Counted from the first letter of the stretch, positions 1 to 64,000 are shown. The stretch is 64,000 nucleotides of DNA from an uncultured archaeon (GCA_963810275.1 CAWENF010000021.1:1-64000), one strand, 5' to 3'. Notes: a model not told the origin generated them from the sequence alone. A program made the numbers and translations.

Positions 1-22
1 GGTTCGAATCCTGCCCGTAGCA
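1..22 (+). tRNA. 3' end of a tRNA (T-arm and acceptor strand), truncated by the window start; identity unknown
   Basis: GGTTCGAATCCTGC T-loop/stem followed by CCGTAGC-A; the anticodon lies outside the window. Confidence 0.75.
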
Positions 23-555
23 CTTCTGACCTATTTTTTGAAGCAGCCGGCAAACTGCCATAAAGCGTTATCAACTGGGGCGACTTTGCAGTGATTGCTG
101 CAAAAAAAGCAACCTCGAAAGAACAACAACAAACAAAATATTTTCTCTGTTGTTGTTCTACCCAAAAGCTGCTTGTTTAGGAAAGAAGAAAACAATAATT
201 TCTGTGGGTTCGATGGGATTTAGCCCTCATATGAGGTCGAAACCATATTTGAAGAGTCAATCAGAAATCGAGTTGAAAGATCCCTGTCAAGCATCTTTTT
301 CAACACGTTATTTGTCTGGATATTTGACATTGGGTTTGAACTTTTTTATTGGCGCAGAGTTGATTCGTACGATACAGATAGGACTTATGAAGAATTTATT
401 TTACTTATCTTAGTTATCTTTAGTCGAGGTCTTTTACTTTAATTTTACATTTAGAAGAGCGATGGCATGGTGAGCATGATACAGAATAATTATTGTCAAA
501 CCTTTTTGGTATTGGCCTAGCAATGGGGCTCGCAACCTTTAGGGTCGTTCAAAGG

Positions 556-1665
556 TTACCCGATTAAAGTTCTTATAACCGGCACTTTCTTGCATGCCAG
601 CACAATTCCCAAGCTAATAAACAGCGACAGAGCAGTTAGCAGGGGAATTTCTATAGGCGCTGGAATTTCAGTTAAGCTGATTTTGAGGCCTAAAAGTCCT
701 TGATTGAATGTTTCGATAATGATTACATGCATGAAATAGATCGGTAGGGTGTTGGTGCTAATCGCTTTGATTACTCTGGCGATTTTGGGGTGACTACTTT
801 GGGCCCAATTTACAGTATATCTACTCAAATAAAGGTAGAGCCCCGCTGAGCTCACCACGACTCCTACGGCGGTGTAGACTGTGAAGAAAAAGTATTCACC
901 AAAACCAGTGAGCACAAAGCACATTGTGTATAAGCCGGCAAGCGTCATGAGAAAACCAGCAGCGAGAGCAATTTTTGCAGTTTTTGTTGAAATCTTTGTG
1001 CCCATTAGATAGGTACCCAGAATAAAGTAACCGAGGAAGCCGCCGAAAACGAAAAAATCTACTGAAATCTGTAGCCCTGTCAGCAGGTGTAGCAGCGGCA
1101 CCAAGGCAACTCCCACAAACCACAAAATTGCCATGTATCTCAGAATACGTCGATCAGCATGCGCCACTAGCACACGAAGAATCGGTGTGATGAGGTAGAG
1201 TCCTATGATTAGGTAAATGAACCAGAACTGTTTATAGGCACCCCCATTAAGCAGTTCTTCGAGGATGCCGTAGGGGGTTAGCGCTACGTGATTAATGAAG
1301 GCATTCCAGGCGAAGTAGATGACACTCCAGAATACAAATGCAACTGCGATACGACTAAGGCGTTTTTTTAAGAACACGATGATGGGTTCATGTGTCTTCT
1401 CGGGTCGCAGAAGTAATGCTCCGCTTAACATCACAAACAGCGGCACACCCATCACCGCTAGTGAGAGAAAGGTAGCGTTGCTCCACCAGTAAACAAAGTA
1501 CTGTGTGCCTGTCATAGTTTGTGTGGCGGGTTCGTTGACGACATGGTAGAGCAGCACAAGAGTTATAGCTACAGTTCTTATGAGATCCACTGGTAGCGGG
1601 AACTTGCCGTTTGATGAGTTTTGGGTTGTTTGGATAGTGCCAGCCTCTGGGTTAGGGCTAAGCAT
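556..1665 (-). CDS. Acyltransferase_3 family membrane O-acyltransferase (WecH-like)
   Basis: DLIRTVAITLVLLYH, VPLFVMLSGALL, WFIYLIIGLYL and IYFMH motifs; about 10 TM helices. Confidence 0.85.
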   Translation of the reverse strand: MLSPNPEAGTIQTTQNSSNGKFPLPVDLIRTVAITLVLLYHVVNEPATQTMTGTQYFVYWWSNATFLSLAVMGVPLFVMLSGALLLRPEKTHEPIIVFLKKRLSRIAVAFVFWSVIYFAWNAFINHVALTPYGILEELLNGGAYKQFWFIYLIIGLYLITPILRVLVAHADRRILRYMAILWFVGVALVPLLHLLTGLQISVDFFVFGGFLGYFILGTYLMGTKISTKTAKIALAAGFLMTLAGLYTMCFVLTGFGEYFFFTVYTAVGVVVSSAGLYLYLSRYTVNWAQSSHPKIARVIKAISTNTLPIYFMHVIIIETFNQGLLGLKISLTEIPAPIEIPLLTALSLFISLGIVLACKKVPVIRTLIG

Positions 1666-1988
1666 GATTTTTGATGATGCCTATAATCTTTACTAAAAAA
1701 ACCCTTTGCTTCACCAAGAAGTAAACCAATTGGAATAGAAGAACAAGTGAGATCCTGGATTGATTTCTGGTATATGTGGACACTTTCGTTTAGTTTTTCC
1801 ACATTTGCATTCGCATGCTCAACTACTATTTGCTTTTGCTAATTCCGGGGCGAATGGCTAACATTGGATGCTTGCAATCTTTTGTGTGGAAATACGTACA
1901 GTTTCCTCAACTTAGGGAGGCTAATGGTTCGGTTGGCTGGGTTTTAACGGACTTAACGGTTTTAATGCTTCTCAAAACACCCGGGCAG

Positions 1989-2909
1989 TTACTTCAATAG
2001 CGTAACAAAATCCTCAACAGCTCTAATCGACCTGCAGTTCATAACGTCCCGAGTATTTTGCACCGTCTTGAAGTCTTTTAGCATCCAAAAAACGTGTTCC
2101 CGCACCTCCTGCGCGGAACCTCTATTCTCAAATTCTCGATACAACTGGATAAAACGTAAAATCTGACGCCTTATGCCCTCGTTGCCCATCTGAGATTTTG
2201 TGGCATCAAAAATCCATGGGCGATCCCTTGCGCCTCTACCGATCATAGCAAATTCGCAGCCGGTGCGCTCCAACATGCGGACAGCTTCGGGGTAGCTTGT
2301 GATGTCGCCGTTAGCCATAACTGGAATGTTGATTTTTTCTTTTATCTGCTTCATGATGGTCCAGTTTACTTTTTTTGCGAGTTTCTGCTCGACTGTTCTG
2401 CCGTGGATGGCTAATGCAGAGGCGCCTGCGGTTTCCAGAAGTTGAGCGACTTTGACGGCGTTTATTTGCTGTGCATCCATACCTATCCGGATTTTAGCTG
2501 TAACGGGTTTGTCGGTTGTTTCTACCATTTTTCGCACGAGACGCTCCAGAAGGGGAAGGTCGGACAATAGATGGGCACCAATGCGTTGCTCTAAGATTTC
2601 TTTTTCGCTGCAGCCAACGTTTAGATCGATTACGTCGGCGAACTCCTCAATGGCTTCAATGCTTTTGACGAGTGAGACTTCGTTGTTGCCGATTAGCTGC
2701 ACACTAACAGGTCGCTCACAATCTTGGATGTTAAGCAGCTCTGCCACTTCGCGATGATTTTTGCTTTCCAGAACTGTTACGTCTATCATTTGAGTGTAGA
2801 TCAGGCTGGCTTTATTTTCCTTGCAAAGCATCCTAAACGCGGTGCAGTTTACTGCAGCCATAGGAGCAAGAACAAAACGTCCAGATATGTCGAGATTCCC
2901 GATTTTCAT
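1989..2909 (-). CDS. dus: tRNA-dihydrouridine synthase
   Basis: LAPMA, DLNVGC (catalytic Cys), TAKIRIG, IHGRT, ANGDI and MIGRGA motifs. Confidence 0.92.
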   Translation of the reverse strand: MKIGNLDISGRFVLAPMAAVNCTAFRMLCKENKASLIYTQMIDVTVLESKNHREVAELLNIQDCERPVSVQLIGNNEVSLVKSIEAIEEFADVIDLNVGCSEKEILEQRIGAHLLSDLPLLERLVRKMVETTDKPVTAKIRIGMDAQQINAVKVAQLLETAGASALAIHGRTVEQKLAKKVNWTIMKQIKEKINIPVMANGDITSYPEAVRMLERTGCEFAMIGRGARDRPWIFDATKSQMGNEGIRRQILRFIQLYREFENRGSAQEVREHVFWMLKDFKTVQNTRDVMNCRSIRAVEDFVTLLK

Positions 2910-3020
2910 GGTATTTTTAGTATTGGTTTAAAGGTAGCCTTTAACTCTTCTGTTCAATCATTGGGTGAAATTTTATTACAGCCAAGAAACATTATGCTGC
3001 TGCTTTGCTTGGTGGCATGG

Positions 3021-3263
3021 TTGGCTAAGTTATTCCTAACAGACGAAGAGAGGAGACGCCTAAAAGCGGTGGCTCTTGAGCTAAAAGCAATCCGCAAACT
3101 CATAGACTCTCTCGCTGAAGCCACTGTTAACCTAAGCGACAAAGAATTCCTTAAGGCGTTTAGCCAAATGCAGGAAGTTGACTTGACCGAAAGCGAACTG
3201 GAACACCATGAAGAGAAAATGCAAAGGCACCTATACAACGCTAAAAAAGCGTTTAAACTGTAG
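3021..3263 (+). CDS. Small helical hypothetical protein
   Basis: 3' part of ORF 2724..3263; TTG at 3021 after a GGTGG SD-like motif; charged helical composition. Confidence 0.5.
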   Translation: MAKLFLTDEERRRLKAVALELKAIRKLIDSLAEATVNLSDKEFLKAFSQMQEVDLTESELEHHEEKMQRHLYNAKKAFKL

Positions 3264-3452
3264 CTTTAATATAAAAGCAAATAATGCACACGCAGCCATA
3301 GATTAATTTGCTTTGTTATGCACAACAAAGTTAATACATTACCACCTACGTTAGCGTATGAGACAAGTAAGCTGTTTCTATATAGTTGACAGACAACTAC
3401 AATCAAACACTTAATTGGATACTATAAACTACAATATTTAGGAGGAAAACAA

Positions 3453-3635
3453 ATGGAAAACATGAACACAGCATCGATACTGTTCCATTGCCCACAATGC
3501 AAAGAGAACTTTGAATTCGACGCAATCGGAAAAAATGAATTCGTTCCTTGCCCAGTCTGTGGAACACAATACGTAACCGTTCAAGCAGGCAGCAAGTTAA
3601 AGCTTGAAGCAATAGAGCAAACATTGATGTATTAA
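3453..3635 (+). CDS. LysW-like zinc-ribbon protein lacking the C-terminal EDWGE
   Basis: CPQC...CPVCG spacing as in LysW; AGGAGG SD upstream. Confidence 0.65.
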   Translation: MENMNTASILFHCPQCKENFEFDAIGKNEFVPCPVCGTQYVTVQAGSKLKLEAIEQTLMY

Positions 3636-3789
3636 AAAGCCAGCATAGGGCCAAAACCTACTGTCTGATGCTCCACCATTTTTTGTACTTTAATCAATAT
3701 TATTTTTTAGAAATAAATAGAAACTAACCAAACTTAGCTTTGGCTCTAATGTCAGGAAACATGTAGCTTAACGTCTTTGATGCGTTGTA

Positions 3790-3960
3790 CATCAACACTT
3801 CAGAGGCACACATCCGCGCAGGCGCGTCGAATCTGAGCAATCTCCTCGCTAGAAGGCAAATCAATCCCTCGAATCTATGCGAAGATAGCAGCGTCATTCA
3901 CAACGCAGACCCCTAAACGCTTAGCGATTCTAACGACTTCCACCAGATGCTCCGAATGCA
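3790..3960 (-). pseudogene. Possible fragment of a PLP-dependent (SelA-like fold I) enzyme
   Basis: Minus frame reads EHLVEVVRIAKRLGVCVVNDAAIFA*...ACADVCL*SVD with in-frame stops, resembling the 'hAhehgvpvivDAA...GADlv.fS.dK' pattern; boundaries approximate. Confidence 0.3.
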
Positions 3961-4117
3961 CAGAAAATAAATCTGAACAAACGAAACTGCACGCCCTGAA
4001 TCTGCAAATAAAAAACTAACGACCACAAACGTACTCTCCAACAAAAACAAATACCCTCGAAAAATAGCAAAATACAAAATAACACAGGAACCCAAACATA
4101 ACATGAGACAAACCAAA

Positions 4118-5896
4118 ATGGCAACTCAAGTAACATGGAACCTAACCGAGCTCTACCAAAAAATAGACGACCCCAAAATCCAGCAAGCCCTTACAGAAAC
4201 TACCCAACTAGCCGACCAATTCGAACAAAAATACCGAGGAAAAATCACCAAACTAAACCCTAAAGGCTTACAAAAATGCCTCCAAGACATCGAAGCCTTC
4301 AACCTAAAAACTTCCGACTTGGGACTCTACTCCAGCCTCACCTTCTCAGCTGACATGACAAACACTAAGATACAGACACTTCACGATAAAGTCGATAAAC
4401 TCGACGTCAAAGTCGGCAAGCAACTTGCATTTTACTCACTTGAACTGGGCAAATTAATCAAACAACAGCCCCAAATCATCGACTATCCAGAATTGGCGAA
4501 TTACCGGCACATGCTTCAACGGGTATTGCGGCGTGTCGAACACCAACTAAGCGAGGTGGAGGAACAGCTTATCATCGAAAAAGACCAGTTCGGCGTTAAC
4601 GCATGGGAAGAGTTGCAAAGTAAATGGCTAAACACTCGCTTTTTTGAAGTCACTGTTTTAGGTGAGAAGAAATCGCTTAGTTACTGTGAAGCTAATGGTT
4701 TGCTGCCTCACCCTGACCGTGCCACCCGTGAATCCGCCTATCGAACAATCTATGGGGGGCTTGGCAAAGACGGTGAAGTGTTCTCGGCAGCCTTACGCAG
4801 TATCTGCAACGACTGGGTGAACGTTTCGAAACGAAGAAAATACGCGTCGCCTATGGAGTCGAGCTTGCTAAACAACGATACACAACTAAACATCATCAGC
4901 AATCTACTTCTATCCGTGGAAGAAGGTGCGGCGTCTTATCGGCGTTACCTCACTATTAAAGCCCGGCTTATGGGTTTGCCAAAGCTGGGTAACCATGACA
5001 TTATAGCGCCCTTGCCCGACGCGCCAGAGCAGAAGTACACTTACGAGCAGGCACAGGAAATAATAACAGAGGCTTACAGCCGCTTCAGTCCCGATTACGC
5101 AAAAGCCGTCAAAGAAATGTTTATGAAAAAACACATTGACGCGGCACCGAGGTTTGGGAAACGAAACGGAGCCTTCTGTGCTAGCCACTACAAAGGCAAA
5201 TCCGCCTATATTCTGCAAAGCTTTAACGGCACCCTAACAGACGTATTCACATTGGCGCACGAGTTGGGTCACGCAACCCACGACTGGTACATGGCTCGCA
5301 GCCAAACCCTTCTCAACACTAATGTACCTTCGGCGGTTGCTGAAACTGCATCGATTTTCAGTGAGTTATTGCTCACTGATTTGATGCTAAGCAGGGCAAA
5401 CTCCGATGCGGAACGCAAGGTGCTACTTTGTTCGGTTTTGGATGAGGCTGGGATGACTGCGTTTCAGGTGACAGCTCGCGTTTGGTTTGAACAGTCGCTC
5501 TACGACGCCATCGAAAAAGGCGAATATCTTGATTACCAAACGATTTGCAAGCTCTGGACTGAGGCGCGCAAACGCATTTATGGGGACGCAGTAGAGTGGC
5601 TGCCGGAGATGGAGGCCGAGTGGGCTATGAAACCACATTATTTTATGGCGAATTACCGCTTCTACAATTACCCTTACGTATATGCGCAGATGTTTGTTTA
5701 TAGTTTGTATGAGCGATACCTTGTTGAGGGAACGAGTTTTGTTTCAAAATTGGTTGCCTTATTGTCGGCTGGGAGTAGCAAGTCGCCTTTGGAGTTGGCA
5801 GCGGATATTGGCTTTGATTTGGCTGCATCCGATTTTTGGAGGGGTGGGGTAAAGGTTTTTGAACGGTTTGTTGGTGATGTTGAGGGCGTTCTCTGA
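4118..5896 (+). CDS. pepF: Oligoendopeptidase F (peptidase M3B)
   Basis: TWNL N-terminus, GKRNGAF, TLAHELGHATH zinc motif, AETAS, FYNYPY; ATG 4118 preferred over 4103. Confidence 0.93.
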   Translation: MATQVTWNLTELYQKIDDPKIQQALTETTQLADQFEQKYRGKITKLNPKGLQKCLQDIEAFNLKTSDLGLYSSLTFSADMTNTKIQTLHDKVDKLDVKVGKQLAFYSLELGKLIKQQPQIIDYPELANYRHMLQRVLRRVEHQLSEVEEQLIIEKDQFGVNAWEELQSKWLNTRFFEVTVLGEKKSLSYCEANGLLPHPDRATRESAYRTIYGGLGKDGEVFSAALRSICNDWVNVSKRRKYASPMESSLLNNDTQLNIISNLLLSVEEGAASYRRYLTIKARLMGLPKLGNHDIIAPLPDAPEQKYTYEQAQEIITEAYSRFSPDYAKAVKEMFMKKHIDAAPRFGKRNGAFCASHYKGKSAYILQSFNGTLTDVFTLAHELGHATHDWYMARSQTLLNTNVPSAVAETASIFSELLLTDLMLSRANSDAERKVLLCSVLDEAGMTAFQVTARVWFEQSLYDAIEKGEYLDYQTICKLWTEARKRIYGDAVEWLPEMEAEWAMKPHYFMANYRFYNYPYVYAQMFVYSLYERYLVEGTSFVSKLVALLSAGSSKSPLELAADIGFDLAASDFWRGGVKVFERFVGDVEGVL

Positions 5897-6163
5897 CAGC
5901 AAATCAAAAGGCGTTAGTTTATTTTGAAAATTCAAAATTCTATTTATGTGAAGCCATCGATCAGGCATAAGCAGCCCGGTGTAGACTAAAAACAAGCAAT
6001 TTGAAAAAGTTAAATTTTGGTTATCCAAGATGAATACGGAAAACCCTGCCACCGGTTTATAATAAAATTAAAATGCTTTGTTTGAAACAAAAATGAGAGA
6101 CAAAGCAGACAAAAACAATAGAGGCTTAAAGTAAAACAAAATTGGGCTAAAAAACGCCCGAGT

Positions 6164-6673
6164 TTATTTTTTCTCGTTCTTTTCTTCTTTTTCTTGGAAG
6201 AGTTTCTTAATAGCGCTAATTCTGGCTTTCTGCGCTAGTGTATCACTTGTCACGATGGTTAAGGCTTCTTCGGGGCACCATTTGACACATTGAGGCCCCT
6301 CAGGGTTTTCCTTGCATAAGTCGCAGACGTAGACCACTTTAGTTTCTGGGTGCAGCATCATAGCGCCGTAATCGCATGCTTCGATACACCAACCACAGCC
6401 GTTGCATTTGTCTGGGTCTAAGACTATGTTGCCAGTATCTTCAGCTTGTGAGAGAGCATTGCGCGGGCAGGCCGCTACACAGGCAGGATCTTCGCATAGA
6501 CGACAGGTGACGGCCATGTTGGCCAACTGATTAACACGAACCAAGCGGATGCGGGATTTGAGAGGGTTGAAGGCTTTTTCTTTGTTCATGGAGCAAGCGT
6601 ATTCGCAGATTTGGCAGCCGACACATTTCTCAGGGTCGGCAGATATGAATTTTCTTTGGTGAATCTTTACCAT
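6164..6673 (-). CDS. 4x[4Fe-4S] ferredoxin-like subunit of AOR (copy 1)
   Basis: CxxCxxCxxxC motifs (CVGCQICEYAC, CNGCGWCIEAC); directly downstream of AOR. Confidence 0.9.
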   Translation of the reverse strand: MVKIHQRKFISADPEKCVGCQICEYACSMNKEKAFNPLKSRIRLVRVNQLANMAVTCRLCEDPACVAACPRNALSQAEDTGNIVLDPDKCNGCGWCIEACDYGAMMLHPETKVVYVCDLCKENPEGPQCVKWCPEEALTIVTSDTLAQKARISAIKKLFQEKEEKNEKK

Positions 6674-6677
6674 TGCA

Positions 6678-8531
6678 TTACGCCTCTTCTTTTACTATAT
6701 CTTTGAATTCTCCGAGCCCGAGTTGGTCGAGTTTTTTAGCTGGAGGTTTTCCTTCGACAGTCCATCCGCGGGCCTGATAATAGTCGTCAATCATGAGGTC
6801 AAGTTCGTCTTGGGTAACAACTGCACCTTTAACTGGTCCGTCGTCAGGTATGGGTGTGTTCATGACTTTCCAGGGCAGAGTATCGTCGTTTCTACCTAAG
6901 CCTTCGCGGAGGTTGATGAGTTTAGCTAAATTAATTATCCTTTCGGCGGCAACTGCGAGTTCTGCTGGAGTTACTTCAAGTCCTGTGACGGCCCCATAGA
7001 GTTTAGCCATATCTTCAAGTTCATGGTAGAATGTGGATCGAGCATTCTTGCACACAATAAGCGAATCGATCAATGCAAATATGTCTTCATTTTCTTTAAC
7101 CAACTGACCTCTACCGCGCTCGGCTTTTAATCGGTCAACTTTGCCCTTAAGGTCCAAGGCGTAAGCGCCACTGCGGTTGTGATCTGCGCCACGGAAGGAA
7201 ACCGCTGCAGCCAAGGCTGCAGTCTTTAAGGAACGCAAGTCGTAACCGGTAACTTCTAAGCCCTTAATGTGCTGGGCATACTTTGCGGAGTCTTTGTCAA
7301 TCTTTTCAGCGGCTATTTTAACCCCGTCTGCGAGTGTCTCGCCGATGCCTTCACGCTTACCAATTTTCTCAATCAACTGTATAACTGCGTCAGCGTTTCC
7401 AAAATGTGCATCTACGCCATTGAGTTGCTCGTGGCTCAGCAAGCCCTGTTCATGGCAGTCCATCAAGAATGCTATGGCAACGCCTGTACTTTGTGCATCC
7501 AGCCCGTAGAAGTTACAGAGTTCAGCAGCCTTAATTATGTAGTCGGGTTTGTCAACTCCGACATTAGGACCAAATGCCCACAGATTGTCGTATTCGATGC
7601 GAGCCATGGTTCCTTTGAAGGGCCCTTCTTTGACGAGTGCTTCGTGTTCGCAACGCATAGCGCATGAGTTGCAGGCAATAATTTTTTGGATGAAACGTTC
7701 GTTTATTTCTTCGGCGCTGATTTTTGGTGCATCATCGAAATGTGAGGTGGCGTAGTTACGGGTTGGCATGCAGGAGAGATCGTTATTAATGTTTAAGTTC
7801 TCAACTGTGCCCATTGTGCGGTACTTCTGAGAGGCGGGTCCCTTCATGCGTTCATGGAATTCTTTAACCATATCCATAAACACGTCGGGTTTAGCGACGA
7901 CGATGTCGTGTGTACCTCTGACTGCGATGGCTTTTAGATTTTTGCTGCCCATAACAGCTCCTAAGCCTGTCCTTCCGGCTGCACGAGTTTTATCGTTAAT
8001 TATACATGCAATTTTAGATTGCTTCTCGCCTGCCAAGCCGATAGATGCAACTCTAACGTAGTAATCGCCGATTTCGTCTTTAATGGCATCCTCGGTTTCC
8101 CAGGGTGACCTACCCCAGATGCTTTCTGCGTCCAGAAGCTGAACAGAGTTGTCGTCTATCCAGAGGTAAACGGGTTTCTCTGCTTTGCCGGTGAAGACCA
8201 CGGCGTCGTAGCCTGCGCGTTTTAGTTCTGCGCCGAATGTGCCGTGGCTAACTGCCTCACCTACACCGCCTGTTGCGGGCGATTTTGAAATGAAGGCGTG
8301 TCCGTTCCCGCCGGTTGGGAACATGGTTCCTGAAACGGGCCCCAAAGCGAGTATAAGCGGGTTTTCTGGGCTTAGCGGGTCTACGCCTGCCTTTGAGTTG
8401 GATAAGTAGAGCTTCATTCCCAGACCGATTCCGCCAATGTATTTCTTTGCGGTTTCTTCGGTCAGTTTCTCAGTGCGGGTTTTGCCGTTGGTTAAATCTA
8501 CATACAATATTGTTCCTGCGTAACCGAGCAA
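6678..8531 (-). CDS. aor: Tungsten aldehyde:ferredoxin oxidoreductase family protein (copy 1)
   Basis: KSPATG, GRTGLGAVMGSKNLKAI, CxxCxxxC (CNSCAMRC), DSLIVC and DYYQARGW motifs. Confidence 0.93.
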   Translation of the reverse strand: MLGYAGTILYVDLTNGKTRTEKLTEETAKKYIGGIGLGMKLYLSNSKAGVDPLSPENPLILALGPVSGTMFPTGGNGHAFISKSPATGGVGEAVSHGTFGAELKRAGYDAVVFTGKAEKPVYLWIDDNSVQLLDAESIWGRSPWETEDAIKDEIGDYYVRVASIGLAGEKQSKIACIINDKTRAAGRTGLGAVMGSKNLKAIAVRGTHDIVVAKPDVFMDMVKEFHERMKGPASQKYRTMGTVENLNINNDLSCMPTRNYATSHFDDAPKISAEEINERFIQKIIACNSCAMRCEHEALVKEGPFKGTMARIEYDNLWAFGPNVGVDKPDYIIKAAELCNFYGLDAQSTGVAIAFLMDCHEQGLLSHEQLNGVDAHFGNADAVIQLIEKIGKREGIGETLADGVKIAAEKIDKDSAKYAQHIKGLEVTGYDLRSLKTAALAAAVSFRGADHNRSGAYALDLKGKVDRLKAERGRGQLVKENEDIFALIDSLIVCKNARSTFYHELEDMAKLYGAVTGLEVTPAELAVAAERIINLAKLINLREGLGRNDDTLPWKVMNTPIPDDGPVKGAVVTQDELDLMIDDYYQARGWTVEGKPPAKKLDQLGLGEFKDIVKEEA

Positions 8532-8576
8532 CCATGTCTCCCTCTGATAATGGTAGGATAGTTATTTCAGGTGAAT

Positions 8577-8594
8577 AGTATATTAAGCTAATGG
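8577..8594 (-). promoter_or_regulatory. TATA-containing promoter element of AOR operon 1
   Basis: AGTATATTAAGCTAATGG, identical to 11111-11128 and about 46 nt upstream of the AOR start; reads TTAATATA on the minus strand. Confidence 0.7.
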
Positions 8595-8720
8595 GTTAAG
8601 GTTAGAATAATTCACGTGATTGAATTCTCTTCCATCTAACTCGGCAATACATCAAAGTAAACATCGATTTAGATGCAACAACTAACCTGCTTTGAAAAAT
8701 TGACAGAAGAAGAGGGATTA

Positions 8721-9218
8721 TTATGTTCCGGCATTGTCCTGGAACAGTTTCTTTATGGCGTTAAGCCTTGCTTTCTGAGCTAAAACGTCACTTGTCACAA
8801 CAGTAATAGCTTCTTCGGGGCACCATTTTACGCATTGTGGACCATCAGGCTTAAACTGGCACAGATCACACACATACACTGTTTTGGTTTCAGGATGCAT
8901 CATCATACAACCGTAGCTGCAAGCCTCGATACACCAGCCACATCCGTTACATTGCTCTTTGTCGACAATGATATTTCCTGTTTCAGGTGACTGCGAAAGC
9001 GCATCTCGGGGGCAAGCTGCGACGCATGCGGGATCTTGGCATTTTCTGCATGTTAAAGCAAGGTTTTTGGTTTGTTTGGATCTGATAACGCGTATACGGG
9101 ATTTGACTGCATTGAAGGTTTTTTCGTGGGTGTAGCTGCAGGCGTACTCGCAGGTTTGGCAGCCGACGCATTTGTCTGAGTCAACAGAGATGAATTTTCG
9201 GTTATGAATAGATACCAT
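8721..9218 (-). CDS. 4x[4Fe-4S] ferredoxin-like subunit of AOR (copy 2)
   Basis: Paralog of 6164..6673 with the same Cys motifs. Confidence 0.9.
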   Translation of the reverse strand: MVSIHNRKFISVDSDKCVGCQTCEYACSYTHEKTFNAVKSRIRVIRSKQTKNLALTCRKCQDPACVAACPRDALSQSPETGNIIVDKEQCNGCGWCIEACSYGCMMMHPETKTVYVCDLCQFKPDGPQCVKWCPEEAITVVTSDVLAQKARLNAIKKLFQDNAGT

Positions 9219-9222
9219 GCTT

Positions 9223-11064
9223 TTAGTTCTCCTTTGCGTATTGTTCTAAACCTAACTCTTTGACGGTAGCTTTTGTGGGAACACCCTGTTTGTCCCAGCC
9301 ACGGGCTTCATAGTAGTCATCAAGCATTAAATCAAGCTCTTCTTGGGTGATAAAGGCACCTTTAGAGGAGCCATCGTCAGGAACGGGTATGTTCATTACT
9401 TTCCACGGAAGGGTGTCGTCTTTGCGGCTGAACCCGGCTTTGAGGCTAAATAGCTTGGCCAAGGTCTGGATCCTGTTGCCTGCCTTTTGCATCTCCTGTG
9501 GTGTAACCTCAAAGCCCGTCACAGCAGTGTAGAGCTTTGCTAAGTCAACGAAATCTTCATCAAAAGTGGTTTTAGCGTTTTTGCAAACTATTAACGAATC
9601 AAGCAGATTGCATATGTCTTCATGATCGCGGACGAGTTTGCCTCTGCCTTTCTCAGCTTTGAGACGGTCAACTGTACCCTTGATGTCAAGTGAATAAACG
9701 CCGCTTCTGCTATGGTCTGCACCACGGAACGAGACTGCTGCGGCTAATGCGGTGGTTTTTAGGCTGCGCAGGTCAAAACCTGTGGCTTCTAAGCCTTTGA
9801 TTTGTACAGCGAACTGCTCACTCTTTTTGCCGATTTTCTCTGCAGCCGCTTTAACTCCATCTGCCAGCGTTTCGCCTATGCCTTCCCGTTTGCCAATTTT
9901 CTCTATTAACTGGATTACTGCGTTTGCGTTGCCGAAGTGGGCTTCTATTCCATCGAGGTCTTCTTTGGTTAGGATGCCTTTTTCGTAGCAGTCCATTACA
10001 AACGCTACGACAACACCTGTACTCATTGCGTCCAGCCCGAAGTAGTTACAGCGTTCTGCAGCTTTAATGATGAAATTGGGTTGGTCAACGCCTACATTTG
10101 GTCCAAAAGCCCAAAGATTGTCGTACTCGAGGCGTGCCATGGTACCTTTGTAGTAACCTTCCTTGATTACTGCTGTGTGTTCGCAACGCATGGCACACGA
10201 GTTGCAAGCAATAATTTTTTGGATAAAATGCTCGTTTAGGAGTTCGGCGCTGATTTTGTCCGCAGTCATGAAATGCGAATATTCAAAGTTCTTTGTGGGA
10301 AGTGCTGATAGGTCGTTGTTTATCATGAGGTTTTGGACTGTGCCCAGTGTTCTGTGTTTCTGGGCTGCAGGTCCTTTCATTCGTTCATGGAAGTCCCTGA
10401 TCATATCGAAGAACTCGTCTGGTTTAGCTATGTCAACATCGTGTGTGCCTCGGACGGCTATGGCTTTGAGATTCTTGCTACCCATAACAGCACCTAAACC
10501 GGTTCTGCCTGCCGCACGGGTCTGGTCGTTTATGATGCATGCGATTTTAGATTGCTTCTCGCCTGCCAAGCCGATTGCAGCGACACGAATGTAGTAGTCA
10601 CCGATTTCCTCTTTGATTGCGTCCTCGGTTTCTCCCGGAGAGCGCCCCCAGAGGACATCTGCGTTTTTTAGTTGAACTGAGTCGTCGTCTATCCACAGGT
10701 AAACGGGTTTTTTGGCTTTGCCAGAAATTATGACTGCGTCATAGCCTGACCGTTTAAGTTCGGTTCCAAATGTTCCGTGGCTAACTGCTTCTGCGACACC
10801 TCCTGTCTGCGGAGACTTCGAGATGAAGGCGTGCCCGTTCCCACCTGTAGGGAACATGGTACCCGAGAGAGGCCCAAGTGCGAGTACAAGCGGGTTTTGG
10901 GGGCTAAGGGGAGCCACATTTGATTTCGAGTTGGACAAGTATAAGTGAAGACCTAAGCCGACTCCGCCGATGAATTTTTTGGCGGTTTCCTGCGGCAGTT
11001 TTTCCGTCTTGGTTTTGCCGGTGTTTAAATCGACATACAAGATTTTTCCTGCGTAGCCGAACAA
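9223..11064 (-). CDS. aor: Tungsten aldehyde:ferredoxin oxidoreductase family protein (copy 2)
   Basis: Close paralog of 6678..8531; TTG at 11064 aligns with the copy 1 start (LFGYAG vs LLGYAG). Confidence 0.93.
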   Translation of the reverse strand: MFGYAGKILYVDLNTGKTKTEKLPQETAKKFIGGVGLGLHLYLSNSKSNVAPLSPQNPLVLALGPLSGTMFPTGGNGHAFISKSPQTGGVAEAVSHGTFGTELKRSGYDAVIISGKAKKPVYLWIDDDSVQLKNADVLWGRSPGETEDAIKEEIGDYYIRVAAIGLAGEKQSKIACIINDQTRAAGRTGLGAVMGSKNLKAIAVRGTHDVDIAKPDEFFDMIRDFHERMKGPAAQKHRTLGTVQNLMINNDLSALPTKNFEYSHFMTADKISAELLNEHFIQKIIACNSCAMRCEHTAVIKEGYYKGTMARLEYDNLWAFGPNVGVDQPNFIIKAAERCNYFGLDAMSTGVVVAFVMDCYEKGILTKEDLDGIEAHFGNANAVIQLIEKIGKREGIGETLADGVKAAAEKIGKKSEQFAVQIKGLEATGFDLRSLKTTALAAAVSFRGADHSRSGVYSLDIKGTVDRLKAEKGRGKLVRDHEDICNLLDSLIVCKNAKTTFDEDFVDLAKLYTAVTGFEVTPQEMQKAGNRIQTLAKLFSLKAGFSRKDDTLPWKVMNIPVPDDGSSKGAFITQEELDLMLDDYYEARGWDKQGVPTKATVKELGLEQYAKEN

Positions 11065-11110
11065 ACGTTCAATCTCCAGAGTTGATAAAAGAATATGGAA
11101 CAAGTTGGAA

Positions 11111-11128
11111 AGTATATTAAGCTAATGG
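11111..11128 (-). promoter_or_regulatory. TATA-containing promoter element of AOR operon 2
   Basis: 18-bp exact match to 8577-8594 at an equivalent distance from the start codon. Confidence 0.7.
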
Positions 11129-11313
11129 ACTTCTACGATAAAAATTCATGTTTTTTCCGCCTAAAAATTACGGAAAAAGCACAAACAGCAACCTTAGAAG
11201 TGCTTTGCAGTAGCCTATGTCCAGTTTACGAACCAACATACATTATCTTACCCATATGGGTGCGGGGGAAAAGTTTAACCAAAGGCAACCATACCAATCC
11301 TCAAGTGAGCCCC

Positions 11314-12369
11314 TTGAGTAGAGTTGACAAACTAAAACTGTTAGCCTCAAAACAGGGCAAACCTCAAACAGTTGCAGTCTTTAACCAATACAATATAGTC
11401 TACCTCACCAACTTCTTAGGCGCAAGCGCGTTGCTTATCCCCCAGGATGGTGAACCAATCCTTTATGTTTCGGGTACTAACTATCAGCAGGCAAAAGCAG
11501 AAGTTAAGGGTTTTAACATCGAGTTGATAAAACGGGGGGAGAGTGTCATGCAAAAAATTGCAGCCCAAACCCTAAGGGGCAAACTCGCAATTGACACGTT
11601 GCCCATTGAAAGTTGGCGTGTTTTGGCTTTGGCGGTTGGCGTTGAAGATAGACTGGAAGCCTCAAGTAGCCTATTCAGAGAGCTACGCATTATTAAAGAC
11701 ACAGAAGAAATCAAGCTAATCCGCGAAGCATGCAACATGGCAGACTTAGGCGTGGCTGCGGCAGCGCAGACTATACGGGCAGGCGTAACCCAAACCGAAA
11801 TCGCCGCGGAAGCCGAATACGCTATGCGTAAAGCAGGCTCCGATGGACCCGCGTTTGAGACCATTGTTTCTGCGGGAATCCATTGCGCTTACCCGCATGG
11901 AACAACAGCGGAATACACCCTCAGGGAAGGCGACTTTGTCACAGTAGATTTGGGTGCAACTAACCAGTTCTATCGTTCCGACATCACTAGAACATTCATT
12001 GTGGGCAAACCAACCGAAAAACAGGCCCGAATCTACCAAGCGGTGCAAAATGCGCATCAGCGTGGATACGAAAAAATCGTTGCCGGTGTGGCAGCATGCA
12101 AAGTGGATTGGGCTGCTTGGTGCGTCATCGAGAAAGCAGGGTTTGGCAACTACTTCGTACACAATCTAGGTCATGGGGTTGGGCTGGAGGTGCATGAAGC
12201 ACCCGTTTTGTCCCCTGACAGCAAGGATGTTTTGGCGGCGGGAATGGTAGTAACCGATGAACCTGGAATATACATCCCCGCTTTTGGCGGTGTACGCATC
12301 GAAGACACAATACTCGTAACCGAAAAAGGCGCTATGAAATTAACGAACGCCCCGGTCTTTGAGCCGTAA
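11314..12369 (+). CDS. pepQ: Xaa-Pro aminopeptidase/prolidase (M24B)
   Basis: DLGA...YRSDITRT, HNLGHGVGLEVHE, EPGIY and GVRIEDT; start uncertain (11305 or 11314), ORF-track start overlaps the AOR promoter. Confidence 0.9.
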   Translation: MSRVDKLKLLASKQGKPQTVAVFNQYNIVYLTNFLGASALLIPQDGEPILYVSGTNYQQAKAEVKGFNIELIKRGESVMQKIAAQTLRGKLAIDTLPIESWRVLALAVGVEDRLEASSSLFRELRIIKDTEEIKLIREACNMADLGVAAAAQTIRAGVTQTEIAAEAEYAMRKAGSDGPAFETIVSAGIHCAYPHGTTAEYTLREGDFVTVDLGATNQFYRSDITRTFIVGKPTEKQARIYQAVQNAHQRGYEKIVAGVAACKVDWAAWCVIEKAGFGNYFVHNLGHGVGLEVHEAPVLSPDSKDVLAAGMVVTDEPGIYIPAFGGVRIEDTILVTEKGAMKLTNAPVFEP

Positions 12370-12415
12370 CACAGAAAAGCCTTCGCATCCCACCGGTATA
12401 TGGAGTAGATATTTT

Positions 12416-12982
12416 TTGATTGTTAGGCCAGCGGTAATTCTTGTGGATGTTCAAAACGACTTTTTCACGGGTCATCTAAAAATTAAACGTGCCAAAAAAA
12501 TCATTCAGCCACTCCAGCGTTTAGTCATGGCAGCACGTAAAAACGATGTACCAGTCATCTACAGCGTCGATGCGCATTATCCGCAGGATGTGGAGGTTGT
12601 TGAGAAGTGGGGTGTGCATGGCATCAAAGGCACCCCAGGTGCGGATGTTATTGCAGAGTTAGAGCCTGACCCATCCCGTGATTATGTTGTCGAGAAGCGC
12701 ACGTATAGCGGTTTTTATGAGACGGGTTTGGACCCGCTACTAAGGAGTCTATATGGGGGTGACGGTGTTAAAACGGTGATTCTAGGTGGGTTGCATACGA
12801 ATATGTGTATTCGACATACTTCGGCAGACGCATTCTTCCGGGGTTACCGCATAATCATCGCCGAGAACGGCGTGGAGGCATTCACGGGGAAAGATCACAA
12901 GGCGGGTCTTGAATACCTTAGCTACGTTTACAATGCCAAAATTATGGGAGTTAATGATGTAATTAGAGACTTTGTTAAGTAG
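12416..12982 (+). CDS. Isochorismatase/nicotinamidase-family cysteine hydrolase
   Basis: VDVQNDF, DAH, KRTYSGF and GLHTNMC catalytic triad motifs. Confidence 0.88.
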   Translation: MIVRPAVILVDVQNDFFTGHLKIKRAKKIIQPLQRLVMAARKNDVPVIYSVDAHYPQDVEVVEKWGVHGIKGTPGADVIAELEPDPSRDYVVEKRTYSGFYETGLDPLLRSLYGGDGVKTVILGGLHTNMCIRHTSADAFFRGYRIIIAENGVEAFTGKDHKAGLEYLSYVYNAKIMGVNDVIRDFVK

Positions 12983-13011
12983 AGCGTAAAAAAAACATTT
13001 TTTTCTACAGG

Positions 13012-13221
13012 TTATTTGCTGTTTTCTTGCGCCGCAACCCAACCAACAAAAACGCCTAAACCAAAAGTAAAGGCTGCTATAGCGAGGGTTTCATGATGCA
13101 AATCCTCTATTTGGAACCATAAACCAAAAGTCAGTTTCTGATGAAGCAAAATAAAAAAAGTAACCAAAAAGAAGAAAGTGGCTATTATTGCCAGAATCCA
13201 GTTGTTACCCACAAAAAACAC
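13012..13221 (-). CDS. Small membrane protein
   Basis: Two hydrophobic helices, DLHHE motif. Confidence 0.5.
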   Translation of the reverse strand: MFFVGNNWILAIIATFFFLVTFFILLHQKLTFGLWFQIEDLHHETLAIAAFTFGLGVFVGWVAAQENSK

Positions 13222-13424
13222 AGCTATATAGCAGGAATGTTGCCATCGCTTAAAACAATGACTCCTTTGGGAGTGTTCTCTGCGAGAACAACTTTTCTGT
13301 TCTGAGCAACTTATATTTACCCGAATGTATGGGAAAGCGGTGGAAAACCAAATGAAAATCGGAAAAAAACCGGCCTATAAAGGATCGTCGCGATAGTGGA
13401 AGAAAAACTGAATAATCGCTCAGC

Positions 13425-14300
13425 TTAAGCTATCAAAGTCATATTCTCAGTGCACAAAACAGGTACATTTGAACGCTTATAAACTTCTTCTGCCTCTGCC
13501 CTGTTCTGTTCCCAAAACCAAAATGGCTTAACTAACCGGGCAACATCTGATTTTATCATCACAGAATTTTCAAACGTTTTCGACAACTCGTCAGGACGCA
13601 TAACAAGTGATTCATATTTAATGTTGTATCGTTTAAGCCAAGCTTCAGTTAAGTCGCGCATGCTTTCGGGTCGCATAGTAACGATTGCCTTGAGTGGGTA
13701 TGTTGGGATAAGTAGTGGCTCTGCTTTCGACACATATTTTAGGTACTTTTCAGGGTCATTCTGAATGTGAGTTGGGCATCTAAAACATAATACTCCCTCT
13801 AAACTCGATACAACATCTCCCCAGCTCCAAGTTGCGGTAAGTATGTTCCACTCGAAAATGTTAGGTTCCTGTTTAACTGCGAAGGCATAATCAACTATGC
13901 CTTTCGATTGGGGAACCACAAATAACGACGCTTTTTCCACCTTTACGTTGGGATAAGCAGCTTCAATTCGTTTGGCAGCGGAACCAATTTGTTTGCCCAT
14001 ACCTACGCTGTCTTCCACAACAAGCACTTTTTTGATTTCTTGAGGCATCGGAGCGTCATGGCTAAACCAAATTTCGCCTCTCAAAAAATTGTCGGGTGTA
14101 CTTAAGGGGCGACCTAGTTTGCATGCAAGTATGTTTGCATACATAAGTCCAGATCTGGGGACACCAATTATTACATCGTATATATTGGGAATTTGGTGTG
14201 CCCATTTGTTACATGCCTGGAAGCAGTCATCTATGTTGAAAAACTGAGGTTTCTTGGGGGAATGCAGTTTGGAGTATACATATTCAGTTATTGAGAGCAC
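13425..14300 (-). CDS. Type I phosphoribosyltransferase fused to a HAD-like domain
   Basis: IIGVPRSG and VLVVEDSVGMG PRPP loop; C-terminal SLEGVL, IVTMRPE..R..TEAWL, LVMRP pattern of HAD/PNK-phosphatase-like domains. Confidence 0.7.
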   Translation of the reverse strand: MLSITEYVYSKLHSPKKPQFFNIDDCFQACNKWAHQIPNIYDVIIGVPRSGLMYANILACKLGRPLSTPDNFLRGEIWFSHDAPMPQEIKKVLVVEDSVGMGKQIGSAAKRIEAAYPNVKVEKASLFVVPQSKGIVDYAFAVKQEPNIFEWNILTATWSWGDVVSSLEGVLCFRCPTHIQNDPEKYLKYVSKAEPLLIPTYPLKAIVTMRPESMRDLTEAWLKRYNIKYESLVMRPDELSKTFENSVMIKSDVARLVKPFWFWEQNRAEAEEVYKRSNVPVLCTENMTLIA

Positions 14301-15062
14301 TAATGGATGTGTAGATAGACGCTTAGAATTAATTTTATTTCATCCCCCTGAGAAGCTGTTTCTTTAACGTAAAACAGGTAACTTGTGTGCTTAAATGTAA
14401 GGGGCTTGGTTAAGTATAAAAAAGTATTGTTATAGCAACCTTAAGAAACATAGAGCACCTAGGAGATATAGTGCCTAATTGGTATGAACGGAGCCATTAG
14501 GTGATGTTTTCTGTGGGGCCCATACAAATAGAGGAAGAAAGAAAACTACGAAGACTGGAAACTATCAAAGTAAATAGACAAATAATTCTGATCATATTCT
14601 AAGTAGACCGCAGTAAAAAAGAAAAATTAACTGTTAATAGCCAGTAACGAAATCGCACACTTATGCAGTTATCATTTTTTAGTGGCTTAAAGTTTGCACA
14701 AAGACATCTCTTCGGAATAAGAAGAGACTAAGAATAAGTGATCGACCTATTGCTTACCCCTCTCTTGAGGTTCTCACATGCTAACCTTGAATGTTTTTAA
14801 TTATGACCGCACACAAGAAATAATATCGAGAATAAAAAACAGAAACTTTCGTTGAAATTATAAAATCTACTTGATTAACCATTTTAGTTCTTCTTTCATT
14901 CGTATATTTTGTCCATTCAACAAAGCCAACAATATTTAGAATCAGGTTTTTGCTTTCGAAGTTGTCGCTATTGTCTCTGAGTTCGATTCAAGGCTTTGAA
15001 AGTTAGGCGATTGATAGCATGCCTGAGCTTCAAATTGTAATGAAAGAACAACAAAAATAGGG

Positions 15063-15554
15063 TTAGAAGGTAAATAGTCGAATACTATTTTTCGAGTATT
15101 TCATTCCTCCGAATGGGACTATAAGCAACCATATATGGTTGCCCCTAAGAGAGGTGAAATCCCAAAAAAATAGGAAAATGTTTTGAATGATTGGCCAGCC
15201 AAATGTTGCAATAGTCACGCCTATTATTAGCGCTATAATAAATGCCGCAACTATCTGAATTGTCACTGCAACAACGTCAATTATGAAAGCCTTTGTCCAA
15301 CCACAATCAAAGAAATGCCTAATCAAGAACAGATATAGAACAAAATAAATTATCGCACCGATCCATCCTGATACAAAAAAGCCAATTTATATGACAACAG
15401 CATTAAGAATCACAATCCAAAGCGCATAAGTAAATCTAGCTTTTTGGCCTCCTACAAATAGTCTTCCAGCAATCCAAACAAACAAGCTATTAATCGCGAC
15501 AGTAATTATGATGCTAATCAAAAGTGCAGTAACATAAATGATATCAAACTACAT
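15063..15554 (-). pseudogene. Membrane protein pseudogene
   Basis: One hydrophobic frame M*FDIIYV...VVI*IGFF...HFFDCGWTKA with in-frame TAG (15549-15551) and TAA (15387-15389). Confidence 0.6.
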
Positions 15555-15712
15555 AAAAATCAGATCTAATAATCTCGAAAGAAAGCTGTATTTAAATAAG
15601 CATGTATTAATCATTCATTCACTTGAGATTCAAACATTTCTTCATACAATAACGGCAAGTTCCCCACATTATCAATTAAAGTTTTTAAATTGAACCGAAC
15701 AACTTTATTGTA

Positions 15713-15985
15713 ATGAAAATTTCAGCCAAAGCAGGAAATATTGCTTTCTATGCTATGATGCCCACATTTGTCTTCTTTCTGTTTAGCATGTTGACGTGGA
15801 GGGGTTTTTACATTGTTGAGACTCAATACCCCTACGTTCAGTTTATGACTGCAGAAGAGTACACTAGGAAGATAGTGCCGATTTATTGGGAAAATTACAT
15901 TCTCTTGGCATTTACCGTTGCTTGTCTTATAATTTTTATTTCAAGCGTATTTGTCTATATTTATTCAGATGCAGAATTAAATTAG
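15713..15985 (+). CDS. Small two-TM membrane protein
   Basis: ATG ORF with a TATA-like TTTTTAAA upstream and two hydrophobic segments. Confidence 0.5.
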   Translation: MKISAKAGNIAFYAMMPTFVFFLFSMLTWRGFYIVETQYPYVQFMTAEEYTRKIVPIYWENYILLAFTVACLIIFISSVFVYIYSDAELN

Positions 15986-16258
15986 ATTGTCGGTCTATTG
16001 TTTTTTATTTCTCCTTTTTTGTCTCGCTATGGCTGTTTGGGTTCAAAAACAACTATCCAAACTCAAATAGGTGCATTTATATAATAATTCTAACTGGAAA
16101 CGCTAACGAGTGCATCAACACTTTTGTTCTAACCTTGGCTAAAATCATGAATGCTCCTACACAGCAAGCCTGTAAGAGCAATATCGGTTAATTTGCACAT
16201 AAACAAAACGGGATAACGAAATTGAATCTATCTATTAGTGGTAAAACTATGATAGAGT

Positions 16259-16335
16259 TGGTGGGCCCGGTCGGATTTGAACCAACGACCAACAGATTAT
16301 GAGTCTGGCGCTCTACCTAGCTGAGCTACGGGCCC
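16259..16335 (-). tRNA. tRNA with CAT anticodon, most likely tRNA-Ile2 (agmatidine-modified); CCA encoded
   Basis: Reverse complement GGGCCCGTAGCTCAG...CCAGACTCATAATCTG...GGTTCAAATCC...GGGCCCACCA; GGGCCC acceptor stem is typical of archaeal Ile rather than Met. Confidence 0.88.
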
Positions 16336-16848
16336 AACAGCTACATAGGTTTTGTTGCTGGTTATGAGCAGATTTGAACATGCCAATACCTTGAGATATT
16401 GGTATTTAATTCTGTTAGCAGCAACATTCCTTAATTCTCCTTTATTACAGCCAGCCTACTAAAAGGTTTTTTCCCCGATTCCAAAACGCTTTGTCGCAAA
16501 ACTTAGCGTTTAACAGGTCTTCTTAGAGCTCAAAGTCTCCATAGGAACGATAAAACATATACTTTCTTAATATAAAAAGATGGACGGGTACACCCATACT
16601 AGAAAAAGAGTCTAATTAATTAAGGGTTTAACAACACGCTAATTATAAGCTATTTTCGGGTGCTTAGTTAGAGAGATCACCGCTAAACTAAACAGATAAG
16701 GGTAAACAGATAGGTATTTTCAGAAATTGCATACCTAATAAAGTTAATACCAAAAGGTGTATAATTGCGATAACGAATAATGATACAGGTTTCGAAAGCA
16801 TTCTTTTAATCGTAAAAATGCTAAAACAGATATTTTTGGTGCAAAGTC

Positions 16849-17076
16849 ATGAATAGAAGAGGTTGGATTTGGGTCCGACTCATAGGATGGTTCGTACTTT
16901 TGCTGTGGTACATTATTTATTTAACCAACGCGATAATACCTAATTTAACCAATCAAATAATCGCAATAAGTCATGGCATTACAGGTGTTATTGGAACTAT
17001 TCTTATCGTCCTTGGATATTATTATCTCGAGAAATTCCAAAGACAAAAGCCTCCAAAAGATAGCTGCCAAACTTAG
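16849..17076 (+). CDS. Small two-TM membrane protein
   Basis: ATG ORF with two hydrophobic helices and a basic tail. Confidence 0.5.
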   Translation: MNRRGWIWVRLIGWFVLLLWYIIYLTNAIIPNLTNQIIAISHGITGVIGTILIVLGYYYLEKFQRQKPPKDSCQT

Positions 17077-17327
17077 ATAATACTCTAAAAAACTATTTTG
17101 ATAAAGCCAAATTATAATTCAGGTAAATACGCGATAAATTAATAAGAAAATAAAGTTATTTCTCGGTCTTCACTTGATTTAAAAAAACTAAATTAAATAA
17201 ATAGAATTTCATTTGTAATAAAAAAAGAAAATAATGAAAATTACAGAAACAAAAAACATCATCAAAATTGAAAAAGAATTATCCTTATTGAAATCTGCTT
17301 AAAAAAATGGAGTCTTAGCGTTATCTT

Positions 17328-18074
17328 CTAGCCTCCAATCACAAAAAGCAGCAACACACCCAAAATGAACCCAAAAGAGATAGCAAAATCCTCCGCGTGC
17401 CCAGTGGATTCTCGATAAGCTCTGGAAATAAGTTCCCCCGCAACAAAAACAATCAGAGTTCCTGCAGCAAACCCCAGCAGCGTAGCGATGAAGTCTTGAA
17501 TCACATTTATGGCAAGAAAATAACCAATCGGAGCAGCTGCAGCGACTATACCAAAATCAATCAGCCAATCCCGAAAAATCACTTTTTTAGGCAATCCTTG
17601 TTTCAACATTATTTTTGCCCCTTCCAGTGTCGTTGCAAGGTTACCTAAGAAAATCACACTTTCAGCAGCATATAAGCCAGGTTCTTTGAGAGCAATTATG
17701 ACCCCTATGAATATACTTTCAGGGACGCTGTCTAGGATAGTCCCTATAATCGATAATCTGCCCTTGTGTTTAATGACTCTTCCTTTCAAGGTCCGTTCGT
17801 TATTTGATTGGTCATGCTTAAAGTAGTGCTGGGCAATACCAAAGGTTAAAGCACCAAAGCTGAAACCCAGAATCAAATCCAAAAAGTTGCCTATGCGCAG
17901 GGTTTCTTGAACAAGAAGCATTGTTGCTGCAAGGAATATTCCTGCGCCAAAAGCTGCAAAAAGCGCTTTTTCCCTTGTCGAGTAAGGCACAAAAAGGGCT
18001 ATGATTGCCCCTATAGGAAATGCCGAAGCAACAATAATACCAGAAAGGACGGCTTCATATATTACGAGAGTCAT
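17328..18074 (-). CDS. ZIP-family (ZupT/GufA-like) metal transporter
   Basis: AFGAGIFL, LDSVPES and GFAAGT motifs; multi-TM. Confidence 0.75.
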   Translation of the reverse strand: MTLVIYEAVLSGIIVASAFPIGAIIALFVPYSTREKALFAAFGAGIFLAATMLLVQETLRIGNFLDLILGFSFGALTFGIAQHYFKHDQSNNERTLKGRVIKHKGRLSIIGTILDSVPESIFIGVIIALKEPGLYAAESVIFLGNLATTLEGAKIMLKQGLPKKVIFRDWLIDFGIVAAAAPIGYFLAINVIQDFIATLLGFAAGTLIVFVAGELISRAYRESTGHAEDFAISFGFILGVLLLFVIGG

Positions 18075-18837
18075 TCGGAGACTATTGAACTAAACAAAAG
18101 TCAAAAGGAATTATGTAAATCTATATTAGTAGCTCAGTTTTGATGCTAAAGGTTTTCAATGTACAAATCGGGCAGTTAGCAACCCATTTACCGTTATCAG
18201 ATCTTTGGGTAAAAGATCACCAAATAACCCGTATATGATCAATATTCACTACTTTTCATGTTTATTAAACCATTCTTTTGCCTTTTCCATCTACCAAACC
18301 TTATCAAGCGAAAACAAAAACGACGTAACCTCAGTCCTAATATTACATTCATCGCACTTAAAATGTCAACAGGGCACCCCAATAACAGCTTTAATGCCCC
18401 CCACATCAAATAACTATCGTGCTAAAACTATTCGAATCATACTCAATTTTGTCTCCATGACCGCTACGAATATAATCATCAGTCTTTCCCAAAGCATAGA
18501 TTTTCAATCCATTAAAGAATGGAATTATATACAAATTTAAGTTAAAAAACAATGAAAAAGTGTTATTACATTTATATTTATATTCGGTTTGTCAAAAGTT
18601 CAATTAATTTTTAATGTGTTCGTGCTTGTCTTTTTCTAATTAAGCCCAAAAATCCATTGCCACTTTATCATTTTGAGCGTCATTTTTCTTTTTACTTTTC
18701 CAGTGGTTGAGAACTCAATAAAGTATTATGTATTTTAGAGTAACTTATTCAGGGACCAAACGATTTTTCTATAACCAAACATTTTCCGCCCCCCTCAAAA
18801 AGGTGTTTGTATAGACAATTATTTAACGTGAAAAGGC

Positions 18838-19077
18838 ATGTCCTTTAATGTGAAAACTATGAAGAATCTCGCATTAACTGTTCTGACAGCAGCCATCGTA
18901 CTATGCTTTTTAACTTCTTCCTTCGCCTCTGCGCAAAATGAAAACTCATCGCAGGCACCTTTGAACTCGACCCAACCAGAGATTATTGCCGCAATCGGAG
19001 CCGCAGCTACCCTATTGTTTTTTGTTTTGCTTTACAAAATGAAGAAAAAAGATTCAGAAAACCATGTAGCTAAGTAG
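18838..19077 (+). CDS. Small secreted, membrane-anchored protein
   Basis: Signal peptide-like N-terminus, PE plus C-terminal TM and KMKKK tail. Confidence 0.55.
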   Translation: MSFNVKTMKNLALTVLTAAIVLCFLTSSFASAQNENSSQAPLNSTQPEIIAAIGAAATLLFFVLLYKMKKKDSENHVAK

Positions 19078-19261
19078 CTTCAGGAAAGAAGAAAAAATCC
19101 AAGAAAACTCGCAGGAATTCAGGTATTTTCCTTTCTACCCCAAGAATTCAACATCAGAATCACCCTTGCATGGCTCAAACTTTAATTATATCCCATGGAC
19201 CTTTTTGAGTTAAGCACGTCTACATGTGCCAATCTCGTTAGTTTCAAGGTGTGTACTCTAA

Positions 19262-19819
19262 GTGACCGAGGCAACATCTCAGGGTAAGAAGCAACCCATC
19301 AAAGCTTCTGAAATAGAACCAACTTTTAAGTATCAACTCCAGAAAATCCACGGAGCTGAAAAAATTCTCAAATGCTTTCAATGTGGCACCTGCACAAGCG
19401 ATTGCCCTGTCGCCCGCTTCAGCGACAGCTACCGCCCACGGACGCTCATTCACATGGCTCAACTTGGTTTAAAGGACAGGGTCTTAAACAGCGACACACT
19501 TTGGCTTTGTGCCGCATGTTTCACTTGCACAGACCGTTGCCCCCAAGACGTCGAAGTCGCAGCCGTTATCCGAGCCTTCCGCAACCTCGCCGCTGAGCAG
19601 GGCTGCGTCCCACAAGTCTTCAAAGACCAAGCCAAAAGCCTAATTGAAACAGGCTACGCCTACAAAATCCCCGAACTCAGAGTTAAAAAACGTGAACAAC
19701 AAGGATTGCCGCCGCTGCCAAAAGGCAACGCTGAAGCAGCCAAAAAAATACTCAAAGGCATAAAATTCTTTGACAGAGTGCAAAAACCAAAAGAGGAAAA
19801 ACAAAATGTCCAGCAATAA
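19262..19819 (+). CDS. hdrC: Heterodisulfide reductase subunit C
   Basis: CFQCGTCTSDCP and LWLCAACFTCTDRCP. Confidence 0.92.
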   Translation: MTEATSQGKKQPIKASEIEPTFKYQLQKIHGAEKILKCFQCGTCTSDCPVARFSDSYRPRTLIHMAQLGLKDRVLNSDTLWLCAACFTCTDRCPQDVEVAAVIRAFRNLAAEQGCVPQVFKDQAKSLIETGYAYKIPELRVKKREQQGLPPLPKGNAEAAKKILKGIKFFDRVQKPKEEKQNVQQ

Positions 19820-20717
19820 GTGGCTAATCTATTTGGGCTGCGCAGTGCCATACCGTGTCTCCTCATACGAAATCAGCGCACGCAAAGTTCTCGCTAAGCT
19901 AGGTGTAGAATTAGTGGAGATGCCAGAGTTTAACTGCTGCGGTTTGCCTTTTGATGCAGTAAGCCATGAGACTATGCTGATTTTGGCTGCAAAAAACCTG
20001 GCGTTAGCGGAGCAGCAGGGTTTAAACATTCTTGCTTTGTGCCCTGGATGTGCTGGGACACTTAAGAAAGTTAATAAAATCCTAAAAGCCGACCCTAATC
20101 AGCGAGACGAAGTTAACGGTCACTTAAAAGAGGAAGGTTTGGAGTATAAGGGCACCGTGGAGACAAAACACTTACTCCAATTTCTAAAAGAAGATGTTGG
20201 CGTAGAGAAAATCAAAGCAGCCATCACCCGACCTTTAACTGAGCTCAAAGTGGCGGAGCACAACGGCTGCCACCTGCTGCGCCCAAAAGAGTATATCGGT
20301 TTTGACGATCCTGAAGATCCAGAAATACTAAAAATGCTAATCGAAGCCACAGGTGCCACGTGTCTTGACTACATTGACGAGACCGAATGCTGTGGAGCAC
20401 CTAGCGTGGGGGTAAACGACAAAGTTGCGTTGGCACTAGCGAGGGATAAGCTCACGCACATTAAAGCGGTGAATGCCCAGGCTTTAATCACCATATGTCC
20501 ATTCTGCCATATTATGTACGATACAAATGAACTAAGAATAGAGAAAACTTTTAACGAGGTCTATGGCATTCCAGTTCTCCATTACCCGCAACTACTGGGG
20601 TTAGCCATGGGGTTAACGCCTGAAGAGTTAGCCTTCGGCGAACTGCGAGTAAACCCGCAAAAAATAACAAAACAATTCAGCAAGGAGCGAACTAACTGTG
20701 ACCGAGAAGAAAAGTAA
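19806..20717 (+). CDS. hdrB: Heterodisulfide reductase subunit B
   Basis: Two CCG domains (YLGC, NCCG, HNGCH, ECCG, CPFC, HYPQLLG). Confidence 0.93.
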   Translation: MSSNKWLIYLGCAVPYRVSSYEISARKVLAKLGVELVEMPEFNCCGLPFDAVSHETMLILAAKNLALAEQQGLNILALCPGCAGTLKKVNKILKADPNQRDEVNGHLKEEGLEYKGTVETKHLLQFLKEDVGVEKIKAAITRPLTELKVAEHNGCHLLRPKEYIGFDDPEDPEILKMLIEATGATCLDYIDETECCGAPSVGVNDKVALALARDKLTHIKAVNAQALITICPFCHIMYDTNELRIEKTFNEVYGIPVLHYPQLLGLAMGLTPEELAFGELRVNPQKITKQFSKERTNCDREEK

Positions 20718-21693
20718 GCTGAAAATAGCCTTTTACTGGGCTGCAAGCTGCGGCGGATGCGAAATCGCCGTTTTAGACTTAAACGAGAAAATCCTCCAAG
20801 TCGTTGAATTAGCTGACATCGTGTTCTGGCCTGTTGCAATGGACGTCAAGTACAAAGACGTCGAGGGCATGCCTGACAAATACATCGACATCACATTTTT
20901 CAATGGTTCCATACGCAATAGCGAACAGGAACACATGGCAAAACTCTTGCGAGCAAAAAGTAAAACGCTGGTCGCTTTTGGCAGCTGTGCACACGAAGGC
21001 TGCATCCCCGGATTAGCAAACTTAACTGACAAACAAGGCATATTCGAAAAAGTCTACATTCAAGAACCAACCAACGTTAACCCCGACAAAACGGTGCCTA
21101 AACCAGAAAGCCAGGTCAAAGAAGGGACACTTAAAATCCCTGAATTCTATGACACCGTAAAAACCCTGAACCAAACCGTTGACGTAGACTACTACCTCCC
21201 CGGCTGTCCTCCCCCCGTGCAGCTAATTTCAGCAGCAGTCGACGCCATTGCATCAAACAACTTGCCGCCCAAAGGCTCAGTGCTTGCACCGCCCAAACCC
21301 GTCTGTGACGAATGCCCCAGAAAACGCGACAACAAAAAAATCGACAAAATATATCGAGTCTACGAAAAAGAACCCGAACCTGAAAAATGCCTCCTTGAGC
21401 AAGGCATACTCTGCATGGGTATCGCAACCCGAAGCGGATGTGGTGCGCAATGCTTAAAGGTCGATATGCCTTGTACTGGATGTGGCGGAAAAGCCCCTAA
21501 TGTGCCCGAGCAGGGAGCCGCCATGATTACGGCTTTAGCTTCTATTTTGGGCTACGACGGCGTGGAAGGCAAAACCAAGTACACGCAGAAAGAGATTGAG
21601 GATTTGATAAACCAAATCAAGGATCCAACTGGCACTTTCTATATGTATAGTCTGCCAGCTTCAATTCTAAAACGTAAGGTGAACAAGAAATGA
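20698..21693 (+). CDS. mvhG: Group 3c [NiFe] hydrogenase small subunit
   Basis: SCGGC, GSCA, PGCPP, VCDECP, CLL..G..CMG and CTGC motifs. Confidence 0.9.
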   Translation: MTEKKSKLKIAFYWAASCGGCEIAVLDLNEKILQVVELADIVFWPVAMDVKYKDVEGMPDKYIDITFFNGSIRNSEQEHMAKLLRAKSKTLVAFGSCAHEGCIPGLANLTDKQGIFEKVYIQEPTNVNPDKTVPKPESQVKEGTLKIPEFYDTVKTLNQTVDVDYYLPGCPPPVQLISAAVDAIASNNLPPKGSVLAPPKPVCDECPRKRDNKKIDKIYRVYEKEPEPEKCLLEQGILCMGIATRSGCGAQCLKVDMPCTGCGGKAPNVPEQGAAMITALASILGYDGVEGKTKYTQKEIEDLINQIKDPTGTFYMYSLPASILKRKVNKK

Positions 21694-23150
21694 GTGCCAC
21701 AAAAGAAATAATTATTGACCCAATAACACGCCTAGAAGGACACGGCAACGTATCCATATTCCTTAACGCAAAGGGTGAAGTAGACAATGCTTATCTAAAA
21801 ATCCCCGAGTTGCGTGGATTTGAGAAATTCTGTATTGGCAGACGCGCTGAACTTATGCCACAACTTACTAGCCGCATATGTGGAGTCTGCCCCGTGGCTC
21901 ACCACTTCGCGGCAGCCAAAGCGCTTGATCAAGCGTTCAATGTTGAACCGCCCTCTGCGGCTAAGAAGCTGCGCGAACTCATGTACGCAGCCTACATCAT
22001 TTATGACCACACCTTGCACTTCTATTTCTTAGGGGGACCAGACTTTATCGTGGGCATCGATGCACCTCCAGAAAAACGCAACATCCTCGGAGTCATCGAG
22101 AAGGCAGGTTTAGATGTGGCCAAAGACGTCATAAAGCATCGAGCTTATGGACAGAAAATCACCGAAATCTTAGGTGGCAAAGCAACCCACCCTGTCTGCG
22201 GACTCCCGGGCGGCATCTCCAAAGCGCTGTCTGAAGAGAACCGTGTGGAAATCGAAAAGATGGCAACCTCGTGTGTTGACTTCGCCCAGTTTTCACTCAA
22301 ACTATTCCACGATGTCGTCTTAAACAACGCCAAATACCTGGGCTTAATCAAGAGTCAAGCGTACAGCACCCCAACCTACTACATGGGCACCGTGGACGAA
22401 CACAACAAAGTCAACTTCTACGATGGCAAAGTCCGTGTAGTTGACCCCAAAGGCGACGAATTCATTAAATTTGAAGCCAAAGATTATCTTGATCACGTTA
22501 GCGAACACGTCGAGGAATGGACATACAGCAAATTCCCCTACCTAAAATCAGTCGGCTGGAAAGGTTTAACCGCAGGCCAAGACAGCGGAATCTACCGCGT
22601 CGGACCGCTCGCACGCCTAAATGTCTCCGACGGCATGGCAACCCCATTAGCAGACGCAGAATACCAAGAAATGAAGAAAGCACTTGGCAAACCAGTTCAC
22701 AATACATTAGCATTCCATTGGGCAAGACTAATCGAACTTATGTATGCCACTGAACGTGCTGTTGAACTCGTTAAAGATCCTGAAATCACAAGCACCAATA
22801 TACGCAACAGACCCGGCGAACCAGGCGAAGGCGTAGGCATCGTCGAAGCAGCCAGAGGCACCCTTATCCACCACTACCAACTTGACAAAGACGCCATGAT
22901 AAAAGACGTCAACCTAGTTGTCGCAACAACCAACAACTACCCAGCGATTTGCATGAGCATCCGCGACGCTGCTAAAGGGTTAATCCACAACGACAAAGTC
23001 GACCAAGGCATCCTCAACATGGTTGAAATGGCTTTCAGAGCTTATGACCCCTGCTTTGGCTGTGCTACACACACCGCAGTTGGTCAAATGCCGTTGACCG
23101 TCAACGTTTACGACAGCCAGAAGCAGCTTGTTGACTCTGTTAGCAGATAA
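21690..23150 (+). CDS. mvhA: Group 3c [NiFe] hydrogenase large subunit
   Basis: TRLEGH, L1 RICGVC, L2 RAYDPCFGCATH followed by a cleavable C-terminal extension. Confidence 0.93.
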   Translation: MSATKEIIIDPITRLEGHGNVSIFLNAKGEVDNAYLKIPELRGFEKFCIGRRAELMPQLTSRICGVCPVAHHFAAAKALDQAFNVEPPSAAKKLRELMYAAYIIYDHTLHFYFLGGPDFIVGIDAPPEKRNILGVIEKAGLDVAKDVIKHRAYGQKITEILGGKATHPVCGLPGGISKALSEENRVEIEKMATSCVDFAQFSLKLFHDVVLNNAKYLGLIKSQAYSTPTYYMGTVDEHNKVNFYDGKVRVVDPKGDEFIKFEAKDYLDHVSEHVEEWTYSKFPYLKSVGWKGLTAGQDSGIYRVGPLARLNVSDGMATPLADAEYQEMKKALGKPVHNTLAFHWARLIELMYATERAVELVKDPEITSTNIRNRPGEPGEGVGIVEAARGTLIHHYQLDKDAMIKDVNLVVATTNNYPAICMSIRDAAKGLIHNDKVDQGILNMVEMAFRAYDPCFGCATHTAVGQMPLTVNVYDSQKQLVDSVSR

Positions 23151-23234
23151 ACCAAGCCTGCCTTTTTTGGCTTATCACTTTTTTGTCTTGTAATCTTTAA
23201 GTTCAATTAGGCGTGCTTTTTAATTGGTGCTTTA

Positions 23235-23720
23235 ATGTCTGGCAAAGGCGAAGATTCTCTGCGTGAATGGTTAATCGGGGCAGAACATGTTGTTGTTGCA
23301 GGCATCGGCAATCCAGAGCGCACAGACGACTATGTCGGACTCAAAGTTGTGCAGGCACTCAAGGGCAAGGTGCGCTGTGGCGTTCTACTTTTGGAATGTG
23401 AAACTGTGCCGGAGAGTTACCTGCTTGACATTGAAGAGTACCAGCCTACGCATGTATTGTTAGTCGATGCATCCAAAATCGGGCTAAAACCCGGAGATAC
23501 GCGCTTGATAGATGCGAATGATTTAGCTTCTTTTAGCCCTATCTCATCTCATTCGTTGCCGCTTTATGTGTTTTGTGAGTATCTAAAAAAGACGGTTGGC
23601 TCAAAAATTGCTTTGCTTTTGGTTGAGCCACAAAGTTTGGAGTATAGCGAGGACTTGACGCCCGCGGTTTCGGCTTCATCGGAGCGTTTAGTGGCTATCT
23701 TGACTGAGCTGCTTGGATGA
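23235..23720 (+). CDS. hycI: Hydrogenase maturation protease (HycI-like)
   Basis: GIGN...DD..G, ETVPE, VDA and SSH motifs; directly after mvhA. Confidence 0.88.
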   Translation: MSGKGEDSLREWLIGAEHVVVAGIGNPERTDDYVGLKVVQALKGKVRCGVLLLECETVPESYLLDIEEYQPTHVLLVDASKIGLKPGDTRLIDANDLASFSPISSHSLPLYVFCEYLKKTVGSKIALLLVEPQSLEYSEDLTPAVSASSERLVAILTELLG

Positions 23721-24176
23721 AGTTTTGCGTTTAAACACGTAGTCCACCGTTAAAACCACCTTTTCCAGTTGACGGTGTATTTCTCTTAGATCGATTTGGT
23801 TTTTGTTTGCCCAGTACACGCGGATTTGCTCTGTTTGGTCTTGGTCCTCAAAAGTACCCTGCCAGTATAACTGCAAAGTTTTGGGGTCAACCCATTTACC
23901 GACGTGATCACGGAATTCGCCATCGCTGCTGACACTGAAGAGATGTACCTCGTTTTTATCAGGATCGTAACTCCAGATACTATTTTCGTAGTAGTCCTCG
24001 AAACCTTCGATTTTGGTTTCTATCTCCGAATTTATACCTGTCTCGATTTCCAAGGCGGTCATGTCTCCACAACCATAGAAGATTTTGTCTTCCGATTTTT
24101 TAAGTGCAATGCCCACGCTCCACTCCCCGACTAGTTGTCTAAGCAATTCTGTGGAATTTGTTTGCTGTTGAATCAT
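23688..24176 (-). CDS. Hypothetical beta-barrel protein (DUF1579-like)
   Basis: LVGEW N-terminus and WSYDP motif; beta-rich. Confidence 0.55.
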   Translation of the reverse strand: MIQQQTNSTELLRQLVGEWSVGIALKKSEDKIFYGCGDMTALEIETGINSEIETKIEGFEDYYENSIWSYDPDKNEVHLFSVSSDGEFRDHVGKWVDPKTLQLYWQGTFEDQDQTEQIRVYWANKNQIDLREIHRQLEKVVLTVDYVFKRKTSSKQLSQDSH

Positions 24177-24301
24177 AAATCCACGCCTTAACTTGGAGTG
24201 TGCTTGGATAATAAATTATTGGGTTGCATGCCTGCACCAACAAGGCTTTGTGGGTTACGTTTTTTAGCAGCCCCAGCATTTAAGCTAGCTGTGAGTTTGT
24301 T

Positions 24302-24781
24302 ATGGCAGGCAAAACAGTTATTATCATGGGTTCCGAACGGGATTTAGATTTTAGCCGAGAAATCGCCAAGTACCTAAAACTCCTCGGCGTCACCTATGAG
24401 TTCCGCGTGGCTTCTGCCCACAAAACCCCATTGACAGTTCTTGAAATCCTCAAAGAATTCGAACAAGAAAAGGTCGTGTACATCACGATTGCGGGACGAT
24501 CCAACGCATTAAGCGCATTCATTGATGGTAACACCGTAAAACCCGTGATCGCCTGTCCACCTTACAGCGAGAAATACGGCGGCGCAGACATTTACTCGTC
24601 ACTTCGGGTGCCAAGCGGTATCGGCAGCGTAGTCACAATCGAAACCGAAGGCGCAGCAATCGCTGCCGCAAAGATTTTAGCGTTGGATGACTCTGAAATT
24701 TTGGGCATGGTTGCATCTTATCAGGCTAATAAGAAGGCTGTGCTTGAGAAAGCTAACGAATCTATAAGAATGCTCAAGTAG
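24302..24781 (+). CDS. purE: AIR carboxylase/N5-CAIR mutase
   Basis: MGSERD, SAHKT, AGRSNAL, PVIACP and SSLRVPSG. Confidence 0.93.
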   Translation: MAGKTVIIMGSERDLDFSREIAKYLKLLGVTYEFRVASAHKTPLTVLEILKEFEQEKVVYITIAGRSNALSAFIDGNTVKPVIACPPYSEKYGGADIYSSLRVPSGIGSVVTIETEGAAIAAAKILALDDSEILGMVASYQANKKAVLEKANESIRMLK

Positions 24782-24821
24782 TCATGCCATGGGCTTTTTT
24801 AGCCCAAATTTTCTTTGTTTT

Positions 24822-26006
24822 CTATAGGTTGGGCTCTTTTTCTGCGTCGTGTTCTTTGTCTCGGTCCATTAAGCCAGTTTTCTTTATCCATATCCACATC
24901 AACAAGCTACCTATGATCGTTGTCCCAATCATAAGCAGCAGATACTGCGGCAAAAAATCAGGCCCCAGGACCCAAACCGAGTTACCAAGCACAGTGGCGA
25001 TAGTGTTGGGAATCAATATTGCTGTGCCGATGATAGTTAGGTAAGCGATAATTTTGGAGAGACGATTGTTTAGCAGCGATAGCTTGTTGTTGGATATCGT
25101 AAGCTGATTATTTGCTACAGTTAATTGGTTATTGTAGATTGACTGTGTCGCCTCAATGCCAGATGCGAGGACTTCAGACATATGTTCGGAGAGTGCGATT
25201 TGGCTCTTCACTTGCTCCACCATTCCTGTAAACATGTTAACCAGTTTTGGGTCGTCGGTTAACAGTTCAGCATCTCCGTAGCGGATACCTTGCAGCACAT
25301 CAACGCTTTCCCAGAGTGCATTCATATAAATTATGAGTGCATGTTTCATTTCGTAGATTTTGGGACCTAACGTGGATTTATCCACATCTCTGTCCATTAG
25401 ATCCTTGTTGAGTTCGTCTCCGAATTCTTCAATCATTCGTAAATGGCGGAAGTTGCTGTCATTGTTTGCCTCCAAGATGCGGGAGAGTAGAATTGTGAGC
25501 CTGTCTGCGGGGTTTATATCAAGCGGAATTTTCTTTAGAAAAGTCTCGGAATATCTCCGCAGCCTAAGGAAGCGTTTGTCTACAAGGCGCACGTGAAACG
25601 TCAAAATCAAGTTTTGACGCATAAGCAAGAGAAGCTGGTGAGGTTTAACGTCGTTTCCCCTAATTTGAATGGTGGGAAATGCGAGCCACATTTCCGTGTC
25701 AAAATCCGAGTAGTTGAGTTGGTCACAGCTTGCTAAATTAGCTATGAAGGCTTCACTAAACCCCATCTGGGCAGCCACCATAGGCAAATCGCGGGCTGGG
25801 TCATCAGTTATATAATCCACCCAAGTAATGACGGAGCGGTTAGCTATTTCTAAAAAGTTGGTGGACGACTCAGCTTCGAGCTTAAATGTTCTACCTGAAG
25901 ATTCTAAGCCTGCACAAAACCAACGTTTAGGCAGAAGCTCCAGAGGAGTGGATGTTGAAGCGGTAAACCTCGTCTGCGCAGTAGGCGCCTGTTCCTGAAC
26001 ACCCAT
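24822..26006 (-). CDS. CorA-like divalent cation transporter with a non-canonical signature
   Basis: Long stalk helix and two C-terminal TMs (LTIIGTAILIPNTIA); LGN where GMN is expected. Confidence 0.7.
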   Translation of the reverse strand: MGVQEQAPTAQTRFTASTSTPLELLPKRWFCAGLESSGRTFKLEAESSTNFLEIANRSVITWVDYITDDPARDLPMVAAQMGFSEAFIANLASCDQLNYSDFDTEMWLAFPTIQIRGNDVKPHQLLLLMRQNLILTFHVRLVDKRFLRLRRYSETFLKKIPLDINPADRLTILLSRILEANNDSNFRHLRMIEEFGDELNKDLMDRDVDKSTLGPKIYEMKHALIIYMNALWESVDVLQGIRYGDAELLTDDPKLVNMFTGMVEQVKSQIALSEHMSEVLASGIEATQSIYNNQLTVANNQLTISNNKLSLLNNRLSKIIAYLTIIGTAILIPNTIATVLGNSVWVLGPDFLPQYLLLMIGTTIIGSLLMWIWIKKTGLMDRDKEHDAEKEPNL

Positions 26007-26164
26007 TTTTAATCGCCACCTCATTCATGTTATGAGTATAATAAGCCATTCCACTTTGTTGGAGATAAAAACGTTTGCTTACCTCTATCGTTGTTGAAGC
26101 TTTTTTTAACTAGATAAAGTGATATAGAGGCAAAAACAGAATATGACAGACTGAGGCAAACAGA

Positions 26165-27223
26165 ATGGGCAGCGTAAAAGACTTACAGACCATCCAGAAA
26201 CCCACCAAAACCGCCATGGGAACAGGCAGGTTCCTCTTCAGCGACCGATACAGCGTTTTTGACTGGGGTGAAATGCCCGACCAAATCGAAGGTAAAGGCG
26301 CAGCGCTCTGTCTTATGGGTGCATACTGCTTTGAAGAACTCGAGAAGATTGGCGTAAAAACACATTACCGTGGACTAGTCAATAAAGAGGGCAAAGCCGT
26401 CAGGCTCGCTAGCCTCAAAGAGCCCTCCAGCATCATGGAAGTGGCATTAGTTAACGTTTACCGGCCCCAAACAAGCGTCACAAATGGAAAGATAGTACAT
26501 GATTACAGCGCCTACAACTCAGCGCTGAAAAACTGCCTCATACCACTCGAAGTTATCTACCGAAATGGCTTACCTGAAGGCTCTAGCGTTTTTAAGCGCC
26601 TTGCACAGAGCAAAGTAACCCTGGCAGATTTGGGCTTAGATCACCAGCCCCAACCCGGCGAAACCCTCGAAAAACCAATTTTTGATGTTTCTACCAAGCT
26701 TGAGGAAACAGACCGCTACATCACGTGGGCCGAAGCCCAAAAAATTTCGGGGTTAACCGACTTAGAATTAGCTGACATTAAGGACGTCTTGCTAAAGGCG
26801 GACGAAAACATAACCAAAGCCGCTGCCAACGCGGGGCTAAAAAACGAGGATGGTAAAATCGAGTTAGCGTTTGATGACCAACGTAAACTCATGCTCGTCG
26901 ACGTCTTGGGGACACTGGACGAATGCCGCTTTACATATGGCGGCGTACATGTAAGCAAAGAGGTCGCTCGCCAGTTCTACAAGGAAACCCAGTGGTACAG
27001 CGATTGCGAACGGGCAAAGAAAGAGGCCGAAACAAAAGGCGTGCAAGACTGGAGGTCTCTTTGCAAGTCTCAGCCTCTACGGCTTGACCCGCAACTTAAA
27101 AAGATAATCAGCCAAATGTACATGTCTGTCGCTAACGCAATGTCGGGCAAACAACTCTTCATTTCGCCCCCAATTAAGCAAGTCATCGGCGACTACAAAC
27201 AGTTTATGGGTGAAAAACAGTGA
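26165..27223 (+). CDS. purC: SAICAR synthetase (long archaeal form)
   Basis: MGSVKD, FSDRYSVFDWG, IPLEVIYRN, STKLE, DGKIE and GTLDECR. Confidence 0.93.
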   Translation: MGSVKDLQTIQKPTKTAMGTGRFLFSDRYSVFDWGEMPDQIEGKGAALCLMGAYCFEELEKIGVKTHYRGLVNKEGKAVRLASLKEPSSIMEVALVNVYRPQTSVTNGKIVHDYSAYNSALKNCLIPLEVIYRNGLPEGSSVFKRLAQSKVTLADLGLDHQPQPGETLEKPIFDVSTKLEETDRYITWAEAQKISGLTDLELADIKDVLLKADENITKAAANAGLKNEDGKIELAFDDQRKLMLVDVLGTLDECRFTYGGVHVSKEVARQFYKETQWYSDCERAKKEAETKGVQDWRSLCKSQPLRLDPQLKKIISQMYMSVANAMSGKQLFISPPIKQVIGDYKQFMGEKQ

Positions 27224-28320
27224 GCATGCAAGAAAAAATCAAGCAGGTAACAGAGAGCTATAACCCGGAGAAAATCCGAATTGGAGTTTTAGGCAGCCAC
27301 TCAGCGCTTGAAATCGCTTCAGGCGCGAAACAGGAAGGCTTTGAAACCGTCGTGGTCTGCCAGAACGGACGTGAAAAAACTTACGCCCGCTACTACAGAG
27401 AAGTGTTTGACAAATTCATCTTCCTCGACAAATTCTCAGACATAACCAGCTCCGAAACTGTGACGGAACTCCAAAAACTAAACGTCATTTTCGTGCCCAA
27501 CCGCAGCTTCAGCGTTTATGCAGGCTACGAAGCGATTGAGAACAAATTCGCCGTGCCCCTCATGGGCAACAGGTGGCTTCTAAAAACTGAAGAGCGGACA
27601 GCACCGAAAAACCAGTTGTGGCTGCTAAAAGAGGCAGGCATTCAGCTTCCCATGGGGTTTAAGTCGCCTAAAGACATTGACCGCCCCGTAATCGTAAAAG
27701 TCGCCGAGAAAGGCAGGATCATAGAACGCGCATTTTTCTACGCTTCCAGCCCGGAGGAGTATGAACGGGAAGCTGAAAAACGAATCAAAGCAGGCATTAT
27801 AACCCGAGAAGCGCTTGAGGAATCAGTAATCGAAGAATATGTTTTAGGCGCCAAATTCAACGCCAACTACTTTTATTCACCCCTATCTGACGATATAGAC
27901 CTGCTAGGTTTCGACCGCCGCATCCAAACCGACCTAGACGGCGTTTTGGACTTGCCTGCAAAAGAGCAGCTTGAACTAAACATTGCCACACAGAACATCG
28001 AAATCGGCCATATGGGCGTTACCATGCGAGAAAGCCAACTTGAAAAGGTGTTTGACGCAGGTGAAAAATGGGTGCAGGTTTGCCGTAAGGAGTTCCCGCC
28101 CGGAATGATTGGGCTTTTTGCCTTGCAAGGCGCAATCACCAAAGACCTGCAGTTCCGTATCTTTGACGTTTCTCCCCGTGTGCCAGGCTGCCCATGCGTT
28201 GAGCCCACATCGCCCTATATGAAGTACAAGTACGGTATCGAAGTGGGACCAGGCAAACGCGTCGCTATGGAGATTAAACGAGCAATCCGCAAAAAGCGCC
28301 TCTCTGAAGTGGTTACCTAA
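27220..28320 (+). CDS. purP: PurP-family ATP-grasp protein (paralog 1)
   Basis: GSHSAL, VPNRSF, DRRIQT and DVSPRVPG. Confidence 0.85.
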   Translation: MSMQEKIKQVTESYNPEKIRIGVLGSHSALEIASGAKQEGFETVVVCQNGREKTYARYYREVFDKFIFLDKFSDITSSETVTELQKLNVIFVPNRSFSVYAGYEAIENKFAVPLMGNRWLLKTEERTAPKNQLWLLKEAGIQLPMGFKSPKDIDRPVIVKVAEKGRIIERAFFYASSPEEYEREAEKRIKAGIITREALEESVIEEYVLGAKFNANYFYSPLSDDIDLLGFDRRIQTDLDGVLDLPAKEQLELNIATQNIEIGHMGVTMRESQLEKVFDAGEKWVQVCRKEFPPGMIGLFALQGAITKDLQFRIFDVSPRVPGCPCVEPTSPYMKYKYGIEVGPGKRVAMEIKRAIRKKRLSEVVT

Positions 28321-28321
28321 A

Positions 28322-29407
28322 ATGATTGACAGCACAGACATTCAAAAAATAACAGAAAAATACGACCAAAGTAAACTCGCCATCGGCACCCTTGGCAGTC
28401 ACAGTTCACTAAACATCTTCAAAGGCGCCAGAGAAGAGGGACTGAGGACGGTGTGTATCTGTAAAGAAAAAGACGCCATCATGTACCAAAAGTTCCCGCT
28501 TGTTGATGAATTAATAGTTGTCAAAGACTTTACCGAATTGCTTAACCCATATATGCAGGAGCGGTTGCGTAGCCTAAACGTAGTTTTGATTCCGCACGGC
28601 AGCTTCACAGCGTACCTTAGCACTGAGCAGCTCACAGACAACTTGCATGTTCCAATGATGGGCAACCGCCAACTGCTCCACTGGGAAGCCAATCGCAAGT
28701 CTCAAGAGGAATGGCTTCGCCAAGCGGGACTGCGTTTGCCGGCGGTTTTCGGCTCACCAGACGACATCGACCGCCTCGTCATCGCCAAGCTGCAGGGCGC
28801 CAAAGGCGGCAGAGGCTACTTCCTGGCCAACTCGCCAGCTGGCTTCTACAAAAAAGCCGACGAAATGTTAAAACGCGGCATGTTAACCAAACAGGACCTA
28901 GAAACCGTGCATCTCCAAGAATACGCTTTGGGGGTCAACGTTTATCCAAGCTATTTTAGCAGCATTATAAACGACGATGTTGAACTGCTTGCAATGGATC
29001 GCCGCTATGAATCCGCTGTAGACAGTATAGGAAAAATTCCCGCCAGCCAACAACTGGAAATCGACATAAACCCAACCTACACTGTAGTCGGAAACTTCCC
29101 TATTGTGCTGCGCGAGTCACTTCTTCCTGAGGTGATGCGGATGGGTGACAATGTTCACAAAAAAGCCAAAGAACTTGCGCCACCGGGTATCATCGGTCCA
29201 TTCTGCCTTGAAACAGTAATCACCGACGAAGCAAAAATTTACACGTTCGAAATATCTGCTCGCATAGTGGCAGGCACAAACGTAGGCATCGGCACATCGC
29301 CATACGCTTATTTGCGCTACGGTGAAAACATGTATATGGGTAGACGTATCGCAATTGAACTAAAAGAGGCGATAAAACAGAAGCGGCTAAACGAAGTAGT
29401 CGCCTAA
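28322..29407 (+). CDS. purP: FAICAR synthetase PurP (paralog 2)
   Basis: GSHSSL, PHGSF, GAKGGRGYF P-loop, DRRYES, GPFCLE and FEISARIVAGTN. Confidence 0.92.
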   Translation: MIDSTDIQKITEKYDQSKLAIGTLGSHSSLNIFKGAREEGLRTVCICKEKDAIMYQKFPLVDELIVVKDFTELLNPYMQERLRSLNVVLIPHGSFTAYLSTEQLTDNLHVPMMGNRQLLHWEANRKSQEEWLRQAGLRLPAVFGSPDDIDRLVIAKLQGAKGGRGYFLANSPAGFYKKADEMLKRGMLTKQDLETVHLQEYALGVNVYPSYFSSIINDDVELLAMDRRYESAVDSIGKIPASQQLEIDINPTYTVVGNFPIVLRESLLPEVMRMGDNVHKKAKELAPPGIIGPFCLETVITDEAKIYTFEISARIVAGTNVGIGTSPYAYLRYGENMYMGRRIAIELKEAIKQKRLNEVVA

Positions 29408-29612
29408 ATTTTTCTAATTTATTTTATTAGTACGACACTGGGCAAAAGTTGTTGTTGTTCTGCTTATGGTTTGCTCCACAACCAGTCTGCGTCCAAACCC
29501 AAACGAAGATTGCCATAAAATTTTTGCCTTCTTCATAAGAAAAGTAGTGCCAGAAAACAACCACCATTAAAAATAGTTAAAAAATACAAAAAACTCGACA
29601 AAAGGCGTTAAC

Positions 29613-30374
29613 CTAATTTAGGCACAGCCGTTTAAGCGTATCAAAGCTCTGTCTGTTTCTGTTTCTCCTATAATTCTTCAACACATCCACAAGTCGCTCT
29701 CTGTCTATTTCTCCTATAGTTTGAGCTATAGCTCTGCATGTCTGGCTTTGCCCCAAAAATAAATATTGACACACCGATGTCACATTAGACGCATTGCGAC
29801 AAGTGCTTGCCGTCTCGAAATCCACAATAAAGGGCTTACCCTGAGCGTTTAAAAGCAAGTGTTTTGGGGCCTTACTCAGTTCGCCATGGTCTAGACCTAT
29901 TTCATCAAGCCGCCAGCACTGTTCCAAAATATCCCTTACGACCAGTTGGACTTCGTTTCTGCCTGTATGGATTAGTAGCCACTCCTCAAGCAAGCCGCCG
30001 TCCACGAGTTCCATGAGCAGGAAATGCTTGGTTGAGGCGAAGTATTTTGGTCCAACCCCAACAGTGTTAGCTAGTTGTAGTAGTTCGGCTTCCTGCAATA
30101 GGTTTTCACGACCGGAGTCAACACGCTGCATCTTTAAAGCGTACTTTCTGACGCCAATATCTGCCTTCACAACTATTCCAACATAGCCCTTCCCTAGAAC
30201 AGGAATCGAAAACGCAGAGGCTTTCCCGTCAAACTCAATCCTTTCGATTCCAAGCCGTCGTAGTTCCAAAAACCGTTCCTCCATCTCCAAAGCGGAAGCC
30301 CTTGGGTAACAGACAATCGACGCATATGGCTCAGCGTTTAGCTCATCAACAAATAAAATTGCAGGCGGCTTCAT
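29613..30374 (-). CDS. Atypical (RIO/Bud32-like) Ser/Thr protein kinase
   Basis: LGKGYVG, ALK, HGELS and IVDFE motifs. Confidence 0.8.
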   Translation of the reverse strand: MKPPAILFVDELNAEPYASIVCYPRASALEMEERFLELRRLGIERIEFDGKASAFSIPVLGKGYVGIVVKADIGVRKYALKMQRVDSGRENLLQEAELLQLANTVGVGPKYFASTKHFLLMELVDGGLLEEWLLIHTGRNEVQLVVRDILEQCWRLDEIGLDHGELSKAPKHLLLNAQGKPFIVDFETASTCRNASNVTSVCQYLFLGQSQTCRAIAQTIGEIDRERLVDVLKNYRRNRNRQSFDTLKRLCLN

Positions 30375-30495
30375 GTCGAGGTTTCCTTTTTTATGCTGAA
30401 AAGCGGCGTCATAAACATAATAAGGGTTTCTTAACCTGGTATTTTGAAGTTATAGATTTAATAGTGTTTTATGATTCAACAATACCTGAACAGTT

Positions 30496-32592
30496 ATGCC
30501 TCGAATCAAGCAGCTTCCCAAAATCCAAGCTCTCATGACGTGCAAGGAGCACATTCGAAATATAGGCATAATTGCGCATATAGACCACGGCAAAACCACG
30601 TTAGCTGATTCACTGCTGGCGGGCGCAGGGCTGCTTTCACCTCAGATGGCGGGCATTGCAAGGGTGCTGGATTACCTTGAGGAGGAGCAGAAACGCAAAA
30701 TCACTATAAAAACCGCCAACACGAGCCTGCTTTACCGCTCTGGAGGAGAGGTTTATCTTGTTAACTTGGTGGATACGCCTGGACACGTGGACTTCACAGG
30801 CAAAGTAACCCGTGCCTTAAGGGTTATCGACGGAGCAGTTGTGGTGGTGGATGCAGTGGAGGAAATCATGGCGCAAACCGAAATTCTAACCCGCCAAGCA
30901 CTGGAGGAACGCGTTAAACCCGTCCTTTTTATAAACAAAATTGACCGTTTAATCAATGAGCTACATTTAAGCGAAGACCAAATTCAGCGTAAACTTGATC
31001 GCTTAATCGGAGCATTTAACGATTTAGTGGAGCTTTATGCTGAACCAAAGTTTTGTAGCCAATGTAAAATCAGCCCAGCACAGGGTAATGTGGCTTTTGG
31101 TGCTGCACTGCAAGGCTGGGGCTTCACGCTAGACATGGCTAAAGCTGCTGGGGTCAAATTCTCTGAAGTTATCGCAGCATGCAAAACAGGCACTTCCGCT
31201 GCTCTTGCCAAAAAGCTACCTTTGTACAACGCCATATTCAACATGGCAATCCATGCATTGCCAGACCCCAAAACAGCCCAGAGATATCGGATAGGCAAGA
31301 TCTGGAGCGGAAAAACGGATTCGGCAACTGGAAAAGTGCTTATGGATTGCAGTGACAAAGCAGTGAGCGTTATGTTTGTCACTAACGTCCAAGCCATGCC
31401 TGAAGGGGATTCGATGTGCACAGGTAGAGTGTTTTCTGGCAAGATCCAAAAAGGCATGCCCTTGCACCTTATAGAGGCGCTAGTGGATGTCGAAACAAAA
31501 ACCGTCTATCTTGACATGGGGGCGTTACGGGAGGAAGTCGATGAAGTCCCAGCAGGTAACCTAACAACATTGCTGTTATCTGGCAGGGTTAGGGCTGGCG
31601 AAACCCTTGTTGACGTAGATCATAAAGACATTTTGCCGTTTAAGGGAATTACGTATGTTTCTGAGCCTGTGGTGACGTTGGCGGTTGAACCTAAAAACCC
31701 ATCACAAATCGCTATGTTGAATTCTGGGTTGGAGAAGTTAACGGTGGAAGACCCTAATCTCAGAGCCACCATAGACGAGCAGACAGGAGAGTACTTGCTA
31801 AGCGGAATGGGTGAGTTGCATCTGGAGATAGCGGCTAATCAACTGCGGGGTTTGGGGGTGGAAGTTTCTGTTTCGTCACCTCGGGTTGTTTATAGTGAGT
31901 CAGTGTCTAAGGTAGGTATATTGGCCTTGGCAAGAGGCCCTGATAAGCGGAGTAGCTTCTGTGTTCAGATTGAACCCCAACAGGACCAACCCAGCCCAGG
32001 TGTTGTGCTTTGCATTGACAATAACCAGAACAGCCTGATAGACTTCAAAGCTAAGACCGCCTCTCTCTCAGAGGAATTCCAAGAAGCAATTAGAGCCGGC
32101 TTCAAATACGCCTGCAAAGGGGGTCCACTTTGTGGGGAACCTATGCGCCATGTCAGAGCCAATCTAATTGACCTCGAAGTCGCAGCTGGGGCAGGCGGCT
32201 CTGAAGTCATGCACGGGATCGGCAAAGCTATTTTTGGCAGCTTCTTAACTGCGGAACCCGCTCTTCAGGAACCAATATACAAAATCGAAGTTACAGTCAC
32301 CTCAGAGTTGGCAGGCGAATCCAACCGCATGCTTAAAACTCGGCGAGGGAAAGTCTCTCAGTTTCTCCAAAAGGGACAGCTAACCCATATTACAGGTTAC
32401 ATTCCCGTCGCCGAAACTTTTGGGTTCTCTAAGGAGCTGCGTTCCGCTACGTCGGGGCGGGCGGTTTGGCAATCGTTTTTTGACCACTGGCAAAAGCTTC
32501 CAAATAGGCTTTCCGCTGAAGTTATTTTTGAACTGCGCAACCGCAAAGGTTTAGCATCGGATGTGCCTAAGCCTGAAAAGTTCATGGAGTAA
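30496..32592 (+). CDS. Archaeal elongation factor 2 paralog (aEF-2p) lacking the diphthamide loop
   Basis: AHIDHGKTT, DTPGH, NKID, GMGELHL and LRSATSG; RKITI instead of RGITI; no HxDxxHRG. Confidence 0.85.
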   Translation: MPRIKQLPKIQALMTCKEHIRNIGIIAHIDHGKTTLADSLLAGAGLLSPQMAGIARVLDYLEEEQKRKITIKTANTSLLYRSGGEVYLVNLVDTPGHVDFTGKVTRALRVIDGAVVVVDAVEEIMAQTEILTRQALEERVKPVLFINKIDRLINELHLSEDQIQRKLDRLIGAFNDLVELYAEPKFCSQCKISPAQGNVAFGAALQGWGFTLDMAKAAGVKFSEVIAACKTGTSAALAKKLPLYNAIFNMAIHALPDPKTAQRYRIGKIWSGKTDSATGKVLMDCSDKAVSVMFVTNVQAMPEGDSMCTGRVFSGKIQKGMPLHLIEALVDVETKTVYLDMGALREEVDEVPAGNLTTLLLSGRVRAGETLVDVDHKDILPFKGITYVSEPVVTLAVEPKNPSQIAMLNSGLEKLTVEDPNLRATIDEQTGEYLLSGMGELHLEIAANQLRGLGVEVSVSSPRVVYSESVSKVGILALARGPDKRSSFCVQIEPQQDQPSPGVVLCIDNNQNSLIDFKAKTASLSEEFQEAIRAGFKYACKGGPLCGEPMRHVRANLIDLEVAAGAGGSEVMHGIGKAIFGSFLTAEPALQEPIYKIEVTVTSELAGESNRMLKTRRGKVSQFLQKGQLTHITGYIPVAETFGFSKELRSATSGRAVWQSFFDHWQKLPNRLSAEVIFELRNRKGLASDVPKPEKFME

Positions 32593-32597
32593 CGGCT

Positions 32598-33458
32598 ATG
32601 AGACTATCTGTTTCTTTTAACTTAGATTTTTCGCTTTGCTGCGGTCAGGTATTCCGCTGGAAGAAGATTGATGGCTGGTGGTATGGGGTCGTCGGCGATA
32701 AAGTGGTTAAAATTCGCCAGTGCGGCAAGGAATTAGAGTTTGTAGGTGCAGATGAGGATTTTGTGCGGAGCTACTTTGGATTAGACGATGATTTAGAAGC
32801 AATCAGCATGAGCGTTAACAAAGATTCCTATATTGCGGCAGCGTTAGAGAGGTTTAGGGGACTTAGGCTGGTGCGTCAAGACCCATGGGCTTGCCTTGTC
32901 GGTTTTATTTGTTCCACTAACAAAAATATCGCCGCCATAGAGGATATGCTGCGTAAAATGTCTATACGTTACGGCGAGAAACGTTGCTTTAGCGGTAAAA
33001 CATTTTACCTGTTCCCTACTGCTGAAGCGTTGGCTAAGGTTTCTGAGTCGGAGTTGTTGGGGTGCAGTTTAGGTTATCGCGCTAAATTCGTCCATCAAAC
33101 CGCCAGAAAGGTTGTTGAAGAAAAAATCAATCTTAATGCTCTAAAAACTGCGGCATATCTTGAGGCACGCGAAAAGCTACTGGAGTTCTGCGGCGTGGGG
33201 CCTAAAGTGGCGGATTGTGTTTTGCTATTTTCTCTGGGTAAAACTGAAGCGTTCCCTGTAGACGTATGGGTTAAACGCGTCATCCTCAACCACTATGCGG
33301 ACAAGTTTTCAACTGAATCCGTACGCAAGATGCAGAGCCACAACTCACTCTCAAATGGTGAGTACCAGAAAATCGGAGACTTTGCACGTACCTATTTTGG
33401 GAAATACGCTGGCTACGCACAAGAATACCTCTATCACTATGAGCGAACGCAAACTTAA
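32598..33458 (+). CDS. ogg1: 8-oxoguanine DNA glycosylase, OGG1-type
   Basis: CGQVFRW, LRLVRQDPW, LGYRA, HhH GVGPKVADC, FPVDVW and YAGYAQ. Confidence 0.9.
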   Translation: MRLSVSFNLDFSLCCGQVFRWKKIDGWWYGVVGDKVVKIRQCGKELEFVGADEDFVRSYFGLDDDLEAISMSVNKDSYIAAALERFRGLRLVRQDPWACLVGFICSTNKNIAAIEDMLRKMSIRYGEKRCFSGKTFYLFPTAEALAKVSESELLGCSLGYRAKFVHQTARKVVEEKINLNALKTAAYLEAREKLLEFCGVGPKVADCVLLFSLGKTEAFPVDVWVKRVILNHYADKFSTESVRKMQSHNSLSNGEYQKIGDFARTYFGKYAGYAQEYLYHYERTQT

Positions 33459-33485
33459 AATGGCGTCGTCCAGCAATACCTGACG

Positions 33486-33749
33486 GTGGTTAAGTTGATG
33501 AGTGAAGGGAAAATTGACGAGTTAATCAGGCATAAACGGGTGTTTCTTCGGCAATCCAAGCCGGATTACGCTGCTGGTGGCGGCGACATGCTTGACGATT
33601 TGGAGGCAATGTTGATGGATGCAAAAAATGAGTTGTTGCACAATTTGGAGCTTGCTAGTTGCCTGAAAGAGGAAAACGAAGAGACTTACCAAAAAGAATG
33701 CTCATCCATGTATGCGGTTTGGTTTGAGAAGTGGTTTGGTAAAGTTTGA
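33486..33749 (+). CDS. Hypothetical protein
   Basis: Operon-like spacing; ends WFEKWFG. Confidence 0.55.
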   Translation: MVKLMSEGKIDELIRHKRVFLRQSKPDYAAGGGDMLDDLEAMLMDAKNELLHNLELASCLKEENEETYQKECSSMYAVWFEKWFGKV

Positions 33750-34061
33750 CCGCTTTTTTGTTTTCTATTTAGGAAGAAGAGGAACGTTGCCGTGCACTTC
33801 AGCTTCTCTGTATTTAAGAAAAGCTTCTTAGTTTCCGCGCTTGCTAATCGTTGAGTGCATATTGAGGCAGCTTCTACACAAGCAAAACTGCTATTCCCGC
33901 GTTTAACATTGTCATACATGAGTTTTTGATAGGTTGCTTTTAAAGTCCGCACCAGAACAGCCTTGTCAATATTTCTATACTAAGAACATAAATGTAAGTC
34001 AAGAAAGTTTGACAAAAAATCTTTTAAACAAAAATCAATCCCACAAAAGTTTGATGACAAA

Positions 34062-34259
34062 ATGAAAAAAGCCATCCTCCTATTTACTTTACTGGTGCTC
34101 TTGACCACTGCCCTGCTTTTGCTTATCTCATCGGTTTTATCTTCCTGCAATACTCCATCGCCGTTTCTGATAGCAGCCACCATAGTCTCCGTCGTAGCAT
34201 TGTCCGGTGCGTTTTTCTCACTCTATACTGAGCATAGAGTAAAAAATAGGATAGATTAG
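34062..34259 (+). CDS. Small membrane protein
   Basis: Two hydrophobic segments. Confidence 0.4.
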   Translation: MKKAILLFTLLVLLTTALLLLISSVLSSCNTPSPFLIAATIVSVVALSGAFFSLYTEHRVKNRID

Positions 34260-34290
34260 GCTCTAACTAAAAATAGGAAAAAGAGTTTAT

Positions 34291-34572
34291 TTACTCTTTG
34301 CACGTTTTCAGATTACGCAGCTCTTCAAGTGTATGGTTTAGGATGGCGGTATCACTGATGGTTTTAACGTCACCGACGGGCAAGCACACGACAACTTTTC
34401 CAAGATACGGGTGCTTAAAGCCCAAAGCGTTTGTGGCTTCCTCGCTTAAAGTGATAAACAGGCTTGTAACCTGCCAAGTATCCATGTTGAGGTCGGCGCT
34501 GTGGATTTCTCCCAGCAAGAAATTGTCTGAGGTGTAGGCTTTTTTCCAGAAAAGACGGGTGATTTCAACCAT
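34291..34572 (-). CDS. PRC-barrel domain protein
   Basis: KKAYTSD..LLGEI...D.W.V...LP...VKTISD..IL pattern. Confidence 0.75.
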   Translation of the reverse strand: MVEITRLFWKKAYTSDNFLLGEIHSADLNMDTWQVTSLFITLSEEATNALGFKHPYLGKVVVCLPVGDVKTISDTAILNHTLEELRNLKTCKE

Positions 34573-34829
34573 AAAGTAACCTTCTATATGAAAAGATGCG
34601 GGCGGGTTCTTATATCTGTTTTTTTGTCTTTGCTGTTTTTTTCTCTATCTGACGAATTCTTCGGCACCGTAAGATTGATTACTTCTGCAAACTGCTCTTT
34701 AGGATTCAGACTGCTTTTCCCGATAAGGTGTAGGTGCAGAGTTTTCTTGCACAAATTAACATGACCTCACTGCAGATTAGATGATGTTGTTTTTAGAAGC
34801 CTTTTTTATACTCAAGCAACATTGTTTCA

Positions 34830-35219
34830 ATGGTGCATTTTTTGTCTGCTTCTCAAAGCCAAAATCCAAAACTAACCCCTGAAGAAGAAAAAGTAATCAT
34901 ACATAAAGGCACTGAGATACCCTTTACAGGCAAATACTACGCTTTCTGGGATAAGGGCACCTACGTTTGTAGGCGATGTGGCGCCAAACTCTACAGATCC
35001 GAGAACAAGTTTGATGCGGGCTGTGGCTGGCCGAGTTTTGATGACGAAATTCCAGGCGCAGTCAAGCGCATTCCGGACGCTGACGGTGTTCGCACGGAAA
35101 TTCAGTGTACTAACTGCGGCGCCCACCTAGGACACGTCTTTACAGGCGAGCGTTTCACAGAGAAAAATACGAGGCACTGCGTAAACTCGATCTCTATGCA
35201 ATTCATCCCTGATATGTAA
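34830..35219 (+). CDS. msrB: Methionine-R-sulfoxide reductase
   Basis: GTE.PFTG, KFDAGCGWPSF, HLGHVF and RHCVNS. Confidence 0.95.
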   Translation: MVHFLSASQSQNPKLTPEEEKVIIHKGTEIPFTGKYYAFWDKGTYVCRRCGAKLYRSENKFDAGCGWPSFDDEIPGAVKRIPDADGVRTEIQCTNCGAHLGHVFTGERFTEKNTRHCVNSISMQFIPDM

Positions 35220-35257
35220 GGGGCAAGTAATTAGCACATTCAACCCAATAAATCGCT

Positions 35258-35602
35258 GTGATGAGTATGTCAAAAAATAATGTTAGTTTATTATCAAACG
35301 CCGCTAGCCTCTCAGAACTGGTTGCGTATCAGGAGGACTCAGTGGTCAGCCGCACCCTCATAGACAAAAACGCAGGCTCCGTTACGCTGTTTGCGTTTGA
35401 TGCGGGTCAAGGACTTAGCGAACACACTGCACCCTACGACGCCATGGTCTACATATTTGATGGAGAGGCACAGGTTACGATCGCAGGAACACCCCTCAAT
35501 CTCAAAGCAGGCGACGCCACCATCATGCCCGCAAACAAGCCTCACGCACTAACAGCAAAGAACCGTTTCAAAATGCTGCTGATTATGATAAAATCAGCCT
35601 AA
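35258..35602 (+). CDS. Cupin domain protein
   Basis: LFAFDAGQGLSEHTAP and MPANKPHAL. Confidence 0.88.
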   Translation: MMSMSKNNVSLLSNAASLSELVAYQEDSVVSRTLIDKNAGSVTLFAFDAGQGLSEHTAPYDAMVYIFDGEAQVTIAGTPLNLKAGDATIMPANKPHALTAKNRFKMLLIMIKSA

Positions 35603-36220
35603 ACCGCTACCCCAACCGTCAAAGTAACAGAAGTCTTCTAAAGTTTTTTTCTTTGGAGGATGCGGCTTCTCAGCAGCGTAACCCAACACTACAAACGCCT
35701 GCGGCTCCACTCCCTTGGGTATTTTTAAGTTTTCGCGGACGACTTCTTTGCAGAAGCAAGGGGCCGCATACCAACAGCCGCCTAACCCTATCTCTGTTGC
35801 CATTAAAAACAGGTTTTCCAATGCGGCCCCCAAGCTCTGCACTGCCAAATCCCGCACGCAACTTCGGCGCCGCTCGTCGGGATAGATGGGTAAGCCTTCG
35901 ACGGGTGTAGTGCAAGCCAGGATGAGGACGGGTGCTTTTGCGAAGCGACCGGCACGTTCTTTGCGTGTTTCTGGGGTGACAGTTTTGCCGTCGCTTTCTA
36001 TGTCTGCAGCCCATGCTTGCGCCATTTCGTGTGCAAGCTGCTGCTTAACCGCAGGGTTTTCCAATATTATGAATCTGTAAGATTGGGCGTTGTGGGCAGA
36101 TGGAGCTTGTCCCGCCGCCTCCAAAACCGCCAAAACCATTTCTCTGGAGACATGTTTAGACTTGTATTTGCGGATGCTGCGACGCTGACGTATCGCTTCC
36201 TTTAAACTGGCCATATTCAT
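35594..36220 (-). CDS. Nitroreductase family protein (FbiB C-terminal-like)
   Basis: RRSIRKY, APSAHNAQ and LGGCW. Confidence 0.85.
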   Translation of the reverse strand: MNMASLKEAIRQRRSIRKYKSKHVSREMVLAVLEAAGQAPSAHNAQSYRFIILENPAVKQQLAHEMAQAWAADIESDGKTVTPETRKERAGRFAKAPVLILACTTPVEGLPIYPDERRRSCVRDLAVQSLGAALENLFLMATEIGLGGCWYAAPCFCKEVVRENLKIPKGVEPQAFVVLGYAAEKPHPPKKKTLEDFCYFDGWGSGLG

Positions 36221-36244
36221 AGAAAAGAAAAGTATTGTTTTAAA

Positions 36245-37273
36245 TTATTCGGGGTTGGGCTGCAAAATCACTTTGAGGCTGTTGCCTGCTTCCGTCATCA
36301 ACCTGAATCCTTCCTGCGCTTGCCTAAGAGGCAATCGATGTGTAATCATGTCCGAGACATTGATTTTATCCGTTGTCAAAATTTGCAGGGAGTCTTTAAT
36401 GTCGTTGGGCGCGGCGCCATAGCTTGTGCGCATCGTGATTTCGTTTCGCCAGAACTGGTTAATTGGCACCTGAAGTTTGACTGATGGATCGGGCACAGCA
36501 AAGAACAAAATCGTGCCACCGCTTTCTACGCAATCCATTGACACCATTGCTGCTGAGATTGCGCCCGTGCACACGATAACTTGATCTGCAAGATGCCCGT
36601 CGAGGGCTTCTTTTAGTTTGGTTGGCAGGTTATCACGAGCGTCAAGCGCGCATGTTGCACCGAATTTCTTTGCCAGGTCCAAACGGTAGGGGTTGATGTC
36701 TGCCACAACAATGTTTTCAACGCCTTTATACTTGGCAAGCTGCACGTGCAAAATGCCGCTAATACCGCCGCCAATGATAAACACACTGTCATCTTTTTTT
36801 ATCCCAGAAAGACGTTGCCCACGTGAAACGCACGCCAACGGCTCAATAAACGTGCCCTCCTCAAAGCTCATAGAGTCGGGGAGCGTGTAGATGCCGGACT
36901 GTACGTTAATTTTTGGCACCAAGACATATTGTGCAAAACCTCCTGGATAGTAGTTGGTTGTATGAAGGGTATGGCAGGCGGTTTGGTTGGCTCGCTGGCA
37001 GTGGCGACACTCGAAGCAGGGGACGTGGTGGCTGACAAATACGCGGTCGCCCACTTTGTAATCCTTGACTTTGTCGCCGACTTGCGTGATAACACCTGTG
37101 GCTTCGTGCCCAAGCACACGCGGGGCTTTGGGCACTCGGTACCATTCAATTACGTCGCTGCCGCATATTCCGCTCGCCATTACCTTAAGCAGAACTTCTT
37201 CCTCGCCTGCCCTCGGAATGGGAAGTTCCTCAACTCGAATGTCGTGGTTATTGTAGTAAAAAGCAGCTAACAT
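36245..37273 (-). CDS. Zn-dependent medium-chain alcohol/polyol dehydrogenase
   Basis: GICGSD, GHE, CxxCxxC structural Zn, EPLAC and GGGISG. Confidence 0.9.
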   Translation of the reverse strand: MLAAFYYNNHDIRVEELPIPRAGEEEVLLKVMASGICGSDVIEWYRVPKAPRVLGHEATGVITQVGDKVKDYKVGDRVFVSHHVPCFECRHCQRANQTACHTLHTTNYYPGGFAQYVLVPKINVQSGIYTLPDSMSFEEGTFIEPLACVSRGQRLSGIKKDDSVFIIGGGISGILHVQLAKYKGVENIVVADINPYRLDLAKKFGATCALDARDNLPTKLKEALDGHLADQVIVCTGAISAAMVSMDCVESGGTILFFAVPDPSVKLQVPINQFWRNEITMRTSYGAAPNDIKDSLQILTTDKINVSDMITHRLPLRQAQEGFRLMTEAGNSLKVILQPNPE

Positions 37274-37298
37274 AAAAAAGCTCCAAAAAATGGTGGGC

Positions 37299-38096
37299 TT
37301 AGGCTTTGCCCGCAATTACCTCGTTGTAAAGGTCTTCTGCTTCCGCCGCCGTGTAGCCGTCGTGGATTATGGCTCTTATGGCTCGGATAGAAGCGACGGG
37401 GTACTCGGTTTGCCAGATGTTTCTGCCCAAGTTAACGCCTGCAGCGCCCTTCTGCATACCGTCATAGACGAAGTCGAAAACTTCTCGCTGCGTATCGGCG
37501 CGAGGTCCACCAGCGATGACAATGGGGACGGGGCAGCCGTTGACGACTTTCTCAAAATTTTCTTTACAATAGTAGGTTTTGACGACACGAGCACCGATTT
37601 CAGCTGCTATTCGGGCGGACAATGCTAGGTAGCGGGCTTCACGTTTTTCAAGTTCTTTGCCTACTGCGCAGACTGCCATGACCGGGACGCCGTAGTCTTC
37701 ACATTCGTCAATTAATGTGGAAAGGTTGGTAAGGGATTTGTTTTCGTATTTGCTGCCGACAAACACAGACATTGAAACAGCGGAGGCGTTTAATCGGACG
37801 ATTTCTTTGATCGAAGTGACTAAAGATTCGTTTGCCAAATCCTCACCCACAACCGAAACAGCACCAGAGACCCGCATTATAATAGGCTTCTCAATCGCTG
37901 GGTCAACACAGTTCCGCAAAACCCCACGGGTCAGCATGACTGCGTCAGCGTACTGGTAAATCTGTTTGATGGTTTCTCCAGGTTTCTCAAGGCATCGAGT
38001 GGGTCCTTGGAAGTAGCCATGGTCAATAGGTAAAAAGAGGGCTTTTCCATCTTTTTGGAAAAGCCTGTTTAGGCGGTTTTTCATTCCCCAATCCAT
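37299..38096 (-). CDS. lsrF: LsrF/DhnA-type class I aldolase/thiolase
   Basis: MDWGMKNRL, DHGYFQGP, VKTYY Schiff-base Lys, AGG and GRNIWQ. Confidence 0.85.
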   Translation of the reverse strand: MDWGMKNRLNRLFQKDGKALFLPIDHGYFQGPTRCLEKPGETIKQIYQYADAVMLTRGVLRNCVDPAIEKPIIMRVSGAVSVVGEDLANESLVTSIKEIVRLNASAVSMSVFVGSKYENKSLTNLSTLIDECEDYGVPVMAVCAVGKELEKREARYLALSARIAAEIGARVVKTYYCKENFEKVVNGCPVPIVIAGGPRADTQREVFDFVYDGMQKGAAGVNLGRNIWQTEYPVASIRAIRAIIHDGYTAAEAEDLYNEVIAGKA

Positions 38097-38309
38097 AAGT
38101 GTTTCCTCGCATGTGCTGTTGGTTTAGGGTGTAAATAACTTTATCCTATCAGACTGAGAAAAGCTATGCAACGATAATAGAGCGCAGAGTAGAAAGACCC
38201 TCAATGAAGTGAACGTCCATCCATTTTTTATGATTTATTATGAGCGTATCACAACCAAATTTATATTGTATCAATCACTAATATAGCAAAACAACCAAAA
38301 AGTGAAAAC

Positions 38310-38462
38310 ATGCATAAATGTTCAGAATGTAAAACCCAGATGGAATTTAAGGGCGAAATCAGCCATGAGGATGGTCTCTTTTTCTATCAATGTCCCAACT
38401 GTAAAAATGTCGAGTTACGGGAAAGGCAATACGAAGGCGACCTAAAAATGAGCTACCACTAA
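38310..38462 (+). CDS. 50-aa zinc-ribbon microprotein (not in ORF track)
   Basis: MHKCSECK...YQCPNCKN; TTTATA TATA box upstream. Confidence 0.65.
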   Translation: MHKCSECKTQMEFKGEISHEDGLFFYQCPNCKNVELRERQYEGDLKMSYH

Positions 38463-38737
38463 CCGGGCAAGGTAACCACACCAATGAGCAACACGTTTTA
38501 GGGCTAAATTTTTTGTTTTAAACCCTACAGCGGTAAAACAAGCCCATTTTAAATATGCATATTCCGCTGTTGCATACAAGGTATAATCAAGTTAGAAATC
38601 TGTTGATTGCCTACTTTTAAGTGGGTTAAAAATACCGGCCTATGGAATATACTCATCGGGACTAATAACACTGCAAAAAACCATTCCCTTAGGTAATAAG
38701 CTCAAAGTTGATTTCGCTTAATCCGAAGATGTCTAAA

Positions 38738-38911
38738 CTATTTTTTGCGTGAAAGTAACGCAGCGGCTATTATACCCAAGCCTAAGCCAGTCATCAGTGA
38801 CCCGACGAAGTATAGAGTCGATAGAGGTAGGAGAAAGAATCCCACGCCTAAGCCAACTACTACGCCACCGCCAATGGCCCATGTGCTTCTATCTTCTTTT
38901 TTAAAGGTCAT
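38738..38911 (-). CDS. 57-aa Gly-rich two-TM membrane protein (not in ORF track)
   Basis: MTFKKEDRSTWAIGGGVVVGLGVG...GLGLGIIAAALLSRKK. Confidence 0.6.
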   Translation of the reverse strand: MTFKKEDRSTWAIGGGVVVGLGVGFFLLPLSTLYFVGSLMTGLGLGIIAAALLSRKK

Positions 38912-39043
38912 AGGAATTAAATCACTTTTTTACTATTTAAATTTATATTTCTTCAAAAATATACTAAATAGAGACGTTAGATATATTAAATTTGAATAAT
39001 AAATACACTAATTAAACAAATAATAAACCAGTGAAATCAAGGT

Positions 39044-39721
39044 ATGAATAACTATAGAAGAACCGCAATAATAGTTGGAATATTATTTATCATAGGCACC
39101 ATTGTACTAATCTCCAGCGGAGTCTTCTCAGAATCCATCCACGCCCCAGACTACCTAAACACTGTAGCGGCAAACCAAAACAGCATAAAAACCGCTGTGT
39201 TAATCGAGTTAATTTCCGCCGCGGCCATAGTAGGAATCCCCATCGCACTGTACCCTATTCTAAAGAAGTACAGCCAAACCTTAGCCGTTGGATACCTAAC
39301 GGCAAGAATATTTGAAGTTATCTTTTTAGTTGCAGGAACAGTCATCCTATTAACAATCTTATCCTTAAGCCAGGAATACATTGTAACAACTAGCACATCC
39401 ACTTTTTACAGTGGAGCCGGCGTATTGCTACTAGCAGCCAGAGACTGGTGCGGCATACTCTTAGATTTCCCCTTCGCTATAGGCGCAGTAATCTTGAACT
39501 ATGTCTTCTACAAGACACTGCTTATACCAAAGTGGTTCTCCGTTTGGGGCATCTTCGGAGGTGCATTATGGTTAGCCATAGCGCCCCTTCGGTTATTCGG
39601 AGTAGATAACATTATGATTGAGGTTTTAGCGCTTCCCATAGCAGCTCAAGAAATGGCGCTTGCCGTTTGGCTAATAGTAAAAGGATTTAGGACAGTGACA
39701 AACCATGAACCCAGTACTTGA
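39044..39721 (+). CDS. DUF4386-like membrane protein
   Basis: RRTAIIVGILF, LYPILKK, LIPKW and LAVWLIVKGF. Confidence 0.75.
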   Translation: MNNYRRTAIIVGILFIIGTIVLISSGVFSESIHAPDYLNTVAANQNSIKTAVLIELISAAAIVGIPIALYPILKKYSQTLAVGYLTARIFEVIFLVAGTVILLTILSLSQEYIVTTSTSTFYSGAGVLLLAARDWCGILLDFPFAIGAVILNYVFYKTLLIPKWFSVWGIFGGALWLAIAPLRLFGVDNIMIEVLALPIAAQEMALAVWLIVKGFRTVTNHEPST

Positions 39722-40316
39722 AGCAATAAACAACCGAAAGTCCGTCAGGGCTTACGAATCAACTCCAATCCCCCATGAGGTAGTAGAAAAAATAATAGAA
39801 GCAGCCAACCAAGCACCATATACTTCAATGACGCGTTCGCAACCGTGGCGTTTCGCAGTAGTAGAAGACAAAGAGTTCAAGCAGAAACTACTCCAAACCG
39901 CTATGCCGTTTTGGAAACAAATGATTGAACCCATGAAAGACAACGTACCAGAAATGTACAAGATGGCTACTTGCATCTACGACGCCATAGACGAACCCAA
40001 AGACGTAATCTACTACAACGCACCAACCATCCTATTCGTAGTCGGACCCGCAGACAACCCGTTTAGCAGCGTTCTTGCATGCGAAAACGCCATGATAGCG
40101 GCGGAATCGCTAGGGCTTGGGAGCTGCTACGTTGGCTTTGGTGGAATGGTGAAAGGCAACCCCGAAGTCGTCGCAGCCTTGGAACTAAAAGACAACGAAG
40201 CAATATTCGGACCTATACTGCTTGGCTACCCCAAAAAAGATCCTACGCCTAAATTGGCTGAAGCCCTAGCCTCAATTAAACCAATAAAAAAACAACCAGT
40301 CACAAAATGGATCTAG
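39705..40316 (+). CDS. Nitroreductase family protein
   Basis: RKSVRAY, QPWRF, LGLGSC and LGYP. Confidence 0.88.
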   Translation: MNPVLEAINNRKSVRAYESTPIPHEVVEKIIEAANQAPYTSMTRSQPWRFAVVEDKEFKQKLLQTAMPFWKQMIEPMKDNVPEMYKMATCIYDAIDEPKDVIYYNAPTILFVVGPADNPFSSVLACENAMIAAESLGLGSCYVGFGGMVKGNPEVVAALELKDNEAIFGPILLGYPKKDPTPKLAEALASIKPIKKQPVTKWI

Positions 40317-40317
40317 T

Positions 40318-40710
40318 ATGTCACAAATTAGCACAGCCGGCAAGGCACTTATTACTGTTCTGCTGTTTCGCTTGCTTTTCGGCGGATACATAGCAGGCAT
40401 GGATCAGTACAGCTTTTATGACACAACAAGCGCTTTAACAGTTCTTTTTATTTATGGGCTACTAGGCGTTTTCGCTATCGTTTTCTTGTTAGGCTCCAGA
40501 GTTGGTTTGCTGGGTATAATCGGCTTAGATAGTGTGTTTTTGGTTTTGCAGGTGGCGTTTATGATGATTTCGCTTGGTCAAATTGCTGACGCTGGACCTC
40601 ATAGCCCTGCTAGCAACATTGAAGCAACAATTTTAATGGTGACTTTTAGCATCTTAACGTTGGCACTCGCCGTAAAAACGTACAAGAAAGAAAAGCAACT
40701 AAAAACTTAA
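40318..40710 (+). CDS. Membrane protein
   Basis: Four hydrophobic helices; operonic spacing. Confidence 0.65.
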   Translation: MSQISTAGKALITVLLFRLLFGGYIAGMDQYSFYDTTSALTVLFIYGLLGVFAIVFLLGSRVGLLGIIGLDSVFLVLQVAFMMISLGQIADAGPHSPASNIEATILMVTFSILTLALAVKTYKKEKQLKT

Positions 40711-40717
40711 ATTAGCC

Positions 40718-41641
40718 CTAAGAAAATAGAATGGGTTGAATCCTCTCAACGTCCTCTTTTGCTTGGGCGTTTAGCGGGTTCAGCTTTATTTCTCCTGCAG
40801 ATCTGACGCCGAACCCTAACTCCGCAGCTTTTTTAATTTGGTCCTGCTCAAAGACCGGTTCAGACCCCACTTTTCCTTTTGCGCCATACATTTTGAGTAT
40901 GGCTACGCCTACTGCGTCTATTGCTACGCGGTCGCGGCTGGCTAAAAGCAGGTTCGGCTCAACAATTTCGCCCTTTTCAGGTCCTTCTGATATGAAAGCT
41001 TTAATGCCGTCCATTAACACTGCGTCTGAGTTGTAGTTGGCGTTGATTTCAGCTATCATCTGGCGCTGGTAAGGCGATCCATGCAGCTCCCACATATAAT
41101 CATAAATACCGCCAGGTACTTTTTTCGCAACCATACCTACAGAGTTTTTCATGGATAATGTGAAGTGACCGCCGAAACGGTGGGTTTTTAGGCAGCAGGT
41201 GTTGATGACTTTGTCGGCGTCTTGGAACACCCTTGAGAGGTAAAAGCCTCGTATCCAGTGGCTGCCTTTGTGTTCGAATTTTAACCAGTCGTCTTTTGGG
41301 ACCTCATTTAAAACTACAACCTTAAAGCCCAACTCTTCGGATAACGATAAAACGCCCATTTGTTCCAGCACTTCACGGGTATTGCCCATACCGCTGCGTT
41401 CAGCCATAATAATTTCGGATGCTCCTGCAGTTTTTATGGTTTCCACAATTGCTCGAAGTGTGTCTAGGTGTGTGGATGCGGGGAAGGGGTCAGCGCTGTT
41501 GTAATTGGCTTTCAGAGCCACGGTTTTAGCGGAGAAATCCTGTATATCGAATTGTTTTAGCAGTTGGGGGATTCCTGTTTTTCGGTCGGTTGTTCTGAGT
41601 AGGTAGACTTCGCTTGTTGGATTTGTCAAAGAATTCGCCAT
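40718..41641 (-). CDS. DUF362 family protein
   Basis: VALKAN, STH, LKTH, TLSMKN, DG..A...EGP and DRVAIDA. Confidence 0.8.
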   Translation of the reverse strand: MANSLTNPTSEVYLLRTTDRKTGIPQLLKQFDIQDFSAKTVALKANYNSADPFPASTHLDTLRAIVETIKTAGASEIIMAERSGMGNTREVLEQMGVLSLSEELGFKVVVLNEVPKDDWLKFEHKGSHWIRGFYLSRVFQDADKVINTCCLKTHRFGGHFTLSMKNSVGMVAKKVPGGIYDYMWELHGSPYQRQMIAEINANYNSDAVLMDGIKAFISEGPEKGEIVEPNLLLASRDRVAIDAVGVAILKMYGAKGKVGSEPVFEQDQIKKAAELGFGVRSAGEIKLNPLNAQAKEDVERIQPILFS

Positions 41642-41821
41642 AGAAAGTTAGGTTTGGGATGTTATTAGGTTTGTTTGCTACAAGCTGAAGCTACAAAGCA
41701 ATACGTTTGTTTCGGCAACTGGTAGAAAGCATTTTTGGAGACATAGGGTGATGGATAGCAAACATTAGCGGCTGAAACCGCAATCTCTATATTTGCCAAT
41801 GAAACCTTAAAAAAGGCGCAT

Positions 41822-41899
41822 GGGCCCGTGGCTCAGTCAGGCTAGAGCGGAGGACTCTTAATCCTTAGGTCGCGGGTTCAATTCCCGTCGGGCCCGCCA
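41822..41899 (+). tRNA. tRNA-Lys(CTT), CCA encoded; integration target
   Basis: GGGCCCGTGGCTCAG...GAGGACTCTTAATCCTT...GGTTCAATTCCC...GGGCCCGCCA. Confidence 0.93.
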
Positions 41900-41906
41900 T
41901 ACCAGT
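41893..41906 (+). repeat. Left target-site duplication overlapping the tRNA 3' end
   Basis: CCCGCCATACCAGT vs CCCGCCACACCAGT at 50245-50258 (13/14); extendable to 17/18 (41892-41909 vs 50244-50261). Confidence 0.85.
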
Positions 41907-42214
41907 CACACACAAAACAAAATCAATAGCTGGGTCAAATTCGATTTCCTCACCGTCCTAGACACAATTAACGACCAACAGCTAAGTTCAATTTCTGTCG
42001 CTCTAACTAAGCTATTCACAAACCTCGTTCTATAGTAATGGAATAAACGTATTATCAAAAAGAGGTGTCAAATCTATAATTGCCGATATTTTTTGAATAA
42101 GCATAGATATTAAATGTTTTATGGTTTAGGATCGTTATGAGATCGATTACTATGGATTAACTTAAAATTACGCATTTAGAAAAAGTCTAACTTTTTGAAT
42201 TAGCTAAAACAAAT

Positions 42215-42234
42215 ACACCAGTCACACACACAGT
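42215..42234 (+). repeat. Internal partial target copy plus left-end repeat
   Basis: ACACCAGT followed by CACACACACAGT; matches the reverse complement of the right end (CACACACACACGT) apart from one C. Confidence 0.7.
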
Positions 42235-42370
42235 GTATCGTTGTAGTAGTAACCATACAATCACAAAACTGTAAATTGTTACAAACGCTAATTCATATTA
42301 ATTGTTCATAAACAATTTCTATAGAATGTGTTTCTATAGAGGTTAACGATATATAGTAGTGATTGGCTAT

Positions 42371-42523
42371 ATGGGTAAAACAAGCCAAATTGGAGAGAAA
42401 ACAAAAATGTCAAAACACGTTTGCCTTAATGTAAGTGCAACAGGACGAGCGGCATTAGAACAATCAGTTGAGCGTCTAATATCGCAGAACAAAAAAGTTT
42501 TTGACAATCTAGCTAAAAGTTAA
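42371..42523 (+). CDS. 50-aa putative antitoxin of Doc (not in ORF track)
   Basis: Immediately upstream of the Doc gene; C-terminal helix ...ISQNKKVFDNLAKS resembles the 'l..LAk' tail of Doc-partner antitoxins. Confidence 0.65.
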   Translation: MGKTSQIGEKTKMSKHVCLNVSATGRAALEQSVERLISQNKKVFDNLAKS

Positions 42524-42549
42524 AAGCTCAACATCTCACTCTTTTATAT

Positions 42550-43164
42550 ATGGAAATATCGCTAACCGAAGAATGGCTCAAGCAGCTTTACGGTGTATTA
42601 GTCAATTTTTATAGGCGTAGTGAAGACCCAGTAAAGTCAGCCTATCCTTTCCCTGACTTTAATGACGCTATGCTAAACGTTTGTGTTAAAAGACCGCAAA
42701 CCAAAGTTTTTGGGCATGTAATATACCCTCATCCACTTCAGAGAGCAGCGGTTATTATGCATTCTATCGTAAATTTCCATCCGTTTGTTGATGGCAATAA
42801 AAGAATGGCTCTGTTAGCAACATACTACTACTTAATTTGGAACGGTTATACCTTCAATATACCTCGCGATGCTGATGATTTTACGATTATGGTTGCTAAA
42901 GATAAGTTGGGGCTAAATGAGGTGCTTCAATGGCTTGTTAAAAATACTAGCCGCAGTTGGTCAAATGTTGTGAGACAATGGATGTGCCGTCTTAGTGTTG
43001 GTAAAGATGGTGCAGTTCCCACTTCTGATATTTTCGCTGGTGAAGCAACAATAATAATTTTCATGCCACTAACTGGTTTTGCTTTCTTTAGGTGGAAGCT
43101 TGAAGAACATAAGCGGCGAAAGGCTCAAGGTTCAACTGTTGAAAAAGCAATTCATAAAGTCTAA
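42550..43164 (+). CDS. doc: Doc-type Fic-family toxin
   Basis: HPFVDGNKR motif (Doc variant with K), preceded by RP...FG...YP..L..AA. Confidence 0.85.
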   Translation: MEISLTEEWLKQLYGVLVNFYRRSEDPVKSAYPFPDFNDAMLNVCVKRPQTKVFGHVIYPHPLQRAAVIMHSIVNFHPFVDGNKRMALLATYYYLIWNGYTFNIPRDADDFTIMVAKDKLGLNEVLQWLVKNTSRSWSNVVRQWMCRLSVGKDGAVPTSDIFAGEATIIIFMPLTGFAFFRWKLEEHKRRKAQGSTVEKAIHKV

Positions 43165-43217
43165 GTGGCAAGCTGATAATTTAGCTAGTTCTGATTCTAA
43201 CAACTTCCAGATTTTAC

Positions 43218-43817
43218 TTAGATATCCAGAAAAACATTTCCGTAGAAAGTCACCTCTTTCAATATAATGCGTTCTGTATTCTCAAGCGTTGCTTTGAAAG
43301 TAACTTGACCAATGTGATATGTTCCATGCTCAACATTATCAAAATCAGGTAATGCTGATATACTCAGCGGAACGCTGAAGTTCAACTTGTTCAAGCCAGA
43401 AATAACTGGTTGATCATGAAATTTGCGATCAGAATTAAATGCATTATTAAATTCTACAAATGTTCCTTTTTTGAAAAGAGGTTCGTTATCCAGTACAAAT
43501 GTTTCTGTGTCTATTCTTGCAGTTCCAAAATATGGCGTAAATATTATTAGTTCACAATTGAAATCTCCTGAATATACAATTGGGTTGCTTGTATCGCCAC
43601 TCGCATGATCTTGATCGCTTTTTAAAGAAATGTAATCAGGTATTGGAATAATATTAGGTGAATAATCGGATAACTTGTTCTGTAATTCCAGACTTTTCTG
43701 TGCTATTGTATTTGCTTGACTATAATAATAGAAGCCAATACCCGCAACAAGTATGCTTACAATCAAGCTTACAACGCTTATCATGAGTGCAAGATCCACT
43801 GTTTTCGCCTCAGTCAT
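43218..43817 (-). CDS. Membrane-anchored hypothetical protein
   Basis: N-terminal TM, short coil, beta-rich body. Confidence 0.65.
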   Translation of the reverse strand: MTEAKTVDLALMISVVSLIVSILVAGIGFYYYSQANTIAQKSLELQNKLSDYSPNIIPIPDYISLKSDQDHASGDTSNPIVYSGDFNCELIIFTPYFGTARIDTETFVLDNEPLFKKGTFVEFNNAFNSDRKFHDQPVISGLNKLNFSVPLSISALPDFDNVEHGTYHIGQVTFKATLENTERIILKEVTFYGNVFLDI

Positions 43818-43894
43818 GAAGCATTATCTATCTTATTTTCTATATTTAATTTTTTAATTTTTTGATAATGGGCATTTAAAATCTAATCTAAAAG

Positions 43895-44788
43895 TCATAA
43901 TTCTTTAAAATCATAGTTTATCCATTTTGAAAGCCAAGTAATTGTATCTATATCACCTTGGATTATCTCGGCTCGTCCGCTCAGAACTACTAGAGCTTCA
44001 GTTATGGAATTGAGTTGAACTTGCTGTCTATAGGGCAAAGACCCCGTAGATTTAGAAAGCAACTCTTCATAAACACGCAACTGACGAAGCAAATGCTCAG
44101 GACAAATCACCTGTTTGGGTTTTCTAACGACAGAAAACTTCACACCTTCGATTGCATCAGCCCTTCCAGAATCAATCGCGTCCATTACAATTTGAGTAGT
44201 TGAAACTGAATGACTAAAACTAAAAGGCAAAAGCCTAGACAAAAACCCAGTACCCTTCCATGCCCGATTGAACTCTTCAAAATTAGAATTAGTAGTAGCC
44301 GTAATCAATCCAGCCTTAACAGGTTTTTCAGATTTAAACTCCAAATGATAAGATGAAAGATCAACAACGCCTTCCTCAGTCATACTTCTCAAAACCGCTA
44401 TCAGCGTATTTCTTGTGTTTTTGCCATGACTCATGCAATTAGTAAAATCAGGAACAACCAAAAACTTCTTTTCACTATTCGTAACCTTGCCTAAAAAATC
44501 AACCAAATATTTAGGAGTAATATCATTAACATAACTCACTTCCTTAAGCTTAGCTAATGGGGAAAGTAAACGTGTTTTGCCAATGCCAGCTTGCCCAATC
44601 AAAAGAAGAGAAAGCGGTTTAGGGCAAGACTTCAAAAAAGCTGTCTGAACAACCAAATTTTCAATTAACAAAATGGGGTAATCAGAGTGGGTCACTTGCC
44701 CAAAAAAGGTACTCTGCATATCAGGGTTACTTTTAGAGGTAAGTGGGTCACTCTGGCACTTTACGATACCCTTTCTCTGTTTTTTCAT
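43895..44788 (-). CDS. AAA+ ATPase, MCM-related putative replicative helicase
   Basis: Walker A GQAGIGKT, Walker B FLVVPD, LRSMTEEG, sensor-1 LITATT and Arg finger GFLSRL. Confidence 0.7.
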   Translation of the reverse strand: MKKQRKGIVKCQSDPLTSKSNPDMQSTFFGQVTHSDYPILLIENLVVQTAFLKSCPKPLSLLLIGQAGIGKTRLLSPLAKLKEVSYVNDITPKYLVDFLGKVTNSEKKFLVVPDFTNCMSHGKNTRNTLIAVLRSMTEEGVVDLSSYHLEFKSEKPVKAGLITATTNSNFEEFNRAWKGTGFLSRLLPFSFSHSVSTTQIVMDAIDSGRADAIEGVKFSVVRKPKQVICPEHLLRQLRVYEELLSKSTGSLPYRQQVQLNSITEALVVLSGRAEIIQGDIDTITWLSKWINYDFKEL

Positions 44789-45150
44789 TGTAAATCCTTC
44801 CGACTGTAGATGTATCTGAGCCTCACGCTGGGTTCTTCAAACAGTTTATTCCACTCAGAAAGGTGGGAATCTATTCTTGCACGATTAAACTCAACACGCC
44901 GACAATCATCCCCCAAAAGCCACTGTAAAAAGTTAGCCGCTTTCGCTTCTATTGATTGGTTGAGTTCAATGTAGAAGTGTTGCCCTTTGTTTTTGCTGTT
45001 GCAGACTTGGATCGTTTCAACGGTTAGATTGAGCTTCTTGCATGAATGTAGTATTGTTTGGATGTATTGTTTTATCCAGCTTTGGCTTGCCATACAATCT
45101 CTATCGATCTTTAGAAGTTTAGTTTTTGAATTTACGTTTCTTCTTTGCAT
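44785..45150 (-). CDS. Minimal archaeo-eukaryotic primase (AEP)-like protein
   Basis: LKIDRD (DxD), SKNKGQHFYI (SxxGxH) and LLGDD in AEP motif order; stop overlaps the ATPase start. Confidence 0.5.
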   Translation of the reverse strand: MQRRNVNSKTKLLKIDRDCMASQSWIKQYIQTILHSCKKLNLTVETIQVCNSKNKGQHFYIELNQSIEAKAANFLQWLLGDDCRRVEFNRARIDSHLSEWNKLFEEPSVRLRYIYSRKDLQ

Positions 45151-45535
45151 AAGTTAGCACCTTTGAAGGAAGCTCATAGGCTTTCCATCGACTGCGTTTT
45201 CCTACACCTTCCATTTGTCTTGCTTCTATACTGATTAATTCCTGTGTCTTCTCTGCATTTTGTTCGCGTTCAAAAGCTATTCTGATTCTTCCTTTAGGTA
45301 TCCAGCGTTTGAATTTACGATAGACCGTCTGCTGAAAATGAACCACACACCGCTTAGCTAAGTATTTACGTACATCTCTAATAGCACCTTTTTGTGCCAC
45401 TTTATAGTGCATTTCATACTCTTTCACCCCACTTGCACAACCGTCATACCACACACTTGCAATGGTCATGCGATAAACTCTAACAGGCGCTTTTAGAGAA
45501 AAAGAAGGTGGCTGAGCCACTATTTGGTGACTCAT
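45119..45535 (-). CDS. Basic hypothetical protein in the replication operon
   Basis: Overlaps both neighbours; K/R-rich. Confidence 0.65.
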   Translation of the reverse strand: MSHQIVAQPPSFSLKAPVRVYRMTIASVWYDGCASGVKEYEMHYKVAQKGAIRDVRKYLAKRCVVHFQQTVYRKFKRWIPKGRIRIAFEREQNAEKTQELISIEARQMEGVGKRSRWKAYELPSKVLTYAKKKRKFKN

Positions 45536-45876
45536 GTTGGTATCTCCTTTGATTTGGTTGGTTGTGCGTAGAGTACGGTTCTTTGTTCGCCTTTGACATT
45601 TTCTGTGCGTTTTTGTATCTTGACTGTTTTCCCTATCCAGTCATCGCCGTTGGAGCCAAAAGTAGTTACTAGTCTATCGTTGGAAGTGCTGTTTAATGTC
45701 CATCGGTAAGCCTTGCCGTCATGTTTTAGTTTAACTACAATCTGTGTTTGTTCTTTGCCAAATTTGCTTTCTTCTGCCGCTATAATTGAAGGTTGTTCAG
45801 TGATTATCGCTGTCTCTTCTTCTTTTATTTCCGCAGAGTTCAAGAAAGGCTGCTTTATTCTAATGGGAATATTCAA
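45532..45876 (-). CDS. Virus-type OB-fold single-stranded DNA-binding protein (putative)
   Basis: SKFG and LNSTS..RL...FG...DDWIGKTV pattern typical of phage/archaeal-virus SSB-like proteins. Confidence 0.55.
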   Translation of the reverse strand: MNIPIRIKQPFLNSAEIKEEETAIITEQPSIIAAEESKFGKEQTQIVVKLKHDGKAYRWTLNSTSNDRLVTTFGSNGDDWIGKTVKIQKRTENVKGEQRTVLYAQPTKSKEIPT

Positions 45877-46049
45877 AATATTTCGCCTCCCATTAGCTGA
45901 ACGAAACTGGTCAAGGATTTGGAAATCGATTTTCTTTTAAAATCTATTTTGTTTTTGTTTTTTGCTGACATTTTTGTCACACGATAAGGATAGACTTTGA
46001 ATAATTTCACGAGTTTGTGGCAAAAAAACTCAGAATATCTATGTGGAGT

Positions 46050-46107
46050 TGAGAGTAACTCTCAGTCTTAAAATGAATTTTACCATACTATTGAGAGCAA
46101 CTCTCAA
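46050..46107. promoter_or_regulatory. Two palindromic operators TGAGAG-N3-CTCTCA between divergent genes
   Basis: TGAGAGTAACTCTCA (46050-46064) and TTGAGAGCAACTCTCAA (46091-46107). Confidence 0.7.
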
Positions 46108-46126
46108 AAGCTAACAGTTCATAACA

Positions 46127-46960
46127 TTGTGTGAAGGTGGCGAATTGAGCGAGCAAAAAGATATGTCTGATTTAATTAAAGCAGCTCTCGATGAAGGAAC
46201 AAAGGATTCAGCTGAACTCGAGAAAAAGACCGAGGAAATGTGGCTTAAATTCAAGAAATCGCCTTTTCCATCCTCAACTTATTACCGTCACCTTAACAAT
46301 CTCCAAAAAATTCATGAAATAAAAAAAACCAAAATTATTCGTTATGAACTTGTTATAGACAATATAGACTCAAAGATTGAAGATTGTATAAGAGCAATTA
46401 ATAGTTCCAAGAATGAGGAAATATTATCATCGCGACTGTCACAACTTGAAGGTTTGCTGATTAATAAAAAAATTTCAATGTATCCAGATGTGCTGACTTG
46501 TTTAAGCTCGTCTATTGATAATAAATTAATAACAGAAAATTTGGAAACCTTCAAAGTTCTCGTAGATATTTTGTCTCATAAACTGTATTCTACATCAGAA
46601 CCTCTGAATTCCAACGAAGATTACAAAATAAGAGACAATATTTCGCTAAAACTAATTAATTTATTAAAAGACAAATCCTTGGAATATCTGCGTTATTCCC
46701 TTACCCTGTTAGGTTACACTACCAAGAAAGAGGCTGTAGATTTAATATTTCAAAAAATAAACAGCGACCCCTTGAAAGCACTTAACGGTGTTAGCGATTC
46801 TCTTTCATCAGGTTACGCCAGAGCCTTAGCAAAACTTGAAGATTCGAATAATAGGCTTATACAGCAAGGATTTGACCAATTAATAAATTCAGGCGAAGAA
46901 ACTAAAATCAAGGTTGGAAAGTTACTAAGAAAACGAGTGGCAAATGAGGATTTATTTTAA
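46127..46960 (+). CDS. Winged-helix protein with a helical C-terminal domain, putative repressor
   Basis: L.EG....AEL...FPSSTYYRHLNNLQKIHEIKK...YEL wHTH pattern; divergent from the replication operon. Confidence 0.6.
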   Translation: MCEGGELSEQKDMSDLIKAALDEGTKDSAELEKKTEEMWLKFKKSPFPSSTYYRHLNNLQKIHEIKKTKIIRYELVIDNIDSKIEDCIRAINSSKNEEILSSRLSQLEGLLINKKISMYPDVLTCLSSSIDNKLITENLETFKVLVDILSHKLYSTSEPLNSNEDYKIRDNISLKLINLLKDKSLEYLRYSLTLLGYTTKKEAVDLIFQKINSDPLKALNGVSDSLSSGYARALAKLEDSNNRLIQQGFDQLINSGEETKIKVGKLLRKRVANEDLF

Positions 46961-46961
46961 C

Positions 46962-48176
46962 TCACTGGATTAATTTAGATGCAACAGTTTGATAAACTTT
47001 GAAGGGTCGATTGGTTTTAGCGTTTTTACGTAAATAATGCAATGTACTTTTCCCTATGCCTAATTCTTTTGCTTGACTTTGACTTAATCCTATTATTCGC
47101 TTTCTTAAATCCTTATTATCTGTTCTATGTAGGTTTGGTTTTGGCTCGTTAAAATCTAACTTTTTAGTTTTGCCTGATAAGTAACGTGCCAATTCTTGTG
47201 TTTTGCGAAGAATAATTGTATCCCATTTGCAGGTTATGCCTTTGTAATTGGTTCCAATGTTGAAGCGTTCTTGGAAGAGTTTTAGAAAGCTTCTTTTTGC
47301 TTCCTGATCTATGTGGTAGCGGTAATCGTTGCCTAAGAAATAGAAATCCTGCAAATCTAAAACTCCCGATTCAAACGCCTCTAAAACAGTAACATCAGCT
47401 AACCACCTAAAAGGTTCCTGCAAATCATAAACCAGTGACTGCTTAGTCTGGTAGTTACTATATTCATGCAAAAAGCCTATTGAAGGCTCTAATCCTACTG
47501 TGTTTATAGCTTTTCTACAGTAGCCTTCCAGCACACCGTAAGCATAGTTTAGTGTTAGGTTGATGGGGTCGGTTGCATTGCTGTTGTGGCTGCCTGTTGT
47601 TCTGCCTTGAAAATCAAAACACTCAGGAATGACTGATTTTATTGCTTGCCAGTATCTTAGGGTTACTCTGCCTTCTACTGTTCGTATTTGGCTAACTGTT
47701 TTAGCTTGAAGCAGTCTTAGTTGTTCGGTTTTTGCTATTTTTAGGTGCTTGGTTATGTCGTATTTTTCTGCTATCCAGTTTAGAACTTGGATGTTTCGCT
47801 GTATTTTTGCTTCTATGAAGACTTTTGCTATTTGGGTTTGTTTTTCTTTGTTTAGTGAGGCTTGGATTTGTGATAGTTTGGTATCGACTTTTACGGGTGT
47901 AGGTGGCAGAATGCTTGAAATTATTGTTCCATCAAAATCTAGAATAAAGGTTGGTATGTTGTTTTTTGAGAGCCAGTGAAAGGCTTGAAGTGAAATGTAT
48001 CCGCTGTGTCCGTCTATTATTATTGTGTCGTAGGGGATTTTTCTTGGTGTAAAGGTGTAGGTTTCGGTTTTTGTTTTGGGTGTATCTTTTCCGTTTGTTA
48101 TGGTTAGTTCTGATCTGTTTTTGAGGTTGTCTGTTTTTATTTTTATGCCGTATCCGTTTAGTTGTAGCAGATTCAC
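46962..48176 (-). CDS. cas1: Stand-alone Cas1 endonuclease with C-terminal HTH (casposase-like)
   Basis: G.ISLQAFHWL, EGRVTLRYW (E), NLTLNYAY, GLEPSIGFLH (H), SLVYDLQEPFR (D/E); tail AKELGIGKSTLHYLRK; no cas2 or array nearby. Confidence 0.92.
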   Translation of the reverse strand: MNLLQLNGYGIKIKTDNLKNRSELTITNGKDTPKTKTETYTFTPRKIPYDTIIIDGHSGYISLQAFHWLSKNNIPTFILDFDGTIISSILPPTPVKVDTKLSQIQASLNKEKQTQIAKVFIEAKIQRNIQVLNWIAEKYDITKHLKIAKTEQLRLLQAKTVSQIRTVEGRVTLRYWQAIKSVIPECFDFQGRTTGSHNSNATDPINLTLNYAYGVLEGYCRKAINTVGLEPSIGFLHEYSNYQTKQSLVYDLQEPFRWLADVTVLEAFESGVLDLQDFYFLGNDYRYHIDQEAKRSFLKLFQERFNIGTNYKGITCKWDTIILRKTQELARYLSGKTKKLDFNEPKPNLHRTDNKDLRKRIIGLSQSQAKELGIGKSTLHYLRKNAKTNRPFKVYQTVASKLIQ

Positions 48177-48187
48177 TTAACGCACCT

Positions 48188-48259
48188 TTTTGATACCAAT
48201 ATGGTATAATGATAACGCTAATATTAAGGTAGCTATTTTATACTTTTTAGGTATCAAAA
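48188..48259. promoter_or_regulatory. Putative RHH operator in the cas1/RHH divergent promoter
   Basis: Palindrome ATACCA-ATA-TGGTAT (48193-48207) and inverted pair TTTTGATACC (48188) / GGTATCAAAA (48250). Confidence 0.5.
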
Positions 48260-48408
48260 TGGTTAAGGCAATGTCTCTGAGGCTTCCTGATGAAATAGAC
48301 AATAAACTTGAAACCGCAATCAAAAAAGGAAATGCAATAACTAAAACCGAACTAATAAGAAGAGCAATTTCCGAATTTATCGAAAAACATCCAGAAACCT
48401 TCTCCTAA
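48259..48408 (+). CDS. CopG/ribbon-helix-helix DNA-binding protein
   Basis: MSLRLPDEIDNKLE...TKTELIRRAISEFI. Confidence 0.85.
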   Translation: MVKAMSLRLPDEIDNKLETAIKKGNAITKTELIRRAISEFIEKHPETFS

Positions 48409-48902
48409 AAAAGAAATAAGCGAACATGCATTATTCGATTTTCTGCATGTTTTTCGGTTGTTTTATTCTGATTTTTTGCTTGTTAGTGATTTTTTCAATT
48501 GCTTTTCTTGTTCTTTTTGCATGGATTCTTGTTGTTTTATTGTCTTTATGCTCTTTACGGTTGTTAAACATTAAGTTGTTTTTTCTTTGTTTTCTTATTT
48601 ATTTTTGTTCGGTTGATTGTTTCTTGTTCTTTTATGAATTTTGAGATCTGTAACCAATTTTTGGGTTAATGCCTTCCTTCAATCTGTCAAGTGCCTTTAT
48701 GCAAGCAGATTTGATTACATGTCACTTTTTAATTGGTGACAATCTATCTCCTTATGTTTGGAGTTTATGCAACTGCACTCATTTCTTTAACATTGAATAA
48801 GGAATTTGAACTAATAAAGAAAACAGTTGATATCTAATTCGTAACATTTTTTTATTTAAAGGTGATTTCTTTGAAATATACGAATTATCATTTTTCACTT
48901 TT

Positions 48903-50033
48903 TCAACTTTTTTGTTTTATATGGGCTGATATTCCATCCAACTTTATTATAATCTCATTTATTTTACATTCAACAATATCCAGTTTTTCTCCATAATTTA
49001 TATGAAAGAAATATTTTTCATAGGATGATAGATTTCTTATTTGACTTCCCAAATCTCTAAGATTTTCAAAATTAAGAAAATGCCACATATCAGCCGCGTA
49101 GCCAAACTTATAAAAAATATATCCGAAACGCCTTAGGAAATGTTGCACTTTTGCAAACTCACTTCGTTTAAGATAATTTTGAGAAATCATCCATTCATCT
49201 TTGAAAGAGGAGATTGCTTCCAAGGTGATATGTGAAAATGCTACCTCACTCATGACAGGTGGGTCTTTCTTTATTTGTTCGAAAATTTTCTGAGATAACA
49301 TAGCTGATTTTTGAAGTTTGCTTCCGAGTTCATCTGCACATTCTTGTCCCATGTTCAAGTCAATTAATTGAACATCTTCCAAGCTATTTCTAAGATTGAG
49401 CAAAACTCTCTCTATCCCTAACTTCTTTGCGTATCCGCTATTAACTAGACTCAATATCTTTTCGCTTGTACCCATTACGTCATATTTTAGTTGGTTCCAG
49501 TCGGATTGCTCGAGATGATCTGCATAATCAGAGTAAAATAGTTGTGTGTCACTCAGTTGCGCAATAAGATTTAATGCAGATTGCATATTTTTGTTAATTG
49601 TCTCATCATTTTGTTGATTTGAAAAGTTTCGAGTGTAAAGCCGATATAATTGTTCTATCTCATGCGGTTCAAGTTTTCGAGTGATGCTTTGATCACGTGT
49701 ATATGCTCTAAAATCTTGGTAATAAACTGGTTCCTCACCTTTTGGGACATCAATTCTAACTACAGTTTTTGAGCCAATACCGATAAAAGTTACTTTCACA
49801 CGTATTGCTGGCTTGACTTTGTTTCGAGAAATGTTGACAATTTCACGCATGTATTTGTCTTTTTGTATTCCATCAGATAAGTTGTCTAACCCATTGATTC
49901 GTCTGTTCTGGTCAATGCCAATGTAAATTCGACCGTTATTTGAGGTAGCAAACCCAGCAATTGCCTCTGCAATTTCGCTATTAGAGGTAGCTTTTTTCTT
50001 AAATTCGATTTCTTGGCATTCCCAGCTATCCAT
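48903..50033 (-). CDS. Schlafen/AlbA_2 domain protein
   Basis: ECQEIEFKK, IAGFATSNNGRIYIGI, V..I.VPKG..P and Y.R motifs; helical C-terminal domain. Confidence 0.85.
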   Translation of the reverse strand: MDSWECQEIEFKKKATSNSEIAEAIAGFATSNNGRIYIGIDQNRRINGLDNLSDGIQKDKYMREIVNISRNKVKPAIRVKVTFIGIGSKTVVRIDVPKGEEPVYYQDFRAYTRDQSITRKLEPHEIEQLYRLYTRNFSNQQNDETINKNMQSALNLIAQLSDTQLFYSDYADHLEQSDWNQLKYDVMGTSEKILSLVNSGYAKKLGIERVLLNLRNSLEDVQLIDLNMGQECADELGSKLQKSAMLSQKIFEQIKKDPPVMSEVAFSHITLEAISSFKDEWMISQNYLKRSEFAKVQHFLRRFGYIFYKFGYAADMWHFLNFENLRDLGSQIRNLSSYEKYFFHINYGEKLDIVECKINEIIIKLDGISAHIKQKS

Positions 50034-50244
50034 GTCCCTTTTAAGCTGATGAACATACCTAGAATTTTCTTCAGTGGTTGACGTAAATCATGCCCTAACT
50101 AACTTTAGATTAGTTATCCTTTATAATGGTGATTATCAGCTGCGTTTCATTTTTCCATATGATAGCTCGTTTGCCCCTTTTACTAATAAAGGACGTATAT
50201 TGGGTTTTTGGCTTAGAAATTTATTCCAAGGACGTGTGTGTGTG

Positions 50245-50258
50245 CCCGCCACACCAGT
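50245..50258 (+). repeat. Right target-site duplication
   Basis: CCCGCCACACCAGT immediately after the GTGTGTGTGTG end. Confidence 0.85.
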
Positions 50259-50495
50259 CACGAATTTATCTTGCTTCTACCCATCTTTTTTCCTTTCCCA
50301 AACCAAAGACAAGTTAACCTTAGCTTGGTTACAGCCAAAACCTTCGAAAAAAATTTTCTTCTGTATGGGCTGCGTCTTGGTGCGGTCGTTGTAGTGAACC
50401 ATCCTTGTCTGGTAGAAGATCGGTTGGACGGATAGCTTCAAGCGAGGCATGTTCCTCATTCCGCCCAAGAGGCAAACAGACAAAGGAGGGATTCA

Positions 50496-50642
50496 ATGAA
50501 TAAACCTAAGCATAGGCGCCGCGGTTTATTGCGTCTGCTTCTTTTTCTCTTCCTTGTACCGCTGTGGCTGCTGGCCTGGATAATTTACTATTTGGGAGAG
50601 GGCTCGAGACGCACTCGCTGCGAGCCTGAGGAGTTCTCATAG
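50496..50642 (+). CDS. 48-aa single-TM protein (not in ORF track)
   Basis: AAGGAGG SD; MNKPKHRRRG followed by a hydrophobic helix. Confidence 0.5.
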   Translation: MNKPKHRRRGLLRLLLFLFLVPLWLLAWIIYYLGEGSRRTRCEPEEFS

Positions 50643-50655
50643 GAGCGGTTTTTTT

Positions 50656-51606
50656 TTGGCAGGGCCATCTGATAGAAGTCAAAATTTTGGCGTTTCAAAG
50701 TCCAAAGTCAAATTTGACTTCTCCAAAGTACGCTCCTGCGTCATCCCAATCCTCAAGGGCATAGAGGTCAAAATGTATCCTGCAAAGATAGGCCGAACCC
50801 GTGGATGGAGCAAACAACATGTCGATTACTATGTAAAGAAGCTGGAAAAGGCAGGTTTGATCCGACGGTTGAAGCGGAGCAACTTTGTCGATTATGAGTT
50901 GACTGAGCGAGGTCAAAACTTTCTCATATCATGTGAGGGCGTTATCTTTAGCAGTGGCGTCTTTCGGTTGCATCGGTGTTTTTTCAAGTTTCCTGTGTTG
51001 CGTGAGGGGGTTTATCCTTCGGGTGACTTCAGGCGGATTGAGATGCAGAATTGGACTGCGTTTTTAGGTTTGGAGCAGGGTGTTAAGGTTAGGCATACCA
51101 CTTCCAGCTGGATTGTTCATGTTGAGACGCTGTATGGTCGCAGTCCCGGGGAGCTTATGACTTTGGCTAAGAACTTGGCTGACCGAGTTGCCAAGGGCTT
51201 ATCCAATAAGTATGGCTGCGTTTTGGGTGAGGGGCAGATTAACAAACGTCATGAGCTTGGCGTCGACGACCCAGTTGCAAATCTTTTGAACCGGTACTTT
51301 ACCGTGAGTACTCCAAAGCGGGTTATTGATGATAGCCCAGGAGAAGATGAGGGCGAGCTCGATCATCTTGGGCGAGATGCTGCAGTTGAATATTTGTTGA
51401 TGCCTGAGCGCTTCAAAAAGCTGGAAGGGCAAATAAGCAATGTCCTGTACGATTTGGAGAAGATCTCTGGCAGCCTAACCAAGCTGGACAAAATGGGCTA
51501 TGATTTAGCCAGAGTTGCAGAGGTCCTTTGCAAGCTTGCAGATTCTGAAGGCAGTCAAGACGTGGCGATGGCTTCATCTGATGGAGGTAACAGCTATGTC
51601 TCTTAG
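50656..51606 (+). CDS. MarR/ArsR-like wHTH protein with an uncharacterised C-terminal domain and coiled coil; possible MGE replication protein
   Basis: PAKIGR..GWSKQHV.YYVKKLEKAGLI...YELTERG; FRLH, TTSS and IDDSPG..EGE motifs; start uncertain. Confidence 0.65.
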   Translation: MAGPSDRSQNFGVSKSKVKFDFSKVRSCVIPILKGIEVKMYPAKIGRTRGWSKQHVDYYVKKLEKAGLIRRLKRSNFVDYELTERGQNFLISCEGVIFSSGVFRLHRCFFKFPVLREGVYPSGDFRRIEMQNWTAFLGLEQGVKVRHTTSSWIVHVETLYGRSPGELMTLAKNLADRVAKGLSNKYGCVLGEGQINKRHELGVDDPVANLLNRYFTVSTPKRVIDDSPGEDEGELDHLGRDAAVEYLLMPERFKKLEGQISNVLYDLEKISGSLTKLDKMGYDLARVAEVLCKLADSEGSQDVAMASSDGGNSYVS

Positions 51607-51630
51607 ATTTACTATGCGGGAGGGGCTAAA

Positions 51631-51828
51631 TTGGCGTTAACTGAACGTGAGCGGGAGATTTTGAGGTTACATACTGAGGGCTTTAGTGATTATGGGATTG
51701 CACGTAAGCTAAAAATTGTGACGCCCAATGTGACACAGTCTCGATAGAACGCGTTTAAGAAAATTGAACGAGCTGCAGCTGATTTAGAGTTTATCGGTAA
51801 ACTAAAAATCGGCAAGAAGCTCTCTTGA
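51631..51828 (+). pseudogene. LuxR/Tfx-like HTH regulator with an in-frame TAG
   Basis: LTEREREILRL..EG.S...IARKL...NV.QSR*NAFKKIE; TAG at 51745-51747. Confidence 0.7.
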
Positions 51829-51843
51829 AAGTCCATTTACCGT

Positions 51844-53568
51844 TTAGCACTTGGGGGGGGGAGGGGGCAAACGCACCGTAAAAGTTGTGCCCTTGCCAAC
51901 TTGGCTTTCAAAAGTCACTTCGCCGCCTAATGCTTCTGTCATTCGTTTAACTACTGGTAAGCCAAAGCCTTGACCTTTAGCCCTCGTCGTGAATAACGGT
52001 GTAAAAATTTTTATTTTATTTTCAGGTGGGATGCCAAAACCGGTATCTTGCGCAGTTATCACTGTATCGCCTTCTTGTTTGAATGCATGCAGAATAAGTT
52101 TACCTCCCTTGGGCATAGCATTAACTGCATTAGATACCAAATTTGTTAGAATACGCTTGAGTAAGTCAGGATCGCTCATTAGGGTTTTAGCTTGACTATC
52201 AACTATGTAGGTAGCATCTATTTTTTCATAGATACCGTTATTGAACAAGACATCATTAAAAAGAGGTTCCAAATCTGTTTCTTTAACAACTGGGGTGAGT
52301 ACTCTAGAGTAGTCCTGCAAATCTGCAACTATCTTGTTGATGTACTCAACGTTCTTCTCGATTTCGGATAGACCTTCCAGTGCACTTTCCTTCTCCTTGC
52401 AAGTTGACAACTTTTCCAAATCAGACCGTGCAAGAAAAATGTCGCTAATTATCGATTGCAGAGGATTACGAATATCGTGCCCAACCATACCAGCGGTAGC
52501 ACCAATCGCTGCTAAACGCTCTGAATCCTTTAGCTGCTTTGTGCGTTCCTCAACAAGCTTCTCCAAGTTTTTGTTAATTTCCTCAAGTTCTTTTTCCACT
52601 TTAACCTTGGCTGTGTTGTCCTCAACGAAAGAAAATACTGATTCCATCTTGCCCTCAGTGTCAAGCAAAACCGAATTATACCATGTGCAATAAATGACTC
52701 TTCCATCTTTTGTTATGTTTCGGTTCGACGATACAACTTTTGTCTCACCGCTAGTCAGCTTCTTCATGCTCTTTTCCACTATATGGATATCTGATTCGTA
52801 AATCAGGTGCAGATCCATTATTGGCTTGCCCAAAGTTTCAATAGCAGCCCAACCGAACATTTTTTCAGCCTCACCAGCCCACCGAGTAACCACAAACTTG
52901 CTATCCCACTCAACTACGCCAAGAGGAGTATTTTCCGCATGGAACCTCAAACGTTCCTCACTTTCTCTAAGAGCTTGTTCAGCTTTCTTGCGCGCAATGA
53001 TTTCCCGTTCTAAATCGTTTGTGTATTGCTTTACCTCTTGTTGCATGTGCTGTGTTAAATCAGTTATAACCAGAAAAGTAGTTTTCAAATTATCCTTAAA
53101 TGAAGAATTCACTGAAACATGGGCTGGCACCACAGTCCTATCATTTGCAATAAACGAAATGTCTTTCTCTTTTGTGTTTCCGTCTTTTCTGCTTAATGCT
53201 ATTAATTCATGAAATGAATTCCAATGAGTTGGATTAATTGTGCCACTAATAGTTTTTCCGATCAGAGTATCAAGCGGCTGCTTAATTATTTTCGCAAAAC
53301 CCTCGTTGCAGTAAAGTATCACGTCACTCTCAGAGAGCATGACAGCGCCCTCTTTCATTTCCTCAATAAGAGCACGATAATTCCTTTCGGCCCCTGTAAT
53401 TGAATAAACCTGCTCTCCTTCAGGCGTCGAAACAATTAAGGCATCAACTTCTCCATGCTGTATAGCCCTCAAAGTTTCTTGTGCTTCAGCTAACTGCTGG
53501 CGCAGAGACTCGTTTTCAGCGAGAATTTCGCTTTCTTTGTCTTCTTTGGCCTTATTTGGTGTTTGCAT
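51844..53568 (-). CDS. PAS-PAS sensor histidine kinase (kai-associated)
   Basis: N-terminal ETLRAIQHGEVDALIV, two PAS domains, H-box GHDIRNPL, NLVSNA, DTG.G, FTT and GQGFGL. Confidence 0.92.
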   Translation of the reverse strand: MQTPNKAKEDKESEILAENESLRQQLAEAQETLRAIQHGEVDALIVSTPEGEQVYSITGAERNYRALIEEMKEGAVMLSESDVILYCNEGFAKIIKQPLDTLIGKTISGTINPTHWNSFHELIALSRKDGNTKEKDISFIANDRTVVPAHVSVNSSFKDNLKTTFLVITDLTQHMQQEVKQYTNDLEREIIARKKAEQALRESEERLRFHAENTPLGVVEWDSKFVVTRWAGEAEKMFGWAAIETLGKPIMDLHLIYESDIHIVEKSMKKLTSGETKVVSSNRNITKDGRVIYCTWYNSVLLDTEGKMESVFSFVEDNTAKVKVEKELEEINKNLEKLVEERTKQLKDSERLAAIGATAGMVGHDIRNPLQSIISDIFLARSDLEKLSTCKEKESALEGLSEIEKNVEYINKIVADLQDYSRVLTPVVKETDLEPLFNDVLFNNGIYEKIDATYIVDSQAKTLMSDPDLLKRILTNLVSNAVNAMPKGGKLILHAFKQEGDTVITAQDTGFGIPPENKIKIFTPLFTTRAKGQGFGLPVVKRMTEALGGEVTFESQVGKGTTFTVRLPPPPPKC

Positions 53569-53587
53569 TTGCTTCGTCTTTTTTAGG

Positions 53588-53935
53588 TTAATTTTTTGGC
53601 ACTAAATCCAAGCCAATTAGAATACGTTCCTTATTTGACATGTCCCCAATAAGCCGTCTGAGAGGCAAAGGTAGCTTTTTTATTAAGGTAGGTGCCGCAA
53701 GCAACTGCTCTTTTTTAGCGTACTCAGGCTGCTGATAGACATCTACAACATCAAGTTTATATCGACCCTTCAGTCTCTCTTCACAAATCCTTCGAATGTT
53801 CTCAATAGCCCTAACTGACCGTGGCGACATACCAGCAACATACAAACGCAAAACATACTCTTCCGCTCTATTCTTTTCTGCGGCTTTTTCAAAATCTCGA
53901 GTCGAATCTTGGGAGTCTTCTTTTTTAGCGCTCAA
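53588..53935 (-). CDS. kaiB: KaiB protein
   Basis: [31 protein letters not shown]. Confidence 0.93.
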   Translation of the reverse strand: MSAKKEDSQDSTRDFEKAAEKNRAEEYVLRLYVAGMSPRSVRAIENIRRICEERLKGRYKLDVVDVYQQPEYAKKEQLLAAPTLIKKLPLPLRRLIGDMSNKERILIGLDLVPKN

Positions 53936-53968
53936 AATTCTTGCCTCTCCAGTATCAACTCTTTGTGT

Positions 53969-54295
53969 CTATAAATTTTTTTTGGGGCGAATATCTAATC
54001 CAACTAGAACCCGTTCAGTATTTGAGAGGTCACCAATAATTTTCTTCAAAGGCTCAGGTAATTTACGAACAAGAGTTGGAATAGCTAAAATCTGGTCATC
54101 TTTGGCTAATCGGGGATTCTTTACTAAATCTATAACTTCAATTGTGTATCTTCCTTTCAAATGTTGCTCAGAGATTTTTTTTAGATTCTCAAAAGCTTGC
54201 AGGGACTTTGGCGTTTGCCCAGCGACGTATAGCCTTAAAACATAGAACTCAGCATTATCTTCCAATTCATTATTTTGTTCAGATTCTTTGCTCAT
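53969..54295 (-). CDS. kaiB: KaiB protein
   Basis: [34 protein letters not shown]. Confidence 0.93.
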
Positions 54296-54304
54296 TTAAA
54301 CCAC

Positions 54305-55732
54305 CTAAACTATTTTTATTCCTTGATCTGTCAATTGCAATTCCTTGATGTTTTTTGTATGCGCCATTCCTCTGGATTTTACTATGCGGATTCTTGTTTT
54401 TACATTGTCATCTTTCAGTTCTTTAGTGCTTAAAGAAATCCAGGTATCAATCCAGGAAGAAATGACCTCTGAGGATTCACCTTTTTTATCGAGACCCCTA
54501 AGAGAAGTAAAAAGTGTCGTGATTTGTTTTGTTTTCAAATGATCGATAATGCGAGTTAACATGGATTTAACTTCAGATTCGATTCCAACGTTAATCAAGT
54601 TAGAAATTGGATCAATTATAACTGCAGTTGGATTAAACTCGTCAATTGCTCTTTGCATAATTGAAAGGTGCGTTTCCAATCCATATAACGTTGGACGTGT
54701 TGAATGAACCTGCAAAAGCCCTTTCTCGATATAAGTTTCCAGCTTCAAACCGATAGATTGCATGTTTCTAATGATTTGGTTTGGAGATTCCTCAAGCGCA
54801 AAATAGAGGCAACGTTGACCTTTCTGGCAAACGGAATTAGCAAAAGTACATGCGATGCTTGTTTTGCCAGTTCCAGGCGATCCCGAAACCAATATTGTAC
54901 TGCCTCTGTAGAAACCCTGCTCACTAAGCATAGCATCAAGCTGAGGTATTCCTGTTGAGTCCCGTTCTTTTGACGCATTATAATTGAGTCCTGCAGACGT
55001 TATGGGTAGCAGCTGAAAACCCGTGTTATCGAGTATGAATGGGTATTCGTTAGTGCCATGCATTGAACCTCTGTACTTGACGACTCTTAAGCGTCTTGTA
55101 GATATTTGGCCATTGACTCTATGGTCAAGCATAATAACGCAGTCAGACACATATTCTTCGAGTCCATAGCGAGTCATCGTTTCAGTACCTTTCTCAGCAG
55201 TAATAACTGCTGTCAAGCCCTTTTCTTTGAGCCAACCAAATAATCGACGCAACTCGGCTCGCAAAATGGCTTCATTATCCAGTCCTGAGAAAAGAGATTC
55301 GACTGTATCAAGTACAATCCTTTTGGCACATACAGAGTCTATTGCGCAACCTAGACGAATGAATAATCCTTCAAGGTCATACTCGCCCGTCTCCTCTATC
55401 TCACTTCGTTCAACACGAATGTGATCAATATACAATTTATTATTTTGGACCAGATTTTTAACTCCAAAACCTAAAGAGGCAGTATTCTTTTCAAGGTCTC
55501 TTTGTGTTTCTTCAAACGTTATAAAAACGCCTGGCTCTCCATATTTTACTGCGCCATTAACGAGAAATTCCATCCCGAAAAGGGTTTTGCCGCTTCCAGG
55601 ACCACCAATAATTATGGTAGGGCGACCCTGGGGTAATCCGCCAAAGGTTATTTCATCGAAACCTTGAATCCCTGTAGGTGACTTCTTAAGAGTAACTGAA
55701 TTATCGCCTTGGGTATCTTCGGTTGCTTGCAT
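54305..55732 (-). CDS. kaiC: Double-domain KaiC ATPase/autokinase (KaiC2-like)
   Basis: Two RecA-like domains: GGPGSGKT/TFEE/KYRG and GSPGTGKT/LEE/KSRG; ISSWIDTW phospho-site region. Confidence 0.93.
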   Translation of the reverse strand: MQATEDTQGDNSVTLKKSPTGIQGFDEITFGGLPQGRPTIIIGGPGSGKTLFGMEFLVNGAVKYGEPGVFITFEETQRDLEKNTASLGFGVKNLVQNNKLYIDHIRVERSEIEETGEYDLEGLFIRLGCAIDSVCAKRIVLDTVESLFSGLDNEAILRAELRRLFGWLKEKGLTAVITAEKGTETMTRYGLEEYVSDCVIMLDHRVNGQISTRRLRVVKYRGSMHGTNEYPFILDNTGFQLLPITSAGLNYNASKERDSTGIPQLDAMLSEQGFYRGSTILVSGSPGTGKTSIACTFANSVCQKGQRCLYFALEESPNQIIRNMQSIGLKLETYIEKGLLQVHSTRPTLYGLETHLSIMQRAIDEFNPTAVIIDPISNLINVGIESEVKSMLTRIIDHLKTKQITTLFTSLRGLDKKGESSEVISSWIDTWISLSTKELKDDNVKTRIRIVKSRGMAHTKNIKELQLTDQGIKIV

Positions 55733-56206
55733 ACTAATATAGCCGTTGATATTTTTTAATAAGACTTTGCATTATTTTATGGAACAGTTGTTCTTATTGA
55801 AAACTGCTTTTCATTATTTACTAATAACATCTTGTATGTCGTTTTTGTGATATTATCGTGTTTAGGTTCTCAAGCCATTAAAATGTGATTTTGCTTTGTT
55901 TTTAGGTTTAGTTTCGTCTGTGGATGGCGTTGGCTTTAGGGATTGCAGGCATTTTAAAGAATATTTAGCTAAGAAAAGAGGTTGGCGCTGGGAGCTTACA
56001 AGCTTTCCGCTTGAAATTTGGAGATAATTTAAAAAAGAGCTTACTCGTTTTTTACAAATTAACCGTTTGAAAATAACTTAATTTCCAGCAAATAGCGTTT
56101 TCAACAAATATCAGCATACAAAGAATAACCTTTTATTAAATATCTTGTAAATCTTTATATTCACTGTGCGTCTGAAAATCACATTCGATGGCACTTTCTA
56201 ATACTG

Positions 56207-59200
56207 TTGGAGGAAATCGGTATTTCTGAAAAAAAAACAACGAAACAGAAAGTTGAGAAGTTTTCTAACCAAAATAAGCAAGGTTTGATAGTAGTTGGAA
56301 TCGGTGCCTCGGCAGGCGGTTTGGAAGCATTCAAAAGTTTATTCGAATCTTTACCCGTTGATACCGGCTTATGTTTTGTCGTTATTCAACATCTTTCACC
56401 TGGACAAGAAAGCATGCTAACAGACATCCTTTCAAGATTCACCAAAATGCCAGTCAAAGCCGTCAAAGACAAAATGGCGGTTGAACCAGACCATGTTTAC
56501 GTCATACCGCCTGGAACCATCCTGACAATGGAAAACAAAACCTTCAATCTCAACCCAGCAGCTAAAACCATAAAACCAATCGATACCTTCTTCATCTCAT
56601 TAGCTGAAGACTCGCAAAATCAAAGCATAGGAATCGTACTTTCTGGAACGGGCTCGGATGGAACAGCAGGTCTAAAAGCCATCAAAACTCAAGGCGGAAT
56701 CACATTCGCCCAGACTCCAAGTTCCGCGCAATACGGCGACATGCCAATTAGTGCTATATCTGCTGAAGTGGTAGATTTTATTCTACCTCCAGAAAAGATT
56801 GCATCAGAACTGCAAAAAATCGCTGAAAATCCTCAATTAGCGCGAAACGAAATCGTAGCGAGGGCAGAAGAAGAGAGAAAAGAAGCAAAGCCAAAGAAAG
56901 AATCAGCCTTAAGTGCAATTTTTACAATGCTAAAATCCAGCTGCAACGTTGACTTCTCACACTACAAAGAGACGGTCGTTAACCGTAGAGTAACACGTAG
57001 AATGGTAATTAATCACATAAAGAAAATAGAAAACTACAAAGAGTTTCTAAGGGCACACCCAAAAGAGATAGAAGCATTGTACAATGATATGTTAATTGGG
57101 GTTACAAGCTTCTTTAGGGAGCCAGAAACCTTTGCTGCTTTGAAAGAAACAGTGTTTCCCAATCTCGTCAATAATCGGTCAAGCAAGGACCCGATAAGAA
57201 TTTGGATCCCAGGATGCGCAACCGGAGAAGAAGCTTACTCCTTCGCAATTGCGATACAAGAATACATCGAAGACAACTCACTTCCAAATATACAAGTTCA
57301 AGTATTTGGCACCGACGTGAACGAGAAGAATATTGAAAAAGCAAGACAGGGAAATTACCCAAAAAACATAGAAACCGATGTGCCAGAAAAAATACTAAAA
57401 CATTTCTTCAAAAACATTAACGACAACTATTTAATCGCTAAAAATATTCGAGACATGTGTGTTTTTGCAAAACAAGACATAACTGCCGATCCACCGTTTT
57501 CTAATATGGATCTTGTCAGTTGCCGTAACATGCTAATTTACTTTGACCAATATTTACATGAAAGGGTTGTGCCGATACTGCATTATGCCCTAAAGACAGG
57601 AGGCTTTTTGGTTTTGGGGCAATCTGAAAGTATTGGCAAATTCACAAACTTATTTGAACCAATAAAAAAGACTTCCATTTATACAAAAAAGAGAGCGCAG
57701 CCAACCATTACTTTTGGGTTACAAATCTCAGCGCCCTATGGACAAAAGGCTAAGGAAGTTAAAATAGGTGAAAAGAAGGATGCTCTTTCAATTTTGAAAG
57801 ATGAGGTTGACCGTTTATTAGTGACGGAGTATGTTCCTGCGGCTTTGTTGGTTAATTCAAATTCAGATGTTCTTCTTTTCCGTGGAAATATAGCGCCTTT
57901 TGTTTTGCCTGAATCTGGGTTGGCAAGTTTTAATGTTGCCAAAATAATTCGAAAGGAGCTAAAGTCTGAAGTTCAAACAATGATTTACAGAGCAAAAAAA
58001 GAAAATAAGCCTATAAAGGAAAATGCTTTGAGACTGGAATTCGCCGGTGAACAAAGAACAATTAACCTTCAAGTTATTCCTTTGCATATTGAGCAGTTTG
58101 AAGAGCCTTTCTTTCTTATTCTGATTGAAGATGTAAGTTCCGCTGCCCTTTTACTGAGACATACCTTAGAGTTAGCATCTACTCCGAAAGGGCATGAAAA
58201 CGCTAAAGACAGGCAAATTAAGGAGCTTAGAGAGGAATTAGACGCTACTAAATTTTCTTTGCAGAAAATAATTGAGACACAGGAAGCTACTAATGAAGAA
58301 TTAAGAACTGCGATGGAAGAGGCACAGTCTAGTAATGAGGAATTGCAGAGTACAAACGAAGAGTTGGAGACGGCTAAAGAAGAGTTGCAATCCAGCAATG
58401 AAGAACTAAAAACGCTCAATGATGAAGTTAAAAACAGAAATGAAACCCTTGCTCACCTCAACAATGATTTAGTTAACTTGAATAGAAACATAGGTCCAGC
58501 CATTGTTATAGTTGACAAAGGCTTTAAGATTAAGTTGTTATCACCTTCGGCACAACGAATCCTGAACCTTTTGCCGACAACTATTGGTTTACCTATAACA
58601 GCTCTTAGAATGAGGATAAAGGTTGAAGACTTAGGCATATTGGTTTCAGAAGTTATCTCTAGACTTCACGGTATTACTAAGGAAGTAACTGATGAAGAGG
58701 GCCACTATTATGATTTGCAAGTTAAACCCTACATTACTCTTGAAGATAAGATAGACGGAGCTGTTTTGTCTTTTACTGATATTGACGATAGAAAAAAACT
58801 AGAAAAATCTCTACGCTTAGCCGCGATAGGCGAAACTGCAGGCATGGTGGGACATGATATTCGCAATCCATTGCAAGCCATAATTGGGGATGTTTTCTTG
58901 CTTAGGGATTATTTGACTACAATGCCTAAAGTACCAATCAAAAAAGACATTGCTGAAGGTTTAGATGAGATAGAGAAGAACATTGAGTACATTAACAAGA
59001 TTGTTGCTGATCTGCAAGATTACGCAAGAACTGTGCAGTCTTCGCCTCAAGAAATCGATTTGGAGGCACTATGCGATGAGTTGATCCACGGAATTACCGT
59101 TCCCGACAATATTGAGGCTTCATGCTACATAGACGATTCTGCTAACAGGATATTTATTGATTCCAATCTGATAAAGCGCGCCATTGGCAACCTTGTTTCT

Positions 59201-59488
59201 AATGCGGTTCAAGCTATGCCAAGGGGAGGAAAAATTACCATAAGAGCACGTTTGGAGTCAAATGACACACTTATTACTGTCACCGATACCGGCTATGGGA
59301 TTCCTGATAAAATCAAACCTAAACTTTTTACTCCATTTTTCACTACAAAATCTAAGGGGCAAGGATTGGGATTAGCTGTTGTCAAGAGAATGGTGGAAGC
59401 ATTAAACGGAACTATAACGTTTGAGAGCGTTGAAGGAAATGGCACAACATTTACTATACGCTTGCCTACTCAAAAAGCTAAAAAATAA
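56207..59488 (+). CDS. CheB-CheR-coiled coil-PAS-histidine kinase fusion
   Basis: GASAGG/QHL/GTGSDG CheB triad; TSFFRE, GCATGEE and CRN CheR motifs; NEELQS repeats; GHDIRNPL kinase. Confidence 0.93.
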   Translation: MEEIGISEKKTTKQKVEKFSNQNKQGLIVVGIGASAGGLEAFKSLFESLPVDTGLCFVVIQHLSPGQESMLTDILSRFTKMPVKAVKDKMAVEPDHVYVIPPGTILTMENKTFNLNPAAKTIKPIDTFFISLAEDSQNQSIGIVLSGTGSDGTAGLKAIKTQGGITFAQTPSSAQYGDMPISAISAEVVDFILPPEKIASELQKIAENPQLARNEIVARAEEERKEAKPKKESALSAIFTMLKSSCNVDFSHYKETVVNRRVTRRMVINHIKKIENYKEFLRAHPKEIEALYNDMLIGVTSFFREPETFAALKETVFPNLVNNRSSKDPIRIWIPGCATGEEAYSFAIAIQEYIEDNSLPNIQVQVFGTDVNEKNIEKARQGNYPKNIETDVPEKILKHFFKNINDNYLIAKNIRDMCVFAKQDITADPPFSNMDLVSCRNMLIYFDQYLHERVVPILHYALKTGGFLVLGQSESIGKFTNLFEPIKKTSIYTKKRAQPTITFGLQISAPYGQKAKEVKIGEKKDALSILKDEVDRLLVTEYVPAALLVNSNSDVLLFRGNIAPFVLPESGLASFNVAKIIRKELKSEVQTMIYRAKKENKPIKENALRLEFAGEQRTINLQVIPLHIEQFEEPFFLILIEDVSSAALLLRHTLELASTPKGHENAKDRQIKELREELDATKFSLQKIIETQEATNEELRTAMEEAQSSNEELQSTNEELETAKEELQSSNEELKTLNDEVKNRNETLAHLNNDLVNLNRNIGPAIVIVDKGFKIKLLSPSAQRILNLLPTTIGLPITALRMRIKVEDLGILVSEVISRLHGITKEVTDEEGHYYDLQVKPYITLEDKIDGAVLSFTDIDDRKKLEKSLRLAAIGETAGMVGHDIRNPLQAIIGDVFLLRDYLTTMPKVPIKKDIAEGLDEIEKNIEYINKIVADLQDYARTVQSSPQEIDLEALCDELIHGITVPDNIEASCYIDDSANRIFIDSNLIKRAIGNLVSNAVQAMPRGGKITIRARLESNDTLITVTDTGYGIPDKIKPKLFTPFFTTKSKGQGLGLAVVKRMVEALNGTITFESVEGNGTTFTIRLPTQKAKK

Positions 59489-60365
59489 TGGTCCTACAAG
59501 TTGGACTTACCTTTCTAAATCTTGATTTGCAAAAAAATGGATTCAAAATGAAATTCAATAAACTCGTTTTTTGAACTTTTCTGTTTTAAAGCTTTTTCAC
59601 CTATTTTATCTAAAACATGATTATAAAGAGCTATCTTGACAGAATGCTTCTGACTGCCGAATTCAGAGACAGGATTATCAACAGCTGTTATTTAAAACAT
59701 AATAGAACGTAAAAACAGCTTTTTTCTGTAAAATAAGCCCTATCTTGCCTCTGAGCAACATATACATGTGATGGTTACACGCTTCTTAAAGAGCATGTAA
59801 TCTCACTTCGTCCCTTCAAAATCATAGAATCAGCAGCTGACAAGCCGATGCAGATTGCTAAAGTTGCTATGGCTGCTAAGATGTCTCGCAACTTTAACGT
59901 TTACACTCCAGATGAGCTTTCGGTTTTTGCTGAGAAGCTGATTAATGCTCTGGTCCTAACACAGCTCCGTTGAGACTGCTACAGGCAAAGTTACCCAATG
60001 GAACTACATAGTGTGACTAGCCAAAGTTCGCTCTGTGTGGCTGAAGTCTACGACAAACGATAGCCGACAAAGTTCACAATAGCCTCATTCAGCATGTCAG
60101 TATAGGCGCTGACTAGACATCCTTGATGTGTTGGATGTTAAAGAGTCGCAGGGTCTTTTCAACCTGGAACTATCCCTTGTCACGGTCCCAGACGTTCAAG
60201 AAACCAACATAAAAGTAATGAAAGGTAGAGAACAAACAGATAGAAAAAAGCTATCCTTAACCGAAGACAAACTCTTTTTTTAAGGAAAACAGTAAAAATT
60301 CAATAACACCTATTAAAAGCGTAAAAATTTTAAACTTTATATCTCATCATAGGCTTTAGGCGTTC

Positions 60366-60848
60366 ATGCCAGAACCAAAAAATGGTCGACCAATATTCTT
60401 CCCAGAAAAACTGGTGATTTTGGGCAACCTCGCTCTCTTCATATGGATTGTTCTAGACACAGTCGCTTTCCTGCTGTATGACACAACCGCTGGCATCGCA
60501 TTTTTCATAGTTTCGCTAATTGCAATTTACGGTGTACTCAACTTCCTTGGGTGTTTGCGTCCATGCTATAACTGTATAAAATGCACGCACGGCATGGGAC
60601 GGTTAGCAGCTTTGTACTTTGGCAGACGCATATTCAAAGACTACAAATATAACTACAAACTACCCACGGCAATATTTTTCTCTCTATTTGTAGGTGCGTT
60701 TCCGGCGGCATTTGCACTTTACTCAGCAGTAATAGATCTCACGATAACTAAAGTGGTGGTTTTTGTGATTCTTTTAGCGTTTACACTCTTCAGCGCCTCA
60801 ACGTGGCGACCCAAAAAACGTCGACCCAAAAATGGCAATACCAATTGA
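60366..60848 (+). CDS. Membrane protein with a CxxxCxxCxxC motif
   Basis: Four TMs; CLRPCYNCIKC. Confidence 0.7.
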   Translation: MPEPKNGRPIFFPEKLVILGNLALFIWIVLDTVAFLLYDTTAGIAFFIVSLIAIYGVLNFLGCLRPCYNCIKCTHGMGRLAALYFGRRIFKDYKYNYKLPTAIFFSLFVGAFPAAFALYSAVIDLTITKVVVFVILLAFTLFSASTWRPKKRRPKNGNTN

Positions 60849-60869
60849 AAGAAGCAAAACAAGGCGGTT

Positions 60870-60903
60870 GCCACACCACAGACGCACTTATCTTGCTTCT
60901 ACC
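60870..60903 (+). repeat. Degenerate copy of the tRNA-Lys 3'/downstream target sequence
   Basis: GCCACACCAcagACGcAcTTATCTTGCTTCTACC vs GCCACACCAgtcACGaAtTTATCTTGCTTCTACC at 50248. Confidence 0.7.
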
Positions 60904-61356
60904 ATCGTCTCTTTTGTAAAACCTTTAAGGGTTAAATCCAACTTAGGTTCATTTGTTTTTCCAATATTCAGTCAAATCTACTATTGGTGACTGTGTTTAA
61001 GCTATCACACAGTCTTAAAGGCAGATTTCCGAAGAATAAACTATGGGTAAAATTGGAAAAACCCATGCAGAAAATACCTTGTTTTTATCAAAGACACTTA
61101 CAAAAGATGAACCCAACCGATGAGAGGAACAAATATTGAGTCATCATGAAGTTTTTATGGATACTGCATTGCCTGATTCTTTTCCAAGCATACAACAACG
61201 AAAACAATCTACATTTCGCAGGGGACATTTTACGAGAGATAAAAGACGTAGCAAAAACAAGTACTCCACCTATAATCGTTCTAAAAGAACATTCAAAAGC
61301 ATAGTTAGCATGGGCTTGTCCTACAACCTTCCCTTTTGTTTTAGGAAGCGTTTTTT

Positions 61357-62772
61357 TTGGAGTACAAATGGATAGCTGCAACTGTCACAACCATAGGCAT
61401 TTTTATGGTTGGACTTGACGCACGCATTGTGATTATAGGATTACCGCAAGTCGCTTCCCAGTTAGGTGCAGATCCAGAGCAAGCGATATGGATCACGCAA
61501 TCTTATGTTTTAACTACCACAGTCTTGCTATTGCTTATTGGACGGCTGTCAGACATTTTTGGCAGAGTCAGGATTTACTGGATGGGATTTGCCATCTTTA
61601 CAGTTGGATCAGCTCTGACCAGTCTTGGTTTTAGTCCTCTTTCAGTCATAGTGTTTAGAGCCATACAAGGAGCTGGGGGTGCTCTTGTATTCGCCAACAG
61701 CATCGCAATAGTAACAGATGCTTCACCCCGTCGGCAGCTAGGATTTTTTGTTGGATTAAACCAAATCTCCTATCGAGCGGGCGCAATAATTGGCTTAACC
61801 TTAAGCGGTTTAATTTTGTCTTTCTTCGATTGGCGGGCACTTTTTTATTTAAATATTCCTGTAGGGGTTTTTGGCACTTTTTGGGCAAGAAAACAACTAA
61901 AAGAAGTAGCTTTGTTAGATAAGAACACCAAGATTGATTGGGTTGGGTTTTGTTTATTTGCAGTTTTCCTTTTAGCCTTAATGATTGCGTTAACAATTAG
62001 CGCTTATAGCGCTACTGGACTAGCGCCTGTAGTGGGGCTATTTTCGTTATCAGGGATTTTTTTGGTGTTGTTTGTTTTATGGGATAAAAATAGCAGCTAT
62101 CCACTGGTTGATTTTAAAATGTTCAAGATAAGGGAAGTTACGGGTGGGGTTGTTGCTGTCCTGCTTAACGTGATTGCTTGGGCAGCTATGCTTCTACTTC
62201 TAAGCCTCCAGTTTCAATTGGTCAATAATCAGACTCCGCTTGAGGCAGGGATTAGCATACTTCCTTTTGAGATTTCTTTTTTAGCTGTTGGTCCACTAAG
62301 TGGAACTTTATCTGATAGATTTGGGTACTCCCGGTTTATTCTAACCGGCTTAGGCTTAGGAAGCATCACGCTTTTTCTGCTATCAACAACTGGCGCTACT
62401 ACTTCGTACCCTATACTGGCTCTATATATGGTTCTAATGGGAATAGCAACTGGATTGTTTCTTGCACCAAACTTGCGGTCTGTAATGGGTGCTCTTCCCA
62501 TGCAGAGACGAGGAGTTGGTTCCGCTTTGGTTGCGCTTTTTCTAAATATAGGATTAACAATTAGTCTCAACTTTGCAATACTAATAATGTCCTTGACCGC
62601 ACCTTACGAATTAATCTCAAGAATTGTTTCTGGTATAGGTTCAGTCGCTGTAACTGCAGCCCAACAAGCTCTTTTTATGGAAAGTCTCAAGTCTGCTTAT
62701 TTTGTTATTGCAATCGTTAACGCCTTAGCTATTATTCCCTCGGTTCTCCAAATCAATAAGAGAGCACAATAA
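61357..62772 (+). CDS. MFS transporter, DHA2/EmrB-like
   Basis: GRLSDIFGR motif A, RAIQGAG, NIPVG and GTLSDRFG; about 14 TMs. Confidence 0.92.
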   Translation: MEYKWIAATVTTIGIFMVGLDARIVIIGLPQVASQLGADPEQAIWITQSYVLTTTVLLLLIGRLSDIFGRVRIYWMGFAIFTVGSALTSLGFSPLSVIVFRAIQGAGGALVFANSIAIVTDASPRRQLGFFVGLNQISYRAGAIIGLTLSGLILSFFDWRALFYLNIPVGVFGTFWARKQLKEVALLDKNTKIDWVGFCLFAVFLLALMIALTISAYSATGLAPVVGLFSLSGIFLVLFVLWDKNSSYPLVDFKMFKIREVTGGVVAVLLNVIAWAAMLLLLSLQFQLVNNQTPLEAGISILPFEISFLAVGPLSGTLSDRFGYSRFILTGLGLGSITLFLLSTTGATTSYPILALYMVLMGIATGLFLAPNLRSVMGALPMQRRGVGSALVALFLNIGLTISLNFAILIMSLTAPYELISRIVSGIGSVAVTAAQQALFMESLKSAYFVIAIVNALAIIPSVLQINKRAQ

Positions 62773-62971
62773 GCCTTTGAAAATCATTTAAAACAGCTAA
62801 TTACAGGAAAGTGAGAAAACAAAAAAATATAACAAATAATCTGAAAACTTAAAAACTCGCTTATAAGTCTATTTCTGAATTGGAATCAGTCAATCATGTG
62901 GTAGGTAATTGCCTCCAACAAAGCTATTTACAACCCCGCTTGCTTGTTTAATTTTAGTTGGAGGTTTTGTA

Positions 62972-63289
62972 ATGCTTGAAGGATGGGAATGGATAATCGT
63001 AGGTATAGTCGCTGTAGTAATTATTATATGGGGACCAACAAAAATTCCAGAGTTCGCCAAAGCATTAGGCAAAGCGAGGGGCGAATTCAGCAAAGCAACT
63101 AAAGAATTCACCCAAGCTGCAGCAGAGGTAGAACATGCAAAAACCGTTAATCCAAAAAACACCTCAAAAATAAGAGAGGAAGAATTAATTGAAACTGCTC
63201 AGAAACTTGGGATACCAACAGAGGGTAAAACGAGAGAGCAAATTTCAAGCGAAATATCCGCCAAAATAGGGCTTCTAACCGCGCAGTAA
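62972..63289 (+). CDS. tatA: Twin-arginine translocase TatA
   Basis: GWEW-TM-WGP.KIPE.AKALG.A.GEF; GGAGG SD before ATG 62972. Confidence 0.9.
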   Translation: MLEGWEWIIVGIVAVVIIIWGPTKIPEFAKALGKARGEFSKATKEFTQAAAEVEHAKTVNPKNTSKIREEELIETAQKLGIPTEGKTREQISSEISAKIGLLTAQ

Positions 63290-63336
63290 GTAATTTTACT
63301 CTTCATAGCGTAAAATAGTTTGAATCGGGAGTGTTC

Positions 63337-64000
63337 ATGCTTAGGGACGTAAATTCTTTTTGGGGACACATAAATGAGCTTACTAAGCGCATGAAAGTTG
63401 TCCTAATCAATTTTTTGGTAGCCACCTTCATTATGCTTTTGTTACCATCAAATGCTGATTTTTTGGGAACAACAAGCAACTATAAACCTTTGGTCTCAGT
63501 TTTTTTAAACACCGCCCGAAACTACGCGCTACCAGACAACGTTACACTATATGCTATTCAAATATCTGATCCAATTACATTGTATGCGGTTGCAGCAGTC
63601 CTTTTCGGAGCCGTCTTCACACTACCAGTATTCAGCTACGAAATCTACAAATTCGTAGACCCCGCACTTTTCGAAAACGAAAAAAAGTCTGTGTACCCAT
63701 TCGTAGCCATAGTTTCAGTCCTTTTCGCTATAGGAGCTATATTCGGATTCGTTTTTCTGTTTCCAACATTCATAAGCGCCATGTTTCCTTTCTTCTCTGC
63801 GGTGGGTGCGGAACTCATGTTCTCAATAATTGATTTCTACAACCTTTTCTTCTTCACCATAGTAATAAGCGGCTTCATATTTACAATCCCACCCTTCTTC
63901 GTGCTGCTCGTAAAATTCAACATAATAAAAACAAGCATGTTCAAAAATAAACGCAAATGGATCTATATAGGCATGGGAATCGCTGCACTTTTCATTTCAC
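63337..64000 (+). CDS. tatC: Twin-arginine translocase TatC (runs off the window end)
   Basis: FWGHINELTKRM, YEIYKFVDPAL..E motif; follows tatA; no stop before 64000. Confidence 0.88.
   Translation, partial: MLRDVNSFWGHINELTKRMKVVLINFLVATFIMLLLPSNADFLGTTSNYKPLVSVFLNTARNYALPDNVTLYAIQISDPITLYAVAAVLFGAVFTLPVFSYEIYKFVDPALFENEKKSVYPFVAIVSVLFAIGAIFGFVFLFPTFISAMFPFFSAVGAELMFSIIDFYNLFFFTIVISGFIFTIPPFFVLLVKFNIIKTSMFKNKRKWIYIGMGIAALFIS

What the first reader, a model, noticed from the sequence alone, without database searches (positions are those of the whole stretch)
41893..50258. Candidate new casposon class: Cas1-integrated element with a primase/helicase/SSB module instead of PolB
Seen in sequence: a 14-bp (up to 18-bp) direct repeat overlapping the tRNA-Lys 3' end flanks about 8.3 kb. 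Just inside are short inverted ends (CACACACA... and ...TGTGTGTG). The only recognisable recombinase is a solo Cas1 with intact E/H/D catalytic motifs and a C-terminal HTH; there is no cas2, array, tyrosine/serine integrase or DDE transposase. Established: casposons use a Cas1 'casposase', family 2 enzymes carry a C-terminal HTH, the Aciduliprofundum boonei casposase targets a tRNA gene with a 14-15 bp TSD, and the described casposon families encode a family B DNA polymerase. No ORF here is long enough or has PolB motifs. A tight operon instead encodes SSB-like, AEP-like and MCM-like proteins. Inference: a Cas1-mobilised element that replicates like a plasmid or virus using host polymerase.
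Basis: partly seen in the sequence, partly recalled or inferred. Interest (0 to 1): 0.93.

Follow-up and report, generated by a model that had tools for sequence, protein, structure and literature searches.

The report
Casposon without polymerase, with helicase module
An 8.3-kb mobile element inserted at a tRNA-Lys gene by a Cas1-type integrase belongs to a widespread archaeal lineage of casposons that carries a helicase-like ATPase and two small partner proteins in place of the DNA polymerase that so far defined this transposon group, which is linked to the origin of CRISPR.

Summary
Window 41907-50244 (8,338 bp) is bounded by CA-repeat ends and a 14-bp duplication (13 of 14 identical) that starts 7 nt inside tRNA-Lys. 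A same-genus genome has the empty site. The only recombinase is a 404-aa Cas1. Its best solved relative is the Methanosarcina mazei casposase (E 8e-82, full length, catalytic E/H/E aligned, C-terminal HTH).

It is one of a family. Nine related elements (8.4-12.8 kb) have perfect 14-bp duplications and the same CA ends. All ten duplications read C-N-C-R-CCA plus 7 nt. The Cas1 proteins form a fully supported clade nested in family-2-type casposases.

None of 26 clade loci has a casposon PolB, against 40 of 52 outgroup loci. Instead, 27 of 28 metagenome loci found through the small protein p121 have the casposase beside it.

The conserved module is:
- an MCM-fold AAA+ ATPase (Foldseek E 1.6e-7);
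- p121, with a ferredoxin-like fold, invariant D-x-D, H and DD, and weak AEP/Rep likeness;
- p138, modelled to bind p121.

The 'SSB-like' label has no support. That the module acts in replication is inference. Verdict: a new PolB-less variant of family-2 casposons that carries defence genes as cargo, with no description found in the papers searched.

The parts
41822..41899 (+). tRNA-Lys (anticodon CTT), the integration target. Its last 7 nt are part of the duplication.
   Evidence: ARAGORN; Rfam RF00005 at 68.9 bits
41893..41906 (.). [quoted passage not shown]
41907..41914 (.). Left terminus, a (CA)4 run
   Evidence: the same CA-run termini occur in nine related bounded elements
41932..41955 (.). 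Subterminal motif that resembles a tRNA 3' half, followed by a second short CA run. It is conserved at one end of related elements (L015, L011 second element, L012, L188, L155).
   Evidence: read; function unknown
42550..43164 (+). Fic/Doc-family protein (cargo, toxin-like)
   Evidence: Pfam PF02661 at 3e-14, TIGR01550 at 1.7e-10; PHROG Doc-like toxin at 7e-19
43218..43817 (-). 199-aa protein of no known family. It has a hydrophobic N-terminal stretch, judged by eye.
   Evidence: no family; no relative in the 77 loci
43895..44788 (-). MCM-fold AAA+ ATPase, 297 aa, without the MCM N-terminal domain
   Evidence: AF2 pLDDT 92.6; all Foldseek PDB hits shown (49 rows) are MCM, best 8q67_A at E 1.6e-7, prob 1.00, TMq 0.52; 1064 cluster representatives; AAA lid families in members
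44785..45150 (-). p121, a small ferredoxin/RRM-like protein with invariant D16, D18, G56, H58, D81, D82. Candidate replication initiator (primase-like or Rep-like).
   Evidence: alignment; AF2 pLDDT 86; Foldseek PDB top hits are AEP polymerase domains at E 0.03-0.1; BFVD top hits are small proteins of archaeal viruses at E 3.7e-5; 644 homologues, no Pfam family
45119..45535 (-). p138, a basic-tailed protein always encoded just upstream of p121 and overlapping it; modelled partner of p121
   Evidence: alignment; overlap in the +1 frame in 9 of 9 loci examined; complex prediction ipSAE 0.80 against a best control of 0.00
45532..45876 (-). p114, first gene of the operon, unknown function.
   Evidence: no family; 3 homologues only; ESM Atlas gives only unnamed viral clusters
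46127..46960 (+). p277, unknown function; homologues only in the two closest elements (L002, L003)
   Evidence: no family
46962..48176 (-). Casposase: a Cas1-family integrase with a C-terminal HTH, 404 aa
48190..48408 (+). Ribbon-helix-helix (CopG/VapB-like) protein
   Evidence: Pfam PF01402 at 4e-6
48903..50033 (-). Schlafen/AlbA_2-domain protein, 376 aa. It sits in the variable cargo slot next to the casposase.
   Evidence: Pfam PF04326 at 1.1e-16
50234..50244 (.). Right terminus, a TG run (reverse complement (CA)5 plus C)
50245..50258 (.). [quoted passage not shown]
   Evidence: the flank beyond it matches the empty site in L112

Best explanation
Window 41907-50244 is an integrated casposon of a previously undescribed PolB-less lineage.

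Shown here:
- A family-2-type casposase (Cas1 plus C-terminal HTH) is the only recombinase.
- The element has CA-repeat termini and a 14-bp target-site duplication that begins 7 nt before the end of a tRNA gene.
- An uninterrupted site exists in a related genome.
- The same architecture recurs in nine related elements.
- The casposases of these elements form one clade inside family-2-type casposases.
- The clade lacks the casposon PolB. It carries instead, tightly linked to the casposase, a module made of an MCM-fold AAA+ ATPase, p138 and p121.

Inferred:
- The casposase makes cuts staggered by 14 bp at the motif C-N-C-R-CCA plus 7 nt and joins the 3' ends of the element, as shown in vitro for the M. 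mazei enzyme.
- The p138-p121 heterodimer acts as the element's replication initiator (primase-polymerase-like or Rep-like).
- The MCM-like ATPase acts as its helicase.
- DNA synthesis is therefore primed and unwound by the element but carried out by p121 itself or by a host polymerase. This would be a non-orthologous replacement of the PolB of classical casposons.
- The slot beside the casposase carries exchangeable defence or toxin genes. In the window these are RHH plus a Schlafen/AlbA_2 protein, with Fic/Doc at the other end.
For: Casposase: 6opm_A at E 8.1e-82 over residues 1-396, next best a CRISPR Cas1 at 1.5e-25. 6OPM is named in PMC6977970, the M. mazei casposase structure paper, and E168/H237/E254 align to its E162/H232/E247 (passages).

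Boundaries: 10 of 365 CA-run/TG-run pairs in 101 loci have adjoining 14-mers with at most 1 mismatch, 0 in shifted controls, 6e-5 expected. The elements measure 8,338-12,814 bp. Terminal inverted repeats are 65 nt perfect in L002, at least 73 nt in L172 and about 40 nt in L005.

Target: all ten duplications, read in tRNA sense, are C[GCT]C[AG]CCA plus 7 nt, and six start with CGCA. CGCA is the motif reported at the 5' end of the 14-bp M. mazei duplication (PMC6977970). Four elements abut ARAGORN tRNAs: Lys, Pro, Gly and one with an odd anticodon.

Empty site: in L112 the tRNA-Lys is followed at once by the window's right-flank sequence (33 of 38 nt by blastn).

Phylogeny: the 15-row clade has 100* support and lies inside casposases. 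Its successive sisters are L017 (PolB present), L018 and Thermoplasmata elements.

PolB: 0 of 26 clade loci against 40 of 52 other loci; none elsewhere in the window's genome.

Linkage: p121, p138 and the MCM-like profile hit only clade loci, and none of L017 or L022-L078. Of metagenome loci found through p121, 27 of 28 with at least 4.5 kb upstream have the casposase, and 21 of 30 with enough flank have the ATPase.

Folds and binding. p138-p121 binding is supported by the model at ipSAE 0.80 (runs 0.79-0.81) against a best control of 0.00. That mark was reached by 58 of 80 solved complexes and 2 of 110 mismatched pairs. Partner pLDDT was at least 78 and the runs agreed in at least 92% of contacts.

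An OB-fold protein (PF01336, 1.2e-6) follows p121 in L172.

Literature: Cas1 and PolB are called ubiquitous in all casposons characterised (PMC9966878, passage).
Against: - In the window the inverted repeat is only the 8-10-nt CA run, the duplication has one mismatch, and the element is single-copy. This copy may be old or immobile.
- No excised, circular or empty form was seen in the one run that holds it.
- The p121 match to AEP enzymes is weak (E 0.03-0.1, TM 0.3-0.4). Its better matches are uncharacterised viral proteins, and HUH Rep proteins score similarly. No Pfam family matches.
- The ATPase has no MCM N-terminal domain and does not match any Pfam MCM family itself. Only 3 of 70 family members touch MCM_lid, and 4 of 70 touch TniB.
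- The module is not universal. Of the 15 clade rows in the tree, L007, L012 and L021 lack it, L013 has only a p121 remnant, and L009 lacks the ATPase. Nine of 30 metagenome loci lack the ATPase.
- The tree is a quick search. It has no reference sequences of families 1, 3 and 4, which were not available here.
Confidence: 0.7

Rival explanations
1. The conserved AAA+ ATPase and its small partners are not a replication module. They are transposition accessory factors that select the target or regulate the transposase, as TnsC, MuB, IstB and TniB do for other transposons. Alternatively they are a defence system that the element carries. Under this reading the element is a plain cut-and-paste casposon that relies wholly on host replication.
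For: 4 of 70 family members touch Pfam TniB (best E 3.3e-4) and several touch generic AAA lid families. The element family is strictly site-specific, which in other transposons is often the job of an AAA+ partner. Every other variable gene identified in these elements is defence-like. The p121 fold assignment is weak.
Against: All 49 Foldseek rows shown are MCM helicases at E 1.6e-7 to 1.4e-5, and no TnsC, IstB or MuB appears among them. The M. mazei casposase alone is site-specific in vitro, without a partner (PMC6977970, passages). The module occupies the place of PolB in an otherwise family-2-type element, and the two never co-occur. An OB-fold protein joins the module in L172.
Confidence: 0.2
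2. The element is a decayed, non-autonomous family-2 casposon that lost its PolB by deletion. It survives as a dead remnant or is mobilised in trans. The neighbouring genes are unrelated passengers.
For: The window copy has a minimal inverted repeat, a mismatch in the duplication and is single-copy. Fragmented and inactive casposons are known (PMC4779613, passages). L013 looks like such a remnant: 4,030 bp, 3 mismatches, a p121 fragment.
Against: The loss is a property of the lineage and not of one copy. A 100* clade shows 0 of 26 loci with PolB, intact 400-aa casposases and perfect duplications in nine elements, three of them with long inverted repeats (perfect 65 and at least 73 nt in L002 and L172, about 40 nt in L005). 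The replacement genes are conserved and linked in 27 of 28 independently ascertained loci. No casposon PolB exists elsewhere in the window's genome to act in trans.
Confidence: 0.08
3. The direct repeats are attL and attR of a plasmid or virus integrated by a tyrosine recombinase. The integrase gene was lost or split on integration, and Cas1 is a passenger.
For: tRNA 3' ends are the classic targets of such integrases. Such elements share tRNA sites with casposons in Methanosarcina (PMC4779613, passages).
Against: No integrase family was found in any open frame of 230 aa or more in the ten bounded elements, nor in the small ORFs that cross the window's ends. The repeat is always exactly 14 bp, while its last 7 nt differ at every site. 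That is the behaviour of a target-site duplication and not of an att core carried by the element. The termini are inverted CA runs in all ten elements.
Confidence: 0.02

Closest known systems
Family 2 casposons (for example AciBoo-C1 of Aciduliprofundum boonei and the tRNA-Leu casposons of Methanosarcina mazei)
   Same: The casposase has a C-terminal HTH and matches the M. mazei enzyme over its full length. The element inserts at the 3' end of tRNA genes with a 14-bp duplication that often starts with CGCA (PMC6977970 passages). Elements insert in tandem at one site (L011; described for Methanosarcina in PMC4779613). They carry nuclease and defence-like cargo. The clade is nested among these casposases.
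   Different: There is no PolB, and no HNH nuclease was found. In their place is a module of an MCM-fold ATPase, p138 and p121. The termini are simple CA repeats. The duplication covers 7 nt of the tRNA, against the 4 nt reported for M. mazei. One end carries a motif that resembles a tRNA 3' half.
Integrative archaeal plasmids and viruses that encode MCM-type helicases or primase-helicase proteins (mentioned in PMC4779613 for MetMaz1FA1A3-E1; the hitch-hiking of MCM genes on mobile elements is recalled from Krupovic et al. 2010, which was not read here)
   Same: An element-encoded helicase-type AAA+ ATPase sits next to a small candidate initiator, there is no polymerase, and the element inserts at a tRNA gene.
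   Different: Those elements use tyrosine recombinases and att sites. This one uses a Cas1 casposase with a target-site duplication. The ATPase here is a 270-300-aa core without the MCM N-terminal domain. No relative was found in the phage, plasmid or viral-contig collections.
Pipolins and other self-synthesizing elements that serve as defence-gene platforms (PMC11551731, abstract seen)
   Same: A small conserved mobility and replication core sits beside an exchangeable slot of defence genes. Here those include TIR, SIR2, DarT-Macro, OLD-TOPRIM, HEPN, HerA-NurA, Schlafen and Fic.
   Different: Pipolins are defined by a primer-independent PolB and tyrosine recombinases. This family has neither.
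CRISPR adaptation module (Cas1-Cas2)
   Same: It has a Cas1-fold integrase with the same catalytic residues, and integration duplicates a fixed-length target.
   Different: The genome has no Cas2 and no array. The Cas1 lies outside the CRISPR Cas1 proteins of the same class. The whole 8-kb element is the 'spacer'.

Membership tests
Casposons (superfamily) | Cas1-family casposase outside the CRISPR Cas1 clades | tested here: met
   6opm_A at 8e-82 against 1.5e-25 for the best CRISPR Cas1; a 98* split from 13 CRISPR Cas1 proteins of the same class. Families 1, 3 and 4 were not in the tree.
Casposons (superfamily) | Target-site duplication flanking the element | tested here: met
   14 bp, 13 of 14 identical in the window and perfect in nine relatives; controls 0, expected 6e-5; empty site in L112
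Casposons (superfamily) | Terminal inverted repeats | tested here: met
   CA-run termini in all ten elements. Long repeats occur only in L002 (65 nt), L172 (at least 73 nt) and L005 (about 40 nt). In the window there are only 8-10 nt.
Casposons (superfamily) | Family B DNA polymerase encoded in the element ('self-synthesizing'). PMC9966878 calls PolB ubiquitous in all casposons characterised. | tested here: not met
   No PolB-body hit in the window or in 25 clade loci, against 40 of 52 outgroup loci. The largest frame in the window element is 404 aa. A cellular-type PolB query also found nothing in the ten elements.
Casposons (superfamily) | No Cas2 and no CRISPR array associated | tested here: met
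   PF09827 gave 0 matches in the 92.6%-complete genome; no interspaced array by k-mer scan
Family 2 casposons | C-terminal HTH fused to the casposase | tested here: met
   The alignment to 6opm runs to residue 396. Residues 352-403 match the HTH tail of family-2 PolBs. The feature is as described in PMC9939771.
Family 2 casposons | The universal gene set also includes PolB-HTH, an HNH nuclease and two HTH proteins (PMC9939771, passage) | tested here: not met
   No PolB and no HNH family in any element ORF. Only an RHH protein was found.
MCM helicases | AAA+ core of the MCM type | tested here: met
   All 49 Foldseek PDB rows shown are MCM, E 1.6e-7, prob 1.00, TMq 0.5-0.6. The likeness of the L-S-R stretch to the MCM arginine-finger motif is my reading from memory, not a tool result.
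MCM helicases | N-terminal OB-fold/zinc domain, and a sequence match to the Pfam MCM family | tested here: not met
   Only about 55 residues precede the Walker A strand. No MCM family was found at E up to 0.1 for the window protein. MCM_lid was found in 3 of 70 members.
Archaeo-eukaryotic primase (AEP/PrimPol) superfamily, for p121 | AEP catalytic fold with the acidic D-x-D, histidine and aspartate motifs (motif definition recalled) | tested here: inconclusive
   Invariant D16, D18, H58, D81 and D82 occur in that order. The top PDB matches are LigD polymerase domain and CAPP Prim-Pol, but at E 0.03-0.1 and TM 0.3-0.4. HUH Rep proteins score alike in BFVD. No Pfam family matches.
SSB/OB-fold proteins, for p114 | OB fold or a match to an SSB family | tested here: not met
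   No family in Pfam, NCBIfam or PHROGs with a known function; no PDB sequence match; the Atlas gives only unnamed clusters.

The most novel reading that the evidence does not exclude
Casposons are not bound to PolB. A large, so far unnamed archaeal family derived from family 2 replaced the polymerase with a self-encoded initiator-helicase pair: a p138-p121 heterodimer of a new small-protein fold class shared with archaeal filamentous viruses, plus a minimal MCM. This family has hundreds of members in sediment and soil metagenomes, mostly Bathyarchaeia. It also acts as a site-specific shuttle for defence genes. One end of many members carries a copy of the tRNA-3'-end-like target next to a second CA run. 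Each insertion may therefore bring a fresh landing site and build tandem arrays, a casposon-level analogue of leader-repeat growth in CRISPR arrays.
Probability: 0.45. Interest if true: 0.85.

Novelty: new variant of a known kind. Interest (0 to 1): 0.75.

Why it matters
Casposons are the accepted source of the CRISPR adaptation enzyme. They have been defined, searched for and classified by the cas1-polB gene pair, so surveys built on that pair would miss this lineage altogether.

A PolB-less lineage that is abundant and has clean boundaries shows three things. The Cas1 integration machinery can be combined with a different replication module. It widens the known host range of casposons to Bathyarchaeia. 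It also supplies new small proteins, p121 and p138, whose fold relatives in archaeal viruses are uncharacterised.

The strict 14-bp duplication at C-N-C-R-CCA makes target recognition by this casposase directly testable in vitro. The variable slot beside the casposase is a ready-made catalogue of archaeal defence genes.

Tried and rejected
1. Split SSV-type integrase at the ends. The small ORFs that cross or abut the ends (50074-50394, 41906-42058) have no family. Rejected.

2. Programmed frameshift joining p138 and p121. The p121 frame has a stop one or two codons before a conserved ATG in 6 of the 9 loci examined (WIN, L002, L003, L006, L010, L014). I therefore read the pair as overlapping genes with their own start. 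The single-frame 279-aa form in L008 is divergent in its first half.

3. Empty site through the right flank. The search was confounded because the 316-aa ORF at 50656-51606 is multi-copy and the next gene belongs to a paralogous PAS-kinase family. The empty site was found through the tRNA instead.

4. Excision or circle junctions. Of three runs from one study, only X1 holds the element (0.17 of the sampled words, as contigs). One contig bridges the left junction (41753-41989). No joints were seen. No RNA holder was listed.

5. Sequence-level searches for p121, p138 and the ATPase. The PDB gave nothing credible. The phage and plasmid collections gave no match. In IMG/VR viral contigs, 41 pattern matches included no relative.

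6. ESM Atlas for p114 and p138 returned only unnamed or chance-level clusters.

7. Full tRNA genes at the other insertion sites. Rfam found none in L003, L005, L011, L012, L013, L014 and L015, and ARAGORN found none in L155 and L172. Those sites show only sequences that resemble a tRNA 3' half.

8. PolB near Cas1 in L002 and L013. These are cellular-type PolB genes (PF00136 at 2.6e-49 for L013) and lie outside the bounded elements.

9. Rows left out of the tree. Of 98 Cas1-like ORFs, 71 were used. Left out were truncated ORFs (under 365 aa in clade loci, under 390 aa elsewhere), second copies in a locus, and 17 of 30 CRISPR-type loci.

10. Supplementary files of papers were not opened. The casposon lists in the supplements of PMC4779613 and PMC6563490 might hold PolB-less cases that I could not see. 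PMC5665730 is not held.

The statement that nothing is in print rests on searches, and on passages read.

Full report
WHAT IS THERE. tRNA-Lys(CTT) lies at 41822-41899. An 18-nt direct repeat matching at 17 of 18 positions lies at 41892-41909 and 50244-50261. Read against related elements, the duplicated target is 14 bp: 41893-41906 and 50245-50258, with one T/C difference. The element proper is 41907-50244 (8,338 bp). It starts with CACACACA and ends with GTGTGTGTGTG.

It holds ten ORFs of 72 aa or more:
- a Fic/Doc protein;
- a 199-aa protein of no known family;
- a four-gene operon on the minus strand, in the order p114, p138, p121 and a 297-aa ATPase;
- p277;
- a 404-aa Cas1;
- an RHH protein;
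- a Schlafen/AlbA_2 protein.

None of the element ORFs scanned, down to 50 aa, has an integrase, transposase, Cas2 or polymerase family. The genome (28 contigs, 92.6% complete) has this one Cas1, no Cas2 and no interspaced-repeat array.

THE CAS1 IS A CASPOSASE. Its best solved relative is 6opm_A at E 8.1e-82 over residues 1-396. The best CRISPR Cas1 follows at 1.5e-25. 6OPM is named in the M. mazei casposase structure paper. The active-site residues that paper names (E162, H232, E247) align with E168, H237 and E254 here (passages of PMC6977970). The last 50 residues match the HTH tail that family-2 PolBs also carry, as the review PMC9939771 describes for family 2.

IT IS ONE OF A FAMILY. A scan of one genome per species returned 77 loci (135 relatives among 153 candidate stretches, best 80 kept). 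In a tree of 71 Cas1 proteins (quick search, SH-aLRT), 13 CRISPR-type Cas1 proteins of the same class split off at 98*. The window joins 14 Bathyarchaeial loci in a 100* clade on a long branch. That clade is nested among casposases of Methanosarcinales, DPANN archaea and Thermoplasmatota. Its successive sisters are L017, L018 and Thermoplasmata elements. Families 1, 3 and 4 could not be included.

BOUNDARIES RECUR. I paired every CA run with every TG run 2-20 kb downstream in 101 loci, giving 365 pairs. Ten pairs have adjoining 14-mers with at most one mismatch. None does when the 14-mers are shifted, and 6e-5 are expected by chance. The ten units are the window, L002, L005, L011, L012, L015, L155, L172, L186 and L188, at 8.3-12.8 kb. 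Nine duplications are perfect.

L002 has a perfect 65-nt inverted repeat. L172 has at least 73 nt and L005 about 40 nt. The others, like the window, share only the CA run.

Read in tRNA sense, every duplication is C[GCT]C[AG]CCA plus seven variable bases, and six begin with CGCA. The M. mazei casposon also has a 14-bp duplication with a 5' CGCA (PMC6977970). Four units abut detected tRNAs: Lys, Pro, Gly and one with an odd anticodon. The rest abut sequences that look like a tRNA 3' half, with no full tRNA found.

In a same-genus genome, tRNA-Lys is followed directly by the window's right-flank sequence, which is the empty site. None of 12 same-genus tRNA-Lys sites examined carries the element.

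NO POLYMERASE. A profile built from 24 family-2 casposon PolBs (one checked by Pfam) finds the polymerase body in 40 of 52 loci outside the clade. It finds it in 0 of 26 clade loci, window included. The only clade hits are to the C-terminal HTH, on the casposase itself. The largest open frames in the ten bounded units are 404-659 aa. Of the frames above 500 aa, three are TIR or DUF4365 proteins and the 659-aa frame of L186 matches no Pfam family. A cellular-type PolB query finds nothing in the ten units. The window's genome has no casposon PolB elsewhere. PMC9966878 states that Cas1 and PolB are ubiquitous in all casposons characterised so far. My searches found no paper describing a PolB-less casposon or casposons in Bathyarchaeia.

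WHAT STANDS IN ITS PLACE. Profiles of p121, p138 and the ATPase hit the window and 11-12 clade loci. They hit none of L017 or L022-L078.

I then ascertained loci independently through p121 in metagenome contigs (335 relatives among 507 stretches, best 80 kept). Of these, 27 of 28 loci with at least 4.5 kb upstream carry the casposase, divergently transcribed 2-3.5 kb away. Twenty-one of 30 with enough flank carry the ATPase.

The ATPase models at pLDDT 92.6, and all 49 PDB matches shown are MCM AAA+ domains (E 1.6e-7, prob 1.00). It lacks the MCM N-terminal domain. Its family counts 1064 representatives at 50% identity.

p121 models at pLDDT 86 as a ferredoxin-like beta-alpha-beta-beta-alpha fold, with invariant D16, D18, G56, H58, D81, D82, R85 and R92. 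Its PDB matches are led by AEP enzymes but are weak (E 0.03-0.1). Its best matches overall are uncharacterised small proteins of archaeal filamentous and other archaeal viruses (E 3.7e-5, TMq 0.64), followed by CRESS-virus Rep proteins near E 0.01.

p138 always precedes and overlaps p121. The complex model supports binding at ipSAE 0.80 against a best control of 0.00, with partner pLDDT at least 78 and runs agreeing in at least 92% of contacts. That mark was reached by 58 of 80 solved complexes and 2 of 110 mismatched pairs. The interface uses the invariant KLFE of p121 and FERE of p138. This shows a plausible heterodimer; it does not show a function.

p114 has three close homologues and no family, so the SSB idea stands untested. 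An OB-fold protein does follow p121 in L172.

MECHANISM, WITH ITS STATUS. Shown: the anatomy, the lineage, the linkage and the folds above. Inferred from the family-2 enzymes studied in vitro: the casposase cuts the target with a 14-bp stagger at the tRNA 3' end and joins the element's 3' ends. Inferred from fold and context only: p138-p121 starts DNA synthesis at the element, as a primase-polymerase or a Rep-like nickase, and the MCM-like ATPase unwinds it. PolB would thus have been replaced and not merely lost. The main rival, at about 0.2, is that the ATPase and its partners assist transposition or defence.

CARGO. Next to the casposase the relatives carry OLD-TOPRIM and HEPN (L002), TIR (L005, L188), DUF4365 (L015), DarT-Macro (L155), SIR2 (L172) and HerA-NurA (L004 by Pfam; L009 carries homologues by clustering). 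The window carries RHH, Schlafen/AlbA_2 and Fic/Doc.

VERDICT. This is a real, Cas1-integrated element of a PolB-less lineage. It is best filed as a new variant derived from family-2 casposons and not as a deep new class. The replication role of the replacement module is likely but unproven.

Noticed in passing
window 41907-41970; also L015 3337-3410, L012 8990-9059, L188 4685-4755, L155 both ends, L011 10593-10650: One end of many elements (both ends in L155) reads, from outside in: a CA run, 15-25 nt, a stretch resembling a tRNA T-loop plus acceptor end (GGTTCAAAT ... C-N-C-A-CCA), 7 nt, and then a second CA run. That is a copy of the target-plus-duplication grammar nested inside the end. 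The other end type (L172 both ends, L188 right end) holds a GGGGA-N-GAATCCCC palindrome. Possible explanations are footprints of serial insertion, captured flank, or a functional landing pad. This is unexplained.
   Followed up: partly
window 45119-45150 and the same junction in L002, L003, L005, L006, L010, L011, L014, L015: The p121 ORF overlaps the end of p138 in the +1 frame in all 9 loci examined. Its ATG sits inside the conserved basic tail codons of p138. In 6 of the 9 loci a stop lies one or two codons upstream in the p121 frame. This suggests translational coupling of the two subunits.
   Followed up: yes
window 50656-51606: The 316-aa ORF just right of the element has only weak winged-helix matches. 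It occurs at 77-86% DNA identity in several copies per genome in same-genus genomes, often at contig ends. It is probably an unclassified insertion element.
   Followed up: partly
L011 1964-16512 and L002 15499-15565: L011 holds two elements in tandem at one site. They measure 8,615 and 5,920 bp, and the second has a truncated Cas1. L002 has an extra internal right end with a degenerate duplication 1.6 kb before its true right end. Tandem insertion is known for family-2 casposons.
   Followed up: partly
relatives: L002 8590-9744, L005 7333-8910, L155 2386-3624, L172 1771-2823, L188 4853-6379, L004 2606-6332: The position next to the casposase is a variable slot filled with defence or toxin genes: OLD-TOPRIM, TIR, a DarT-Macro fusion, SIR2, CAP12/Pycsar-type TIR, and HerA-NurA.
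   Followed up: partly
window 39044-39721 and L012 2540-3244: A DUF4386 protein lies 2 kb left of the tRNA, outside the element. It is homologous to the gene directly upstream of the casposase in L012, an element of the clade that lacks the MCM/p121 module and holds host-like genes.
   Followed up: no
L172 6896-7630: An OB-fold nucleic-acid-binding protein (PF01336, 1.2e-6) directly follows p121 in this bounded element. This is the only hint of an ssDNA-binding partner in the module.
   Followed up: no
metagenome loci L152, L167, L169, L171, L177, L185, L188, L198, L202: A sub-variant carries the casposase, p138 and p121 but no MCM-like ATPase within the flanks available. The genes that follow p121 there have no known family.
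   Followed up: partly
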